DNA of 64,000 bases from Amoebophrya sp. A120 (GCA_905178155.1 CAJINV010000003.1:121282-185281); one strand, 5' to 3'. Shown: positions 1 through 64,000, numbered from the stretch's first letter. Program-made: numbers and translations. Notes: generated by a model from the sequence alone, not told the origin.

Positions 1-628
1 AATACAATGTTGGTCAAGATTCATTCCGACGGAAATGATCGTCGGTAGTGGACCGGCACGCGGCACGAATTATTTTTTGCGAAACTGCAAAGAGATCTAG
101 TTCTAGATCAAGAGTGCGCCTGCAGGTTTTTGCGGTTTATATAAGATTTCAACAACTGATGAGAACACGAAGTACACAGGAATTCCTCGTTTCGCTTAGG
201 GAGGAGCCCTGCTCCTGTTCCCGATGGCGATGAAACACTCAAATTGTCTGGACCTCTGATGCGATGAAAAACCGAGTTTTGTTGTAGAACCTCTTTCTTT
301 GTGCATTGTACAGCTTACGATCATATTTGGAAGCTGCTGCACAAGTGTTAGTCTTTATCAGTTGCACGGGCTTAGAAGATCGTCCGCGCAACATGGCACT
401 AGTACATCACTTCCGAGATGATGAGAACACGAAGTACACAGGAATTCCTCGTTTCGCTTAGAACTTCGGTTCAATGGCGGTGAACACTCAATAATGTCTG
501 GACCTCTGACACGTCGGAAATAGTGGCTCATCTAGTGCATCGTGTAGTTGTATAGCGTGTATGTACGACTACAATATCCTTTTCACAAATGCGACGAAAA
601 CTTTCTCGTCCCGTATAGTCTTCTAAAA

Positions 629-2203
629 ATGGTTCAGGTACTGCAACGACATTCGCAGATTCCGGCGGAGGAGGATGAAAATTTGTTCACAAGATCTTCA
701 AGAATGCACAACGAGGCGGAGGCATGTGGAGGACAACGGGGAGTTTGGACGGCCCGCTCGGTTGCAAGCCTCCTTCGAGCGTTCTGCAAAGCAGGTTCTT
801 CAACAGGTTTACCGAGGCGCACAAACAACTACACTGAACAGGACGAGACTTCTTCTAGAAGCACGACAACCCGCGGAAACAACATCGCCCAAAGGCTTTA
901 TGGAGAGAGGCTTGCAAACATCCTCGCGGCTTCGAAACTGCTCGACCGCGTTTCATGGGAAGACAGTTCATCTGAACTCAGCGTCGCGATTCATGCAATC
1001 GGGAAACTCCCGAGAGGACGAGGTGATTTTGGTGGGAAGCAAGCAGACGAAGCCCCTGGAGGCGCCCTTGACCGCCTACTGGTCAGCCTGTTGCGGAAGT
1101 TTTGCCAGCCATCGCCTCGCGTCGCCTGGGCGGTGCGCGACTGGGCGAATGTAATGGATGCAGTGTCCTTTCGTCTCTCACGACTGATTTTTTTGCCAAA
1201 CAAGCACGTGGAACGAGGACCACAACTACATGTTGATCCTGTAATATCGAAGAGCGGGGACATGAGAGATGAAGCTCCAGAACATCAAGGCCTTCGCCAT
1301 ATTTCTAAGCCCTTCCGAACTTCTGTGCTCCGCTTCATGCAGCTCACACACGAAGCTATAGTCTGTTGCAGTTCGTCATGCCGCGGCAGAAGACCGAGAG
1401 AGCTGGAAGAGGGAAATACTGTGGACCGTAATTCTCCACCTCCTCGCGCTGCGGTAGAACTACCTGGGACCACAGCTGCTTTGGCGGCGCTACACGGTCC
1501 TTGGCAAATTCAGGACTGCATGGCGGGTCTCGTTGGTGTGGGCCGTCTGGAGAATGCGCTGGCGGGGGAAGAGGAGGAAGACAGCAAAGTGAAAATACGC
1601 CGAAAGATAAGAGGACCAGCAGACTACCGCGGCAACGACTTTTCATTTCGCGCGTCGACGAAGCGGCTGGAAGTGTTCGAATGTCTGCTTCAGCGGCTGC
1701 GGTTCCATGTGCACGAGTTGAAGTTTTCACAGCTGTCGGACGTGTTTGTGGCGGCCGGAAAGCTCCGCGCGCGTTCTGTGCCTGTCGTCGAGTGTTTGTA
1801 TAAGCAGTTCTTGCCACGCGTGGAGGAACAGGTGTTGGCGGCCGTTTCAAGCGGCGCGCCGAGGTCTTCGTGTGACGTGGAAACGTGGAAGTGCGCCGTG
1901 GTGAACCTGCTCTCTGCGCTGTCCAAGTTGCGCCACGACGAGTCAAAACTCGCAGTACCTCAGCACCGTGGGAACAAAAAGGGTGTAATTTCGAGCTGGT
2001 CTGCGTCGCAGGGCGTGGCGCGGTTGCTTGTTACGGCCTGCTTGAAGACAACGTCACGGAACCACGGGAAGGGTCGTCCAGGAGCAGGGTTGCTAAAGCT
2101 ATCCCGGGCGGATCGCGAGCAGATTCGTAAGTCCTGTATGAGATTGGGACTGCTCACCGCTAAGACGGCGCCTTGCGTTTCATTGGAAGACCTTACTTGC
2201 TAA
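629..2203 (+). CDS. Uncharacterised protein with OPR/HPR/FASTK-like helical repeat motifs
   Basis: Single long ORF (first ATG 629). Recurrent motifs SVASLLRAFCKAG, ELSVAIHAIGKL, QLSDVFVAAGKLR, VVNLLSALSKLR resemble octotrico/heptatricopeptide repeats. Family call is inference. Confidence 0.5.
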   Translation: MVQVLQRHSQIPAEEDENLFTRSSRMHNEAEACGGQRGVWTARSVASLLRAFCKAGSSTGLPRRTNNYTEQDETSSRSTTTRGNNIAQRLYGERLANILAASKLLDRVSWEDSSSELSVAIHAIGKLPRGRGDFGGKQADEAPGGALDRLLVSLLRKFCQPSPRVAWAVRDWANVMDAVSFRLSRLIFLPNKHVERGPQLHVDPVISKSGDMRDEAPEHQGLRHISKPFRTSVLRFMQLTHEAIVCCSSSCRGRRPRELEEGNTVDRNSPPPRAAVELPGTTAALAALHGPWQIQDCMAGLVGVGRLENALAGEEEEDSKVKIRRKIRGPADYRGNDFSFRASTKRLEVFECLLQRLRFHVHELKFSQLSDVFVAAGKLRARSVPVVECLYKQFLPRVEEQVLAAVSSGAPRSSCDVETWKCAVVNLLSALSKLRHDESKLAVPQHRGNKKGVISSWSASQGVARLLVTACLKTTSRNHGKGRPGAGLLKLSRADREQIRKSCMRLGLLTAKTAPCVSLEDLTC

Positions 2204-2836
2204 ACGCGTCGTTGTACAGCATCAAGAAAGTAGAATTATTGAAAAATCAGGTGAGCAACATCCCGGACGGTAAACTTCAAAACTATGTGTAGCTATGTGT
2301 AGTGACTCAACTGAGATGTTGCGAGACGCATTTTCAAATCGTGTTCCGCTGAGTCGCAGAAATGGTTGGCATGTATGTTGGTGTGCAGCTGCGGACAAAC
2401 GAACAAAAGTTGAAAACAGAGTCAACTCTGCGCCAAGTAGGGCCAGGGCTAGCCGCAGTTGTGTAAGTACCCGAGTAGAGCGAGGGATGAATGTCCATTG
2501 CCTGCTGTGACAAGCTGAACGAATGACATGAGAGAGTCTGTAGCTGTAGTTTCAGTGTCCCGTCGGAAGAAACTTAGCACCCTGCAAGCGACAGTTGTGA
2601 ATGTATTCTCGCACCACGCTCCGCTCGTAGTGTGAGAGATATGGAATTTTTCCTACTAGTATGATTCACGGACAACTTCAACTTAGAAACGCACTAGGGT
2701 CAGATACAACGATCACGATGCCCACGTCCTCGTACATGAAGCAGCTTGCTGCTTTCGCGTTCCGTCTTCCTTATTTTGCAACCTGTTGCTTTGCTCCGGT
2801 GTAGTAGGACGTCTCTCTTCGAGGACCAGCTCCAAC

Positions 2837-5800
2837 ATGGACTACAATACGACATCTGACGGGCAGCTGCGGGAGCACCTGATACGGCGCGAAGACCTTT
2901 CCGACGCGGGGTACGAGCAGGAAGGTGGAACAAGTACTAGGCGAGTAGAACAGTCTTCGCGGAACAACACGCGCCCGAAAAAAAACCGCCGGGAGAAGAA
3001 CAACCGGGATCCGTACGTGAACACCTACCCTCGCGACGAGTACGACGACGGGACTGCGGGCCGGAGCGAGTACGATCGCCAGCATTACCAGGACAACATC
3101 CCCGCTGGCCGTGAGCGGGGAGTTGACGTGGAGTACGACAGTTACCAATACGAGGATGGCTATGGTGCCTCCGGTGCGCGGGACCGCGACGACCGCCTCA
3201 CGGAGAACAACCGAGCGCGGAGAGGCGGACACAAGCGGCGGCGGGACCGAAATAGGGAGCGCGGCGGTGCGGGGGGCGTAGACCACAACAACCGGTCATA
3301 CCACCGCAACGGCGACCGGTATAATTCGGACGGGTATATTCACGATCACTCCGGCCGGGACCGATACAATACTTCAGACGCGGACCACCACGACAGCGGT
3401 ACCGATTATTCGAACAGCGGGAGTGACTACGGCGATGAGGAGGACGACGAGGAGAGTCAGACCCCGCAGCGCAGCAACCGCCGGCGGAACCGCGGTCGGA
3501 GAAAAAAGATCATGGAGAGCCCCGATCACGCGGACGAGGACCACAAAATCCGCCACGAGTACAGTGTCATCCAGGACCACCGGGGCGGCGGCCACGATGA
3601 AGAGTGGGAGGCCGAGGAAAAGGACCGTGGCAGCGGGCTGGATAGCGGGGGTGGTCTTCACGACCACTGCGAGGACGACGGCGAGCAGGACCCCCGCGGG
3701 CGGCGCGACGACTCCTCCTACAGTCGGGGCGAGTACCACGACGGGTCCCTTGGGGGCCATCAGGGCCCCTACGACCAGGGCGCCGCTGCGGACCTGGCGT
3801 TGCGCCGAGATCGGAGCCTGTCGAGTAACACCAGCCTCGGCGAAAGGATGAACAACTTCGGGACCACGACGTCGATTAACCCGCCCGGCGCACCCGGCGG
3901 CGGAGGAGGATACCAGCCTCCGGTGCTCACTGGTATGCACGAGTCTGGATTTTTATGGAATAATGCAAAAAAAAACAGCAAACAGCCGTGTATTCTTTTG
4001 GATCAACATCATCCTTTAAAAATAGAGGACTTCTGCGGGGCACAACCTGGTGCACCGTCTAAGTCTCGCCTACAAGACGTTTGGAGTGTGTAGCCGCGGC
4101 TTGCACAAGAAGCTGTGTTTCGATTCTTTCTGCTTTTCCTGCATGTAAAGATCGGTGTTGATCGTGAAAATACGGATTTGCAGCTGCATTGGAATTTCCA
4201 ATTCCATATCGCCAACTTGTTGGGCTTGGTGGACGGCGAAGTCCCAACAGTTCCAGCAGCCCGAAGAGCCCGAAGACGACGCCCCCCTTCCCGTCGCTCG
4301 GCTCGCCGCACGGGGGGGTTGCCGGGGGTCCCGGAGTGCTGCAGCTGTTTCAGACCGCTTCCTCCTCCAGCACGACGGCAGGGAACCCGAATCTCCCGCG
4401 CGCCGACAGCTCCCAGTTGCCCCGCGCCGGCAGTACTTTGTCGAAGGCCACGCCGAGCGATCACAGTTTGAACCTCCAGCAAGGCGGCGGATCCACTTCC
4501 ACCGCGGCGTTGCATCAGAATCGAGGAGCAGGTCCACCTAATTTGGAAGAACGAGGGGTTCAGCTGCTCGGAAGTGAAACTAGTGGTAAAATGCTGGATG
4601 TTGACGATCAGCTACAACGGCAGTCGTTAAATAACCCGCAACATCAAATGATGGGAGACCACGCACACGACTACCAGCAGCGCGACGCCTCAAGCAGCCA
4701 CGAGCGGTCCGGAATAATGACGGCGTCAAGTGGCAAGAGCAGCCACGAGCGTGTCGCCGGCGGCGCGAACGCGTACAACAACGCCGGCACAACTAGCGGG
4801 ACCACCGCGCAGCTCCCTGGCAGCACGTCGTCCTTCCCGCTGCGGGCGGGCAGCCTGCCCGTGGGCGCCACGGCCACCCTGTTCGGGCTGGAGCGCGGAA
4901 CCACCACCAGCGGGACCCCCGTGCAGTTGCACAGCCTGCACCCGCGCACGCCGGCGCAAACAGCGGTTTTCATCAACGACGGCACGGGGCTGCTCGCCGC
5001 GCCGCGCGTGCAGCAGCCGCGCCGCGGCACGGACTTCACGCTGGGAAACAAGAAGCTGACGACACGGTTGATGAAAGAGAGCATGCTGATATGCATTGCA
5101 AAAGTATCGTACTAGTACGAATCGCATATACAAATTTGCTCAACATGACAAATGAAATTTGTCGTGCTAAATTACCTAAGAAACCAGACTTGTCATGCTA
5201 GTCTGGCACTTAGACTTATACCAGTAGCAGTGCGATACTTTAGACTGGATAGCTGAACGACCGCAGCAACATCGCCGCCAGCATGGCCATGCGCAAGAAG
5301 AAGCAGCTGCGGCTATCGAAAAGAAAAATCCCCCCTCCCCATATCAAAGCGGAAATCTGTGATGCTGGATTTGCGTACACAAATCAGATTTGTCTTGCTG
5401 ACGGGGACGGCAGGCCTACATCAAGCCTGAGTAGAGAGGTTTTGGCCTAGGCGCTTAGCATGAGAAACGTCTGCGCTTAGGCCAAACCGCATCACAAATC
5501 GCCTCCATAGTGCGGCGGAGCCTGTGGAATTGCCTTCTTGCAAGACAGAGATGATTTGTGGTCGCAAATCAGCATTGCAAATTTTCTGCGACGTACCTTT
5601 TCGATATGGGGAGGGGGGATTTTTCCTTACGATAGCGGCAGCGCCGCCGGGAGCAGAGCCAGGGGCTGGTGCACGCTTTTTGTATCTGCGAGTCCATCGA
5701 CCTGGACTCCCTGAATACGGAGTGGAACGCGTTAGATGTGGAGAACGGGCAGGACGTACTGAACCCAATGGACGACAAATACATCGAGCTTGATTCCGCC

Positions 5801-8800
5801 AGAAATTTCGTTTCTCCCGACGCTCTTGTCTCGGTCGATTCGCAGGTACTAACGATATTAGCTCTGGAGGGCGGGGAGGGGTGGTGTTCATCTTTTTTCG
5901 AGTTACCGTTCTTGCAAAGCCGAGCAAGTAGTGCTAGTGTTTGATGTTTCAAGAAAGCGTCATGGAAATGAAAATATGAAACAAAGTGTTTCTTTCTGGA
6001 GAAGAAGGAAACCTTTCGACGTCTCCGTGTGTGCGAGCTGGAGGGGTGATGTTTTAATATACCGGAGAAAATCTAACTAAAAAAATAGGTGACCGCAATG
6101 AAGGTGCTCGGGGGGCATGACTGCTTGGTGTTTCGCTTTGGCACGGTTGTCACATGGGGCATCACCGAGGACCAGACCCGAGAAATCTGCCACTTCCTGC
6201 GGCCCTTTTCCTTTTCCGCCCTGCCGGAGTGGGAGCAGGATGACATGTTCTTCATCGAGGAGCGCGGCGCGCCCGGGAGTGGTAACTGAAAGTAGTGTCT
6301 TCATGGCTCTGTGTTCGAATATTCTGTTTTGTTCTTTGAGAGTGAGACTAGACTTGTTCGGATAAAAAGTTGGAATGTATCAATCCGCGAATGGAGCAGG
6401 AGCTGCAGTTTGTGGTCCACATAAATAATTCATGCCCTTTACTGAACACAGGTTACGTTGCAAAAGACCGCATCACGCTGGCGACCAAGAACGTCTTCGA
6501 GCGGCTTGCATACAGCTACGCGTTTGGGCAGTCCGTCAAGCTGTCGGTCTTCGAGGAGTCCGTGGAGGGTTCTATCGAACGCAACAAAACCATACCGGAA
6601 GAAATGATGCGAACGGGGCAGCTTCCATATCAAATGCAAATAGAAATATGTCTGAGTCTGGAAGGTTGCAACTTGTGATGCTGTCTCTGGATTCGAAAAA
6701 AGTCTGTATCGCATGACTAGCAAGAGGAGTCCAGTTTGTGCTACGAGGAGAGGGCGCTTCTCATGCAGACTAGGCATAAAGAAGCCGAAGCCCTCTACAA
6801 ATCTGTCGTGCTAAGCCATGCACTACAGGCATCAGGGGTCATTCAAAATATGCATGGCAACCAGACGTATTTGCAATGCATATTCCAAAACGCATGACCA
6901 ACCAGCGGGTCGCCCAGTACATGGGCGACTTGTTTGTGCAAAGGTACTTACTAACTCTGCTTCCATTCTACGATGACGTACTACTGCACTCAATGATCTT
7001 TGCGTATTGTATGACTGTCAGATTATGATATCAGGACATAGCCATAACACCACTTCGTTTATTTTGAGTCCACAAGAGCAAAACAGGTGTCGCGTAAACT
7101 TGCATTTCGACATTTTGGACACGCCTGACGTATTTTGGGAATTCGACGAATTTGAGGACTGCTATAACAATATGAATTGCAAAAGTATCGTACTAGTATA
7201 AATCGCATGACAAATTTCCTCAGCATGAGAAAGAAAATTTGTAATGCGGATTTAACCTGAGAAAGAAGTTTGTAATGCATGAATGCAATTAGAAGTACGA
7301 GTTCGATACTTTTGCACAGGATAAACAAGTGCCGAAAATACCTCGATCTGTCGAAGCGGGTGAGTATGCACTGCAAATATGTCTGGGTCTGGAAGGATCC
7401 GAACTTGTGATGCAAATTGCGGATCGTACAAAGATTTGTGTTGCATGACTGGCAAGAACAGGTGCTCACTTGCGAAGAACATGCTGAGATGGTATTTCTC
7501 ATGCAGAGTAGGCAACAGCACGAAGGGGCTGCAGAACCTGTTAATATGCTAGGACTCGCATTCCAGATTTGAGGGAGCTAGGAAAAACTGCGCGACAAAT
7601 CTCGCACTCTCCCAGACCCAGACAGATTTGCAGTTCATAGTGCGCATCGTCAACCAGCGCTTGGAAATCATCAAGGAACTCTACGAGATGCTGCACAATG
7701 AGGTATTGGAGAAGTGATCTTTGATCCACCTTTTGTTGGGGTTTAAAATTCTTGTGCTTTTGTTTATTCACTAAGTCGTGTAAAAACTACTCTACTGCAT
7801 CGGGGGTTTCAGTCTGATGTAGTTTTTTGATGTGAGTGATGTCTCTCGTTCGGATCCGAAGATCACGATCGAGACGGGTCACAGTTTGGAGTGGATCGTG
7901 ATTTTGCTGGTTTTCGCCAACGTGCTGGTGGACATTCTCTCCGTGCTGGGTACGATGTATCGCAACCCGTATTACCGACCGCTCATCGTCGACCTCGCGA
8001 GCTGGTTCGGCCTCGATCTGCCCCTGGAGCAGGAGCCGGACGACGGGTTTCACCACGCCGAGGATGTTGCAGACCCAGCGGCACACCTCCACGGTGTTTT
8101 TTTTCTCGAGGACCTCCACCAGCCAGCAGGATGATGATCTCGCTCATCACGACCCATGTGACACCAGCAGGGGAACAAACTTGTTGTGGCCGGAATTTAT
8201 TTCTTCCCAACGAATCCGGAGGAGGCCTTGGTACTACGCAACGGAAGTGGCGGGGAAACGGCAGAGCCGTGGTCAACATCGAGAGCTTTATCCTGAAGAT
8301 GGTACGAGACCAATGCGAAGACCGAGCGCCGGTAGTACGGCCGGAGCGCTGTATGGTGCAAGAAATCGGCATCCTCTAATATTTTCGGAGCGGAGCGACC
8401 ACAAGCAGGATACTGGCCTGGCATCCTCTCTGTAGTTTCGCTGGCTGGCGACGCATTTTTGGCTCGTGCTTCCGGGGAGGTGACGAGGAAACCAGCCAGC
8501 CGGTGGGGCTGCATCCGCGCCGGATAAACAATTTTGACACGACGCCGGATGAGTAACCCCTGGCTCAGCGGATCTACCGGTTCTTTCGGACGCGACCGCC
8601 GAAACTACGTCAAAATTCCGAACGAAGGCCGCATGCACTGGGGATTTGCAATGGTGAATCAGCTGGCGCCCCTGGACCTCCACACAGGTGCATCGAGAAC
8701 AGGACTGGAAAATTGTGCGCGGGAAAAGAAATGATAAGGAAACATCAAAGGAACAGCCGAATGCAAATCTTTACCTGCGTGCACCCCAAAATCGAGAGAT

Positions 8801-9001
8801 AGTTAGAATTTAAAAACTTTTTGCGCTAATAAAACAGCACCATGTTGTACTAGTAAGTACTTTCACTTCATGAATCTTCACACATCAACTACAACGCAGG
8901 TGACGATCAAGAATGAGCACAACTTGGAATGGATCATCATTGTGCTTATCATCCTCGAAGTGGTGTTCGAAGTTCTTGGGCTGTACCTGCAGTCGGAATG
9001 A
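2837..9001 (+). CDS. RMD1/RMND1-like DUF155 family protein, multi-exon, with two candidate last exons (7862-8134 and 8900-9001)
   Basis: Manual splicing (GT-AG introns 3933-4183, 5846-6088, 6282-6451, ~6944-7087 plus five introners) gives VHAFCICESIDL...VFRFGTVVTWG...AYSYAFGQSVKLSVFE...VNLHFDILDTPDVFWE...YLDLSKRVRIVNQRL...LEWIIIVLI, typical of DUF155. Confidence 0.85.
5090..5251. mobile_element. Introner family D
   Basis: tatgcattgcaaaagtatcgtact...agtgcgatactttagactggata; DR gctga/gctga; removal gives ESML|NDRSN in frame. Confidence 0.9.
5314..5634. mobile_element. Introner family B
   Basis: TIR tatcgaaaagaaaaatccccc...gggggatttttccttacgata; DR gcggc/gcggc; removal gives QLR|QRRRE. Confidence 0.92.
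6628..6882. mobile_element. Introner family A
   Basis: tatcaaatgcaaat...tttgcaatgcata; DR ttcca/ttcca; removal gives GQLP|KRMTNQR. Confidence 0.9.
7171..7323. mobile_element. Introner family D
   Basis: tatgaattgcaaaagtatcg...cgatacttttgcacaggata; DR aacaa/aacaa; removal gives DCYN|KCRKYL. Confidence 0.9.
7365..7639. mobile_element. Introner family A
   Basis: tatgcactgcaaatatgtctgggtctgg...ccagacccagacagatttgcagttcata; DR gtgag/gtgcg; removal gives SKRV|RIVNQR. Confidence 0.88.
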
Positions 9002-9761
9002 TGATGATCCTAATCGCGTGCTAGCTGGTCGTGCCCCCGCCCCGTAGAGCCAATCGATTGCGCAGCTGCATCTGATCAACTCGATCATTCGGGATGGGTG
9101 GTCCCACTTAGGAGGAGCTGGCGGCTTTTCCGGCCCGGATTGTCAATGCAACGGCGGCAATTCTTGCGATGGTTGGAACAAGAATACTTCATTTTACATC
9201 GCAGCATTAAGATTGTTTGTTCATCACAACTGACGCAGTTGTTCTTGCAGGAGCTGCTTCTGTGCAAAAGTTTTGACTTTCTGGCCCCTTCAATCAATTT
9301 TTCAACAACTTCTACGCCAAAGCAGGTGTATCGCACACGCGGCCGCGCTGAATGCTTTGTTGATAAAATCATCTTCCACGAGTTGTCTTACTCCGTAGTT
9401 GTATCGGAGAGCCGCACGACAACGGTAATTCTACGAGTGCTTACTAGATCTACTTCGGGTGCAATATTGCAGACAAGAGAAGATGAAAAAGAAACAGGAA
9501 TTATCTACAGCTACAACACCACCTCGCTCACGCGCTTTGGACAGTAAGCGGGTGCTGTTCATCTCTTCTTTGGCGCTGAATGCAAACGCAATATGCTGCG
9601 CATGTCCGTAGTTGTGCAACTACAGCTACGCTCTTGCATTTCGGGCGCAACATGATTCGTATGTTTGTGGTGATTTATTTACTTGTTAGTTCATTGAGGG
9701 ATCATTTTTTTTAACTTTACAAAAGTACACACATTTTATCGTCCTAGCGGAAAAAAAAATT

Positions 9762-10602
9762 ATGCCCACCACCTCGTCGTTGGCGCACAAGTTTCGTTTC
9801 AGTTACATTACTCTGCCGTTGTCGATCGTGCTCGCGGGCGTGTTTGTTTTTTACACATTCCACAAGGCAAAGGAGAGAAAACGGGAGTACGAGGCAGATG
9901 ATCCCGGCGGCAAGCCGGCCCGCCGTAGTTCTAGCAAGTACAATCGGTCGCAGGAACGAAAATCGCCAGAAGCGGAACAACGCAAGACCAAGGCCTTCTT
10001 CTGGACCCTGAAGGAGGGCAAGGGGACGGCGTCCGCTCGGGAAGGGGACCTGATCTCGGTTTATGTGGAGGCTATGGTGGACGCGGACCGGGGCAAAGAG
10101 GTCACCCTGACCGAGCGGCAGAAGCGGCAGTCTTTTCGCATCGGCGGGACCGATCCCGATAGCGCGGAGTGTCGGGCGGGCGGCGCGGAAGCGGGCGAAA
10201 ACACCCTGCAGCTTGGGTAATGAGCAAAAAAAGACGTTGTTTAAGTGAGTTTTTATTTCGACGTTTCGGTTATTTTTCTTCTTGTACAGCACACGAAGGT
10301 AAAGATGAAACGGCTATGTTCATCGTGGGAGTTTGTTTTCCAAAGTTTCCTCGGTTGTCCTTATCGTGTACTTGTTGTGTCATCTTTTTAAATACGGCTG
10401 CCGATTCAACATTTTTTCCAGCTGCGTTTCGAAGGTGCAGGAGGGGCTGCTTGGCGTACGGGTGGGGGAAACGCGCAAGGTGTTGGTGCGACACCACAGC
10501 GGGCGGCACCTTGGGACGGTTCCTCGGGATTCCCCGGCAGTGCTGCGCGTTACCGTGGAGGACCTGACGGATCTCCGAACTCTCGAGGATGATGACCTCT
10601 GA
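9762..10602 (+). CDS. FKBP-type PPIase-like domain protein with N-terminal membrane anchor (2 exons)
   Basis: Exons 9762-10216 and 10422-10602 joined across a GT-AG intron. EGKGTASAREGDLISVYV...SFRIGG...EGLLGVRVGETRKVLV...VPRDSPAVLRVTV follows the FKBP fold pattern. Confidence 0.7.
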
Positions 10603-11093
10603 CGACGTATTCCGACATGACGTGGCCTCGTTTTTGTTCTCTATTTTGCGGCTGAAAATCATTATTCTGCAGCGATGTCCGAGCACAAGCACAAGCTGAT
10701 GGATTCGTCAAGATGAAGACGCTGACTAGAAGGAAGACGAATTTTTCTACTGGAGTAGTAAGAAAGGACCATGTTGTGGTTGCCGCTAGCTTGGAGAACT
10801 CTATGACAGCAACCGTTGCAGCACAGCACTCTGCCGGGACCGACCGGATGGGAAAGTTGTTTTTTCGGCACGCCTGTGTTCCGTTCCGGGAATTTTGCGG
10901 AGACGATTGCGTTGTGAATTTTTTTCATTCTGGCCCGGGTTGGGCTTGTCCGTCACGTAGTGGGTGCTCCTCTGTTTTGTAATTCATGAGTGCAGAAAAA
11001 AAGACGGAGATGATGTGCTAGAAGAGCCCTCATTTCTCTGCTGTATGCCATTGAAGGAGATCCGCCAAGCCGCTTCCCCAAAAAATCTATCTC

Positions 11094-14000
11094 ATGCCAT
11101 TATCTTCGTCGCACCACCGAGTCGTTTCGTTCATGCACTTACCGTCTCTGCTGCTGGCAGTAGGTGGGCTGTTTCACAACTGGCTTTGCGTCCGATGCCA
11201 CGACCACGAGTCTCGCGAATATGATGGCCTCTCATCTGTGGAGCGAACAAGCGAGGGCAGCAGCGTGCTTCTGCCCGGTCGTAACCCCTCGCAGACGCAG
11301 GAGCGACGAAGAGGACCAGCGGCACATCAAGATGGTGTTCAAGAACTTCTGCTTCCTAGAGCTGCTGTTGTTGCTGCGGCAACCGCACTAACCGCCGCCC
11401 CTGGATCTTCTTCGAGTCGGGAGCTGGCCGCGGAGCAGCTGCCGGCGCAGCAACATGCGTACCGCTACAGGAGCTACCAGGAGATTTTGCGGTTTTTCGC
11501 GGACCTGGAGAAGAGCCACCCGCAGTTCGTGCAGACCTGGGACGCCGTCGGGGAGCTGTTCCCCGACGTGGCGGAGGCGAAGAACTGGGCGACCTGCGGG
11601 AACGAGGTCTGCAAGGTGCTGGTGGTGCGCCTGACGGACGAGGCGAAGTTGACCCCCACGACGCCGGAGATTTTCTACAGTGGCGAGCTGCACGGGAACG
11701 AGCGCATCGGGCCGCAGGTGTTGTATCAAATGCAAAGAAATCCGTCTGGGTCTGGAACAGTGCTGGAACTTGTGATGCGTGTCTTGCATTGCTGGAAAAT
11801 CTGTGAGTGTTGTATGAGCAGCAAAAGAGGAGCTTGCTTTGTCATGCAAAAACGCAGTCTGTGATGCGTGCACGTGCTAGGCATCAGTAGGCGTGTCAAA
11901 AACTTGTCACGCTTGGCTGCCATTGCAAGTGCTTCAATCATGCTCAATTCCGCATCACAGGTTTCCAGACCCCGACATATTTGCAATGCATCTGTTGGTG
12001 GAGATGGCCGAGGAGCTGGTCCGGGCCCCGGAGCGGTGGAAGGCCGCGAGAGGGGCCGCGGGCGGGAGTGGGATGAAAATAAATCCGTCTGCGGCGGAGC
12101 GGACCTACCGGGACCTTACGTGGCTGCTGGAAAACCGGTCGGTGTACCTGATCGCCATGAGCAACCCGCACGGGTACTACCACAACACACGGCACGAGCG
12201 CGGCATGGACCCCAACCGCGACTTCCCGTACCTGCAGCCGAAGTGCATGCAGACGGTGACCGCGCGCGTGATCAACGAGTTGTTTCGCCAGCACCTGTTC
12301 CGCGCGATGATCACCTTTCACGGTGGGACGCGCGTCCTGTCCTACGAGTGGGGCAGCAAAAACCACGTAAAGCACATGATGTCCACGGAGGCCCCCGACA
12401 GCGCTTTGCAGGTGGACATCGCGAAGATGATGCAGGCGGCCGCGGGCAAGCAGGGTGCCCGTATGTTTTACCCGATCGGTACGATGACGGACACCATCTA
12501 CTGGGTGGACGGCGGTATGGAGGACTGGAGTTACGCGGCCGGCTGGGAGGGGCCGCAAATCATCCAGCCCTGCCACACCAAGACGTACAAAAATTACCCG
12601 ACCGCGCGGACCACCTACGGAGCAGGGTCGGGAACGGATATTGAGAGGAAAAATCCCCCCTCCCCATATCGAAAAGGTATGTTTCCGAAAATTTGTCTTG
12701 CTGATTTGAGACCCCAAATCAAGTCTGTCTTGCAAGAAGACAACGCCGCAGGCTCTGCCGCACTATGCAGGCGGTTTGTCATGCTGTTGGGCCTACAGCA
12801 TAGACGTTTCTCATGCTAAGCGCCTAGGCCAAAAGCTCTCTACTCAGGCTTGGCAGGAGCCTGCAGTCCTCGCCAGCAAGACAGATCTGATTTGGGTACG
12901 CAAATCCAGCATCAGAAACTTCGTTTTGATATGGGGAGGGGGGATTTTTCCTTTTGATAACCGACATCCGGACCCTTGTGTATCTCGTCGAGACGGACAA
13001 TGCAAAAACGCCTCCGGCGAACACCCTCGGTATGATATTTAAGGCACTTCTTGACGCGATTCAATATACGTGTATATTTATATCAAGCGTGTTTAGTGTT
13101 CTAAAATTTTGATTTATTGTGACAACGAAAAGTTCTTTCAGTGACTACGTTGGTCGTGTACTAGGTAACTCCGGACAACTTTGGGCGGGGACGGACAGTA
13201 CCGACTCTTCGCATGTTCCGCGAAACCTGCGCATGAGCTTGAAGCTACTGGAGATGATGGAACCCGCAGTCCGGGTAACCGCGGACGGGAATTCCTTTCA
13301 CGGCGTGGGCTGTCACACCATCGATAGTGTGCAACTGGTGCAGGTGAAGGACAATACCGACCTCGCGCAGACCCGGTTCGTTGGCTCCAAGGAACAGGAG
13401 ACGGCGGTGGTGGCCCGGGTGCTCGGAAAGTGGGAGAAGCTTCCCTGCCGTGGCCTGGATTTGTGGGGGCCGGCGGGGGGTGCGGCGCAGACAGCCGACG
13501 TTCCGCTCAACGCAACCGTCACTGCCGCGATCGCACAAGGTGGCGGAAAAATCGCCTTTGTCTTATCGAGGTGAAGATGAAATAAGGTGCAACGGCGGGG
13601 GCCTCAGAAGTGAAAACGAAGAGTTCTGATGAAAAAAAAAATTTTTTTTTCCAATGAAGAACTTTCTATCGTATGCATAGCCAGAGAAGCAGCTGCGCTG
13701 GGACGACCTTCTCTGCGTCAGATCGTTCTAGGCGTCCCAAACAGGTCCCACATGAAACGCCCCGCGCTTTCATCTGTGCCTTTGTGCGAGACAGATTGTC
13801 CTCTCGTGCAGCAAAAATTTGTACTGCCCGCACCTGCGGGGTGATCATGAATGTTTCAATCGGGAACAAGTTTCGCAATAGGAATGCTTTGTGCCAGTTC
13901 TGGGATGGTCCTTGGTGCACAAAAAAACTCTTCAACATGATAGCTTGCGACTTTTGATCAGGATTGGGGGAAGCAGACGAACCCCGACCCGAAGCTCCCC

Positions 14001-14762
14001 CCGCAAACGCACCTGGCCAAAAGCCGACTGGAGCCCAGCTACAAAACGACGGTTAAGGACGTCCGGATCGAAACCGGGCGAATCAAGGTGTTTGCCTTTG
14101 CCGATGCAAAGCTACGAGGTTCATCTGCAGTTTCGGTGCCCGCCAGTACGACCGCCGCACCCGCCGTGGCGACCACCACCGCGCCCGCCCCAGCGAAGGC
14201 AGCCGCGGCCACTAGCACGACAAAGGCGCCTGGCGGGGTGACTACTTCTGCAGCGGGAGACGGCCAAAAGGCGAAAACAAAAATTTCGCTGCCTGTCGTC
14301 CCCGCAACCGGAGCGCTCGCAGGGAAGGGTAACAATGTGCCGCGGGAAGGAATAACAAACCCGGCCGCAGGAGCCGCAGCAGCAACAGCAGCGGGTGCAA
14401 AAACTACTTCTAGGGAACAACATCAAGATAGGAACGAGCAGGCGGCGCGGAGCGTGCAGTTTTCCTTGCTGCTGCTAGTCGTCGTGCTCGTGCTTTGCAA
14501 CTTTTCAGTGGTCGTGCGCACGACGGATTCCTGCCTGAACCTGGTCCGGCGAGCGGCGGGACAACCGCAGAAGACGCGGCGTCCGGACCTCGAGCAGCGC
14601 TTCGCGCTCCCGAGCCTGGATGAGGACCTGGAGCAGGGGGACCGCTCGTTGAGCGGTCGCGAAAACCACGATCCAGACTCTGACTTGACGACAGATCCCG
14701 AGCAGCTCTCACATAGTCACAGCTCGATTGCTGAACCGAAACGAACCGAGCGCCGCTCGTGA
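11094..14762 (+). CDS. Zinc carboxypeptidase, peptidase family M14, with C-terminal low-complexity stalk and hydrophobic segment
   Basis: Motifs ELHGNERIG (HxxE), NPHG, DPNRDF, ITFHGG, GGMEDWSY. Frame restored by removing introners 11724-11992 and 12639-12959. Confidence 0.88.
11724..11992. mobile_element. Introner family A
   Basis: DR tgttg/tgttg; TIR with gtctgggtctggaa; right end reads atc; removal gives GPQVL|VEMAEE. Confidence 0.9.
12639..12959. mobile_element. Introner family B (opposite orientation to 5314-5634)
   Basis: Same TIRs and length, internal sequence reverse-complementary to 5314-5634; DR acgga/accga; removal gives GT|DIRTLVYL. Confidence 0.9.
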
Positions 14763-15600
14763 CACGTAGTTTTTTTGCTTTGATTAATTGAAGTGGATAG
14801 GGCACCAGTTCTTGTGGGTCCCCTAGTACTTCTTCCTGTGCCTGTACTTTATACGGTCGTCTATAGCGCTAACGGTAACGGGCTGAAAATTGGAAATACT
14901 AATTTCTGGTGCGGGCGGCGGACGAGGTGCAAGCAGGCATGCGACGACCTAGACTTGTGTTCGTCGTTTTCGGCCAGACACGCGAAGCTGCGAGCACCGC
15001 ATTACTTAATTGCTACCATCAAGGGGCACGGCACCAGTACTACATGGGAAGATGAGAGCTCGTAACAAGTTTTCAAATTTCGCGGTCGTGGGAGATGATC
15101 CTTTCTGCTCGCCTTACGGGTGGTCGAGGAGTTCGTGCAGATGTGACAAAAAGTGCGAATAGAGATGAACCTTGAGAATCTACTTCGCGAAGGAGCTGCT
15201 CTTCAGAATCTAGAAGATCAAGGAAGATCTTTGGCTAAATTTCATGGACGTGTCGTGGGGGTTACATTTTACCCACACGAGGATGAATTACGCATGCAGA
15301 AGATCACGTTATCTTGTTTTCAAACGATGCGTATTGCGTGACAGTCTGCGATCCTGAAAATGAAAAATCTTTGCGGGTCTCTGTAGCGTCGAATCAAGAA
15401 TTGCTGGATTATCTCCTCGTTCTGAGTCTGAAGGCACGGCAACATGCTAAGTAGCCACGATAAAAATATTGCGCCGACGCTGAGAAAAAGGTGAACGCGG
15501 CTTCACGTTGTTGTTTTACGCCTGACGGCCTTGGCGTGAAGAAGTTGATCAGTGTCAGATAGCAAGTTGATCGACCTCTCTTACTTTCTTGAAATTCAAA

Positions 15601-18600
15601 ATGAACACACTGAGGGTATATTACAACGCGCACGCAGGAGGAGGCAGAGTGGGCGGCAGAGCAGACGCGTTCTTGTCAGCCTCTCCACGTCTAGCACTGA
15701 AGCTGCTGATCTTTGTGGGAATAACGACTTCTGCTGTGATCTCCCGACGGATTGGCAATAGTCCACAAAACATTCAAGTGCAAAAATCACGACCAGAGGA
15801 CTTTCTGAGGAAAAGTCAGATGGCATCAAGCGCGAGTACCAAACGAGGCTTGTCTACTAGTATCACGCCCAGTGCAGCTACTAGGCGTAACAACTCAACA
15901 TCCTCTTCTCTGTTTTTCACACCTACAAGAACTTCGCACCCTCCTTCAATTGCCAACTCTGGGCCGGTGAATGAAAATATGGAAGCCAAAATGACTGCGG
16001 GTACAGCTGATGCCACGACGAGCAAAATAAATCCGTCGCCTTTTAGTAGTACATCAACCAGCTCCGACGGTGACAGGAGCAGTGTGGGGCAGATTCCGGT
16101 GTACAAGATTTTCGTGGATTACTCCGATGCGGCGAACCTGCACCGCAATCTCGGACGGGCTATCGGGCTCAAGGCGAAGGACATCCTGCAAAGCTGGGCG
16201 CACTCCTGGGCGGAGGAGGTTGGTGGTGGTGGCAAGGAAGATGAGATGGACGCGGAGATGCGCGGGGTGCTGGATATGGATGGACACAATACCGCTGCGG
16301 TACCATCGCGACTTCGCTCATGATCGAAAAAATCTTGCGATCATGAGCGAAAAACAAAGAAAAAAACGGTGATGAATCGCGACGGTGGCGCTCTGTCTGT
16401 GGGTTTTGGTATCACCGCGCGGCCATCAGTGGCACACTTTTAGTTGCTGACAGGCAGCCACCTTTTCGTGGTGAGGCAGGCGTTGCCGCGAAGAAACCAG
16501 CTGCGCAAAGCGGTGGGCCTGCGCTCACCGCGCAGCCTGCGCCCGGGCCTGGGCATCTTCACCATACGTGCTTGGCGACCGTGCCTTGCGCCGACACGCA
16601 GCGCCAAAGAGCCCGCCCTCCATCGCCGAAAGGGGGCGAGACCACTGCCATTTTGCCGTCCCCCCTTTTGCCCGCGCGCCCATACCTGCGCGACGAACAG
16701 TCCGCGCCATGAAATCGGGCTGCCACCGCAGCGGCCCGCCAGGCCGCATCCAGCCAGCGGCAGACCACACACAGGAGCGCAGCGTCCGCCTACCTTTTTC
16801 TGTGCCAGCCTAGTGCCGGCCGCCCGCGCTCGCCACACATAGGCAGCATTCTCGGACGGGGCCGAGGGCGCCGGAGCTGCTGCCGCTGGCCACGCCTGCG
16901 TCTTCGCAGCGGCGTGGGCGTTGCAACGAGCAGCTCCGTGGGGCGTAGGCGGAGCCGGCCCCGCGCCTGCGATGCGGCAATGGGCAGTCTCAATGGGTGT
17001 GCCTGTGGTGGTGGCTTCGCCGGTTCTGGTAGTTAGGTTTGAGATTGGGGGCACAGCGCTTGGGGTTTGCGCCTAGCTTGCGTGGCCGTGTCCCCACCCC
17101 ACCCATGGATGTCTGATTAGTTAGACACAATAGCCAGCCCGCATTGTAATTGTAAATTTTCTGATCTTGTGGGGACGGTCAGGCAGCGCGGGACCTACTC
17201 GCCCGGTGTGCGAAACCATTCCGCGCCATGTGCCTGCCGCCCCCACGGATCTAGCTCGATGACGGTCGCTGTGGCATCGCGATTGCGCGCGTTTCCCAGC
17301 ACTACTGAACGAGCCCACTTTTCGATCATGATCGAACTCGCGATGGTACCGCAACGGAAGAGTGTCCATCCATAGTGCTGGAGCAGGGGGGTGGTGGTGG
17401 CAAGGAGGAGCTTGACGCGGAGATGCGCGGGGTGCTGGAGCAGGTGGGCAGCTAAAAATGTCTGCAGCTAAAAAAATCAAAATTTTGACACACTACGGAG
17501 CGAGGCTGTTGCTTGGGTGTTTGTCATCGTGCGCAATCGTATCGAACGGGCGAAATCTTGACGCCCGACATGCTTGCTGACTCTCTCAGGTTCTTGGGTG
17601 TGTGCCCCCCTGCACCTGTTGCGCGGAGGAACAGGCCGCCAACTCGCATTACACATTGCCGCTTTTTGCGCCCCGTCTTGGGTCAACTTTGTGGCCCGAA
17701 TCACAAATCTGAGCCCCTACATCAGCAGAATGCCGTGCTGTGAGGGTTCAGATTTGTGATGCAAAACGTGGCTTTCCGGAAAACGTCTGCACCTCGGCCA
17801 CTGAGGTCCCAAGTGGAGGTGCAGACGTTTTCCGGAAAGGAGGGGAAAAGTGGGCCTCATAGCCCGTGTTTGTCTGCGTTCCGGAAAACGTCTGCACCTC
17901 CGAAATTGGCCTCCAGATGAGGTGTCCTCGGACACCTTTTCGGAGTCGTCCCGAGTCGCGGACCTCCGGGGCGACAAATTGCGGCCGCCCTTTTCGCACG
18001 GCCCCGAACTGTATCGGGCTCAATTTGCAGGCAAAAGCCTGCAATTTGAGCTCATACCCGAGTCGGCCTCCTCCGAGGCCACTCTTTTTGGACTAAAATT
18101 GCCCCTCGCGCGGGGTCGTCGAGCAAACGACGCAGGAATGGATCGCAGCACCTCGGCCAAGTTCTACAGCACGGAGTCCACGGCGCTCGCAAGCGGGCGG
18201 CAGTCCGGGCGAGAAGAGAAGGACAGAAACCGCACTACCAAAAATTTTGTTTTTTTTTGCTGCAGACATTTTTCCATTTAGTATGGCAAGGAGGAGCTTG
18301 ACGCGGAGATGCGCGGGGTGCTGGAGCAGGTGGTAGGCACTGAACCACTTCGACAAAGTAAAAAAGTTGAGATTGACTTAAGACCCGAGTTGAGATCGAG
18401 TCGAAATTTGCATGATCTGGGCATTCATTAGCAGCGACGTTTCTAGTGCCCAAAATTTCCAGAAGCGTGTATGTGGATAGGATAGCTGTGCGAGGTGCTT
18501 TTGTGCGTCCCCATTGTTGCTTCTGTCCAAAGCGTGAGGATGAGCTCCCTCGTGCTCGACCGGGTGGGCAGTAAATCTGGATCTTGCATATTCAGGGCGA

Positions 18601-21600
18601 GCTTTTTTTCGGGTGAAAAAAGCTGCAATGTTTCCACTCCGTCGAGATCGAATCAAGAGTAAGTTGAGACCGAGTGGACACGGACGGAGTTGAGACCGAG
18701 TTGCGATCGCGCTCGCTGGAATCGAGTTGAGACCGAGTTAAGATCGACTTGAGATCGACTTGACTTCGAGTTGAGATCGAGTTGAGATCGAGCCATCCTC
18801 GAGTTGAGATTTTCACCCTTTTTTCACTGAAAAAAGGAGCAAGCTTTTCTTCAGCTGAAAAATCACGCGGCGCTTTTTTTCAGCTGAAAAAAAGCACACG
18901 AAAAAGTACAAGGGCACAACTTTTCAACTGAAAAAAAGCGCAAGGGCGCAATTTTTCAGCTGAAAAAAAGCGCAAGGGGGTAAGTTTCCAGCTGAAAAAA
19001 GCGCCGTATGAGTTCACACCTCGTTCGATTTTTCAGTGACAAAAAAGTGAAAATCTCAACTCGATCTCAACTCGGTCTCAACTCGGTCTCAGCTCGATGT
19101 CAACTCGATGTCAACTCGATGCCAACTCGATGCCAGCTTGCTCGATCTCAACTAGATCCCAACTCGGTTCCAGCTTGCTCCCTCTCCGCTCGATCTTGGT
19201 TCAATCTCGATGTGTTGCTCATCATCTGCGCACTTCTCGAGTCTCGTCGAGGCTGGAAATTGAGCCATGAATTCGCGCTCGAACAAAGCGTCTTGGCGGT
19301 TTTTTTCAGCTGAAAAAGTGCGCCTTTCCTTTGCGCGCTTTTCAGCTGCAAAAAGCACAGCTAGGGTGCTCGTTCTAGCAGGACCAGGAGTAACTCTGAA
19401 CATTTACACGAACGCCCGCGACACATTTAGCCACAACGCCAGCACTGTTTGAACTCGATCTCAACTGGGTCACTGGGCAATTTCCCGAAAAAGTCTTTGT
19501 CGATGTGGTTCAGTGCCAAAGGAGGAGCTTGGCGCGGAGATGCGCGGGGTGCTGGAGCAGGTGGGCGACACGCAAATGCGCGACATGCGGGCCTGGATCC
19601 GGGCCAGCGAGGAGCACCGCCAGATCTACGAGCAGATCAAGCACGACTCGGTGACGGCCTTTCCCGAGTACCACACGGAGTTGCAGGCCGTGGCGGAGGC
19701 GGCGGAGGTGCCGCTGGAAGACTTGCTGCTGTCGAACCTGTATGCATTGCAAATGTGTCTGGGTCTGGAAGAGTTTGAACTTGTGACGCAAACTCTGGAA
19801 CACACAAAAATTTGTGTTGCATGAGCGCCAAAAGCAGCCTATTTCTTGATACGAAAGTACGGAAGTTTCTCATGCGGGCCAGGCATCAAGAGGCGTGCGC
19901 GTGCTCGAAACTCAAATTTGTGATGCTTTTGCCTGCATCAGACACAATTTGCGTTAGCCGAAATATGCATGACAAATCTCGAAATCTTCCATACCCAGAC
20001 ATATTTGCATTTGATAACCTGCGCGGCGAAATCCTGCAGTACTCCGACCCTATGGACACGACGAAAAAATCTTGCACCGACGTATTCTTTCGGCCTCCAC
20101 CACGACCAGCGAGAACAGCAGGTCAGAGGACCGGCGAAAAAGGGATAATTTTGGCGCAGGCCGATGAATTACCTGTTCGGGATGCCGAACTACAAGGTCG
20201 TTTGCCACGCCCAGCTGTTGCAGAGGTTTCCTCGCCCGGCCCGCTCCAGGCACACAACGACGACTGGGACCGGCCCTGGCAGCACATGAGTTACATATGA
20301 GAGCGCACAACCCCCCCTACCCCTCGTTTGTATGGCATGAACAGCAATACAAGCTTCGGCAAGAGTGCAGGTTTTGCATGACAAAATCGCTTAGGACCGT
20401 ACTGCTGTTTGGGCTGCCAGAACCTGTCATGCAAAAAGTGCTAAGAGGCAAAGGGTGGATTTGGGATTTTTGTGACCCTAGATCTCCTGCGTCCGAAGCT
20501 GCTTGCGGCGACGGTGCAAAGGTTTTTGATGTGGTGCAGTCGGGTATGCATGACAAAAGAGGGGGAGAGGGACTTGTGCACTGTTATACTACTTTGTGGA
20601 GGTGTATGACAGTTCGGACGGCTCCTTTGCGTTCTTCTCCTACTGCTTCCCGGGGTTTTTACCCGGCATGGATTTCTTGGTCAACCGCTTTGGCGTGACC
20701 ATGACGGTGAATTCCCTGTTTCCGGCCCGGTTCGGCGTGCGCGGCGTGGGCACGGCGTTTCTCAGCCGCGCGGTCGTGGACAGCCGCAGTATGGAGGAAG
20801 CGATCCGGGTCATCACGGACACGCGGGCCAGCACCGGCGGCTCCTGGAACGTGGGGCAAATGGCAGTTCGTGGAGGTAGTTTTCGAGCGGATATTAAAAA
20901 TGCAGTGAACAATGATCGTGCTCGTGCACCGGTACAACTGATACCACATCAAGGACAACGAGCGCCCATGCTCGTGAATGTCGAGACGGCAACCGATGGC
21001 GCCTCCCACGTGTTGCATATCTTCAGTGACGACGCCCCATCGGTGGACCCAGTAGTTTCTTCCGCGAGTTCTTCATCTCCACCACCCTCGGACAACATCG
21101 ACGAACCAGGCGGGAGCCGTAGTAGAAGTTCGCCAGAACAATCTTCCTACTACTTTCACGCAAACGAGTATCGACACCTGGACCTGAAGGACAGCGGCGG
21201 TTTTTTCTCCGATCCCTCGACGGAGCACCGCTTGCAGCGGTTCCAGGAGCTCTTTGTTCCTGCTGAAGAAGACGAGGAGGTTGATGTTCAAGACGCGTCC
21301 AAGAAAGCGGAGGACGCGACGAGGTCGTGGACCCAGGGAGCTAGTTCCCCTGCGGCCCGGCTGCTCAATTACCTCGCAGACCAGACGGATCCGGTCTACC
21401 CTGTATTCCGCGAAAATTCTAGCGACAAGGACCCGGTGTGGACTGAGGTGACCGGGCTGTTTAACTTTGAGCAGGGCACCCTGTCTCTTTTTGAGCACTT
21501 GGCGACAAATTTGGACCGAGTTCCTGACTATGTATTCTCGTTTTCTTCATCTAGTACAACCGGGGGAGCAAGAGAAAGAGCAGCGCCCACGACGCCCGGA

Positions 21601-21687
21601 ACTAGTAGTACAACTCTGACGGGCACGGGCCGCGGCCAGGAGGAGAAGACGGGTCTTGCACCAGACACGATGGAAGTCTACCAGTAA
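15601..21687 (+). CDS. Peptidase C45 / acyl-CoA:6-APA acyltransferase-like Ntn hydrolase
   Basis: Spliced product has FPEYHTELQAVAEAA...NLRGEI...SCTD (N-terminal Cys nucleophile type)...AHNDD...PGFLPG...VNRFGVTMTVNSL...FHANEY. Interrupted by 3 introner-type elements and 2 long-DR inserts. Start approximate. Confidence 0.82.
16275..17374. mobile_element. 1.1-kb TAT...ATA TIR element (family F)
   Basis: ~55-bp imperfect TIR tatggatggacac...gtgtccatccata; 8-bp DR gtgctgga on both sides; removal restores RGVLEQGGGG frame. Confidence 0.85.
17450..18284. mobile_element. ~835-bp insert with inverted ends, flanked by ~50-bp direct duplication of exon
   Basis: Ends aaaatgtctgcagctaaaaaaatcaaaattttg / caaaattttg(t)ngctgcagacatttt; flanks ggcaaggaggagcttgacgcggagatgcgcggggtgctggagcaggtgg at 17399 and 18285; internal ttccggaaaacgtctgcacctc repeats. 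Confidence 0.85.
18334..19518. mobile_element. ~1.18-kb foldback-like insert flanked by ~47-bp direct duplication of exon
   Basis: TIR ggcactgaaccacttcgacaaag / ctttgtcgatgtggttcagtgcc; internal gagttgagatcg repeats mirrored by cgatctcaactc repeats; ttcagctgaa palindromes. Confidence 0.85.
19741..20016. mobile_element. Introner family A
   Basis: DR acctg/acctg; removal gives SNL|RGEILQ. Confidence 0.9.
20296..20588. mobile_element. Introner family C
   Basis: tatgagagcgcacaacccccc...gggacttgtgcactgttata; degenerate DR ttaca/ctact; removal gives HMSY|FVEVY. Confidence 0.82.
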
Positions 21688-23367
21688 AGAGAGCATCTTT
21701 TATTTCCTGACCCAGAGGAGCGATCAAAATGAGTACCTGTCCATAATCAAATGCAGTCGCAGACGCCTCGTAAAATGCGTATCTAGTATCTGCTCCCAAC
21801 ATATAAGGAAAAGGATTCCATTTTTGCCCCGCTGCAAATTTCGAACAAAGCAGCCGGCGTGTGCTTTCCCCGCTTCCCACTGCTAGTTTTCTGGGAAACG
21901 GAAACCAAACGAAATACTACGAGAAGAAACACAGAACTTCTTACGCTCTGCGGTGCGACTTCTAGTGTGCGTTCATATAGGTTCGTTGTCGACCACCTGC
22001 TCGAGAAGTGGCTCGTGTGATCATAACTTGACAGTTTGATCATAAAGCTCGTGTTTCTGATTCTGACATGGACACCGATCCTCGAGTACGTTTTTTGATT
22101 GAAAGAACGGCTCCTACCGTACTGAGACCGCTTTTGATGTGACGGTATGTGTAAAGTAAATATCGGTTGAAGTAAGTAGAACTGGGAGCCCAGTCTAGAA
22201 GTACTCGCACAAGCGAACGCACTATTCGGTAGCTCATTATCGTGCAACACAAAACCGCGGTTTGGGTTTTTTGAAAAGCTACAAGCAACGTCGTTTCCAA
22301 AACAAGTAGGCGGCTTGCTGCAATGAGATGCGTCGGTAGAAGATGTTGAGCATCGGTCTGGAATAAAACTAAGTGCTACAACGAAAATCGGTGAATATTT
22401 TGCAGGTATCTCTATTAGTACAACTGATTCGTGCGAATGCGAAAAATCGTTCTGGTAAGTCGTTCTTTCCAAAGGAAAGAACGGAAATTCGTGTCGGTTT
22501 GTGGTTCGTGAAAGGTTTCGAAAACCTCGGATTGCACGAAAAATCGTTCTGTGATCGTTCATGATGGAAAAGTGCTGAATCGTGCAAAATACCGCTCTAA
22601 GGACGCGAAAGTCTCTCCGCTTCCGTTTCGAGAACGGGAGTGGAAAAAATAAGTAAGCCGCGACAGCTTAGTATCGTGCAGCGCCATAAGGCTGGTAAGT
22701 CGCCTAGGCGTGGTCACGTTGAAAGTTTTTGAACATTAAACGCCGCCGGCCTACACCTAAAACTCCAGGTTGACGCACACGACTTCGAGTGCTGTTTGTG
22801 GATTCATCCCAAGCGGCTTCGCGTTATTGTGCACAACGAAATCATTCGCTCTGTACTCTCCCCCTTTAAAAAGTTCGTGGCATTTATTTACTATCAGAAT
22901 TAAATACTTGAAAATCTTACTTTGGAAGGCAACTACAGCAACTTGTTGGTTTGTTTCTGCAAGAACATCCAGTATCTGCAGCAACCTACGAAGGAACAAC
23001 GATAAGTCTAGTGCCAGTTCTCGTCCTTGAGCCTAATTCACTGCAAAACTCACTGACCACCATCAAAACGACCGCACCCAAGAGGAATTATTAATTTTCA
23101 TTTCACAATAAACGACCGAAAAACTCCAAGCTTCATACAACTTGTAATATTTCGTGAAGAGGTCGCACTAGAGGAGCGACGGAAAAAATATTACTTTCGC
23201 AAACACCTCCACCCAACGCAACAAGAACCGCTTACTTACGACGTGAAGACCGTGGGCGGCTGCAACGTAGTTCGAGTTCCACAAAAATTTCCGACGATCC
23301 GGATCCAGCTGCAAAAACACGAGAAGAAGACTGCAAAACCTGTTGTAGTTCCTAGGAGCAGGACACC

Positions 23368-26300
23368 ATGCTGAAGACCGTCGGAGGTTTCTTCCTGCTG
23401 CTTGCCGACCAGAGCTCGGAGACCGCGGCCTTGCGCATGCCGATACGACAAAAAAGCATTAGCGTTAGCGTTTTGACATTTGCTGGCGAAAGCCAAACTT
23501 TTTCTAATTCTATTTCTAGCTAGTGAGGTAGCTGTGTTCCGTTCAGACAGATTCGCGCTAACTGGAAGCAGTGGAAGCAGTCTCTTCGGCCGCGGAGCGG
23601 ATCGGAGACGATACCGCCAAAGATGTGGGCGACGGCTCGGCCGCGCACATGTCTGGGGCTTCAGGGACTTCCGGCTACGCGACCTCCTGACCATGCGGGG
23701 GGCTGGCAAACCGTCGCTCTTGGAGTGCCTGAAGACTCGTTTTTGGCTTGCGGCGTTTGAGCCCGAGCAAGATGATCAAGCTGCCCAAAGTCTGGCATTA
23801 GCGTTTCTGTCCTCGGAGGTCATTTCGACCCCCTGAGCAGAGGCGAATTTGAATGGTCCACAAAAAAAACGCTAATACCAAACTTTTTTTTCCAGCTACA
23901 GGTCGTGCCAAAGTTTGGCATTAGCGTTTTTTCCTGGTACTCGAAAAAACGCTAATGCTAAATTTGTTTTTCCAGCATTAGGTGGTGCCAAAGTCTGGCA
24001 TTAGCCTTTATTCCGGGCGCCCAAAAAAAGTGCGGCTTTTGTGCGGTTCGGAAAAAAACGCTAATGGCGGGGTTTGGCACGACCTAACGCTGAAAAAATA
24101 TTTTTGGCATTAGCGTTTTTTTGGGTGGCTGTAAAAAACGCTAATGACAGACTTTGACACGAACTATAGCTGGAAAAAAAATTTCACCATTAGCGTTTTT
24201 TCTGTTGACCACACAAATTTGCATCAGCTGGCCATCAAATCTGTAGATTTTTGATGGCTCGGCCACGAAACGCCAGTAGACACCCAAAAGAAATGCAAAC
24301 CCGCACTACAATCTGCCCCGAACCTGGTCAAATCAGGCAAAAGCCCGGCGACGATGGTGGCAGCCCGATGGCGGGTGGATTTCATCCAGAACGCTTGGGC
24401 ACTGAAGTACGGACCAACGGCGGAGAGGATCTGCAACAAAATGCCGGAGGATACGAAGGGGCGCCGGCTTCCTGTTGCACCGGAGGAGAAGGATACACAC
24501 TTAGCTGACGGATGTTCGTCTGAGCGTGAACTTGCTAACTTAACATGCAAAATCAAAAAAAAAATTCGCTTGTTTGAAAAAATTCGAAAACGCTAACGCT
24601 AATGCTTTTTTGTTCGATGAGGTTTCTTCCTGCTGCTTTCCGAGCAGAGCGCGGAGACCGCTGCCTTGCGCATGCCGATACGACAATGCACAACTCCTCC
24701 CCCTCCCCCTCATTCTATTTTCCATGCCACATGCCTCTTTGTTATTGTTTTATTTCCGGAAAGAACAACCAAAACAGCACTTGCACTTCTAGAATCGGAG
24801 GTCGCCAATAATTTCTAGTGCATATTATTATTAAAGCTGCAGAGAATAATTTATTGCCAGAGCTTGTGATGTTCTTGCTGTGGATGTTCTTGCCATTGAA
24901 ATTTTTAAGGGGAGGAGGAGGTATGTACTCTCATATCCGAACGGCTTCGCCCGCCCGGCCCAGCCGAACGAGTCGAAGTTTCTGCAGGTGCAACACCAGG
25001 TAGATATGGTGCTTGTTTAGGAAAATTGTTTATTTTCAAATGACTCTTACTGTCGCCGCACTACAAAAAGAAAAATTAAAATGATGAACACCCCCACCCC
25101 TGAATGCAAAGTCTGAAATACTTAGTACTTTTGAAATTATGGGTTCTTGGAATTTTTGCGTCAACGTCAAGAAAGAAAGTAGTGCCCACTTGCTTTTGAG
25201 TTAACAGAACGACTGGAAGTTTCTGCAGGTGCATCATCACCCGGTCGTGGCGGAGGAGAACAAGCAGGACGCAGCCAGGGAGAACACCGAGGAAGTGGAA
25301 GACTGCTGCGAGGGCGACCAGGCGGTCCCGTCGATCGACGACTTGCCCGAGGACCCCGAGTCGACCCCTGCGCAAGGAGGTGGAGGTCGCAGCAGACGTT
25401 TCCTGGCGTCGAGCAGCGCCGGCTCGGCGGCTCGCAGCGGTGGTGCTACGGCTCGCAGCGGTGCTACGGCTCGCGGCGGCGCTACGGCCGCCTCCGCGAC
25501 CGCGACCGCTAAGGCGGGTGGGACCACAACTCCGACCGGCACGGTTCCTCCACCTCCGGCTGGGGCGACAACTCCGGCTACGGCTCGCGGCGGTGGGACC
25601 ACAACTCCGACCGGCACGGTTCCTCCACGTCCGGCTGGGACGACGAGCGCCGCGGCGCCTCCGGGCAGCAGCAGCTCCACCCCGCCCACGCCCACGACCG
25701 CACCAGCTGCATCTACTCCGGTCAGCGTTGCCTCTACTCCGACGAGCGCGGCGGGGGCGAAGGGAGGACCGCAGGACCCCGTCAAAGTGGTTTCGCCAGA
25801 GGACAAGGTGGGCGCCGAAGACGAAGAAGAAGAAGACGAACAACCGCCCTGCTGCGGTGGAGAAGCTGAGCAAGACGAGGATGACGAGAAGGCTTCCTCG
25901 GGTGGTGCTGAGCCTGAAGAACCCCTGAAACAACCGGGCGGCTCCGGAGGAGGTGGACTGTCGGCGCCGGGCACTCCTGTCACGCTTCCCGACGGTGCGG
26001 AGGGGCGGACATCAACCCTCCCTTCGATCCCGGGTCCCACGACGTCTGAAGATACCGCTTCTCCTGCGAAGACGACACCTCCGACACCGACGTCCGAACA
26101 AGAGGGCCCGTCCGCTGGCACGACGAAACTGGTGCACATGCACGGACACGTGGACGGGTACGTGCCCGGGGGGGAGGTGCACGGGCACGTGAGCGGGAAC
26201 ATGGAGGTGCAGGGGAAGGTGCCCTCCGGGAGGCTTGCGGTGCACGGGTTCATGCACGTCCCACCCGAAAAATCACGGGACGATGAACACCAACCCGCTG

Positions 26301-29300
26301 GGTATGCAAGAAAAAAGTACATACAGCCACGACAGCGACACCAGACTCATCAATTTGTAGTACTGCGTTCTTTCTAGTTGTACTATGCTAAAGGTAGTCT
26401 ACCTAGTACAACTCAAGCTTTTGTAAGGCCCCTGTAAGTAGTGCCCTAAGCTCACAGACTGCTTTAGGTAAGTAGGAGGGACGAGAGGGACGGAAGAACA
26501 AATATCCGCAGCTCTTGCACGACCAATGCGTGGTTTGTAGTCTAGTAATCATGTAGTGTGCTGTATGTGATTTCGCAGATCTAAGAAACAGCCTTTAATT
26601 ATTTTCTACTTCTGTCGCCCAAGTAGATCTACTAGTTCTAGATACCGCAGACTGTTGTGAAAATCGATGCGGATGACTTCTGTAGGTGTAAATGTTGATC
26701 CAAGCAACGAAATAAACGACAACTAGTGTTGCTCCTGGAGTACAAAAACGTACACATTGATTTGATCAAGACGAGGCATACTTTATTTCGCCGGTTGAAT
26801 ACAACTAGATAGAAATCGATGATCGTCCAACGGCATAAATAATAGAGTTCGCAGGACTTCTTCTGCTGGAGTGGAACAAGTACTTTTTTTTGTATTATAC
26901 TGGCCAGCACGTCGCCGAGGAAGAAGAAGTGGTGGCTCGACCTTCTGCTCCCGCGACGCCGACGCATGGGCAGGATGTTGTTGTTGACGATGCGGGATCC
27001 ACCGTGCCCGAGCCCGAGCCCGAGGTGGAAGAACACGTGCTGGAGGCGGCTCCTTCTGGGTCCGCGACGCCTCCGACGCGTGATGACGATGATCTGGAAT
27101 CGAGGTCCAGTCACCACGGCGAGGTGGTGGAGGAACAACCTCCAGCTCCGGAAGAAGAGGGGACTCCTTCCGCGACTTTCCCGACGCGTGATGACGAGGA
27201 TCTGGAATCGACGTCCAGTCACCACGGCGAGGGAGAAGAACAACTTCCAGCTCCGGAACATCACGCAGTGGTCACGGAACATGGTTCGAACCTCGACTTT
27301 CTGCCGCCTCCTGACACAACTGTGGTGTCGGAGGATGCGAAATTTCCCGATCTTGGTCGCGAGCGCGAGGACGACCAGGCTATGCATTCGAAAAATGTCT
27401 GGGTCTGGAAGGATGCACGTTGTCATCCTGAGTCTGGATAGTACAAAAATTTCTGTTGCATGATTACCAAGAGGTGTCCACAGTTGAACAAGTTTAGCGG
27501 CAGTTTATCATGCAGGATAGACATGATAGAGACAGACTTCGCAGATGAAGCTGTTTTTATGCTAGGCCCTGCATTGCAGACCTCACGCGGCATGGAAAAT
27601 ATGCATGACAAGTTTGCATTCTTCCAGACGTCCAGGGATATTTGCATTTGATACAGGCCAGCACCACGGCTGCGTCCGAGGCTCCTTCGGAGTATGCTGC
27701 AAGTGAGCAGGAGGAGGGCGCTGCATCCGAGGTCGGCGAAGCCGCGCGGGAATTGGAGGAAGCTGAGGCCTATGCACTGCAAAAGTGTCTGGGTCTGGAA
27801 GGTTGGAATTTGTGATGCTGTCTGTGGATTCTAAAGAAATCTGTATTGCATGACCAGCCAGAGGAGCCCAGTTTGTGCTACGCGGGGAGGGCATTTCTCA
27901 TGCGGAATAGGCATCAGGAAGCCCTGTAAGAATCTGTGATGCTAGGTCATGCATTACAGACGTCATGTGTCATGCAAAATATGCATAACAAACCTGGCAA
28001 CCTTCCAGACCCAGACACTTTTACATTTGATAAGGCCGCCGAGCAAGCGGCCAAGAAGCAGGACGAAGTGGCGGACAAAGCGCTCGAGGAAGCGCAGCAG
28101 GCCGCGCACGACCATCGCGACACTCTATCAAATATAGAAAAATGATTCTCGTCTCTCGTCCCCAGAAGCACTCAGAAACAAAACCCGAATTTGACGTGTG
28201 GCGCATAGATCATGTTTGTCTCACAGTGAAGACGAGGCGCAGGCAGTAGGTTGATGTAAGCCTCCTGAAATTTTGTCTGTAAAGAAATGGGAATGTTAGT
28301 GCGCTGTAGCTTTTTGGCATCTACTTATGTACATGACAGACAGCTGCCATGAAGAGTCCAATTATCGAGCATGAGAACTCGCCCGCAGAACAATCATTCC
28401 GCAGGCACCTGCTCAGCCATTGCGTTCTTGCAAGACAGAAACGGCGGTTCTATTTGTGGCCACATAGTAAGTAGTTCTTGTACAACTAGCATGACACCAG
28501 CTTTCCGTATTGACTACCATACGGGGACGACCGAGGAGGGATTCATTTTCCAGCATGATAAACGCCCCCAGAGGTTGTTACGGCTCTGGACCAGGCCGTA
28601 AAGGCGGAAGAACGGGCGGACGACGCCGAGTCGGTGGCCGCCGAGGAGCAGCGCAAACTCGCGGAGGAGGCCGCGAAGTTTGAGCACTCTGCGACACCCG
28701 AACAGCTCGCCGAGCTGGAGCGAGCTGTCAGCCTCGTAGCGGAAACGGAGAAGGAGGCTGGTGACGCGCAGAAGAAGCTGGGAGAAGAAGTGGATGACGT
28801 GACCAAAGCGGAAGAGGACCTGAAAAATGCGGAAGATGCAGCCACGGAAGCTGCTCTATCAAATGCAAATATCTTCGATCTGGGTCTGGAAGAATAGAAA
28901 GCGATGAAATTTGGATGCATCCTGTGGTGCTGATGCACACAAAAATCTGTGTTGCATGACATGATTGCCAAGCGTAGTTGCCCAATTCATTGTGGTGAAG
29001 GTGAGAAGGAGTTTCCCATGCAGAACAGGCATGACCCCCTCACAGAAGAACAATCTGCGAACAACTACATGCTAGGATCTCCATTCCGGACCTTAATATG
29101 GGGCATGAATATCATAATGAACCTGTCGATGACTACAAACCTTGCAAGGCTCCTCCAGATGACCCAGATCGATACTTGCAGTTGATAAGTTTCGGACACC
29201 GCATCGGAGATGACGGGTGAGCCGGAGGCGGAGACTGAACCGGAGGTGCGCCAGCACGCGATCGAAGAAGTGGAACACGCGGAACAACACCTCGCGGAGG

Positions 29301-31190
29301 AAAGAGAGGAGGAGAAGGAAGCCGCGCGAGAAGCCGAGGAGAAGGAAGCCGAGGCGAGGGCAGCCGCAGCGGCGGTCGAAGAACTGGTGCCTGCGACGAT
29401 TCACGAACAAACGGAAAAAACGGTGGCGGCCGCTGCCGAGGCCAAGCGGATGCGGGACGCGGCGCACGCGGCTCTGGAGCAGGCCGAGCGTGACGTCCAC
29501 GACAATTATCCCAACGTGCCTTCGGAAGTGGTTGAAAAAGTGGAGAAGGCGCTTTCGGAAGAAGAAGCCACGCGGAACTTGCAAAAGGCCGCGATCGAGT
29601 ACGCCAAGGTGGCCAACCAGGGTCGCAACGCCATGACGTCGGTGGGTGTCCAGACGGAGCAGCACCCGCAGCAGCCCGAGGAGGAGCCCACGCACGAAGA
29701 GCCCGCTGTTGTGGTTCCGACGAAGCACACCGAGGTGGAGGTGATGCACGCGGTTGTGAAGGATATCCAAGAGAAAAAGACAGAAGGCATTGTAAAATGC
29801 AATAAAAGTATTAAACCGAAACTTCTATGAGTTAAAATCAAGTGTCTAAAACTATGACTAACTGTAACTCTACCACAAGATGGTGCTGGCGGTTGGCAAT
29901 TTTTTAAAAAATTTTCTGCATTGCAAATATGTCGTACTAGTTCTGTCTTTTTCTGTGGGATAGAAGAGGCCGTGCATGAACTCCACTATGCGAAGAAAGT
30001 TCAACACCAGGCCCAAGCCGAACTCAAGGAGGCGGAAGAGGAGCAGGCGGCGGCCGCAGACCATGTCGCCGAGGCGGAGGAAAAGCACGATGCTGCCGAA
30101 GCTGAAGTCGCCGCTGCGGTTGAAGAGGAGGCTGAGGCCGAAGACCTTGCCTCCGAAGCGGCGGAAAAGCAGGATGCGGCCGAAGCTGAAGTCGCCGCTG
30201 CGGAGGAAGAACAGGCTGAGGCCGAAAGTGAAGCCGACAAGGCGGGGGACGAGCACGCAACGGCCGCGGCGGCCGCGGCGACCGTGGCTGCGGCCGAAAA
30301 CCGTGTCGCTGACGCGACGACGGAGCACGCTGCGGCCGACGGCCTCGTCGCTGCGGCGGCAGAGGAGCACGCTGCGGCTGTGAAAAAGCACGATGCGGCC
30401 GCAGCCGAACTCGCCACTGCGGAGGAAGACAAGAAGGAGGCCGAAGCGGAAGTCGCCAAGGCGGGGGAAGACCAGGCAACTGCCAACATATTCCAATGAA
30501 AAGTGTTCATCTTTCGTTTCCACCCCGGACGTAAGTAGAAATTATTGCAGATGAAATTTATGATGCATAACGTTTTCAAATGAAAATCTGTTTGTCCTCT
30601 AGCGTCATCATGAAATAAAGAGACCACGTAATAAATGAGTGGTCTTGTAGTTTCTGATACAGAACTACTCCTAGCGTTGTGAGCAAGGTTGTACTATGTC
30701 ATAGTATAATCTTGCTCACGACGCTAGGAGTTTTTTTACATAACAGGTCAGGTGGCTGTTCGTGGGCTACAGCTCGTCTCGATGTACAACGCGAGAAACT
30801 CTACCTGTATTCAGCATTAAGAATCATTATTGAAACATGCAATATTAGGTGGGGAATGTCAATGTTTCCATTGCATGGGAACAACTACGCTTTGCAATAC
30901 AAATGCTGCCAAGTAGTAGTTTTGGGGTCCTCGTGGGCGGGGCACTTTTCATTGTAATACAAGGCGGCCGTGGCGGTGGCCGAAAACCATGTCGCTGAGG
31001 CGAAGGAACAGAAGGATTCAGTAATCCGCTCTATTGTCTGTTCCATTGTTGTTTGCGGGAACGTGCGGAACATGAACGTGCACAACTACGGAGGGAACAT
31101 TGCACCATAAAGGCGGAAAACAAGCGAACGTGGCGCGTCGAGTTGGTGAAAGGGTGGACAATTTTCTTGAAGAGGTCGACGACAACATGA
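23368..31190 (+). CDS. Ala/Glu/Pro/Thr-rich repetitive, possibly secreted protein, paralog A
   Basis: MLKTVGGFFLLL...KFLQVQHQ N-terminus; exons at 25229, ~26909, 27659, 28038, 28566, ~29190, ~29965, 30960 joined by removing introners or GT-AG introns. Last exon approximate. Confidence 0.72.
23452..24618. mobile_element. ~1.17-kb insert with TIRs flanked by 68-bp direct duplication
   Basis: DR 23384-23451 and 24619-24686; ends aaaagcattagcgttagcgtttt / aaaacgctaacgctaatgctttt; many internal ggcattagcgtttt motifs in both orientations. Confidence 0.88.
24679..24935. mobile_element. Introner family C
   Basis: tacgacaatgcacaactcctcccc...ggaggaggaggtatgtactctcata; DR gccga/tccga; removal gives RMP|NGFAR. 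Confidence 0.82.
27381..27653. mobile_element. Introner family A
   Basis: DR caggc/caggc; removal gives DDQA|STTAA. Confidence 0.9.
27771..28032. mobile_element. Introner family A
   Basis: DR aggcc/aggcc; removal gives EEAEA|AEQAA. Confidence 0.9.
28126..28560. mobile_element. Older B-like introner, shared with 36950-37368
   Basis: tatc...gata ends; degenerate DR cactc/aacgc; removal gives DT|PPEVVTALD, matching the intron-free repeat GTPLQVREDLD. Confidence 0.8.
28857..29187. mobile_element. Degenerate family A introner
   Basis: tatcaaatgcaaatatcttcgatctgggtctggaag...gacccagatcgatacttgcagttgata; DR eroded; removal of element plus 5 nt restores frame. Confidence 0.75.
30489..30959. mobile_element. 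Introner family E
   Basis: tattccaatgaaaagtg...cacttttcattgtaata; DR caaca/caagg; removal gives ATA|KAAVAV, matching paralog AMAKAAVA. Confidence 0.82.
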
Positions 31191-32286
31191 TTTTATCGCA
31201 GACAAAAGCTGTAGCTGTTTCACTGTCGCAGTGGTTGTGCATGAAACATCGCATGGCATGATGTCCGTAAGGGTAAAACAAAGACTAGCCCGAGAAGGTG
31301 GAGGAGCACTCAGGAGTTGGAGTTTGAAGACCTTGCTCACTGATAATGTATGATGATGATGATCACGATAAATTTCGACTCGTGGTGAGTCCACCGGGCA
31401 AACCTTAGGTGGAGAGGACGACACGGGCAAAACTTAGGTGCCCTTTCTTGCATCTCTAGCAGAGAAGTAAGTGCAAGTGCATACTCCGCATCACAAGTTC
31501 GCAGCAAAACAGTTTTGCCTTGCGATACGACCAAGGCGGCCACACCGCAGTGAAGAGAAGAGGCGAGATCATGCAGCTACAACAAAATGCGTAGAACCAC
31601 AAGTCGCCTTTTTTGTTTTTCATTTTAAACTTTTTACTGGGAAAGCTGACGAGCGAGCATAATTCAATTTAGTTGAAGATTTTATTTCCGAATCTTGCGC
31701 GTGATCTTTTTGTTTTTTTTCTTTTTGACTTTCTATGTATAATAAAAGAGGCAGCAAGTTGAAGTTGCTGCTATACGTTTTTGATTGCAGGATTGCACAC
31801 TAAAAAACTCATGTCATCAAAGCGGTAGAGAAGATGACAGCAATGTGGTGCTGCCATGATCTTCGACGTTCGCTAACTATTAGAGTTCTGCACTGACACA
31901 AAAACAAAATCGAGGTCGAAGACGCCGTGTATTTCTAAAAAACAAGACAGCTTGAATTTTTTTAATACACATCAGAGACCGCGCGTATTCTATTGGCTGT
32001 ACTTTATTTTTGTCGAATTAGTGAAGTTTTTTTTTTGAAAAGGATCAGCGGAGCGCCCAATTTTTCTTGCTTCACTGAAGGAGCAGGAACGCGATAATGC
32101 CGTAAGTTGGTCGATAATTTATCCGAAGCATACTAGTTGTACATGATTAAGATTATAGAGGATGTGGTAAGTTTTCCTTTTCATCCGTGCAGCTGCCTAC
32201 TATCCATCGCGTTAATCTTCGTTCTAGCCAGCCACTTTCGAACCGGATGGAAACGAAATAAATGCCGTGCTGGCCCGGGAGGGACT

Positions 32287-32325
32287 AATAAATCACCAGG
32301 TCGAGACTCGACCTGGTGATTTATT
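32287..32325. repeat. Perfect palindrome (19-bp arms, 1-nt spacer) at the duplication junction
   Basis: aataaatcaccaggtcgag-a-ctcgacctggtgatttatt. Confidence 0.92.
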
Positions 32326-33739
32326 CCCTCCTCGGAGGTGGATGGATAGATTGATTACAAGTTGACTCCCTCCTCGTCGAGATGTTTCTGAGGACATGCA
32401 CACCTCCCTCGAGGACGTTTTCCGGTCGTAAGTCCCTCCTACCGGCCTACGGCCGCTTTTGTGACGGTAAGTGTAAAAAAAAAGAATATCGGTTGAAGAA
32501 CTGGGAGCCCGGTCTAGTCGCACAAGCGAGCAGCGCTCTTCTCGGTAGTTTCTCGTCTTTATTTCGTTCATCAAAAGATAGAAAACCGCACTGTTTTGAA
32601 AGGCTAGAAGAAAGGTCGGTATTTCCAAAAGTAGGCGGTTTGCTGCAATGAGATGCGTCGGTAGAAGATGATGTTGAGCATCGTTCTGGAATATTTTTAA
32701 AACTAAGTCCGACAAAGAAAAATCGGCCATTTCATCGTGCAGGAGATATTAAAAGAAACTGATTCGTACGAAGGAATGCGAAAAATCGTTCTGGTCAGGA
32801 CGGTCGGTTTGCGGTTCGTGAAAGGTACTATACGAAAACACATCGGACTTATTTTGCAGCATTATGGATGCGCACAGAGCATCGTTCTGTTTATTGATGA
32901 TGATGGAGATATGAATCGTGCAAAATAAAGTAGTTAAGGACCTCAACGCGAAAGTCCTTTCACTTCTGCTTCGAATCCAAGGAAAACACTAAGTAAGCCA
33001 CGACAAATAATTACCGTACGCGATAGAGCTGGTAAGTTTATTCCTAGGCGTCACGCTGAAAGTTTTTGAACATAACCGCCTCCGGCCTCTTCGTAAAACT
33101 CCAGGTTGACGCACACGAATTCGAGTGCTGTTTGTGGATCCTTCCCAATCGGCTTCTTCGCGTTATTGTGCACAACGAAATAAGTAAACATCTTCAAATT
33201 CGCTCCGTACGCTCCCCCTTTAAAAAGTTAGTAGCATTTAATTTTACTTCTGTACTTACTATAGTCTTTGGAAGGCAAGAGCAACTTGTTGGTTTCGGCA
33301 ACATCAAGTATCTGCAGCAATACCTACGAGTGTTGAACAACGCTAATAAGTACTACCAGTTCTCCTTGAGCCTAACTTACTGAATTTTTCACTGACCACG
33401 ACCATCAAAACTACCGCGCCCATCAAGAACATTAAGTTACATTTCATAAACCGAACAACTTTACTACGAGCTGCATACAACTTGTAATATTTCGGCGTGA
33501 AGACGAAGAGGAGCCAGCAAGGGAAATATTACTTTCGGAAAGACCCCCCGACGCAGGAACCGCTTAAGTACCACGAGGTGGGCGGCTGCAAAGTAGTTCG
33601 AGTTTGACAAGTTCGGACCCGGGGAACAACGGGAAGAAGATCCATCTGCAAATAAAATACGAAAAGAAACTACTACACAACATCCTGGTTGTAATTCCTA
33701 GACGGAGCAGCAGGCGAGTAACATCAAAAAATCGCAGCC

Positions 33740-36700
33740 ATGCTGAAGAGCGTCGGGTTCTTCCTGCTGTTTTCCGGGCAGAGCTCGGAGAGCGCTGCCT
33801 TGCGCATGCCGAAGCGCGCTAAGCCGAACGACTCAAAGTTTCTGCAGGTCCAACACCAGTTGAACCCGGGGCCGAAAAAGAACGAGGACAAATCGGCCCT
33901 GTCGGACGAGGAGGAGGACCCCGAAGAAGGAGAAAACGAAGGTATCGCGAGGAAAAATTTCCCTCCCCATATTGACAAGGTATGGTTCCGAAAATTTGTG
34001 TTGCTGACTTGTGACCACAAATCGTGCCGGTCTTGCAAGAAGGCAACTCCACAGGCTCCGCCGCAATATGCGCAGACGTTTACTCATGCAAAGTGCCTAG
34101 GCCAATGCCGAAACCTCTCTAGTACTCAGGCTTGATATTTTCCTGCAGTCCTCTCCAGCAAGACAATAAGTCTGATTTGTGCTGTACTACGCAAACCCAG
34201 CGCCATAAACTCCGTTTTGATAGGGGGAGGGGGGATTTTTCGTTTTGATAGAACATCAAGGGCCAACATGCTGCGGTGAAGCGGACCACGACGACACCGA
34301 GGTTGCCATGCAGGTATCAAGTGCAAAAATGTCTGGGTCTGGAAGAATGCCAGACTTGTCATGCTCATTTTGAATGGCCAATGAGGTTTGGAATGCAGAT
34401 CCTAGCACAACAGAGGCGGTGAGCTCTCCACCATGCCTATCCTGCATCAGAAACTGCTTCGCAGCTTGGTCGAAAGTGGACAGCTTTTGGCCATCATGCA
34501 ACACAGATTTTTGGCATGATTCTTTTTCACCATGACAAGTTCCACTTGTCCAGACCCAGACACTTTTGCACTTGATAGCTGCAGGGGAGACAAAACAAAA
34601 AGCTCGGAGGTGGACCGGCGGCGACGGGCACTCCTGTCACGCTCCCCGGAAGTGTTGAGGGGCCTACATCTTCCTCCAACCTCGGTTCGATCCCGGGCCC
34701 CACGTCTGGTGGCACGACCACCAGAAAGGCGCAGGTGCACGGACACGTGGAAGGGAAGGTTCCCGGCGGCGAGGGGAAGGTGCAAGGTGAAGTGAGCGGG
34801 GAGGTGGAGGTGGAGGGAGATGTTCATGGGAAGGTGGAGGTGCATGGGTACGTCGAAGTACCAGCGGCCCCGATGGAACCTGCAAGTACGCATGCTTCAT
34901 CTGGTGCTCCTGCGACGCCGACGCCGACGTCGGATGACGATGATACGGGATCCGTGGCTGCTGGTCACGAGGAACAAGAAGCGCCGGCTCCCACAGCTCC
35001 TGCGACGCCGACGTCGAGTGACCATGATACGGGATCTGTAGCTGGTTCCGAGAAAGAAGAAGCGGCGGCAGCTCCTGCTGCTACGACGCCGACGTCGGGT
35101 GACGATGATGCGGGATCCGTGGTTGCTGGGCACGAGGAAGAAGAAGGTGCGGCGCCCACAGCTCCTGCGACGCCAACGGCGAGTGACCATGATACGGGAT
35201 CCGTGGCTGCTGGTCACGAGGAAGAAGAAATTGCGGCTCCCGCAGCTCCTGCGACGCCGACGGCGAGTGACCATGATACGGGATCCGTGGCTGCTGGTCA
35301 CGAGGAAGAAGAAATTGCGGCTCCCGCAGCTCCTGCGACGCCGACGGCGAGTGACCATGATACGGGATCCGTGGCTGCTGGTCACGAGGAAGAAGAAATT
35401 GCGGCTCCCGCAGCTCCTGCGACGCCGACGTCGATGTCGACGTCGGGTGACGATGATACGGGATCTGTAGCTGTTTCAGAGGGAGAAGAAATTACGGCTC
35501 CCAGCACAGCTCCTGCAACACCGACGTCGGGTGGCGATGCGGAATCTGTAGCTGGTCACGAGGAAGAAGAAGCGCCGGCTCCCACAGTTGTTCCTGCGAC
35601 GCCAACGTCGGGTGACGATGATACGGGATCTGTAGCTGGTTCCGACGAAAAGGCGGACGAAGCGCTCGAGGAAGCGCAGCAGGCCGCGCACGACCAGCCC
35701 GAAAGTCCTGTTGGTGCTGAGGAACAGGCCGCTGCAGCCGAGGTCGACGATGCTGCGCAGGAATTGGAGGAAGCCCAGGACGCCAAAAAAGCGGCCGAGG
35801 AGACGGACGCAGAGGCGGACAAAGCGCTCGAGGAAGCGCAGCAGGCCGCGCACGGCGATCCCGGAACTCCCCTGCAGGTTCGTGAGGACCTGGACGTGGC
35901 CGTGGAGGCGGAAGAACGCGCAGACGAGGCCCAGTCGGAGGCCGCCACGGAAGAGGGCAATCTCGCGGGAGAGGCGGCGGAGTTTGAGGACTCTGCGACA
36001 CCCGGACAGATCGCCAAGATTGAGGAAGCTGTGGATACCGTGGCGGAGACCCAGGCGGAGGCCGCTGTCGCGGAGGCGGAGCTGGAAAAAGAAACGCAGG
36101 ACGTGCTCGAAGCGGAACAGGCCGCCAAAGAGGCGGAAGATGCGGCCACGGAAGTTCTTGATCAGCATGCGGCGGAGACGGGTGAGCAGCCGGACGCTGA
36201 GGTTGAACCGGAGGTGGAACAAGCGATCGAAGAAGAGCAAGACGCGCGAAAACGCCTCGCAGAGGAAGAAGCGGAGGAGCAGAAAGCCGCGGAAAAAGCC
36301 GAAGACGCCGCTGCTGCGGCAACGGCGGCTGCAGCTGAGCTCGAAGAACTGGTGCCGGCCGAGATGCAGGAACAAGCGGAAGAAACGATAGCTGCCGCTG
36401 CCGAGGCCAAGGACGCGGAGACGGTAGCGGACGCGGCTCTGGAGCAGGCCGAGCGTGACGTCCACAACGATCCCGCCGTGCCTCAGGAAGTGGTTGAGAA
36501 AGTCGAGGAGGCGGCCGCGAAAGAAGGAGAAGCGGACGACAAACTGGAAGTTGCCAAGCAGAATTTGCTTGACAAGGCGGTCGAGTATGCCGAAGTGGCC
36601 GGGGAAGCTGGCGACGACGAGGGCGGCGACACGACTCCGTCCGCCAAGCTGGCAGACCCGGGATTCCTCGCGTCTGGTGCTGGTGACCAGGCCATTGACA

Positions 36701-38818
36701 CGGTTGCCCCCGCGACGCCGACAGCCATTGGATTTCTTGCTCCTGGTGTTGGTGACCAGGGTGGCATGCCTTCCCCCGAGGCGCCAGGACATGGTAGTGA
36801 GCAACAGGCCGCCGCAGCCGAGGTCGAGGAAGCTGCGCAGAAATTGGAGGAAGCCCAGGACGCCAAAAAAGCGGCCGAGGAGACGGACGCAGAGGCGGAC
36901 AAAGTGCTCGAGGAAGCGCAGCAGGCCGCGCACGACGATCCGAAAACTCTATCGAAATGAGAAATTTCCCCTCCCCATAATCCATAAGTACTGCTCAAAA
37001 CCCGACTTTAACGAGTCGTACATTCATAGATCATGTTAATGTTTGTCTTACAGTGAGGACGAGTCGCAGGCAGTAGTTTGTAACCCTGAAATTTTGTCTG
37101 AAAAGGAATGGGAATGTTGGTGTGCTGCACGTAAGTAGCTTTTTGGCAACTATGTACATGACAGAACAGGAGCTCAATCGAGCATGATAATTCGCCCGCG
37201 GAACAACAATCATTCCGCGGGCACCTCAGTCATTGCGTTCTTGCAAGACAGAACAAACGTCGGTTCTATAATTTGTGGCCGAGTAGTTCTTGTTTTTTTT
37301 GTACCAGCATGACAGCTTTCCGTTCTGAGTAGCGTATGGGGAGGAGGGATTCATTTTGCAGCATGATAAACGTCCCTGAAAGTTCGTGAGGACCTGGACG
37401 AGGCCGTAGTGGAGGAACAGCACGCGGACAAGGCCCAGTCGGAGGCCGCCGTGAAGCGGGTCGAACTCGCGGGAGAGGCAGCGGAGTTTGAGGACGCTGC
37501 GACACCCGCACAGATCCTCAAGATTGAGGAAGCTGTGGACACCGCAGCGGAGACCCAGGCGGAGGCCGCTGTCGCGGAGGCGGAGCTGGAAAAAGAAAAG
37601 GAGGACGTGCTGAAAGCGGAAGAGGCCACCAAAGAGGCGGAAGTTGCAGCCGCGGAAGTTCTGGATGAGCATGCTCCGGAGACGGGTGAGGAGCCGGACG
37701 CTGAGGCTGAACCGGAGCTGCAACAGGCGATCGAAAAAGTGCAACACGCGGAAGAACACCTCGCGGAGGAAGAAGCGGAGGAGCAGAAAGCCGCGGAAAA
37801 AGCCGGCGACGCCACTGCTGCGGCAACGGAAGCTGCAGCTGCGCTCGAAGAAGTGGTGCCGGCCGGGATGCAGGAACAAGCGGAAGAAACGATGGCTGCC
37901 GTGGGCGAGGCCGAGGAGGCGGAGAAGGTAGCGGACGCGGCTCTGGAGCAGGCCGAGTTTGACGCCCGCAACGATCCCGCCGTGCCTTCGGAAGTGGTTG
38001 AGAAAGTCGAGGAGGCGGCCGCGAAAGAAGGAGAAGCGCACGACGACGCGAACGCTGCCTTACAGGAGTTGGTCAATGCCGCCGTCAGATATGGCAGAGC
38101 GACCAAGCATCTCGACAACGTGTTGCTGCACGTCCGCACGGGGAAGATTCAGCCCGAGGAGGAGCCCACCGTGGAGGAGGTGAAGGCGGTTGTGGAGGAG
38201 GCCGCGCACCAAGTCAACAAGGCCGAGGAAAAGGAGAACAAGGCGGAAGCCAAAGTCGACGGTGCTGTGGCAAAGCAGGCTGAGACCGAAATTGAAGTCG
38301 TCAAGGCGGGGGGCGAGAATGCAATGGCCAAGGCGGCCGTGGCCGAGGCCAAAGACGAAGTCGCCCAGGCGACGGAAGAGAAGGCTACGGTTTGCAAATA
38401 GTAGCTCCTCTGGGAGGTGGTCGTCTCGATGTCGGAACAACTCGTGATGCTAGTATTAAACTTACGTTAAAGGTGTGGGTGGTCTTCTCGATGAAACTAT
38501 TGTTGCATTGGAGGAAGGCTTTCGCTTTTTCATGGGCAATCCGCCTGAGAAACTGCGTTTTTTGCGCAGTACAGATAATTCAAATTTTCTTCACGACCAC
38601 CATCCGGGAACATAAAAAGGCTAGCATTTATTTTACAAGTTCCTCCACCTTTAATATTTCAGACCACCCAGAGGACACAAAAATATTTGCAATGCATAAA
38701 GGCGGCGGCGAAGCGATCGTTATTCGGGATGATCAAGGACTGGATGCCGCGTTCTTTGAGGGGGTCGAGTTTTCTGAACCTGAAGAAGATGATGAAATAT
38801 CGCAGACAAAAACTGTAA
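33740..38818 (+). CDS. Ala/Glu/Pro/Thr-rich repetitive, possibly secreted protein, paralog B
   Basis: MLKSVGFFLLFSG...KFLQVQHQ; ~28-aa tandem repeats SDHDTGSVAAGHEEEEIAAPAAPATPTA; internal duplication of a ~200-aa Ala/Glu block; three introners. Last exon approximate. Confidence 0.78.
33943..34250. mobile_element. Introner family B
   Basis: TIR as 12639-12959; DR gaagg/gaaca; removal restores ...HQGPTCCGEA. Confidence 0.85.
34315..34577. mobile_element. Introner family A
   Basis: tatcaagtgcaaaaatgtctgggtctgg...ccagacccagacacttttgcacttgata; flanks catgcagg/gctgcagg; frame restored. Confidence 0.88.
34905..35645 (+). repeat. Coding tandem repeat, ~84-bp unit, ~9 copies
   Basis: Repeated gctcctgcgacgccgacg...gatacgggatccgtggctgctggtcacgaggaagaagaa. 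Confidence 0.9.
36950..37368. mobile_element. Older B-like introner, shared with 28126-28560
   Basis: tatcgaaatgagaaatttcccctcccca...tggggaggagggattcattttgcagcatgata; DR aactc/aacgt; removal gives PKT|PLKVREDL. Confidence 0.82.
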
Positions 38819-38907
38819 CTGTTTCACTGTTGTTGTGGTTTTATTGCAGGAAAAATATTAAATCGTATATGGGCTGCATGTCCATGACCATGTCGGTAAG
38901 GGTACTA

Positions 38908-39262
38908 AATTAAATGTATGACCGGGCAGTAGAAGCCTAGCGAGCCTGTGAGTCTAGGCTGAGGCTGGTCGGTCGGTATTCTATACAGACCCTAGCCCTT
39001 CGGCCATTGGTAGCCAGGACCTGAGAACGTTCCCCCAATTAAGAGACGGCAAGCCATTTCGCTTGTAAGATTTGCCCACCCACCCGCCCTGGTGATGTTC
39101 TCTTGTCAGAGCATAGGTCATGAGGCTTCGAGCCGCTTCGCTTTTCGCGGGGCTGGACAGAGGCCTGCGACGTCTTCGCGTCGGTTGTGGCGGGGTGCCC
39201 CATCGCGGGCGCTCATGCCCTTCCGGTGAAGACGGCTTCCCACTGGAAGCCTACGATCATCC
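38908..39262. repeat. Dispersed ~350-bp TIR-less repeat, copy 1
   Basis: Starts aattaaatgtatgaccgggcag, ends near gatcatcc; similar to 40033-40386; absent from the equivalent position of duplicate unit A (~31275). Confidence 0.7.
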
Positions 39263-40032
39263 AAAGGATGATCTATCTCTGGCTGATTCTGTATAAAATA
39301 AAAGGCTGGCCCGAACAGCACTCGGTCGGTCAGGTTGAAAGACGAAGAGCTTGCTCACTGAAGATAATGCATGATGAATGTATGACGGTCATAAGAATGA
39401 TAAGATAGATATCGACCCGTTCTTACTTTTTCACCCGTGGATCGATGTTGGACCCACGAGGCAAACCTTTGGTGGAGAGGACTACACGGGCGAAGCTTAG
39501 GTGCCCTTTCTTGCATTTCTAGCATAGAAATAATTGCATACTTGTTCTCCGCACCACAAGTTCGCAGCGAAACAGTTTTGTCTTGCGATACGACCAAGGC
39601 GGCCACGCCGCAGTGAGGAGGAATGGCGAGGAGATGGACCAAGGCGGCCACGCCGCAGTGAAGAGGAATGGCGAGGAGATGCAGCTTCAACAAAATTATA
39701 CCTAGAACCACAAATCGCCTTTTGTGTTTTTCGATTTTTGTTGCAAAGCTATACCGCTCACCTTGAGAAGCGCGCGCGTCATTCGATTTTTGTTGCAAAA
39801 TTTTTTACTGGGAAAGTTGGCAAGCGAGCAGAATTTACGTTATGTTTTACTTATTTAATTTTTTTTCTCGATCTTCATCTTACATCTTGCGCGTGACTTT
39901 TTCACTTCATAAAAGAGGCAGTTAGTAGAAGTTTTTGCTATACGTCTTTCATTCACGCTAAGAAGAAACTCATGTCATCAAAACGGTAGAGAAGGTGACG
40001 GCAATGTGTTGCTGCCATTTTTGACTTTCGCT

Positions 40033-40386
40033 AATTAAATGTATGACCGGGCAGCAGCAGGCTCGCGAGCCTGTGAGTCGAGGCTGAGGCTGGGCGGTCG
40101 GTATTTTATACCGACTGAACCCAGTACATATTCCGGTAGCCAGATCCTTGATAGGATGAGGATCAGCGGGGGGCCTTCGGGTTTCACGTTTTTCCCCCAC
40201 CCTCCCTCCCTTTGTTTTATCCTTTCATGCTATTGCCACGGATCGATCATGAGGTCTCGCGCCACTCTTGAGGGAGAGTGTGACAGAGACCCATACGATG
40301 TTTTCGTCCAGACGGGGGCATGGTGCTCCATCGCGGGTACGCCTGCGTTCCGGGCGAAGACGACTCCCATCGAGTCATGATCATCC
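40033..40386. repeat. Dispersed ~350-bp TIR-less repeat, copy 2
   Basis: Same start and end as 38908-39262; empty site in unit A reads ttcgctaactattagagttctgcactg (~31870). Confidence 0.72.
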
Positions 40387-41234
40387 CTAGAGTTCTGCAC
40401 TGCAGCGAAACCGAGCTCGAAGAAGTCGCGTATTTTTGAAAAACTACAAGACAGCTTGAACTGAAGCACGCCTGTGTTTTTAACGCAATACACATCAGAG
40501 ATCTTCTACACATAGAGAACTTTTATTGTCTGCAACCTTTCTGTCAAATTATTGAAATTTAAATTTTTCTTTGATAAAATAAAGGATCACGATCAGTGGA
40601 GGCGCTCGTTTTTCTTGCTTCACTAGAGGAGTAGGAACGCGATAAAAACGGACGCTGATCGATTTACCTTCCGATAAGCGATACAAGTAAGATAATATCT
40701 AGAGAATGTAAGGCACTACTACTCCCTACTATCGCATTTCTCTTCGTTCTAGCCAGCCAGTTTGGATGAACTGGATGTAAACGAAAAAGCCGTGGTGCTG
40801 GCCTGGGAGCAGGGAACAATAGATCACCAGTTGTCTTTCCGACGAGACGTGGGCTCTGCATTGAAATTGATGTAGGTCGTGCTTCGACTTCATCTGGGAT
40901 GTCGTAGTGACGTGCGTTTGCTTTGCTGGTTAGACGAATTTACAATTTTGTCAAAATGCGATAGAGGAATTAATTACGTATAAAATAAAGGTTGTAGTAC
41001 GGGAACGGACACGACGGACTCTACCCGTTCGGCATGTGGTGGTTTCTGGCATGATCTACGTGTTCTTGGTGCCCGTCGCTGTACGGAGGAGGATGTAGTG
41101 ATACCTACTAATACTCTACTGCTTCTTTGTTCCTCTTCCCGATGTACTTCTTGTTCACAGCACCGCGCGCTGCTTCACCAGCTTCCGTGACATCAGCGGC
41201 TTCCACGGCTGCTAGTTCTAGATACTCAAACTGT

Positions 41235-41264
41235 GTAGTAGTAGTAGTAGTAGTAGTAGTAGTA
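41235..41264. repeat. (GTA)10 microsatellite
   Basis: Direct reading. Confidence 0.9.
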
Positions 41265-41803
41265 CTAGTACAGCAAGCAACCATCCAGCGGTCGTGTGAG
41301 CAGATGTTGAAAGCTACTCATCATGACGTGGCTCGCTCAACACGTGCTTGAGCTGCTCGAGATCTACTTCCACATTTGATATCAACAACTACGAGGGGGA
41401 GGGAGTGAAAGAAAAAGAGGCGTCAAGGTTTACTTATTTCTCCTTGTTATGTGAAATTAAAGAACTGAAACCCAAAAAATGAAAATCCAATTTCTGGATG
41501 CATCCAGTACCTGAGTGTTGAGTGAGGGTCTGATGGCGCGATCTTGCGGTATAGAGCAGCGATACTTTTTTAGTACCTGAGTGACAGAGGTGACACTCCG
41601 TAGAGCAATGCGGAAATTGATCTAGTCTACTTTGAGAAAAAACGAAAGAGAGGGTGTAAAAAATAAGTACCCCGGTATGGTAATGATGTGGATATAGTGC
41701 TAGCCTTTATGGATGTAGATGAAATAGATAAACACAGCAAAGGACCACGCCTGAAAAGTCGAGTCCGGAGAAGCGAGGAAGTGGCCTGAGGAAAAGAAAT
41801 AAA

Positions 41804-44800
41804 ATGGCAGAGGAGGATATAACAGTGCACAACTCCCCCTCACCCTCATTTGTCATGCAAAATCCCAAATCCAGCCGCGACCTTGTGGCACTGTTTGCAT
41901 GACAGATTCTGGGAGCGGAGCCCAATAAACAGTACTACACTAGGGACATGAATTTGTCATCCAGAGGCCCCACGCGTGATGGTGTTTGTGTTGCCGTTCA
42001 TGCCATACAAATGAGGGGGAGGGGGATTTGTGCACTCTCATAGAGGAGGAGGCGCCACCGGAGCCAGAGATCTTCAACAAATGCTTCGAGACGTCTATGC
42101 AATGCAAATGTGTCTGGGTCTGCACGTATGCAACTTGTCATGCTAAATCCGAATCATGCGAAAGTCTGTGTTGCTTGCATGAGTCCCAAAAGCTGACCAC
42201 TTTCGACCGAGTTGGAAGGGAGTTTCTCATGCAGGATAGGCATGGCAGAGAGAGAGAGAGATCTCACAGAGTCTGTCATGCTAGGTCCCGCATTCCAGAT
42301 CTCATGGGTCACGGAAAAACTGCATGACAAGTTTACACTCGTCCAGACCCAGACATTTTTGCACTTGATAGCGTCGAGTGGACAACTATTCTACGGCGAA
42401 GTCAAGGCGAAGGAAGACCCCGAAGCGACGTATCAAATGTAAAAATGTCTGGGTCTGGAAGGTTGAAACTTGTGATGCGCATTTCAGAACACAGAAAAGT
42501 CTCTCATGCATAGGCAGCAAAAGTTGCCCATTTTCTGTCACCAAAGTCAGGGATTAATGCGGATTCGGCATTGCGAACGCTTCTCGAAACCTGTGATGCT
42601 AGAGCTTCCATGCCAGACCTTCTGTGTCATCCAAAAGCAGCATGATTTTTCCAGACCCAGACATTTTTACATTTGATACGACGGAGGAAAGTGCAACGGA
42701 ATACGTCGCGCACGGCAAAGGGTTGACAATATGGAGCAAAAACACCCTGAGCGGGAGAAAGATTTGCTTCAAGAAGCACACAGGTACTGCACTTTTTAGC
42801 ACCTCCGTCCGGCTTTGGGGCGAGGAGCGCGGTGGAACTTTTCGCTGCGGGATCCGATGTTGACTTGTTCGAGTCGTTTTTCATTGCACAATGTCAAGTC
42901 CAGTTTAGGTCTGGTACAAGCACCCACACTCGTGCTCGTCCTCCGGCATGCATCACTATTTCTTCCGGCATGCATGACTTTTGGCACGACGAGTACTACT
43001 TTCAAATATTATCAGGTGACTACGCCGAGAACGAAATGTCAGGAGACGGAACAATAGAGTACTACGATGGGAGCGTGTACAAGGGGGAGCTTGTGCAGGG
43101 TACTTTCGAGGGCGAGGGTACCTACACCTGGCCCAACAACAGCTTCTACAAAATACCACCTGAAAAGAACTTGTTGTTAGCGTCTACCATAGGAAGATCG
43201 TAGAACATGTACAAAAAAAGAGCAACGCTCATGAAAATAAACTACACATGAGCATTTTTGGGCACGAATGCAGCACATCGCGCAATCTTCACGCGCAGGC
43301 CCACTTAATGTTGACACGCTAGCACAAATTTTCGTTGCGATACGAGGGCACATGGAAGAGCAACGAGATGCACGGCCGTGGCTTATTCCAAATCGACTGG
43401 AGTGGTACCTAATCTAAACTGTTGTTTTTTACCTCTCATTTCGTCGTATATGGGATTTTAGTTTTCAATACATGCAGTTCATGGTCGAACTTTCTCCCTT
43501 TTAGGCGAACATGCAGACGATATTTACATTCCTAAAGAAGAAAATAACGATCACAACAGGTAAATTCCGAGAAGGGCAGTTCCATCGAAACTGTGTCCAG
43601 AATGTGAATACGAAAAGAGCAAGCGTCCTGCTAGTTGTAAAGTGGACATCTTCGTGCAACTATCATCCGAAAAAATCAGTGTTTGTTTACAGACCGCACG
43701 TAGTTGCGTAAATGCATGACGTACAAAATCATGTCGTGGTTCTTGCGACATCCGTCTACGAGGGGCAACTGCCGATACCAATTCCAATCGGAGAAAAAAA
43801 TAAACTGATAGTGGAAGCACGTAAGAATTTTTGCGATTTACAAGACGACTAAATGATACGGAAGTGCGGTGGGTGGACATCCTGGAGGAGATTAGCCAAA
43901 TAGAAATTCAGGAGTTGAGCAAAACGGCACTGCGCAACGACATCGCCCGGGACGACGGCCCACCGGTGATGACCTGCAGCGATCCGTCAAAGATGCAGGA
44001 GCTGATGACCAAGATGATTGAAGAGCAAAACCTAATCCCCCTGCTCGTTCCAGACCAAAGTTTTGGGAGCGGTATGTTGACAACTGGATTCAAATTATGA
44101 TTTCCGTTGATGTAGCATGTAGTGAAGATGATGCACCACCACCAGCTTCAGCTTCATCACATGGGGTACTATGGTAACACAAACACCATATCTTCTTCAT
44201 TTGCGAAGAAAATAAAAATTCCCAAAGGTAACTTTACGCCTCTTGACTGGGTCCACATGTGCGCCGAGCAGAATATGGTTGGGAAAAAACTTCAGAACCT
44301 ACTTAGCATGTCAAGTCGTATGGCATAATGTTCTGTGAAGTTCTGGTGCAGATTTTCAACAGGTGTAGTAAGTTGTAGCAACACACTGTACAGCTGTGAA
44401 TCGGTTGCTTTTACTTGTAGGAAAAAATAGGGTGGTAAGAGTAAGAGTGCTACAACGATGCATGCTGAGGCTTGTGCCCGATGAGGTTCGCGGAGGAGTT
44501 TGCGGTGGATGTCGAAGTCTGCGGCCTACCAAGCGCAGGCGGTCGAACCGGCACCAGTGGAAGGCGAGGAAGAGAAGGAAGAAGGGGAAGAAAACTCGGC
44601 CGGACCACCGATCTGGAAGGACCCGCTCGCGACCCTAGAAAGCAGAATCGTGCATGTGGGACATATCGCAAAGATGAAGAGACGTGGGTACGACTACTCC
44701 GCTCTGCTCTTTACCGCGCTGCAAACGGCACTACTCGCGGAGGATAAAATGTGCCTGGTCTTCGACCAGTACGACGAAGTGAAGTTGCCGAGCGACAATG

Positions 44801-47800
44801 ACATACCCCTGCCCTTAGAACGTACAGATACTTATAATATAGATACTAATTTTTCTGACGAACCCGGGGTTGATGAATTGAATGTTTATGTTGCTTCCAC
44901 CTGTTGTCGTGTCTGTTTTTGTAAAATCAAAAAGGTTGATTGACAACTACGCGACCCGGTGTCACCAGCCAGCTGATTTCGTTTTTGAATATAATGAAGT
45001 TTTGGTCGTCGTTGCGGATACAAAATAAACGAAATAATCTTCGCACACCAGCACCGCCGACGCAGCTGCATGAGGGGGACATGGGGGCGATGGGATCCCC
45101 GCTCGATTATCCTGTGCAAAAGCATCGTACTAGTATGAATTGCATATACCAATTGGGTTTGCATTACAAATTGAATTTGTAATGCGGATCTGCCTTAAGA
45201 TGAAAATAAAAATTTGTAATGCATGACTGCAATCACTACGAGTGCGATACTTTTGCAATTCATATCGATGATGACGAAGCAATTCCCCCCGCACCGACGC
45301 AAACCATTATGGCGCGCGCCTTGCAGCTGGAACGAGAGCAGTCCAAGATCCACAAGGAGAAGCCGGCGCCGAGCGCGTGGAAGCTCCAGGAGTTCTACGA
45401 CGAGTGCTCCCTGCCCATCCGGCTGTGGAACCCGAAAATGTTCCACTACAAGCAATATCAAATGCAAAAGTGTCTGGGTCTGGAAGATTGCCAGACTTGT
45501 CATGCATATTTTGCATGGCCCCTGATGGCTGTAGTGCATGGCCTAGCATCACATATTTCTAGAGGGCTTCCTGTTGCCTATTCTCCATGAGAAATGCAGT
45601 CTCCGTGTAGACCAAACTGGACTCCTCTTTCTGGTCATGCAATACAGATTTTTTTCGAGTCCGAAGACAGCATGACAAGTTGCAATCTTCCAGACCCAGA
45701 CATTTTTACGATCCATAAGCAAGGGAAAATACACGAACTCATCCTAGACTACGCCGCCAGCCGAAACGGGAAAGTCGGAAAGGTACGTAGATAGAAGTTG
45801 TTTATTGGATAATACTGCAGCGGCTGGTCGACGATGATCTTTGCACTCCAGCGAAGTAGGTGTTCAGAGCTGCTTCTAGTGGTTGTAGAGGCTGCTTATA
45901 CTCAATAACATAAACCTATGGCAGTGGGAAAAAAAAACTTTTTTTTTTTGCTACATATGGATCACCCATCGTGGTTAGGAGATAGCTTGTTGGCGGCGAG
46001 AATCGATTGCGTAGCGACAGCGTCTGCCACGGTATTCTGAGCTCGGTAGTCTGAAGGCAAGAAGATGGCCGCATTGGTGGCGCACTGCGTCACGGCTTTG
46101 GGTCCGTCATGGCCGGCGTAGATGTCGAACAGCCAGCCCCTGCAGTGCTGCCGGTTTAATGACAGCAATGCGCGGCCAGCCCAAAGCCAGAGGTGCTGCG
46201 CGCTGGAGCAAACAATAGGCCCACGCCCCAACAGGCGAAACAGGCGCCCGCGCGTGGCCTTTGATTAATTCAAAGCCATGCGCGGTCTTGCCGATGACAT
46301 TGATGCCACGGCCATGGCGCTCTTCCGGCCCTAGGTCTCCGGTGGCGTTTCTTCGCCCTGGCTGTTTTGCACGGAGGCCAGCAGAGTTCCCTCCTGGGCT
46401 GCAAACCGAAATCCTCTTGGGGTGCCCCCGAGGGGTCCCCCAAACCCCCCCTCCTTTGGGGCCCTTTCCGAAAGCTACTCCCCATTGATATCTCCACGAA
46501 AGGGGGTCCCCCAAACCCCCCCCCCTCAAGGGGGGGCCCGGCCCCGCTTTTGTTTCGTTTGCGCAAGTTCGCATATTTCCATAAAATAGTTCTTGAACAG
46601 CCACTAGGCGACTCCGGCCAAAACGGAGACTTGCACAGCCTTGCCGGGAATAAATTCAAGGGCGCCGAAGGTGTCAGCCTATCCTGTATTTGCCGTGTGG
46701 GGCGCTCCCAAAGCTAGGGTGGGCCATGTCTCGAGGCCGTGCGCGTCTCAGCCTGCCGCCTCTAAGCGAACCAGTGAGAATGTCGCTGACTTATCCCGAA
46801 GCCCCTGCCCATACACCAAAGTTCAGAGCTGCTTCTAGTGGTTGTAGAGGCTGCTTATACTCAATAGTGTTGGAAGGGGCTGGCTAAATGCTAGCGTTGC
46901 GACCCGACAAGCCTGCGGTGCGCCATACAGCAAAATACTGCCCGTGAGGGTATGAGGTGTGAGTGGAGTGCTTTACTTTTCCGCTGAATTATCAGCCCGC
47001 CAAAAATCTTCCCTGTGATCATTGATTCTTGCCGGAGTGATAATTCACTGAATTATGTGCACTCCACTTCCTGCTTGTCAACGGGAAATGGAGTGCTAAT
47101 GCATTACGTTGCCACTTCGTGGGTGACTTTTGCCATGCCGGAGTGATAACTCAGTGACTTACCGCTCCATATTCCCCGTTGCCCAACCACCGACCATCCA
47201 CGGGAAATGAGCGGGCAATGCCCTGAGTTATCTGCGTTGCCAGACGCGTTGCCGGAGCCGGACGAGGCCTATCGGCCAGCGGGAAAGCAGTTATCTGAAA
47301 GATTGGGCATCAGATCCCACTCGCCACTCTTCATTCGGCCGGCCGGCCGGGTGAGGAGTGGGACGGATCAGCTATCCGCAGCTCTGGGCCAAAAGCCGGC
47401 TCGAGAAACTCGAGATCGGTGCGGCGACCTGAAAAAAGCGGATCCGTCCCACGTTTCACCCACCCGCCCGGGCAGATGAAATCCCACTCTTCCGGATAAT
47501 TTGTTACCCCACTCACGAACTAGCTCGCAGAATTATCACCCAAGCAAAAGCCACACCGTGAAAGTAGGATTTTATTTTCCAAAAGTGGCAACACAACGGA
47601 ATGCCGCCACGAAGCTCCACACACTCACACTTTTCGCGGAGTGGCATTCCAAGTGATTCGCACTCCTCGGGAGGTCAGAGTGTGGGCGCATGCATGCGAG
47701 GTGGGAGCGCGGCGGGCCGGGCACAATACCACCGGCACGCTGCGCGCCAGAGCTCGCGGAAGGCGCTGGCACAGGAAAGGCCGCGCCGCTTCGGCGGCCT

Positions 47801-50208
47801 TCGCTTTGCCCTCCTGCCCGAAGTCAAAAGGGGCTCAGGCGGCTCTTTCGTTCTCTTTTTGGGCCCCGTTCGCCCTGTTCCCCATCTGGACCAATTTCTT
47901 GTGTTCAGCCATATCTACTAGGGGTCCCGAGTCATGCAGGGGCTTTATATTCCAGCGCATGGAAGAGGAAAAGAGCAATGCGTCCTTTACCTCTATGCGC
48001 AACCTGCACTGGTAGCGGCTCCATCGAGTTCGATGCTGAGAAGACGAGAGCGAGGGTTTTGCGCCGGGTAGGCTTTTCTTCTGGCACAACCAAAAGCCCC
48101 CTAGGAAGCAACAAAGAGGAGACTGCCAACCTCTAGAGGTGCAGAATCTCCTTTGGGGTCTCCTTTCGACACTTTTAGGTCGTATATCGCACATCGCAAA
48201 AAAGGAGACGGCCGACCTCTAGTGGTGCGGAGCCTCCTTGGCCGTCTCCTTTCAAGCATTTTAGGTCGTGGATCGCGAGCCAAAGCGCGAACCCCTCTAG
48301 AGGTCAGTAACCTCCTCGGTCGTCTCGTCTTGAGAATAGCACCGCGAACAGCTTCAAAAGACGAATCCGAAAAAGCCCGACCTTAAAGGTCGAAGCCTCC
48401 TCCGTGGTCTCCTTGATGTCTCCTTTTCGTCAGAAACTAACGCGGAGTGGGCATTTTAGGAAAAAGGCCAAAAAAGTGCCTACCTCTAGAGGTTTTAGTC
48501 TCCTTTTGGTCTCCTTGGAAGACTGTAGCGGCTGTAGTTGGCTCGTGAAAGCCTTTTTTTTTGAGCTCCATAGGTTTTGGTCTCCTTGCTCCACTAGTTT
48601 TGGTCAAGTTGCTGCTAGTCTATAGTTCTCTATGGTAGTTCAGAGCTGCTTCTAGTGGTTGTAGGCTGCTTATACTCAATAACATAAACCTACTTATGTT
48701 TAATACTACTTTACGGTGGTGAAGAAGATCTTCGATGGGCACGAGTTGCCAGATTCGTGGCTGGAGGCAGCAATAGCTTTGCTGCATAAGAATGGACCAA
48801 GGGCGGAGCCGCAGAACTATCGGCCGGTCGCCTTGCTCCATGTTGGCGAAAAAGTAGTAAGCTTAATAGTGTTAAACCGGGTGCGGGAAAGCGCCTACAA
48901 AATCATAGACAAAAGGCAGAAAGGCTCAGTAAGGGGCCTCAGTTGCAGACATGCGGTCTTTCGCTTGCTTCGGGACATGGAGCACGCGATCAAAGCGGGG
49001 GAGCAGCGGGTCTGTGATTTCATCGACTTCCAGAAGGCCTATGACTCCTTGGACTGGCAGAAGATGACCAAGATTTTGGGGTGGCAGGGGTTTCCTGTGG
49101 AGCTGGTGGAAGTCGTGCGGCGAATGTATGGCTCCGCCACATTCGCGTTGAAGGTCGGGCCGGGGAAACTAAGCAAAGCAACCACGCGGCAAAAAGCGGG
49201 CATCAGGCAGGGCTCTAGCCTGAGCCCACTGGTTTTTGTGCTAATTTTGGACTTTGCAATGCAGGCCTTCGAGCTTGCAATGCATGAAGAAGAGGCTTGG
49301 GTAGGAAGCAAGGATACCCCCAGCTTCCTATCCTGGTTGGGGTTCGTGGATGACTTGGTAGTCCGAAGCGACTCGCCGGAAGAAGCACAGGCAGCGCTGC
49401 TGCAGCTCCAGGCAGCCTGTAGGTTCGCGGGGCTCGAGTTGAACGCAAAGAAAACCGAGGCCATGACCATAGGCCTGCAGCCAACCAAGAAGGACAGCAG
49501 CGACGCAAAAAAGGAACGCTTCACCACAGAAGAAGGAACCGCGAACGAACGCAGCGGCTGGGCAGTCGAGTGGGACGGGGTGGACCTTGTGGAGGAATTT
49601 GCAGCTGCGGCCAGATCCAGGAAGCCCATCGCGCCGGCGATGGAGAAGACCACGCATCTTCTTCTTTGGGACGATGGGAAATACAGTAGATGTTGGATGA
49701 AGAAGACAGGGTGGACAATCACGGACGCGGGGGAGCGAATGCGAATAGTGGTTGTCAGAGCTGCTTCCAGTGGTTGTAGGCTGCTTATACTCAATAGCAT
49801 AAGCCTACTTATGTTTAATACTACTTTTACGCGGTTGCTGTAGCTGCTGACATACATTACAATATGTCGTGAATGTGGAAGCGGTACTAGCTTGAAATTG
49901 AATATTCATCGAACAAGAAAAATAAATCCCTTCAGATCGGGATGCAGGCTGCGAAGCCAGCCGAGGGTGCGGAAGAGGAGGCCGTAGAAGATCCGGGCAC
50001 GGTGGTTGGACTCGACATCAAAGGCGGCGTTGTGGATGAGAAGACGTTCTACCATCTGGAATTCTGTGTCGTCGTGGAGCAGCCCGTGGTTGTGCGTTTC
50101 GAGGAAACTCGGGTCAGTGACATTCGCACACAGCTGGCCGAGCGCTTCTCAGAGCATCTGCCCTTGCACCGCGTTGGCGTCATTTGCTGCACAATGAAAA
50201 AGGAATAA
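41804..50208 (+). CDS. MORN-repeat-containing protein, multi-exon
   Basis: MAEEEAPPEPE...LFYGEVK...YVAHGKG...GDYAENEMSGDGTIEYYDGSVYKGELVQGTFEGEGTYTWPNNSFY (MORN repeats); five introners; phase-0 GT-AG intron 45783-49935 joins KVGK to IGMQAAK. Some internal junctions unresolved. Confidence 0.75.
41818..42042. mobile_element. Introner family C
   Basis: tataacagtgcacaactccccctc...gagggggatttgtgcactctcata; DR gagga/gagga. Confidence 0.9.
42096..42370. mobile_element. Introner family A
   Basis: DR acgtc/gcgtc; removal gives FETS|SGQLF. Confidence 0.88.
42431..42678. mobile_element. Introner family A
   Basis: Near-perfect ~30-bp TIR; DR cgacg/cgacg; removal gives PEAT|EESAT. Confidence 0.92.
45108..45264. 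mobile_element. Introner family D
   Basis: DR tcgat/tcgat; removal gives SPLD|DDEAI. Confidence 0.9.
45456..45717. mobile_element. Introner family A
   Basis: DR agcaa/agcaa; removal gives HYKQ|GKIHE. Confidence 0.9.
45862..49831. repeat. Repeat-cargo array: four copies of a 46-78 bp host sequence separated by three unrelated 0.9-1.8 kb inserts, inside an intron
   Basis: gttcagagctgcttctagtggttgtag(ag)gctgcttatactcaata... at 45862-45918, 46821-46866, 48638-48715, 49755-49831. Confidence 0.92.
48716..49754 (+). pseudogene. Non-LTR (LINE-type) reverse transcriptase fragment, truncated at both ends
   Basis: NYRPVALL, FIDFQKAYDSL, GIRQGSSLSPLVF, GFVDDL, GLELNAKKT motifs; open frame spans exactly the interval between two repeat copies; no ATG or stop of its own. 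Confidence 0.9.
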
Positions 50209-51447
50209 ATTTAAATTTATTTTTATAGCTACTTAGCAGGAGACTTCTAGACACTGAACTTCGCGTTTTGCAGCTGCAGCTGCGCCGTTTACTTTAAGTT
50301 GATGTTGATATTATTGCAGGGGTCGAGTTCATCAATTTCGATAGCCCCCCGATCTATCATCACGAGGACTAAGTATAAGACGAGCACTTCAAACGAAAAG
50401 TAGTTTTAAATTGAACCGAATCCGATAGGGATGAATAAAATCAAATATTGTAGTTGATCTGAGCCCAGGATTTTGGGTGACGAGTAGGAGTAGCAACTAG
50501 CAGATGACCACGTGTTTTTGTGTATCAGGGAAGTACAGCGAACAGCAACAGATTTGAGTTAGCGCTTCCAGGAGGACGACGACAAGCAGGGCAGTATGAC
50601 AGCTTTGCATCACGAAATGAAAATATCTGAGAGTGTGGCGCTTGCCTTCGCAACAGTCGGCTGTGGACCACGACTGATAGACCAATCATTAGTAGGAAAA
50701 CATCTTCAAGCCCCGTGTTCAGCTTTATCCAGGTGCTTACTATACTCGCGGCCATCGAATTGTATTTGTATTCGTGGAACTGAAGGAGCCCCTGAGTACT
50801 AGAAGTTGCAGTTCTTTGCGAGTTTCCTAGTAAGCATTGATAAAGATGATGATCCTTATTTTATCTGCAGTGATATTAAGCGTGGACCAGCGAGCTGCAA
50901 CAAAGATCAGATGAAAACAGTTCCCACGATAGATTTCAATCTTTACGCCATGTGTGTTTTACTTTTCTCCAGGCGGTCTAGTGATATTAAGACCAACTCG
51001 ATGGGTAGAAAGATTTTGAGGACCGAAGCGTCTTTACAACTTCTGGATTTCCAAGAAACGCTCTTTTAATGTCCGCGTCGCGCAGCAGCAGCAAGAAGAA
51101 GATCCGCCTTTGTGAAATTGTTAACCACCACGAGGACCTTTTTCTCTTCGCCCTCGCTTGCTAGTACTTATTTAAGTAAGTACACTGGCCATCCATACTA
51201 CCAATGGGACTACTTTTTACAAACTACATGAACCGCAGCAGCGAGCCCTGAAGAAGATCGTATTCCTCTTCTTCCGATCTACGAGAAGTGCAGCTGCACC
51301 TCGAATAAGTACGTGTTTTTTGATAGGCCGAAAAATATTTTATTTTAGTACCGAAGCGAAAATACTACTAGAGCAAAAAGTTTTTGATACAAGTACTTTC
51401 ATTTTGAAACGACCGTCAAAATTGGGCGCGTGGAGACGACCACCACC

Positions 51448-54400
51448 ATGTATCACACCCGACCTGGGCAAGCCGGCGCGCCAATGGGCGGCTACGGCGG
51501 GATGCAGCAACAGCAGGGCATGGGCCTCGGTCCGGGGGTGCAGCAACACCAGGAGCCGGACTACACGGTGAAAAACGACGCTTCGGAGTTCGAGAAAGAA
51601 AACGACTTCGTGCAATTTTTCAAGTACATCCAGGGACACCACTCTTGCACCCACAGTTCCATGATCGGGCCCTCCGATCACCGCATTCTACCAAATGTAA
51701 AAATGTCTGGGTCTGGAAGATTAGAACTTGTCATGCTAAATCTGAATGATGCAAAAATCTGTGTTGCGTGAGTACCAAAACCTATCCGCTTTTGACCAAG
51801 TCGAGAGGGAGTTTCCCATGCAGGAGAGGCATGATAGAGACATCAAAGAATCTGTCATGCTGGGTCTCGCATTCCAGACCTCATGCGTCACGGAAAACCT
51901 GCATCAGAAGTCTTTCATTCTTCCAGACCCAGACATTTTTGCATTTGATACATTCCCCGCAGTGGCAAATTCGACGTCACCAAAAAGGACGCACTGGAAA
52001 AACTGTATATTTTTTTTTCTTCGAAATAAACCGATGTCTATAAAAAAAAAATCCAATAGAAATTCTCCAACGCCCCAATAGAGATTCTCCGTATAGAGAA
52101 TCTCCCGCGTCGAATCTATCGGCTCCCGCTTTGTCTTCGGTTGCGTCTGCTCTTCGCCTTCGCCTGGCGCAAAGAAAAGCTGTTGGCCTTCCTCTGGCGC
52201 AAAAGGCCGCTCTCGCTTGACTTTTTCAAAGTGCTCTTTTTGTTCCGTGCCCATGGACGGGGAAAAAAGTTCCTGTGCATGTTTCGGCCTCCGGGGGTTC
52301 AGCTTTTTCATTCTTTATTTGCCCGCCGTCAGTTGCGGGGAAAGAAAGAATAACTTCGCACCGACCTGGCGGCCGGCGTAGGGGAAATAGAGAATATTGC
52401 GCACACTGTGCGCGCGCGGGCTTCTTTTTGAGCGGCCAGACGTTCTTGCTCGCCGATGCGCGGCATCTGGCGGCGTGGCGGAAATGAAAATAATTTCTGC
52501 GCGCTGCGCCGCGGGGGCTTTTTCTTGTGAGCAGCCGGGCGCCTCTTTTCGCCGGCCCGCGCACCACATCAATCTTGTGGCGTGCTGGGATCGAAAAATA
52601 AATATGCGCGCCGCTGCCAGCGCGCCGCGCTTTGTAGCGATGCGGGATCGAATTCAAAATCCGACTCGCCCACGCGCCGCGTGTTGTGGCGGTGTGGTTC
52701 GACTTCCAAAAAATTTCGCGCGCTGTGCGCGCGCGAATTTTTCTCTCTGGGCGGCCGCGCACCCCCGTCGCCCGCGCGGCGCGCCTGGTGGCGATGGATG
52801 CGGAATCGAATGCGAAAAGTTTTTGCGCTTCTTTTTCCTTGGCCGGTCGCGTATTTTCGTCGCCCGCGTTTCGCGCTTGGTGGTCGGCACCCACAGTTCC
52901 ATGATCGGGCCCTCCGATCACCGCATTCCCCGCAGTGGTAAATTCGACGTTACCAAGAAGGACGCACTGGAAAAACTGTAATTTTTTTTCATCTTTGTAA
53001 CATATAAACCGATGTTGATGAGTTCTTCGACGGTGAAGACATCAAAGATTCCTTGCTGTAAAAATCATGTGCTAATGACACAGAAGCTGAGTCAGTGAGT
53101 AGTTTTTCTATAAGGATAAGGAAAATTGAAATAATGAATCGCGAATATAAAATCGTATCCTCTCTCTACCTATAAAGGTATGCCGCTGTGTCTTTCTTCC
53201 ACCGCCAGGGAAAGCCGCTGGTGCTGTGCGAGATTGCGACCAGCCGGTTCCGCTTTTTCGAGGACGTAGATCTGCTCCTCCCAGCCGAACTGAAGGACCA
53301 GCTGCCCCAGTTACAAGACCAGTGGGTGCACCACTTGCTGCGGCACAGGGGCGCAGTCCTGGGGGCCGTCTGGCGAAGCGAGGACCCGCTCGGTATTTTT
53401 ATACTAGGATCTTCCGATGATGATCTACAGTTCTTGCTATAAGATCATATCGTGCACTACGTATTCGTATGAGCCGAATTTCTATGTTCTACAAAAATCC
53501 TTATCCAGGTGTCAAGTGCCGTTCCGAGACTGCCACCGTGCACGTGTTTTCTTCCTCCGGGTGGAGTTCCCGTCACAATCAGCCGAAAATCTCCTTGCAC
53601 TTCGTCTGGCCCGACTTGATCTGCACGCCGCGGGAAGCCAAGGGAATCCGCAGTGCCACCATCGAGTTCCTGCGGGAATCCTGTTCGGAGGAACTGTCAA
53701 CGTTACTGGAAAAGTGCTACGAAAAGAACCCGCTGCAACAGGACTTAGTCGATATGTCACCCTGGGAAGAAATCTTTGACAAGGCCGCCACCGAGGGAAC
53801 CAGTTTGCGGTATTGATAGAAATTGATGATCTATAGAAAGAAAAATGTTTGTCACAGTCATTAACTTGGAGACTTAGAATTGCAAATTTTTTTAGCATCG
53901 CAGCTTTTCCTTGTATTGCAGAAACACTAGGGGAAACCCCCTACAAAGATTGGCTGTGATGCATTTTTACGCATGGCAGGCATTTTTTGTATTGCAGAAA
54001 TGCCCATGAGTGATCGCGACGAACTTTTTTTCTTTGATATGATCCCACGACGAACAGCTGCAAACAAAAACAATAGAAAAGTATGCAGCCTCCCTTGTAG
54101 TTTTTACGTGCTTCCGTTATTATGTCTTGGGGATTGTCTAACCTGTCCCCATGATCTGACTTCATCATCATTCACACACAATGAAATAACAGATTGGTCT
54201 TCTGTGACAAGGGTGCGAAGGCGGACCTCGAGAAGAAGATGGCCGCACGATTAGAGGGGCGTCCCAAAGTCCCAGTAGGCACTTACCAGGTAAAAAGCTC
54301 ATCATGTGCCAACAACAAACAACATTGGATGTGGCGAAAATTGTACATTGCATAGATTGATAAGTACGTCGTAGTAGATGATACAGAGTACAGGACGGTG

Positions 54401-57400
54401 AAAAAATATTAAACGTGAAGCAACTACTCCTCGTTGTCGATGCACAAAAATTTAAACTACAGGTCGCGTTGTCCGCAGGAAAGGTGAACGAGTGCGCGGC
54501 GACGCTGCAGAATGCACCGTCGGAAAAGGGCGACATCCAGTGGTTGTTGGACGCCAGTATACGACTGGGTGACGGCGGAGCAGAGATGCCGGCGGTCTCC
54601 AATGTGTGGCTCTCGGCGACGCAGACCAAGGGTCTCGCGGGCATCAAACCACAACCAGTGGTGGCGGCCAACGGAAATGGGTTCGGCGCAGACGCAGCGG
54701 GCGCCTACCCCGTGGATGAAAAGTACCTACGAGAATATTGTTTGAAGTCGAACTTTTTGGTATCTCTGGTTGTTCTCCTCTGGTGGGGGCGCAGAATGCT
54801 GCAATAGGTTTGTCTAGTCGTATCATGATAAGAGTAAGTAAAACAATCACTACAGCATCCAGCAACTGGAACGTGAAATGCCGCATGGTGGTGACGGATT
54901 TTCGCAAGTCAAAAAGGAATTGCTCGGAAAGAAGGTGGACCAGAACGCGAACTGGATGACAGTCGAGGACTACAACCCACCACAACACGACAGAATGGCT
55001 GGTATAATATCTTCCATGGTATTTTTCCGCCCTTTGCAAGACAAACACAATCACAAACTCGCATGTAGTCCTTCTTGCTGCACGTCGTCTCACAACGCCA
55101 CTTGCATTTTGCGCAGCAGGAGGACAACGAACGTGACAATGATGTCGACGTACTAATTTTGTCACACCTAAAAAATTGTTCGAAAACTACACTTTGAAAA
55201 ACAGTGAAACTGGATGCCAACGGAGGACAGATCGCAGAGTTGGTGATTCCGCCGGACGTGTATCAGCTCCCAGTGGACGTACAGTACAACACGATGGACG
55301 GGACGAACAAGCAGTATGTGATGCACTTCCAGCCAGGCAAGGACAAGTACGGCACGTGGTTCAACAAGGACGAGAAGGAGGGGGACACCTGGATGTGGCG
55401 AAAACCCGCGGTACCGCAGCTCAAGGAGGACGGGTTGGCACCCATGGAGTGGCCCACATGGGCGGAGTTCGTGCTCATCGAGGTCGCCGGCCACGCCGAC
55501 ACACCACAGAAGACCATGGGGCTCGCCGCCATCATCTGCGCTGTGTCCAACGTACCCACCAGTGGAAAGGTGCACGGAGAAGCCTACTGGAAAGGTATGA
55601 TAGATAAAAGCAGCATATAGTGGTCTCATTGCTCCTGCTCCGGCGAATGATGAAGATACTGGTCGTGTTTCTTGCTACTAACTAGTACTTTCTTCTCAGG
55701 AGCATTCGGCTACAACATCCGCGAAGATGAAAAGAGGGTTTACCAATTGCTCTTTCGGCGTGTGTAGCTCGACGAGCAAGGTGCAATCATTAATTCGCGC
55801 TCGCGCTCCGAATGCCGAGCGAATAATACAACGTTGCACACATCACAATCTCATATTGGCTCTATACTTCTCAGGTCACATGTGCTTCGGGCCAAATGAT
55901 TTTGGTGATGACATGGAATACGCAGTCAACGTGCCCCTGGCCACGATAGCAGCGGTTGTCTTTGGTCTGAAGGCAGTTCTGGATTTGCGAGAAAAGATCG
56001 GCGGGCAGAAAATCAAGGGTAAGTATAGAGGATGAACGAGCCAAGATATTGATTGATTTTGAAAGTCTTCCTACTTCGCTGCAATTTTTGCGTTGGAAAA
56101 GCTCTCTTCTTTTGGGCGGCCTATATCTCCATGCCCTTTCGGTTGCTCCTGCTTCTTAAGAAAGTAATATGCGTAGAATGAGTTTTTACTGATACCACGG
56201 ATTGAGCCCGTAACGAAAAATATATTTTTGTACTGCAAAAACAAATTGCGAAACTTACTCCTGTTCCCAGGTATCTTCATTAGTTCCGACCATACCGTCG
56301 TGGAAGCGGCAGTAGACGGACAGTGCAACACGGCGTACCTGGAACCCTTGGCGAAACTGCTCACCGCCTACAAGCAGGAAATCCTGGACGATGACCACTT
56401 TCCGAACTGCTTTAACTTCGCGGTATTTGAAGCTACTTAGCTTGTTTGCACGTATATGAATTCATTTTCCCATGCTTGTGCTTCGTCAAGAAAAAGACTT
56501 CGATTTCCACCACCCAACACGATATCGTGTTGTAAGCGTTCTCGTTTAGCCGCTTCTAGTTGTGCAGTTTGTTTTGCGCTTCTGAACAAGCGGTTTTCTT
56601 TTTTGAGCACATTCGTCGCATCGCGGCTCCCGGTCGTGCAGGCCCGTAGTTGCAAGTCGTTTTCGAGGGGACACTCACGTTTTTTTTTTCAAAATTTTCG
56701 CAGGTCTCCAAAATTCAAGCCAGTGCGAACAAGGCTGCTAAGTTGGCGAGGGAAGCGCGACAGGGGGCGACCGACGAAGATTATTCTGGTTGCTCCATGG
56801 GTGATATTATGCATTGCAAAAATGTCTGGGTCTGGAAGGTTGGAACTTGTAATGCTAGCTTTCCATACCTAGAAAATCTGTATTGCATAACCAACAAAAG
56901 TCGCAGCCTCTTTTGTCATGCAACATCGCAGTTTGTCATGCGGATTGCCTATGAGAAAGCGTTTTCGGAAGTTGTTATGCCAGACTGCATTCGGAAGTGT
57001 TTTCATCATGCCCATTTTAGCATCACAAGTTTCCAGACCCAGACATTTTTGCATTTGATAGATATCGAGTTGGCGGATGCGGTCATTTCCTCCTGCGAAT
57101 CCGCAGCAAAATCTATTACAATGAAAAATGCCCCCACCCCCGAACTTGAAAGCATTTGTATTGCAAACCTTTCCAAATGAAACATTTGCCCTCTTGCATG
57201 TATCAGCATCACAGATTTCCGATGGTGAATAGCAAAAATTTGTATTGCAAAAGATCCCAGCAAGAGCGGTGCTTGTCATGCAAGCGATGCGACACACGAC
57301 TAGATTCTGCATCAGTGTCTGAAAGCCACTCAGATCCTCGATGGTATGATCGACATGCTGATTGAAGGTGGTGGAACTCACGATGTGATTACAGAGGGAA

Positions 57401-57848
57401 CGAATCGCAAATGTGCATTGCATGTAGCATAGCACGCGGGATCGCGTGCGGCGTGTTTGTGTTCTGAGAGCCTTCAGCTCTTACGTTGCAACTCCTAAGC
57501 CTGAAAGCGTACAAGGTTCGAAATCATGAATCGATTGAGTTTGCGTACTAGCATCGGGATTCAAGATGCTGCATCATCATCTGATGCTGTAAACACGAGC
57601 TGACTACATCATCATCTTCTGATCATCATCTGTCCAAACGGGACCAAACAGGATGGATCTTCATGCTGTTTCGCATCGAAAGTCTTCAAGGAACATCGGG
57701 ACTCGCAGTCGTCCAACAATCAGAAAGATTCATACTCCTTTCATGCATGACAAAAAGTTTTCATTTGGAAACTTCGCATCACAAATTTTTGCAACTTTGG
57801 GGGTGGGGGGCACTTTTCACTGTAATAAAATCGGGTAGCAAGCACTAG
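51448..57848 (+). CDS. Protein with archaeo-eukaryotic primase (AEP/PrimPol-like) N-terminal domain, multi-exon
   Basis: FRFFEDVDL (hDhD), KISLHFVWPDL (SxH), IFDKAATEGTSLR (hD...LR) in the AEP order. Linking the downstream exons (54460-57848) into the same gene is tentative. Confidence 0.6.
51689..51950. mobile_element. Introner family A
   Basis: DR cattc/cattc; uninterrupted empty site (ccgcattccccgc) present in the duplicated copy at ~52921. Confidence 0.93.
52038..52886. mobile_element. ~850-bp CG/A-tract-rich insert flanked by ~125-bp direct duplication
   Basis: gcacccacagttccatgatcggg...ggaaaaactgta...taaaccgatgt at 51647-52037 (minus introner) and 52887-53015; no clear TIR. Confidence 0.82.
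56808..57060. mobile_element. Introner family A
   Basis: DR gatat/gatat; removal gives MGDI|ELAD. Confidence 0.9.
57114..57827. mobile_element. 714-bp family E TIR element/introner
   Basis: ~70-bp imperfect TIR tattacaatgaaaaatgcccccacccc / ggggtggggggcacttttcactgtaata; DR aaatc/aaatc; removal gives AAKS|GSKH*. Confidence 0.88.
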
Positions 57849-59679
57849 CGTGTAAATAGTATTTGGTAAGAACAGAGAACAATGGTGCGAGTTTTCAGCC
57901 GTACGGAGGAAGAGGATCATGTTGATGACAGCGCAAATGTAGATTAGCAGAAACACAAGCAGTTTTTGTTTGGTCCTCTGTCCATACAGAAAACAAAAAG
58001 CCGCGCAAAATTTATGAACTCGAAGATTTATATCAGTAGGAAGTCTGTTCGGAAAGTGTCTTGTACCGTAATTTTTCCGGACGGCCCTGACATAACCCAC
58101 ACTTTACTATTTATTACACTCTACTGAGGAGCTATACCGCCAGGAGGAAAGAAAGTTGAAAAGTCACACGGCGATTATATCGTCGGCAGAGATGAAGACG
58201 AGTGCGTCGCCTTCTCCACGTCCGTATTTACTATATGTTATTGTCATCAACAATGTAACCGAAACGAAACCGGGTGTTGCTTATTGTCAACACTTCACCT
58301 GCTCTCGATATCCATGTTATTAAACGACCGAAGGATTTGTTTCTTTAAAAACTAGTTTTGTTCGTAGAAGACCAATCGATTTGTAAATAACACAACCAGC
58401 AATTCTTGCATCGCGGCGCGTCGATGACGAATGCCCCGTCGCTATGACGTAGTTGAGCAGGTCCATTACAAAAGGTAAAGGAGCTTACTATACTTATTTT
58501 CATTTTTTTGCTTTTGACAACCACACGCATTTTTTTTGGACGATTTTATACATCAAGTAAACCCGATCCCGACGATAACGATTTCAAGATTCAATTATTC
58601 ACACCGACGGCAAGGTCGCGGCCGAGTAGGACTCTGTTCTTCTCGCCCGACGGCCAAAAAGCGCAGGACTCATTTTATCAAGCAAAAGCGAATTTGTTTT
58701 AACCCTATCACTGGCTCTGCTTTTCAAGATCCAAAATTGCTATACATCAACTTCTTGCGAAACACCAGGAACCTTCATGTCTATCTTTTTGCTTATCATT
58801 TTTAACACGACAGCAGCACGGCCACGGCGTTGCTGATGCTGAAAGTTTTCAATATGCTCAATTTCGATTCATCATTGTTTCACGAATGAAAGAGATTCGA
58901 CGGCGAGAACCCTTCGACATCCATGGTTGAAGCCGAATCCGCACCTACGCAGTATCTATTGATTTTCAGTACACGCGATCACGAATGGATAAAATGCCCC
59001 TCAACATCAACTTTTACTTTGATTTTCAACGACTCGCTGCTCCTTGCAGCAAAGCAAGGACTCATCTTCGACGATAAACTTTGAAATGCCTCGTATTTCA
59101 AATAATGCACTATGGCTTTTTTTGAAACAAATTGATAAACCGTCAGTCTTGATGGCGTCCGCTGTTTGGTAATTCATTTCGCGGTGAATTTGTTCCTGAC
59201 CTGCGATCGTTTTTCTTATCTTCGGCACGCACAACGACTCTTGCCTAAAACTTCCGTCTCATCCAAAGCACTAATTCGTTGAATGTAGCTCGCACTCCGA
59301 GCTGCAATCTATCGTGCGTCCAAAACAGTAAACGTTATTGCTCGTCCTGACGATCGTTTTCCTGTCTCTCGTCTTCGTACACTTTTCGTTTATTCCAGTT
59401 ATGGTTCTAACTCTTGTGTCACTGTCTCCTGTCGTGCGTTCTTTCGTCGGGTGCGTTCGTAGGAAGAAGACTTAGTTTCGCCGATTTGATGCGTTAGATA
59501 GTCTATCTCGGCTCTCCCGGTAGTACAGTCCCTATCCCAGTCCCGTACAACAAAGAGAGCAGAGGTAGAGGATTGACGTAAGTATTCGGATTCTTCACGG
59601 TCTCATCATGTGCAGCCTGGTTTTGGTCTTGTACCCAGCATAAGGACTTTGACATTGACTTGCGCTTGAATCCATAGAA

Positions 59680-62610
59680 ATGTCATCATCGACTACGACA
59701 TTCCCGACCTCGCCAGCACCTCCTCCATCGGCGACTCAGTACCTGCAGTCAAAATCTTCGGAGGAAGGAGAAAACGTGGCAAAAACACCTTGGGCAGTAG
59801 TACCACCAAATCATGTCGCCTACACGACGACACCTGCGAGCAGAGGACGAGAGGACAAAGCGCCACAGAACAAGCCAGCGGCAGATGATAAAACAAGTGG
59901 TAGTCCCGACGGGGACGTCCGGGAGGAAAACCAAGACGCAACAGAAAACAACAAAACAGAAGAGCACTCTATTTCACGACAGCAAGTTGTGAAGAAGACA
60001 CTGCAGCCGCCCGTTATCGTTCTGGAAGGTGTGAGGCCCGCGCGTTTGTTTTCTTCCCCCGCACCGCAAATTCGACTGCCCGCGGGAGGACATACAGACG
60101 CTGCGGCCGGAGGAGTTGGAGTTGCACCTGCTCCAGCGGACTCAACTATAATATCATCTGAGAACCAGCACAAGCCGAAACTTTCTGTCGGGTTGACCGG
60201 TCTGCCCCACGTACAGCTTGACAAAGAGACGTTTCTGGAATCGTTGAAACGGTTCGACTCGATCCGTCTGGAGTGGATGAGCGATGAGGCGCTGAAGGTG
60301 GACCACAAGTGCGACAAGGTGCGCCGGGCCGCTTCGCCGGCGCGGTCCGCGCTGTCCAACGTGGTCGCGGCGCCGACAGGTGTTGTAACTAGTAGTAGTG
60401 CCCCAAGCACGGGGAGCTTGACGTTTGATAAAAATCCGCGAAACTACACGGTGGAAATAACAGGCGCCCCTGCAGCGACCGGGAAGAAAGGTCCACCTCC
60501 GGGCGCGCGTGGTATTAACGATAATGCTGTGGAACAACAACAGCAATTTGGTGGTCCTGCCCTAGTGAACATGCGCCTTATCGGCAGCAACCACCTGACT
60601 CCGCCGCCGGGAAAAATTGCAGGAGGACGACACCAGAGCAGCAAGACCAGCAGTGTCGTCGTGCCACTCAGCAGCCCACGGCTGATGAACGTCAACATCG
60701 GAGGTGGAACTACTACTACACGACCCAGTACTACGAATGCAACAACATCTCCGACAAGTAGAACCTCCTCGGAACACCAGCTGCGATTGTCGTCGCAGGG
60801 ACCTGCTGCGCAGAAGGGACTACAAGAGCCGTTATACCAGCTGGAGGTTTACGTGTCTGAAATGGCCGCCAAGCTGCTCTCGATTTGGCACAGCAAGGGG
60901 CGAAGTGGGAATAACGGCTATGCCTTGCTCCAACAAGTTCCGAGCGCACTGCTGGCGCGCTTTCGCTTCACGAAGACTGTGTCCGTTGCGGCATTCCGGG
61001 ACCTGGTAGGAAAGCAAATTCTGCGGTTGCACATCGCCCACATCTTGGCCCAGGCCCGCCACGACGGGGACCAAGCGAACGAGCCGATCACAAGCCCGCG
61101 GGCCCTCTTGCACCACAAAATGACCGCCGGCGACAACGACCCGCGCACGAAGGCGTCCGAGGAAGCGCTGCGGGCGATGCGTCTTTTGGAGCAACGGTGG
61201 GAGGAACTGTTTGCCATCCCCCATTCTTTCTCCGCGGTCTTGAGCGCGCGCTCCTTCTTTGGCGAAAACTTGAGCACGGGTAAGGACAATCTGGTACTTC
61301 GCTCCCTCAAACCCATCCAGAGCCCAACCGACTTCTTGCAGGAAATAAGCAGGGAGAACTCCAACTCCAAGCAAGCGGAGAGCAAAAGCGTAAGCGGAGA
61401 ACCCAGAACATTAGATCGAGGCGGAGATCCGGGTGGTGCGCCGTTGTCGTTGACCTCAAGCTGTAGCCCCGGATTCTTTCGTCCGAACGATATCTTTGAA
61501 CTGGAAATCGACTCCCCGGGGGAGGAAACGGGCCTGTTGAAGGGACGGGTGTTGCGGATCGATGATACTCCGTCCAAAGCAGCTGCAGCGGGTGTTGACA
61601 TCAATACGCGGGAAGTGGATCAAGGGGCAGTTGCTAGTAGCAATTCATTGAACTACTCGTCCCCGCTGCTCTCGTCGTTTTTATCACAGGCTCAGGCTGC
61701 TGGAACAGCGGGCACTAAAAGTGTTCTTGCTGGTTCTGGTACTACTAGCATTACAGCAGCAGGAGATACCGTCGGAAATAACGGAATCAATGCACTCACT
61801 GCTGGAACAACAGAGGCAAAAGCTACAACATCTACTTCCCAGCAAGTAGCGTTTATGCCGCCGCAGCGACCGCCGGAGGTCCACCTGTGCGCGCAGCAGA
61901 ACTCGGATCGCAAAGTGCAACTGCAATCGTTGCAGAGCGCATTACTGCACTTCCTCGCGAACGAAATCAGTGGGGATTTCGAGGAGAAATTAGCGGCTCG
62001 GGTGGGCCTCATGTCTGAACTGCCCCGAGACATAGCGGGGTCGGGCAGTTTTCCCGCGGAAAAACGACCGTTGCAGGAGGGACACCTGCCTCAGTCGGGC
62101 GGGGACTTCGCCACAACATCCGGTAGAAGTAGCAATGATGTTGTACAACCGCGAACGCCGTCCAAGTTTGCGGACGCCGTGCGCCGCAACAAGAACAAGA
62201 TCTTGAAAGCGAAGAGCAGCACAGCTTTACGCATTCAAGCGGAAATTGCGAGCATGGCGGCGCGGCAAGAACTCGCTGGAGGAACAAACGGTGGCGGGGA
62301 CGAAGAGACGGTAGCAGCGGTGCCGAAAGCTGCCGCGGCGAGCAAGACTGCGGCAGGCTTGATAAAAGCTAATCAAGCGCGCGGCGCCTCCGGTGTAAGT
62401 CCTGTAACAACCTCTATCCCGGGGCGGGAAATAGGTGCAGCTTCATCTTCAGGACCTGCATCAAGGAGCGTGGCAGGGGGAAGGTCCACACTCCCGAGTA
62501 CAGTAGTATCGCACGTGCAGTCGCTTACCGCATTGAAAACGACACATCTACAAGCGCATGCGAAAAAGCTCAAGGCTCGGTTGAACAGTAAGAAAATGGC
62601 GGACAAATAA
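59680..62610 (+). CDS. Uncharacterised 976-aa protein, largely low complexity
   Basis: Uninterrupted 2.9-kb ATG-to-stop ORF; no domain recognised. Confidence 0.8.
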   Translation: MSSSTTTFPTSPAPPPSATQYLQSKSSEEGENVAKTPWAVVPPNHVAYTTTPASRGREDKAPQNKPAADDKTSGSPDGDVREENQDATENNKTEEHSISRQQVVKKTLQPPVIVLEGVRPARLFSSPAPQIRLPAGGHTDAAAGGVGVAPAPADSTIISSENQHKPKLSVGLTGLPHVQLDKETFLESLKRFDSIRLEWMSDEALKVDHKCDKVRRAASPARSALSNVVAAPTGVVTSSSAPSTGSLTFDKNPRNYTVEITGAPAATGKKGPPPGARGINDNAVEQQQQFGGPALVNMRLIGSNHLTPPPGKIAGGRHQSSKTSSVVVPLSSPRLMNVNIGGGTTTTRPSTTNATTSPTSRTSSEHQLRLSSQGPAAQKGLQEPLYQLEVYVSEMAAKLLSIWHSKGRSGNNGYALLQQVPSALLARFRFTKTVSVAAFRDLVGKQILRLHIAHILAQARHDGDQANEPITSPRALLHHKMTAGDNDPRTKASEEALRAMRLLEQRWEELFAIPHSFSAVLSARSFFGENLSTGKDNLVLRSLKPIQSPTDFLQEISRENSNSKQAESKSVSGEPRTLDRGGDPGGAPLSLTSSCSPGFFRPNDIFELEIDSPGEETGLLKGRVLRIDDTPSKAAAAGVDINTREVDQGAVASSNSLNYSSPLLSSFLSQAQAAGTAGTKSVLAGSGTTSITAAGDTVGNNGINALTAGTTEAKATTSTSQQVAFMPPQRPPEVHLCAQQNSDRKVQLQSLQSALLHFLANEISGDFEEKLAARVGLMSELPRDIAGSGSFPAEKRPLQEGHLPQSGGDFATTSGRSSNDVVQPRTPSKFADAVRRNKNKILKAKSSTALRIQAEIASMAARQELAGGTNGGGDEETVAAVPKAAAASKTAAGLIKANQARGASGVSPVTTSIPGREIGAASSSGPASRSVAGGRSTLPSTVVSHVQSLTALKTTHLQAHAKKLKARLNSKKMADK

Positions 62611-63350
62611 ACCGCGTGAAGAAGTGAGGCGACGTGGTCGTGCTCGTCATTTCAGCGCGCAAAAAAATGAGACTCGTGGGTACCATGCGCAATGATTTTA
62701 CTGTTGAATGCCTTTCAGCTTGGTAGCAGATGCTGCACTGTAATTTTCTACTTTTGATTTCCCACTGCAAAGAAGTCCATAGGCTGGAGAGTGCTCTGGA
62801 AGCAACATGCCATCCGAGGATTTTTCACTTGGCGTCGTGTTGTGATACGAAGCGCCGAATCCACGGAAAGACCCTGTTTGTGGTTGTGGGCTGTTCGATG
62901 ACCAGTAAAGCGAGGCTGTGGCGCTGCTACTGCATTGAATTTACTTCAGTCGTCAGGTGACTGGCTGACCGTCTGCGACTGCAGCAGGATCCTCCATTTT
63001 TCTCGCCTCGATTATGGCGTATTACGAGCGTTTCACCTTTGCGAGCATTTTACCGTACGCAAAAGGCTGACAGTCGAGAAGTAGATCCAACTGCGTGAAG
63101 AAGATCAACCTGCCTTGTCCACTTTTTTCCCTGTCAACGTCAAGTCAGTGATCGATGGAACGAACTTGGTCTTCATTGTGTAGTCGTGATATTGCAGTGC
63201 TTTGGTGATGATGATGTCAATCATCCTGCTCTTTCGTAGGATCAGGCTCAGCTGCCTTTTGGCCTCGTACATTTCGGCTGATGTGGAGCAAAAGGTGACT
63301 CCAATTTAACCACAGTTAGACTCTTGCTGGATTGTTGTGCATTCTTCTCT

Positions 63351-64000
63351 CCGGCGGCCCAGAGTTTGGAGCCGGCAGACGACCCACCTGGCGCGCGGTA
63401 TGCGGCGAAAAAAGGCGGCCCAAAAATCCCCCCGGTGGCCCAGAGTTTGGAGCCGGCAGGCGACCCACTTGGTGCGCGTTATGCGGCGAAAAAAGACGGC
63501 CCAAAAAGCCCCCCGGCGGCCCAGAGTTTGAAGCCGCGCGCGGTATGTGGCGAAAAAAGGCGGCCCAAGAGGCTCCCCGGCGGCCCAGAGTTTGGGGCCG
63601 GCAGATGGTCCACTTGGCACACGGTATGCGGCGAAAAAGGGCGGCGCAACAAGCCGCCCGGCGGCCCAGAGTTTGGGGCCGGCAGATGACCCACTTGGCG
63701 CACGGTATGCGGCGGAAAAAGGCGGCCCAAAAAGCCCCCCGGCGGCCCAGAGTTTCGGGCCGGCAGATGACCCTCTTGGCGCACGGCATGCGGCGAAAAA
63801 AGGCGGCCCAAAAAGCCCCCCGGCGGCCCAGAGTTTGGGGCCGACAGATGACCCACTTGGCGCACGGTATGCGGCGAAAAAAGGTGGCCCAAAAAGCTCC
63901 CCGGCGGCCCAGAGTTTGGAGCCGACAGAGGACCCACTTGGCGCACGGTATGCGGCGAAAAAAGGTGGCCCAAAAAGCCCCCCGGCGGCCCAGAGTTTGG
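63351..64000. repeat. 81-bp tandem repeat, 8+ copies, runs off the window end
   Basis: ccggcggcccagagttt recurs at 63351, 63432, 63513, 63577 (one shortened unit), 63658, 63739, 63820, 63901, 63982. Confidence 0.92.

Follow-up and report, generated by a model that had tools for sequence, protein, structure and literature searches.

A single intron of Amoebophrya sp. A120 holds four copies of the same host sequence (R1 to R4), separated from one another by inserts. The intron lies within a 64,000-nt stretch of DNA (GCA_905178155.1, CAJINV010000003.1:121282-185281; hereafter the window), from whose first letter all positions are counted, and the locus comprises the following features.

45594-45782, plus strand: upstream exon of the host gene, an ORF segment ending in ...GKVGK (ORF list; RNA contig)
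45783-49935, plus strand: GT-AG intron of 4,153 nt enclosing the whole array (RNA contig)
45862-45918, plus strand: R1, 57 nt, GTAGAGG variant, running on from the upstream intron
45919-46820, plus strand: insert 1, a TAT...ATA inverted-repeat transposon (family length ~1,167 bp)
46821-46866, plus strand: R2, 46 nt, the same as R1 throughout its length
46867-47710, plus strand: insert 2a (unit A), a discrete unit of 844 bp
47711-48637, plus strand: insert 2b (unit B), an element of 927 bp containing repeats of ~85 bp
48638-48715, plus strand: R3, 78 nt, GTAGG variant
48716-49752, plus strand: insert 3, sense-oriented sequence from the interior of a LINE ORF, with an RVT_1 domain
49753-49831, plus strand: R4, a complete copy leading on into the remaining host intron
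49936-50208, plus strand: downstream exon of the host gene, to the stop codon (ORF list; RNA contig)

The whole array is removed as one spliced intron. An RNA contig from a second study (X3) joins 45782 to 49936, skipping 4153 nt bounded by GT and AG; the joint can be placed from 45780, a cut two places to the right fitting equally well (49934/49936). Subtracting the inserts and the extra host copies leaves about 260 nt, the ordinary intron that an initial annotation of this DNA had described. A TAT...ATA-type element at 45455-45709, just upstream of the array, is also spliced out.

That repeats were joined chimerically during assembly is exceedingly improbable. The assembly was made from Nanopore and Illumina reads, as the assembly section of PMC7789003 describes, and at the R2-A junction the short reads provide continuous depth alone. 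However, DNA contigs from run X1, which is probably the source sample and is independent of the assembler while representing the same strain, cover the array block at about 43x. One of them (48608-50400) crosses B, R3, insert 3, R4 and the host sequence beyond, and others cross the host-R1, R1-insert 1 and insert 1-R2 junctions. Insert 1, B and insert 3 lie at unique read depth (36-40x for the insert 1 contigs), the flanking exons are joined in RNA, and many loci share the same design.

All four host copies begin at the same point, GTTCAGAGC, which in R4 reads TGTCAGAGC, while the far end of the duplication varies, lying at 57, 46 and 78 nt. The initial annotation had described this geometry of one fixed and one variable boundary at a point reused several times, and the sequence bears it out, including the positions of the copies. 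GTAGAGG is shared by R1 and R2, and GTAGG by R3 and R4, as first reported. R1 equals R2, R3 departs from them by one indel, and R4, the most diverged copy, by 5-6 changes, among them three transitions, one extra T and a swap of the initial two bases. The repeat has no other match in the 115.5-Mb assembly; it is therefore unique host sequence, as had been supposed, and not the terminus of a multicopy element. At the junctions, the terminal TA of R1 overlaps the insert 1 terminus TATGGCA, and GGT is shared at two right junctions of the array. Host bases 47-57 are present in R1 (57 nt) and absent from R2 (46 nt), so insert 1 must have arrived earlier than insert 2, and the proposal that the newest acquisition is at the left cannot stand in that form.

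Between the host copies lie modules of 902, 1771 and 1037 nt, containing four cargo units of 844-1037 nt. The three inserts had been called mutually unrelated, which they are, but insert 2 resolves into two units, A and B, joined end to end with no host copy between them. The cargos are transposon, retroposon and LINE sequence rather than the anonymous captured fragments first envisaged: in comparison with the genome, every insert belongs to a dispersed repeat family or has a second genomic copy, and all are non-coding except the LINE piece. Insert 1 has genomic matches of 73-90% identity. The left terminus is preserved, its inverted repeat having lost 13 nt internally, and the right end, next to R2, is missing about 250 bp; the insert has neither a second terminus nor a 5-bp duplication. 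Unit A has one further genomic copy (L038), 95% identical and with both ends the same, which likewise sits within a host-repeat array. Further copies of the B family lie at L026 (flank repeat of 47 bp), L028 and L032, and the right (3') end of the family, ...AGTCTATAGTTCTCTATGGTA, is constant; in the array this end adjoins R3. L027 holds the last 67 nt of B only. The constant 3' end makes the family look retroposon-like. Insert 3 matches the Pfam RVT_1 domain (E=4e-26) and is 76% identical in nucleotides to C18. Compared with a 1,003-aa relative, whose ORF has L1 ORF2p as its nearest solved structure, it lacks ~780 nt of the ORF upstream and about 1.2 kb downstream. L1-like reverse transcriptase ORFs are present in the genome; an endonuclease domain was not identified in the LINE copy examined. 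Neither A, B nor insert 3 has inverted repeats, poly(A) tails were not seen at the cargos, no near-identical genomic donor was found for insert 1, B, insert 3 or L018a, a cargo elsewhere in the genome, and there was no case of a cargo missing the introns of its donor.

The design is not confined to this gene. In the small sample of the genome that was read, stacked direct-repeat arrays numbered 7 and single cases about 11. The genome commonly has ~1-kb inserts flanked by repeats of 30-130 bp. These flank repeats often match perfectly (10 events, about 446 nt compared, 0 differences), whereas the nearest genomic relative of a cargo is 4-15% diverged or absent; L018a is single-copy. At L018 two host copies match at 57/57 positions and a third is 86% identical. 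The fixed points of different loci share no common motif. Cargos of the other arrays are mostly inverted-repeat DNA transposons, and the same families make canonical 5-bp duplications (CAGTG at L021, GGAAA at L052, GTCGG at L053 and TTCGG at L056). At L013, L017, L054 and L055, a short tandem host duplication has one copy filled and one empty, the filled copy carrying a complete element with an intact 5-bp duplication 3-13 nt from the tandem-duplication junction. L013 and L017 have 13 and 8 extra nt, respectively, at the junction distal to the fixed point, corresponding to target re-copied across the nick position. The insert 1 family has the same polarity relative to the fixed point in all three arrays that contain it (the present one, L018 and L022), and seven of its eight events combine one precise with one imprecise junction. 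L054 has two copies of its host segment, in which two different elements with complete ends adjoin one and the same host nucleotide. Across loci, cargo ends may be complete, truncated or extended by a few extra bases, at either end; the L015 insert is flanked on each side by 4-5 nt foreign to its target, and microhomology occurs in L014 (GCGGC) and at tandem-duplication junctions (2-7 nt).

Several known systems resemble parts of this picture. Templated insertions at break sites consist of transposon or cDNA fragments filling the site, at times several in a row and with junctional microhomology, as in the TA overlap at R1/insert 1 and the joined A and B; such insertions normally come without a long direct duplication of the target and are not known to recur at one nucleotide. 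Bacterial elements of the IS1634/IS1549 type make long, variable duplications by an element-encoded transposase acting on the element's own inverted repeats, whereas the present array sits in a eukaryote and carries unrelated cargos that are non-coding but for the LINE piece. Nor are such duplications an exclusively bacterial trait: eukaryotic LINEs have them, and the passages on target duplication in PMC9977147 give 126 bp for R9 of bdelloid rotifers and longer ones for Dualen of Chlamydomonas. The array is like these LINEs in its long flanking duplications from two cuts far apart, in having a LINE among its cargos, and in the 3' side of retro-type cargo lying at the specified cut. It differs in that successive events at one site made duplications of unequal length, most cargos are something other than the LINE, 3' ends are often missing from the cargos, and the same nucleotide is reused, with stacking as the result; moreover, the closest affinity of the LINE in the array is with L1 ORF2 rather than with R2-type or Dualen elements. 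Primate 'Retro-DNAs', DNA-transposon sequences moved by LINE machinery, likewise show inverted-repeat transposon sequence with duplications far beyond those of its own transposase, to judge from the relevant parts of PMC11195612, but the Amoebophrya elements often keep exact termini, stack, and are without A-tails. The introner/MITE-like TAT...ATA elements of Amoebophrya have direct repeats of 3-5 nt in the sections of PMC7789003 and PMC12130899 that deal with them; the family of insert 1 shares their TAT...ATA ends and inverted repeats, and its canonical copies have 5-bp direct repeats. A term search of the same two papers, bearing on part of their text, returned no mention of 30-130 bp flank repeats or stacked arrays.

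We tentatively favour, at rather less than an even chance, a reading in which the array arose by nick-primed (LINE-type) copying, repeated in series at one nick that can be used again and has a long stagger of variable length. The bottom strand would be nicked where the host segment starts, at the fixed point, and the free 3' end would prime copying of LINE mRNA, of B, of A or of the transcript of an inverted-repeat transposon, commonly from an internal template position. The polymerase may at times jump between templates, giving the direct A-B joint, and the new strand would join the upstream DNA at an opening of the top strand that lies 46-78 nt further downstream than the nick. Sequence between the two cuts would thereby be duplicated and the nick site recreated, leaving the site reusable and letting new cargo stack beside older. 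That the intermediate is RNA and the enzyme a LINE reverse transcriptase with endonuclease is inferred, as is any order of events past insert 1 before insert 2.

Target-primed reverse transcription has a specified first nick and a loose second one, and a fixed start with ends varying at 57, 46 and 78 nt argues for such copying (the flanking duplication ranges over 46-78 nt in the array and 30-130 nt at other loci). So does the fact that B and the LINE piece, the cargos of knowable RNA polarity, both have their 3' side at the fixed point, and that A and B are joined without a host copy, as in a template jump by reverse transcriptase. Further support comes from the extra nucleotides at L013 and L017, the constant polarity of the insert 1 family in three arrays, the L1-like LINE ORFs in the genome, the genome-wide occurrence of the design, and the LINE target duplications of 126 bp and more noted above (PMC9977147). 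Other observations weigh against nick-primed copying. The 3' end at the first-nick side is kept in B but missing in inserts 1 and 3, which would require copying to begin at internal template positions, about 250 nt and about 1.2 kb in, respectively, and the A-tail is unseen. Cargos of the other arrays are mostly DNA transposons with canonical 5-bp duplications, and fixed points lack a common motif. The empty and filled copies at L013, L017, L054 and L055 have the look of local DNA rearrangement, which argues against arrival via RNA, and copy-and-paste should leave a near-identical donor, absent here despite identical flanks.

A serious possibility, though a doubtful one, is that the point where the host segment starts was repeatedly broken or nicked and captured linear extrachromosomal transposon DNA (excised inverted-repeat elements, some nibbled at their ends, together with pieces of LINE or retroposon cDNA), one end being extended by 46-78 nt on the sister chromatid so that the flank is duplicated, and serial ligation yielding A+B. 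This would account for cargo ends that are complete, truncated or slightly extended at either end, for the microhomologies (TA at R1/insert 1, GCGGC at L014, 2-7 nt elsewhere), for the 4-5 non-target bases on both sides of the L015 insert and for hairpin-forming elements adjoining the empty-plus-filled tandem duplications; the missing donors of insert 1 and L018a are expected if excised elements move rather than copy. Yet ordinary end-joining makes no target duplication of 30-130 bp, the same nucleotide would have to be rebroken over evolutionary time with no visible cause, and the insert 1 family has a single polarity in 3/3 arrays; B and the LINE piece are moreover both oriented as nick-primed copying would have them, with one chance in four of this arising by accident. 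Somewhat more doubtful still is an undescribed insertion pathway of Amoebophrya, perhaps of Syndiniales more widely, in which a persistent strand-specific end offers a reusable entry to any mobile element. Candidates for this end are a nick that keeps recurring and the 5' terminus of a local RNA serving as repair template; with 30-130 bp duplicated per entry, the entry point would survive and unrelated cargos would pile up in spliceable form. The fallback of the initial annotation, an undescribed fragment-capture system or a recurrent break-repair signature, comes close to our present conclusion. Unlikely, in our estimate, is a by-product of the resident TAT...ATA transposase, whose target preference would explain site reuse: one end would be integrated at a preferred target, through half-site or uncoupled integration or alternative transposition between sister chromatids, and host repair after strand-displacement synthesis would close the far side to give long duplications. 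Cargos of arrays are indeed mostly inverted-repeat elements with complete termini, from families that also make canonical 5-bp duplications, L054 has two complete ends at one host nucleotide, and 7/8 insert 1-family events pair a precise with an imprecise junction. In the studied array, however, insert 1 alone is of the inverted-repeat type, A, B and the LINE fragment being devoid of inverted repeats, and the fixed point is occupied by its truncated end rather than its intact one; the published A120 annotation reports no transposase (PMC7789003).

It is quite unlikely that the array was built at once, by a replicative or reverse-transcriptive strand undergoing many template switches and returning each time to the same end, a nick or the 5' end of a local RNA. 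Such an event would give identical copy starts without a site-specific enzyme as well as the direct A-B joint, and the complete left ends of insert 1 and A resemble run-off at a template 5' end. But it predicts equal ages, whereas R1 equals R2, R3 has one indel and R4 has 5-6 changes, an unevenness with a chance of roughly 0.01 at equal copy age, and the L018 copies are similarly uneven (57/57 versus 86%). Very improbable, finally, is a dedicated CRISPR-like or casposase-like system storing fragments at a repeat, the Cas1-like adaptation to which the initial annotation had compared the array. The likeness is one of geometry only, namely a repeat duplicated at each acquisition with one boundary fixed. 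Cas1-Cas2 adaptation and casposons are prokaryotic and Cas1-dependent, with fixed-length repeats and spacers of ~30-40 bp, none of which applies here: the repeat varies from 46 to 78 nt, the cargos are transposon-derived and about 0.85-1 kb long, numerous unrelated loci with host sequences of their own are built alike, and the block is simply spliced out as an intron. A six-frame search of the whole 115.5-Mb assembly, whose genes are heavily split by introns, gave 0 matches to Cas1 (PF01867), the same search scoring above the cut-off in 7 of 14 named control genomes.

Amoebophrya is a key case for bulk intron gain, for which published accounts give small hairpin elements flanked by 3-5-nt direct repeats. 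The array shows a second route, to all appearance an undescribed mode of DNA insertion, in which kilobase-size mobile DNA enters genes recurrently and with polarity, at the same nucleotide and with duplications of 30-130 bp. By this route an intron of about 260 nt has grown to 4.15 kb and is still correctly removed. If a reverse transcriptase is used, LINE activity, transposon transcripts and intron growth would be linked; if a repair pathway is responsible, it would represent an unusual repair of staggered breaks in a lineage with very odd chromatin. Under either reading, the exact reuse of one nucleotide poses a concrete and testable puzzle.

Amoebophrya sp. A120, a Syndiniales parasite of dinoflagellates, carries at window positions 45862-49831 an array in which copies of one host segment (R1-R4) alternate with inserts. 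The initial annotation had proposed this alternating structure and had taken the repeat for unique host sequence, as opposed to the end of a multicopy element. Both points are borne out: one host segment is present four times in the window sequence and, across the 115.5-Mb assembly of 401 contigs, was matched at these four array positions only, so that it is unique DNA of the host rather than the end of a transposon.

Components of the array (window coordinates, forward strand)
45862-45918: host copy R1, 57 nt
45919-46820: insert 1, piece of an inverted-repeat transposon
46821-46866: host copy R2, 46 nt
46867-47710: insert 2, unit A
47711-48637: insert 2, unit B
48638-48715: host copy R3, 78 nt
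48716-49752: insert 3, piece of a LINE ORF, sense orientation
from 49753: host copy R4, continuing into the remaining intron

All copies share their start (the fixed boundary), which reads GTTCAGAGC, or TGTCAGAGC in the R4 variant, and R1, R2 and R3 end at different points (the variable boundary). R1 and R2 are the same in sequence and both contain GTAGAGG, R3 and R4 contain GTAGG, and three transitions plus one extra T are confined to R4. Comparison of four public sequencing runs with window 45400-50400 gave a depth of ~43x over the array for the DNA contigs of one run, X1, which probably derives from the source culture. A 3,081-nt contig of this run aligned to 48608-50400, spanning B-R3-insert 3-R4-host, while other short-read contigs crossed the junctions host-R1, R1-insert 1 and insert 1-R2; at the R2-A junction, the support is continuous depth only.

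Insert 1 has about a dozen relatives in the genome (73-90% identity); aligned with one another, they reveal an element of ~1,167 bp bounded by terminal inverted repeats of ~50 bp (TATGGCAGTGGGAAA...TTTCCCATTGCCATA). The window copy retains an intact left terminus, with a TA overlap with R1, and lacks about 250 bp at the right terminus. Unit A has a single further genome copy, 95% identical and with exactly the same two ends, which likewise lies inside a host-repeat array (L038, one of the loci fetched for comparison). Unit B belongs to a small family whose right end is constant, reading ...AGTCTATAGTTCTCT(A/T)(T)GGGTA; in one member the last 67 nt alone are present, and another has a 47-bp flank repeat. 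Such an anatomy is that of a 5'-truncated retroposon whose 3' end is fixed. Within B, about five tandem units of ~80-86 nt (48113-48340 and 48483-48610) each contain a CCTCTAGAGG palindrome, and near its 3' end lie two motifs, CCATAGGTTTTGGTCTCC and CCACTAGTTTTGGTCAAG, which may resemble the dinoflagellate spliced-leader sequence. Insert 3 is an open fragment of a reverse transcriptase domain (Pfam RVT_1), 76% identical to a 1,003-aa LINE ORF on contig C18, relative to which it lacks ~780 nt upstream and ~1.2 kb downstream. The nearest solved structure to this ORF is human L1 ORF2p; a target duplication was looked for around the C18 copy and none was found. Searches of the array for known RNAs returned chance-level matches only (Rfam at a permissive threshold) and no tRNA.

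The phenomenon recurs. In a small sample biased towards transposon loci—the 64-kb window and the flanks of transposon-family matches—we count seven stacked arrays (45862-49831, window 17398-19564, and loci L018, L022, L038, L054 and L055) and about eleven single flank-repeat cases. Flank repeats of 30-100 bp surround the element at ten of the 11 insert-1-family loci that were read, and a simple 5-bp duplication does so at the other one (L021). A second inverted-repeat family, represented by the insert at window 23452-24618, occurs both as canonical copies with 5-bp duplications (GGAAA, GTCGG, TTCGG) and inside the arrays at L054 (four host copies), L055 (three) and L018 (four).

In the second window array (17398-19564), a 50-nt host segment occurs three times, copies 1 and 2 being identical and the third having changed first bases, with two different inverted-repeat elements (836 and 1181 nt) as spacers. 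At 51647-53015, a host duplication of ~125-130 nt flanks an 849-nt right-truncated member of a repeat family; its first 42 nt are identical and the remainder only 88% identical, and a 262-nt introner is present in the upstream copy and absent from the downstream one. All copies of the family at window 52038 and L046-L050 have similar left flanks, namely 9-12 T, then ~17-20 variable bases, then ATGT directly abutting the element start CTA(T/G)AAAAAAAAAATCC. This common flank is either strictly preferred as a target or belongs to the element itself as a hypervariable part. Two other repeats were rejected as flank duplications: the 83-nt pair at 38908/40033 (38908-40115), whose first copy forms with the following 312 nt one unit that is 98% identical on several contigs (C7, C10, C4, C14 and others) and partly locally clustered, and a weak repeat at 16233, which reflects coding-repeat similarity around an ordinary introner.

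How the array arose is the harder question. A CRISPR/Cas1 reading, to which the initial annotation likened the array, is not supported: the genome contains no Cas1 match, the repeats differ in length, transposon sequences of kilobase size make up the cargo, and the block is an intron. The reading we place first, tentatively, is serial nick-primed (LINE-type) copying with a reusable nick and a long, variable stagger. Cargo polarity fits it, with the fixed point as the first nick. Insert-1-family members are placed alike in the arrays of the window, L018 and L022: their intact left ends lie at the variable boundary and their right ends at the fixed one, with 250, 8 and about 14 nt missing, respectively; the L018 array is a mirror image of the window array and its element is inverted as well. 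The fixed boundary is likewise faced by B with its 3' end and by the LINE fragment with its 3' side. This polarity does not hold everywhere: at L018 a second-family member is complete at the fixed side and truncated at the variable side, and at L054 two different elements are joined by their complete ends at the same host nucleotide. Despite nucleotide-exact reuse of each point, the fixed points of different loci yielded no convincing common motif; TGATG stands at several boundaries, but on differing sides and strands, and was not relied on.

Nick-primed copying is also confronted with the missing donors. For insert 1, B and insert 3, the genome yielded no near-identical donor, the best relative of insert 1 reaching 90%. 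Copy-and-paste would predict such a donor, whereas cut-and-paste, capture of excised DNA or donor loss would not. Capture of excised transposon DNA and cDNA during break repair, with the flank duplication templated by the sister, ranks second and strikes us as rather unlikely; a transposase half-reaction closed by host repair, ranked third, is improbable. Lowest of these four stands a single multi-switch event, which we consider very improbable, since uneven divergence among the copies of one array speaks against each array having been born at once. R2 is identical to R1, R3 is nearly the same and R4 about 7% different; in other arrays, the identical pair of host copies lies at either end. As to order, host bases 47-57 are present in R1 but missing from R2, which places the arrival of insert 1 ahead of that of insert 2. 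The evidence otherwise conflicts: the order insert 1, insert 2, insert 3 needs only one change for the AG indel, and the divergence pattern suggests that the R3/R4 duplication is the oldest.

Several observations are poorly covered by any of these models: young flanks, donorless cargo, empty-plus-filled duplications and motif-less reuse. Ten flank-repeat pairs (~446 nt in total) show zero differences, yet their cargos have no close relative. L018:251-1204 (C4:5246659-5247612) is an element of 954 nt that ends in terminal inverted repeats and lies between identical 57-nt host copies; it is single-copy in the whole assembly, with neither donor nor relative. Read contigs show insert 1, B and insert 3 at unique depth. 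Hypermutation of the cargo was rejected as the reason, transition:transversion ratios within the family being ordinary (about 1.1-2), and gene conversion between flank repeats is unlikely at 46-78 nt, other repeat pairs being 6-14% diverged. At L013, L017, L054 and L055 (C5:1689k, C9:3332k, C4:4635k, C3:107k), complete inverted-repeat elements, each with its own 5-bp duplication intact, are found beside short tandem duplications of host sequence, at a distance of 3-13 nt from the duplication junction; one host copy is empty and the next filled. With microhomology of 2-7 nt at the junctions, these look like local DNA template switches beside a hairpin-forming element.

LINEs such as R9 and Dualen are already known to make long target duplications (PMC9977147), a feature common to those elements and the arrays; stacking at one nucleotide, mixed cargo and missing donors had no counterpart in the literature searched. 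In the Amoebophrya genome paper, introner introns are described as hairpins with direct repeats of 3-5 nt (PMC7789003); term searches of that paper and of a later introner survey (PMC12130899) turned up neither long flank duplications nor stacked arrays. Just upstream of the array, the small TAT...ATA hairpin element at 45455-45709 (arms 45466-45491 and 45682-45707) is one of the usual introners of Amoebophrya and has ends other than GT-AG. A contig from a second study, presumed to be RNA, skips this element (joint 45449 to 45717, 6-nt ambiguity) and also joins 45782 to 49936, skipping 4,153 nt with GT..AG ends, which indicates that the host gene removes the whole array as one intron, 45783-49935.
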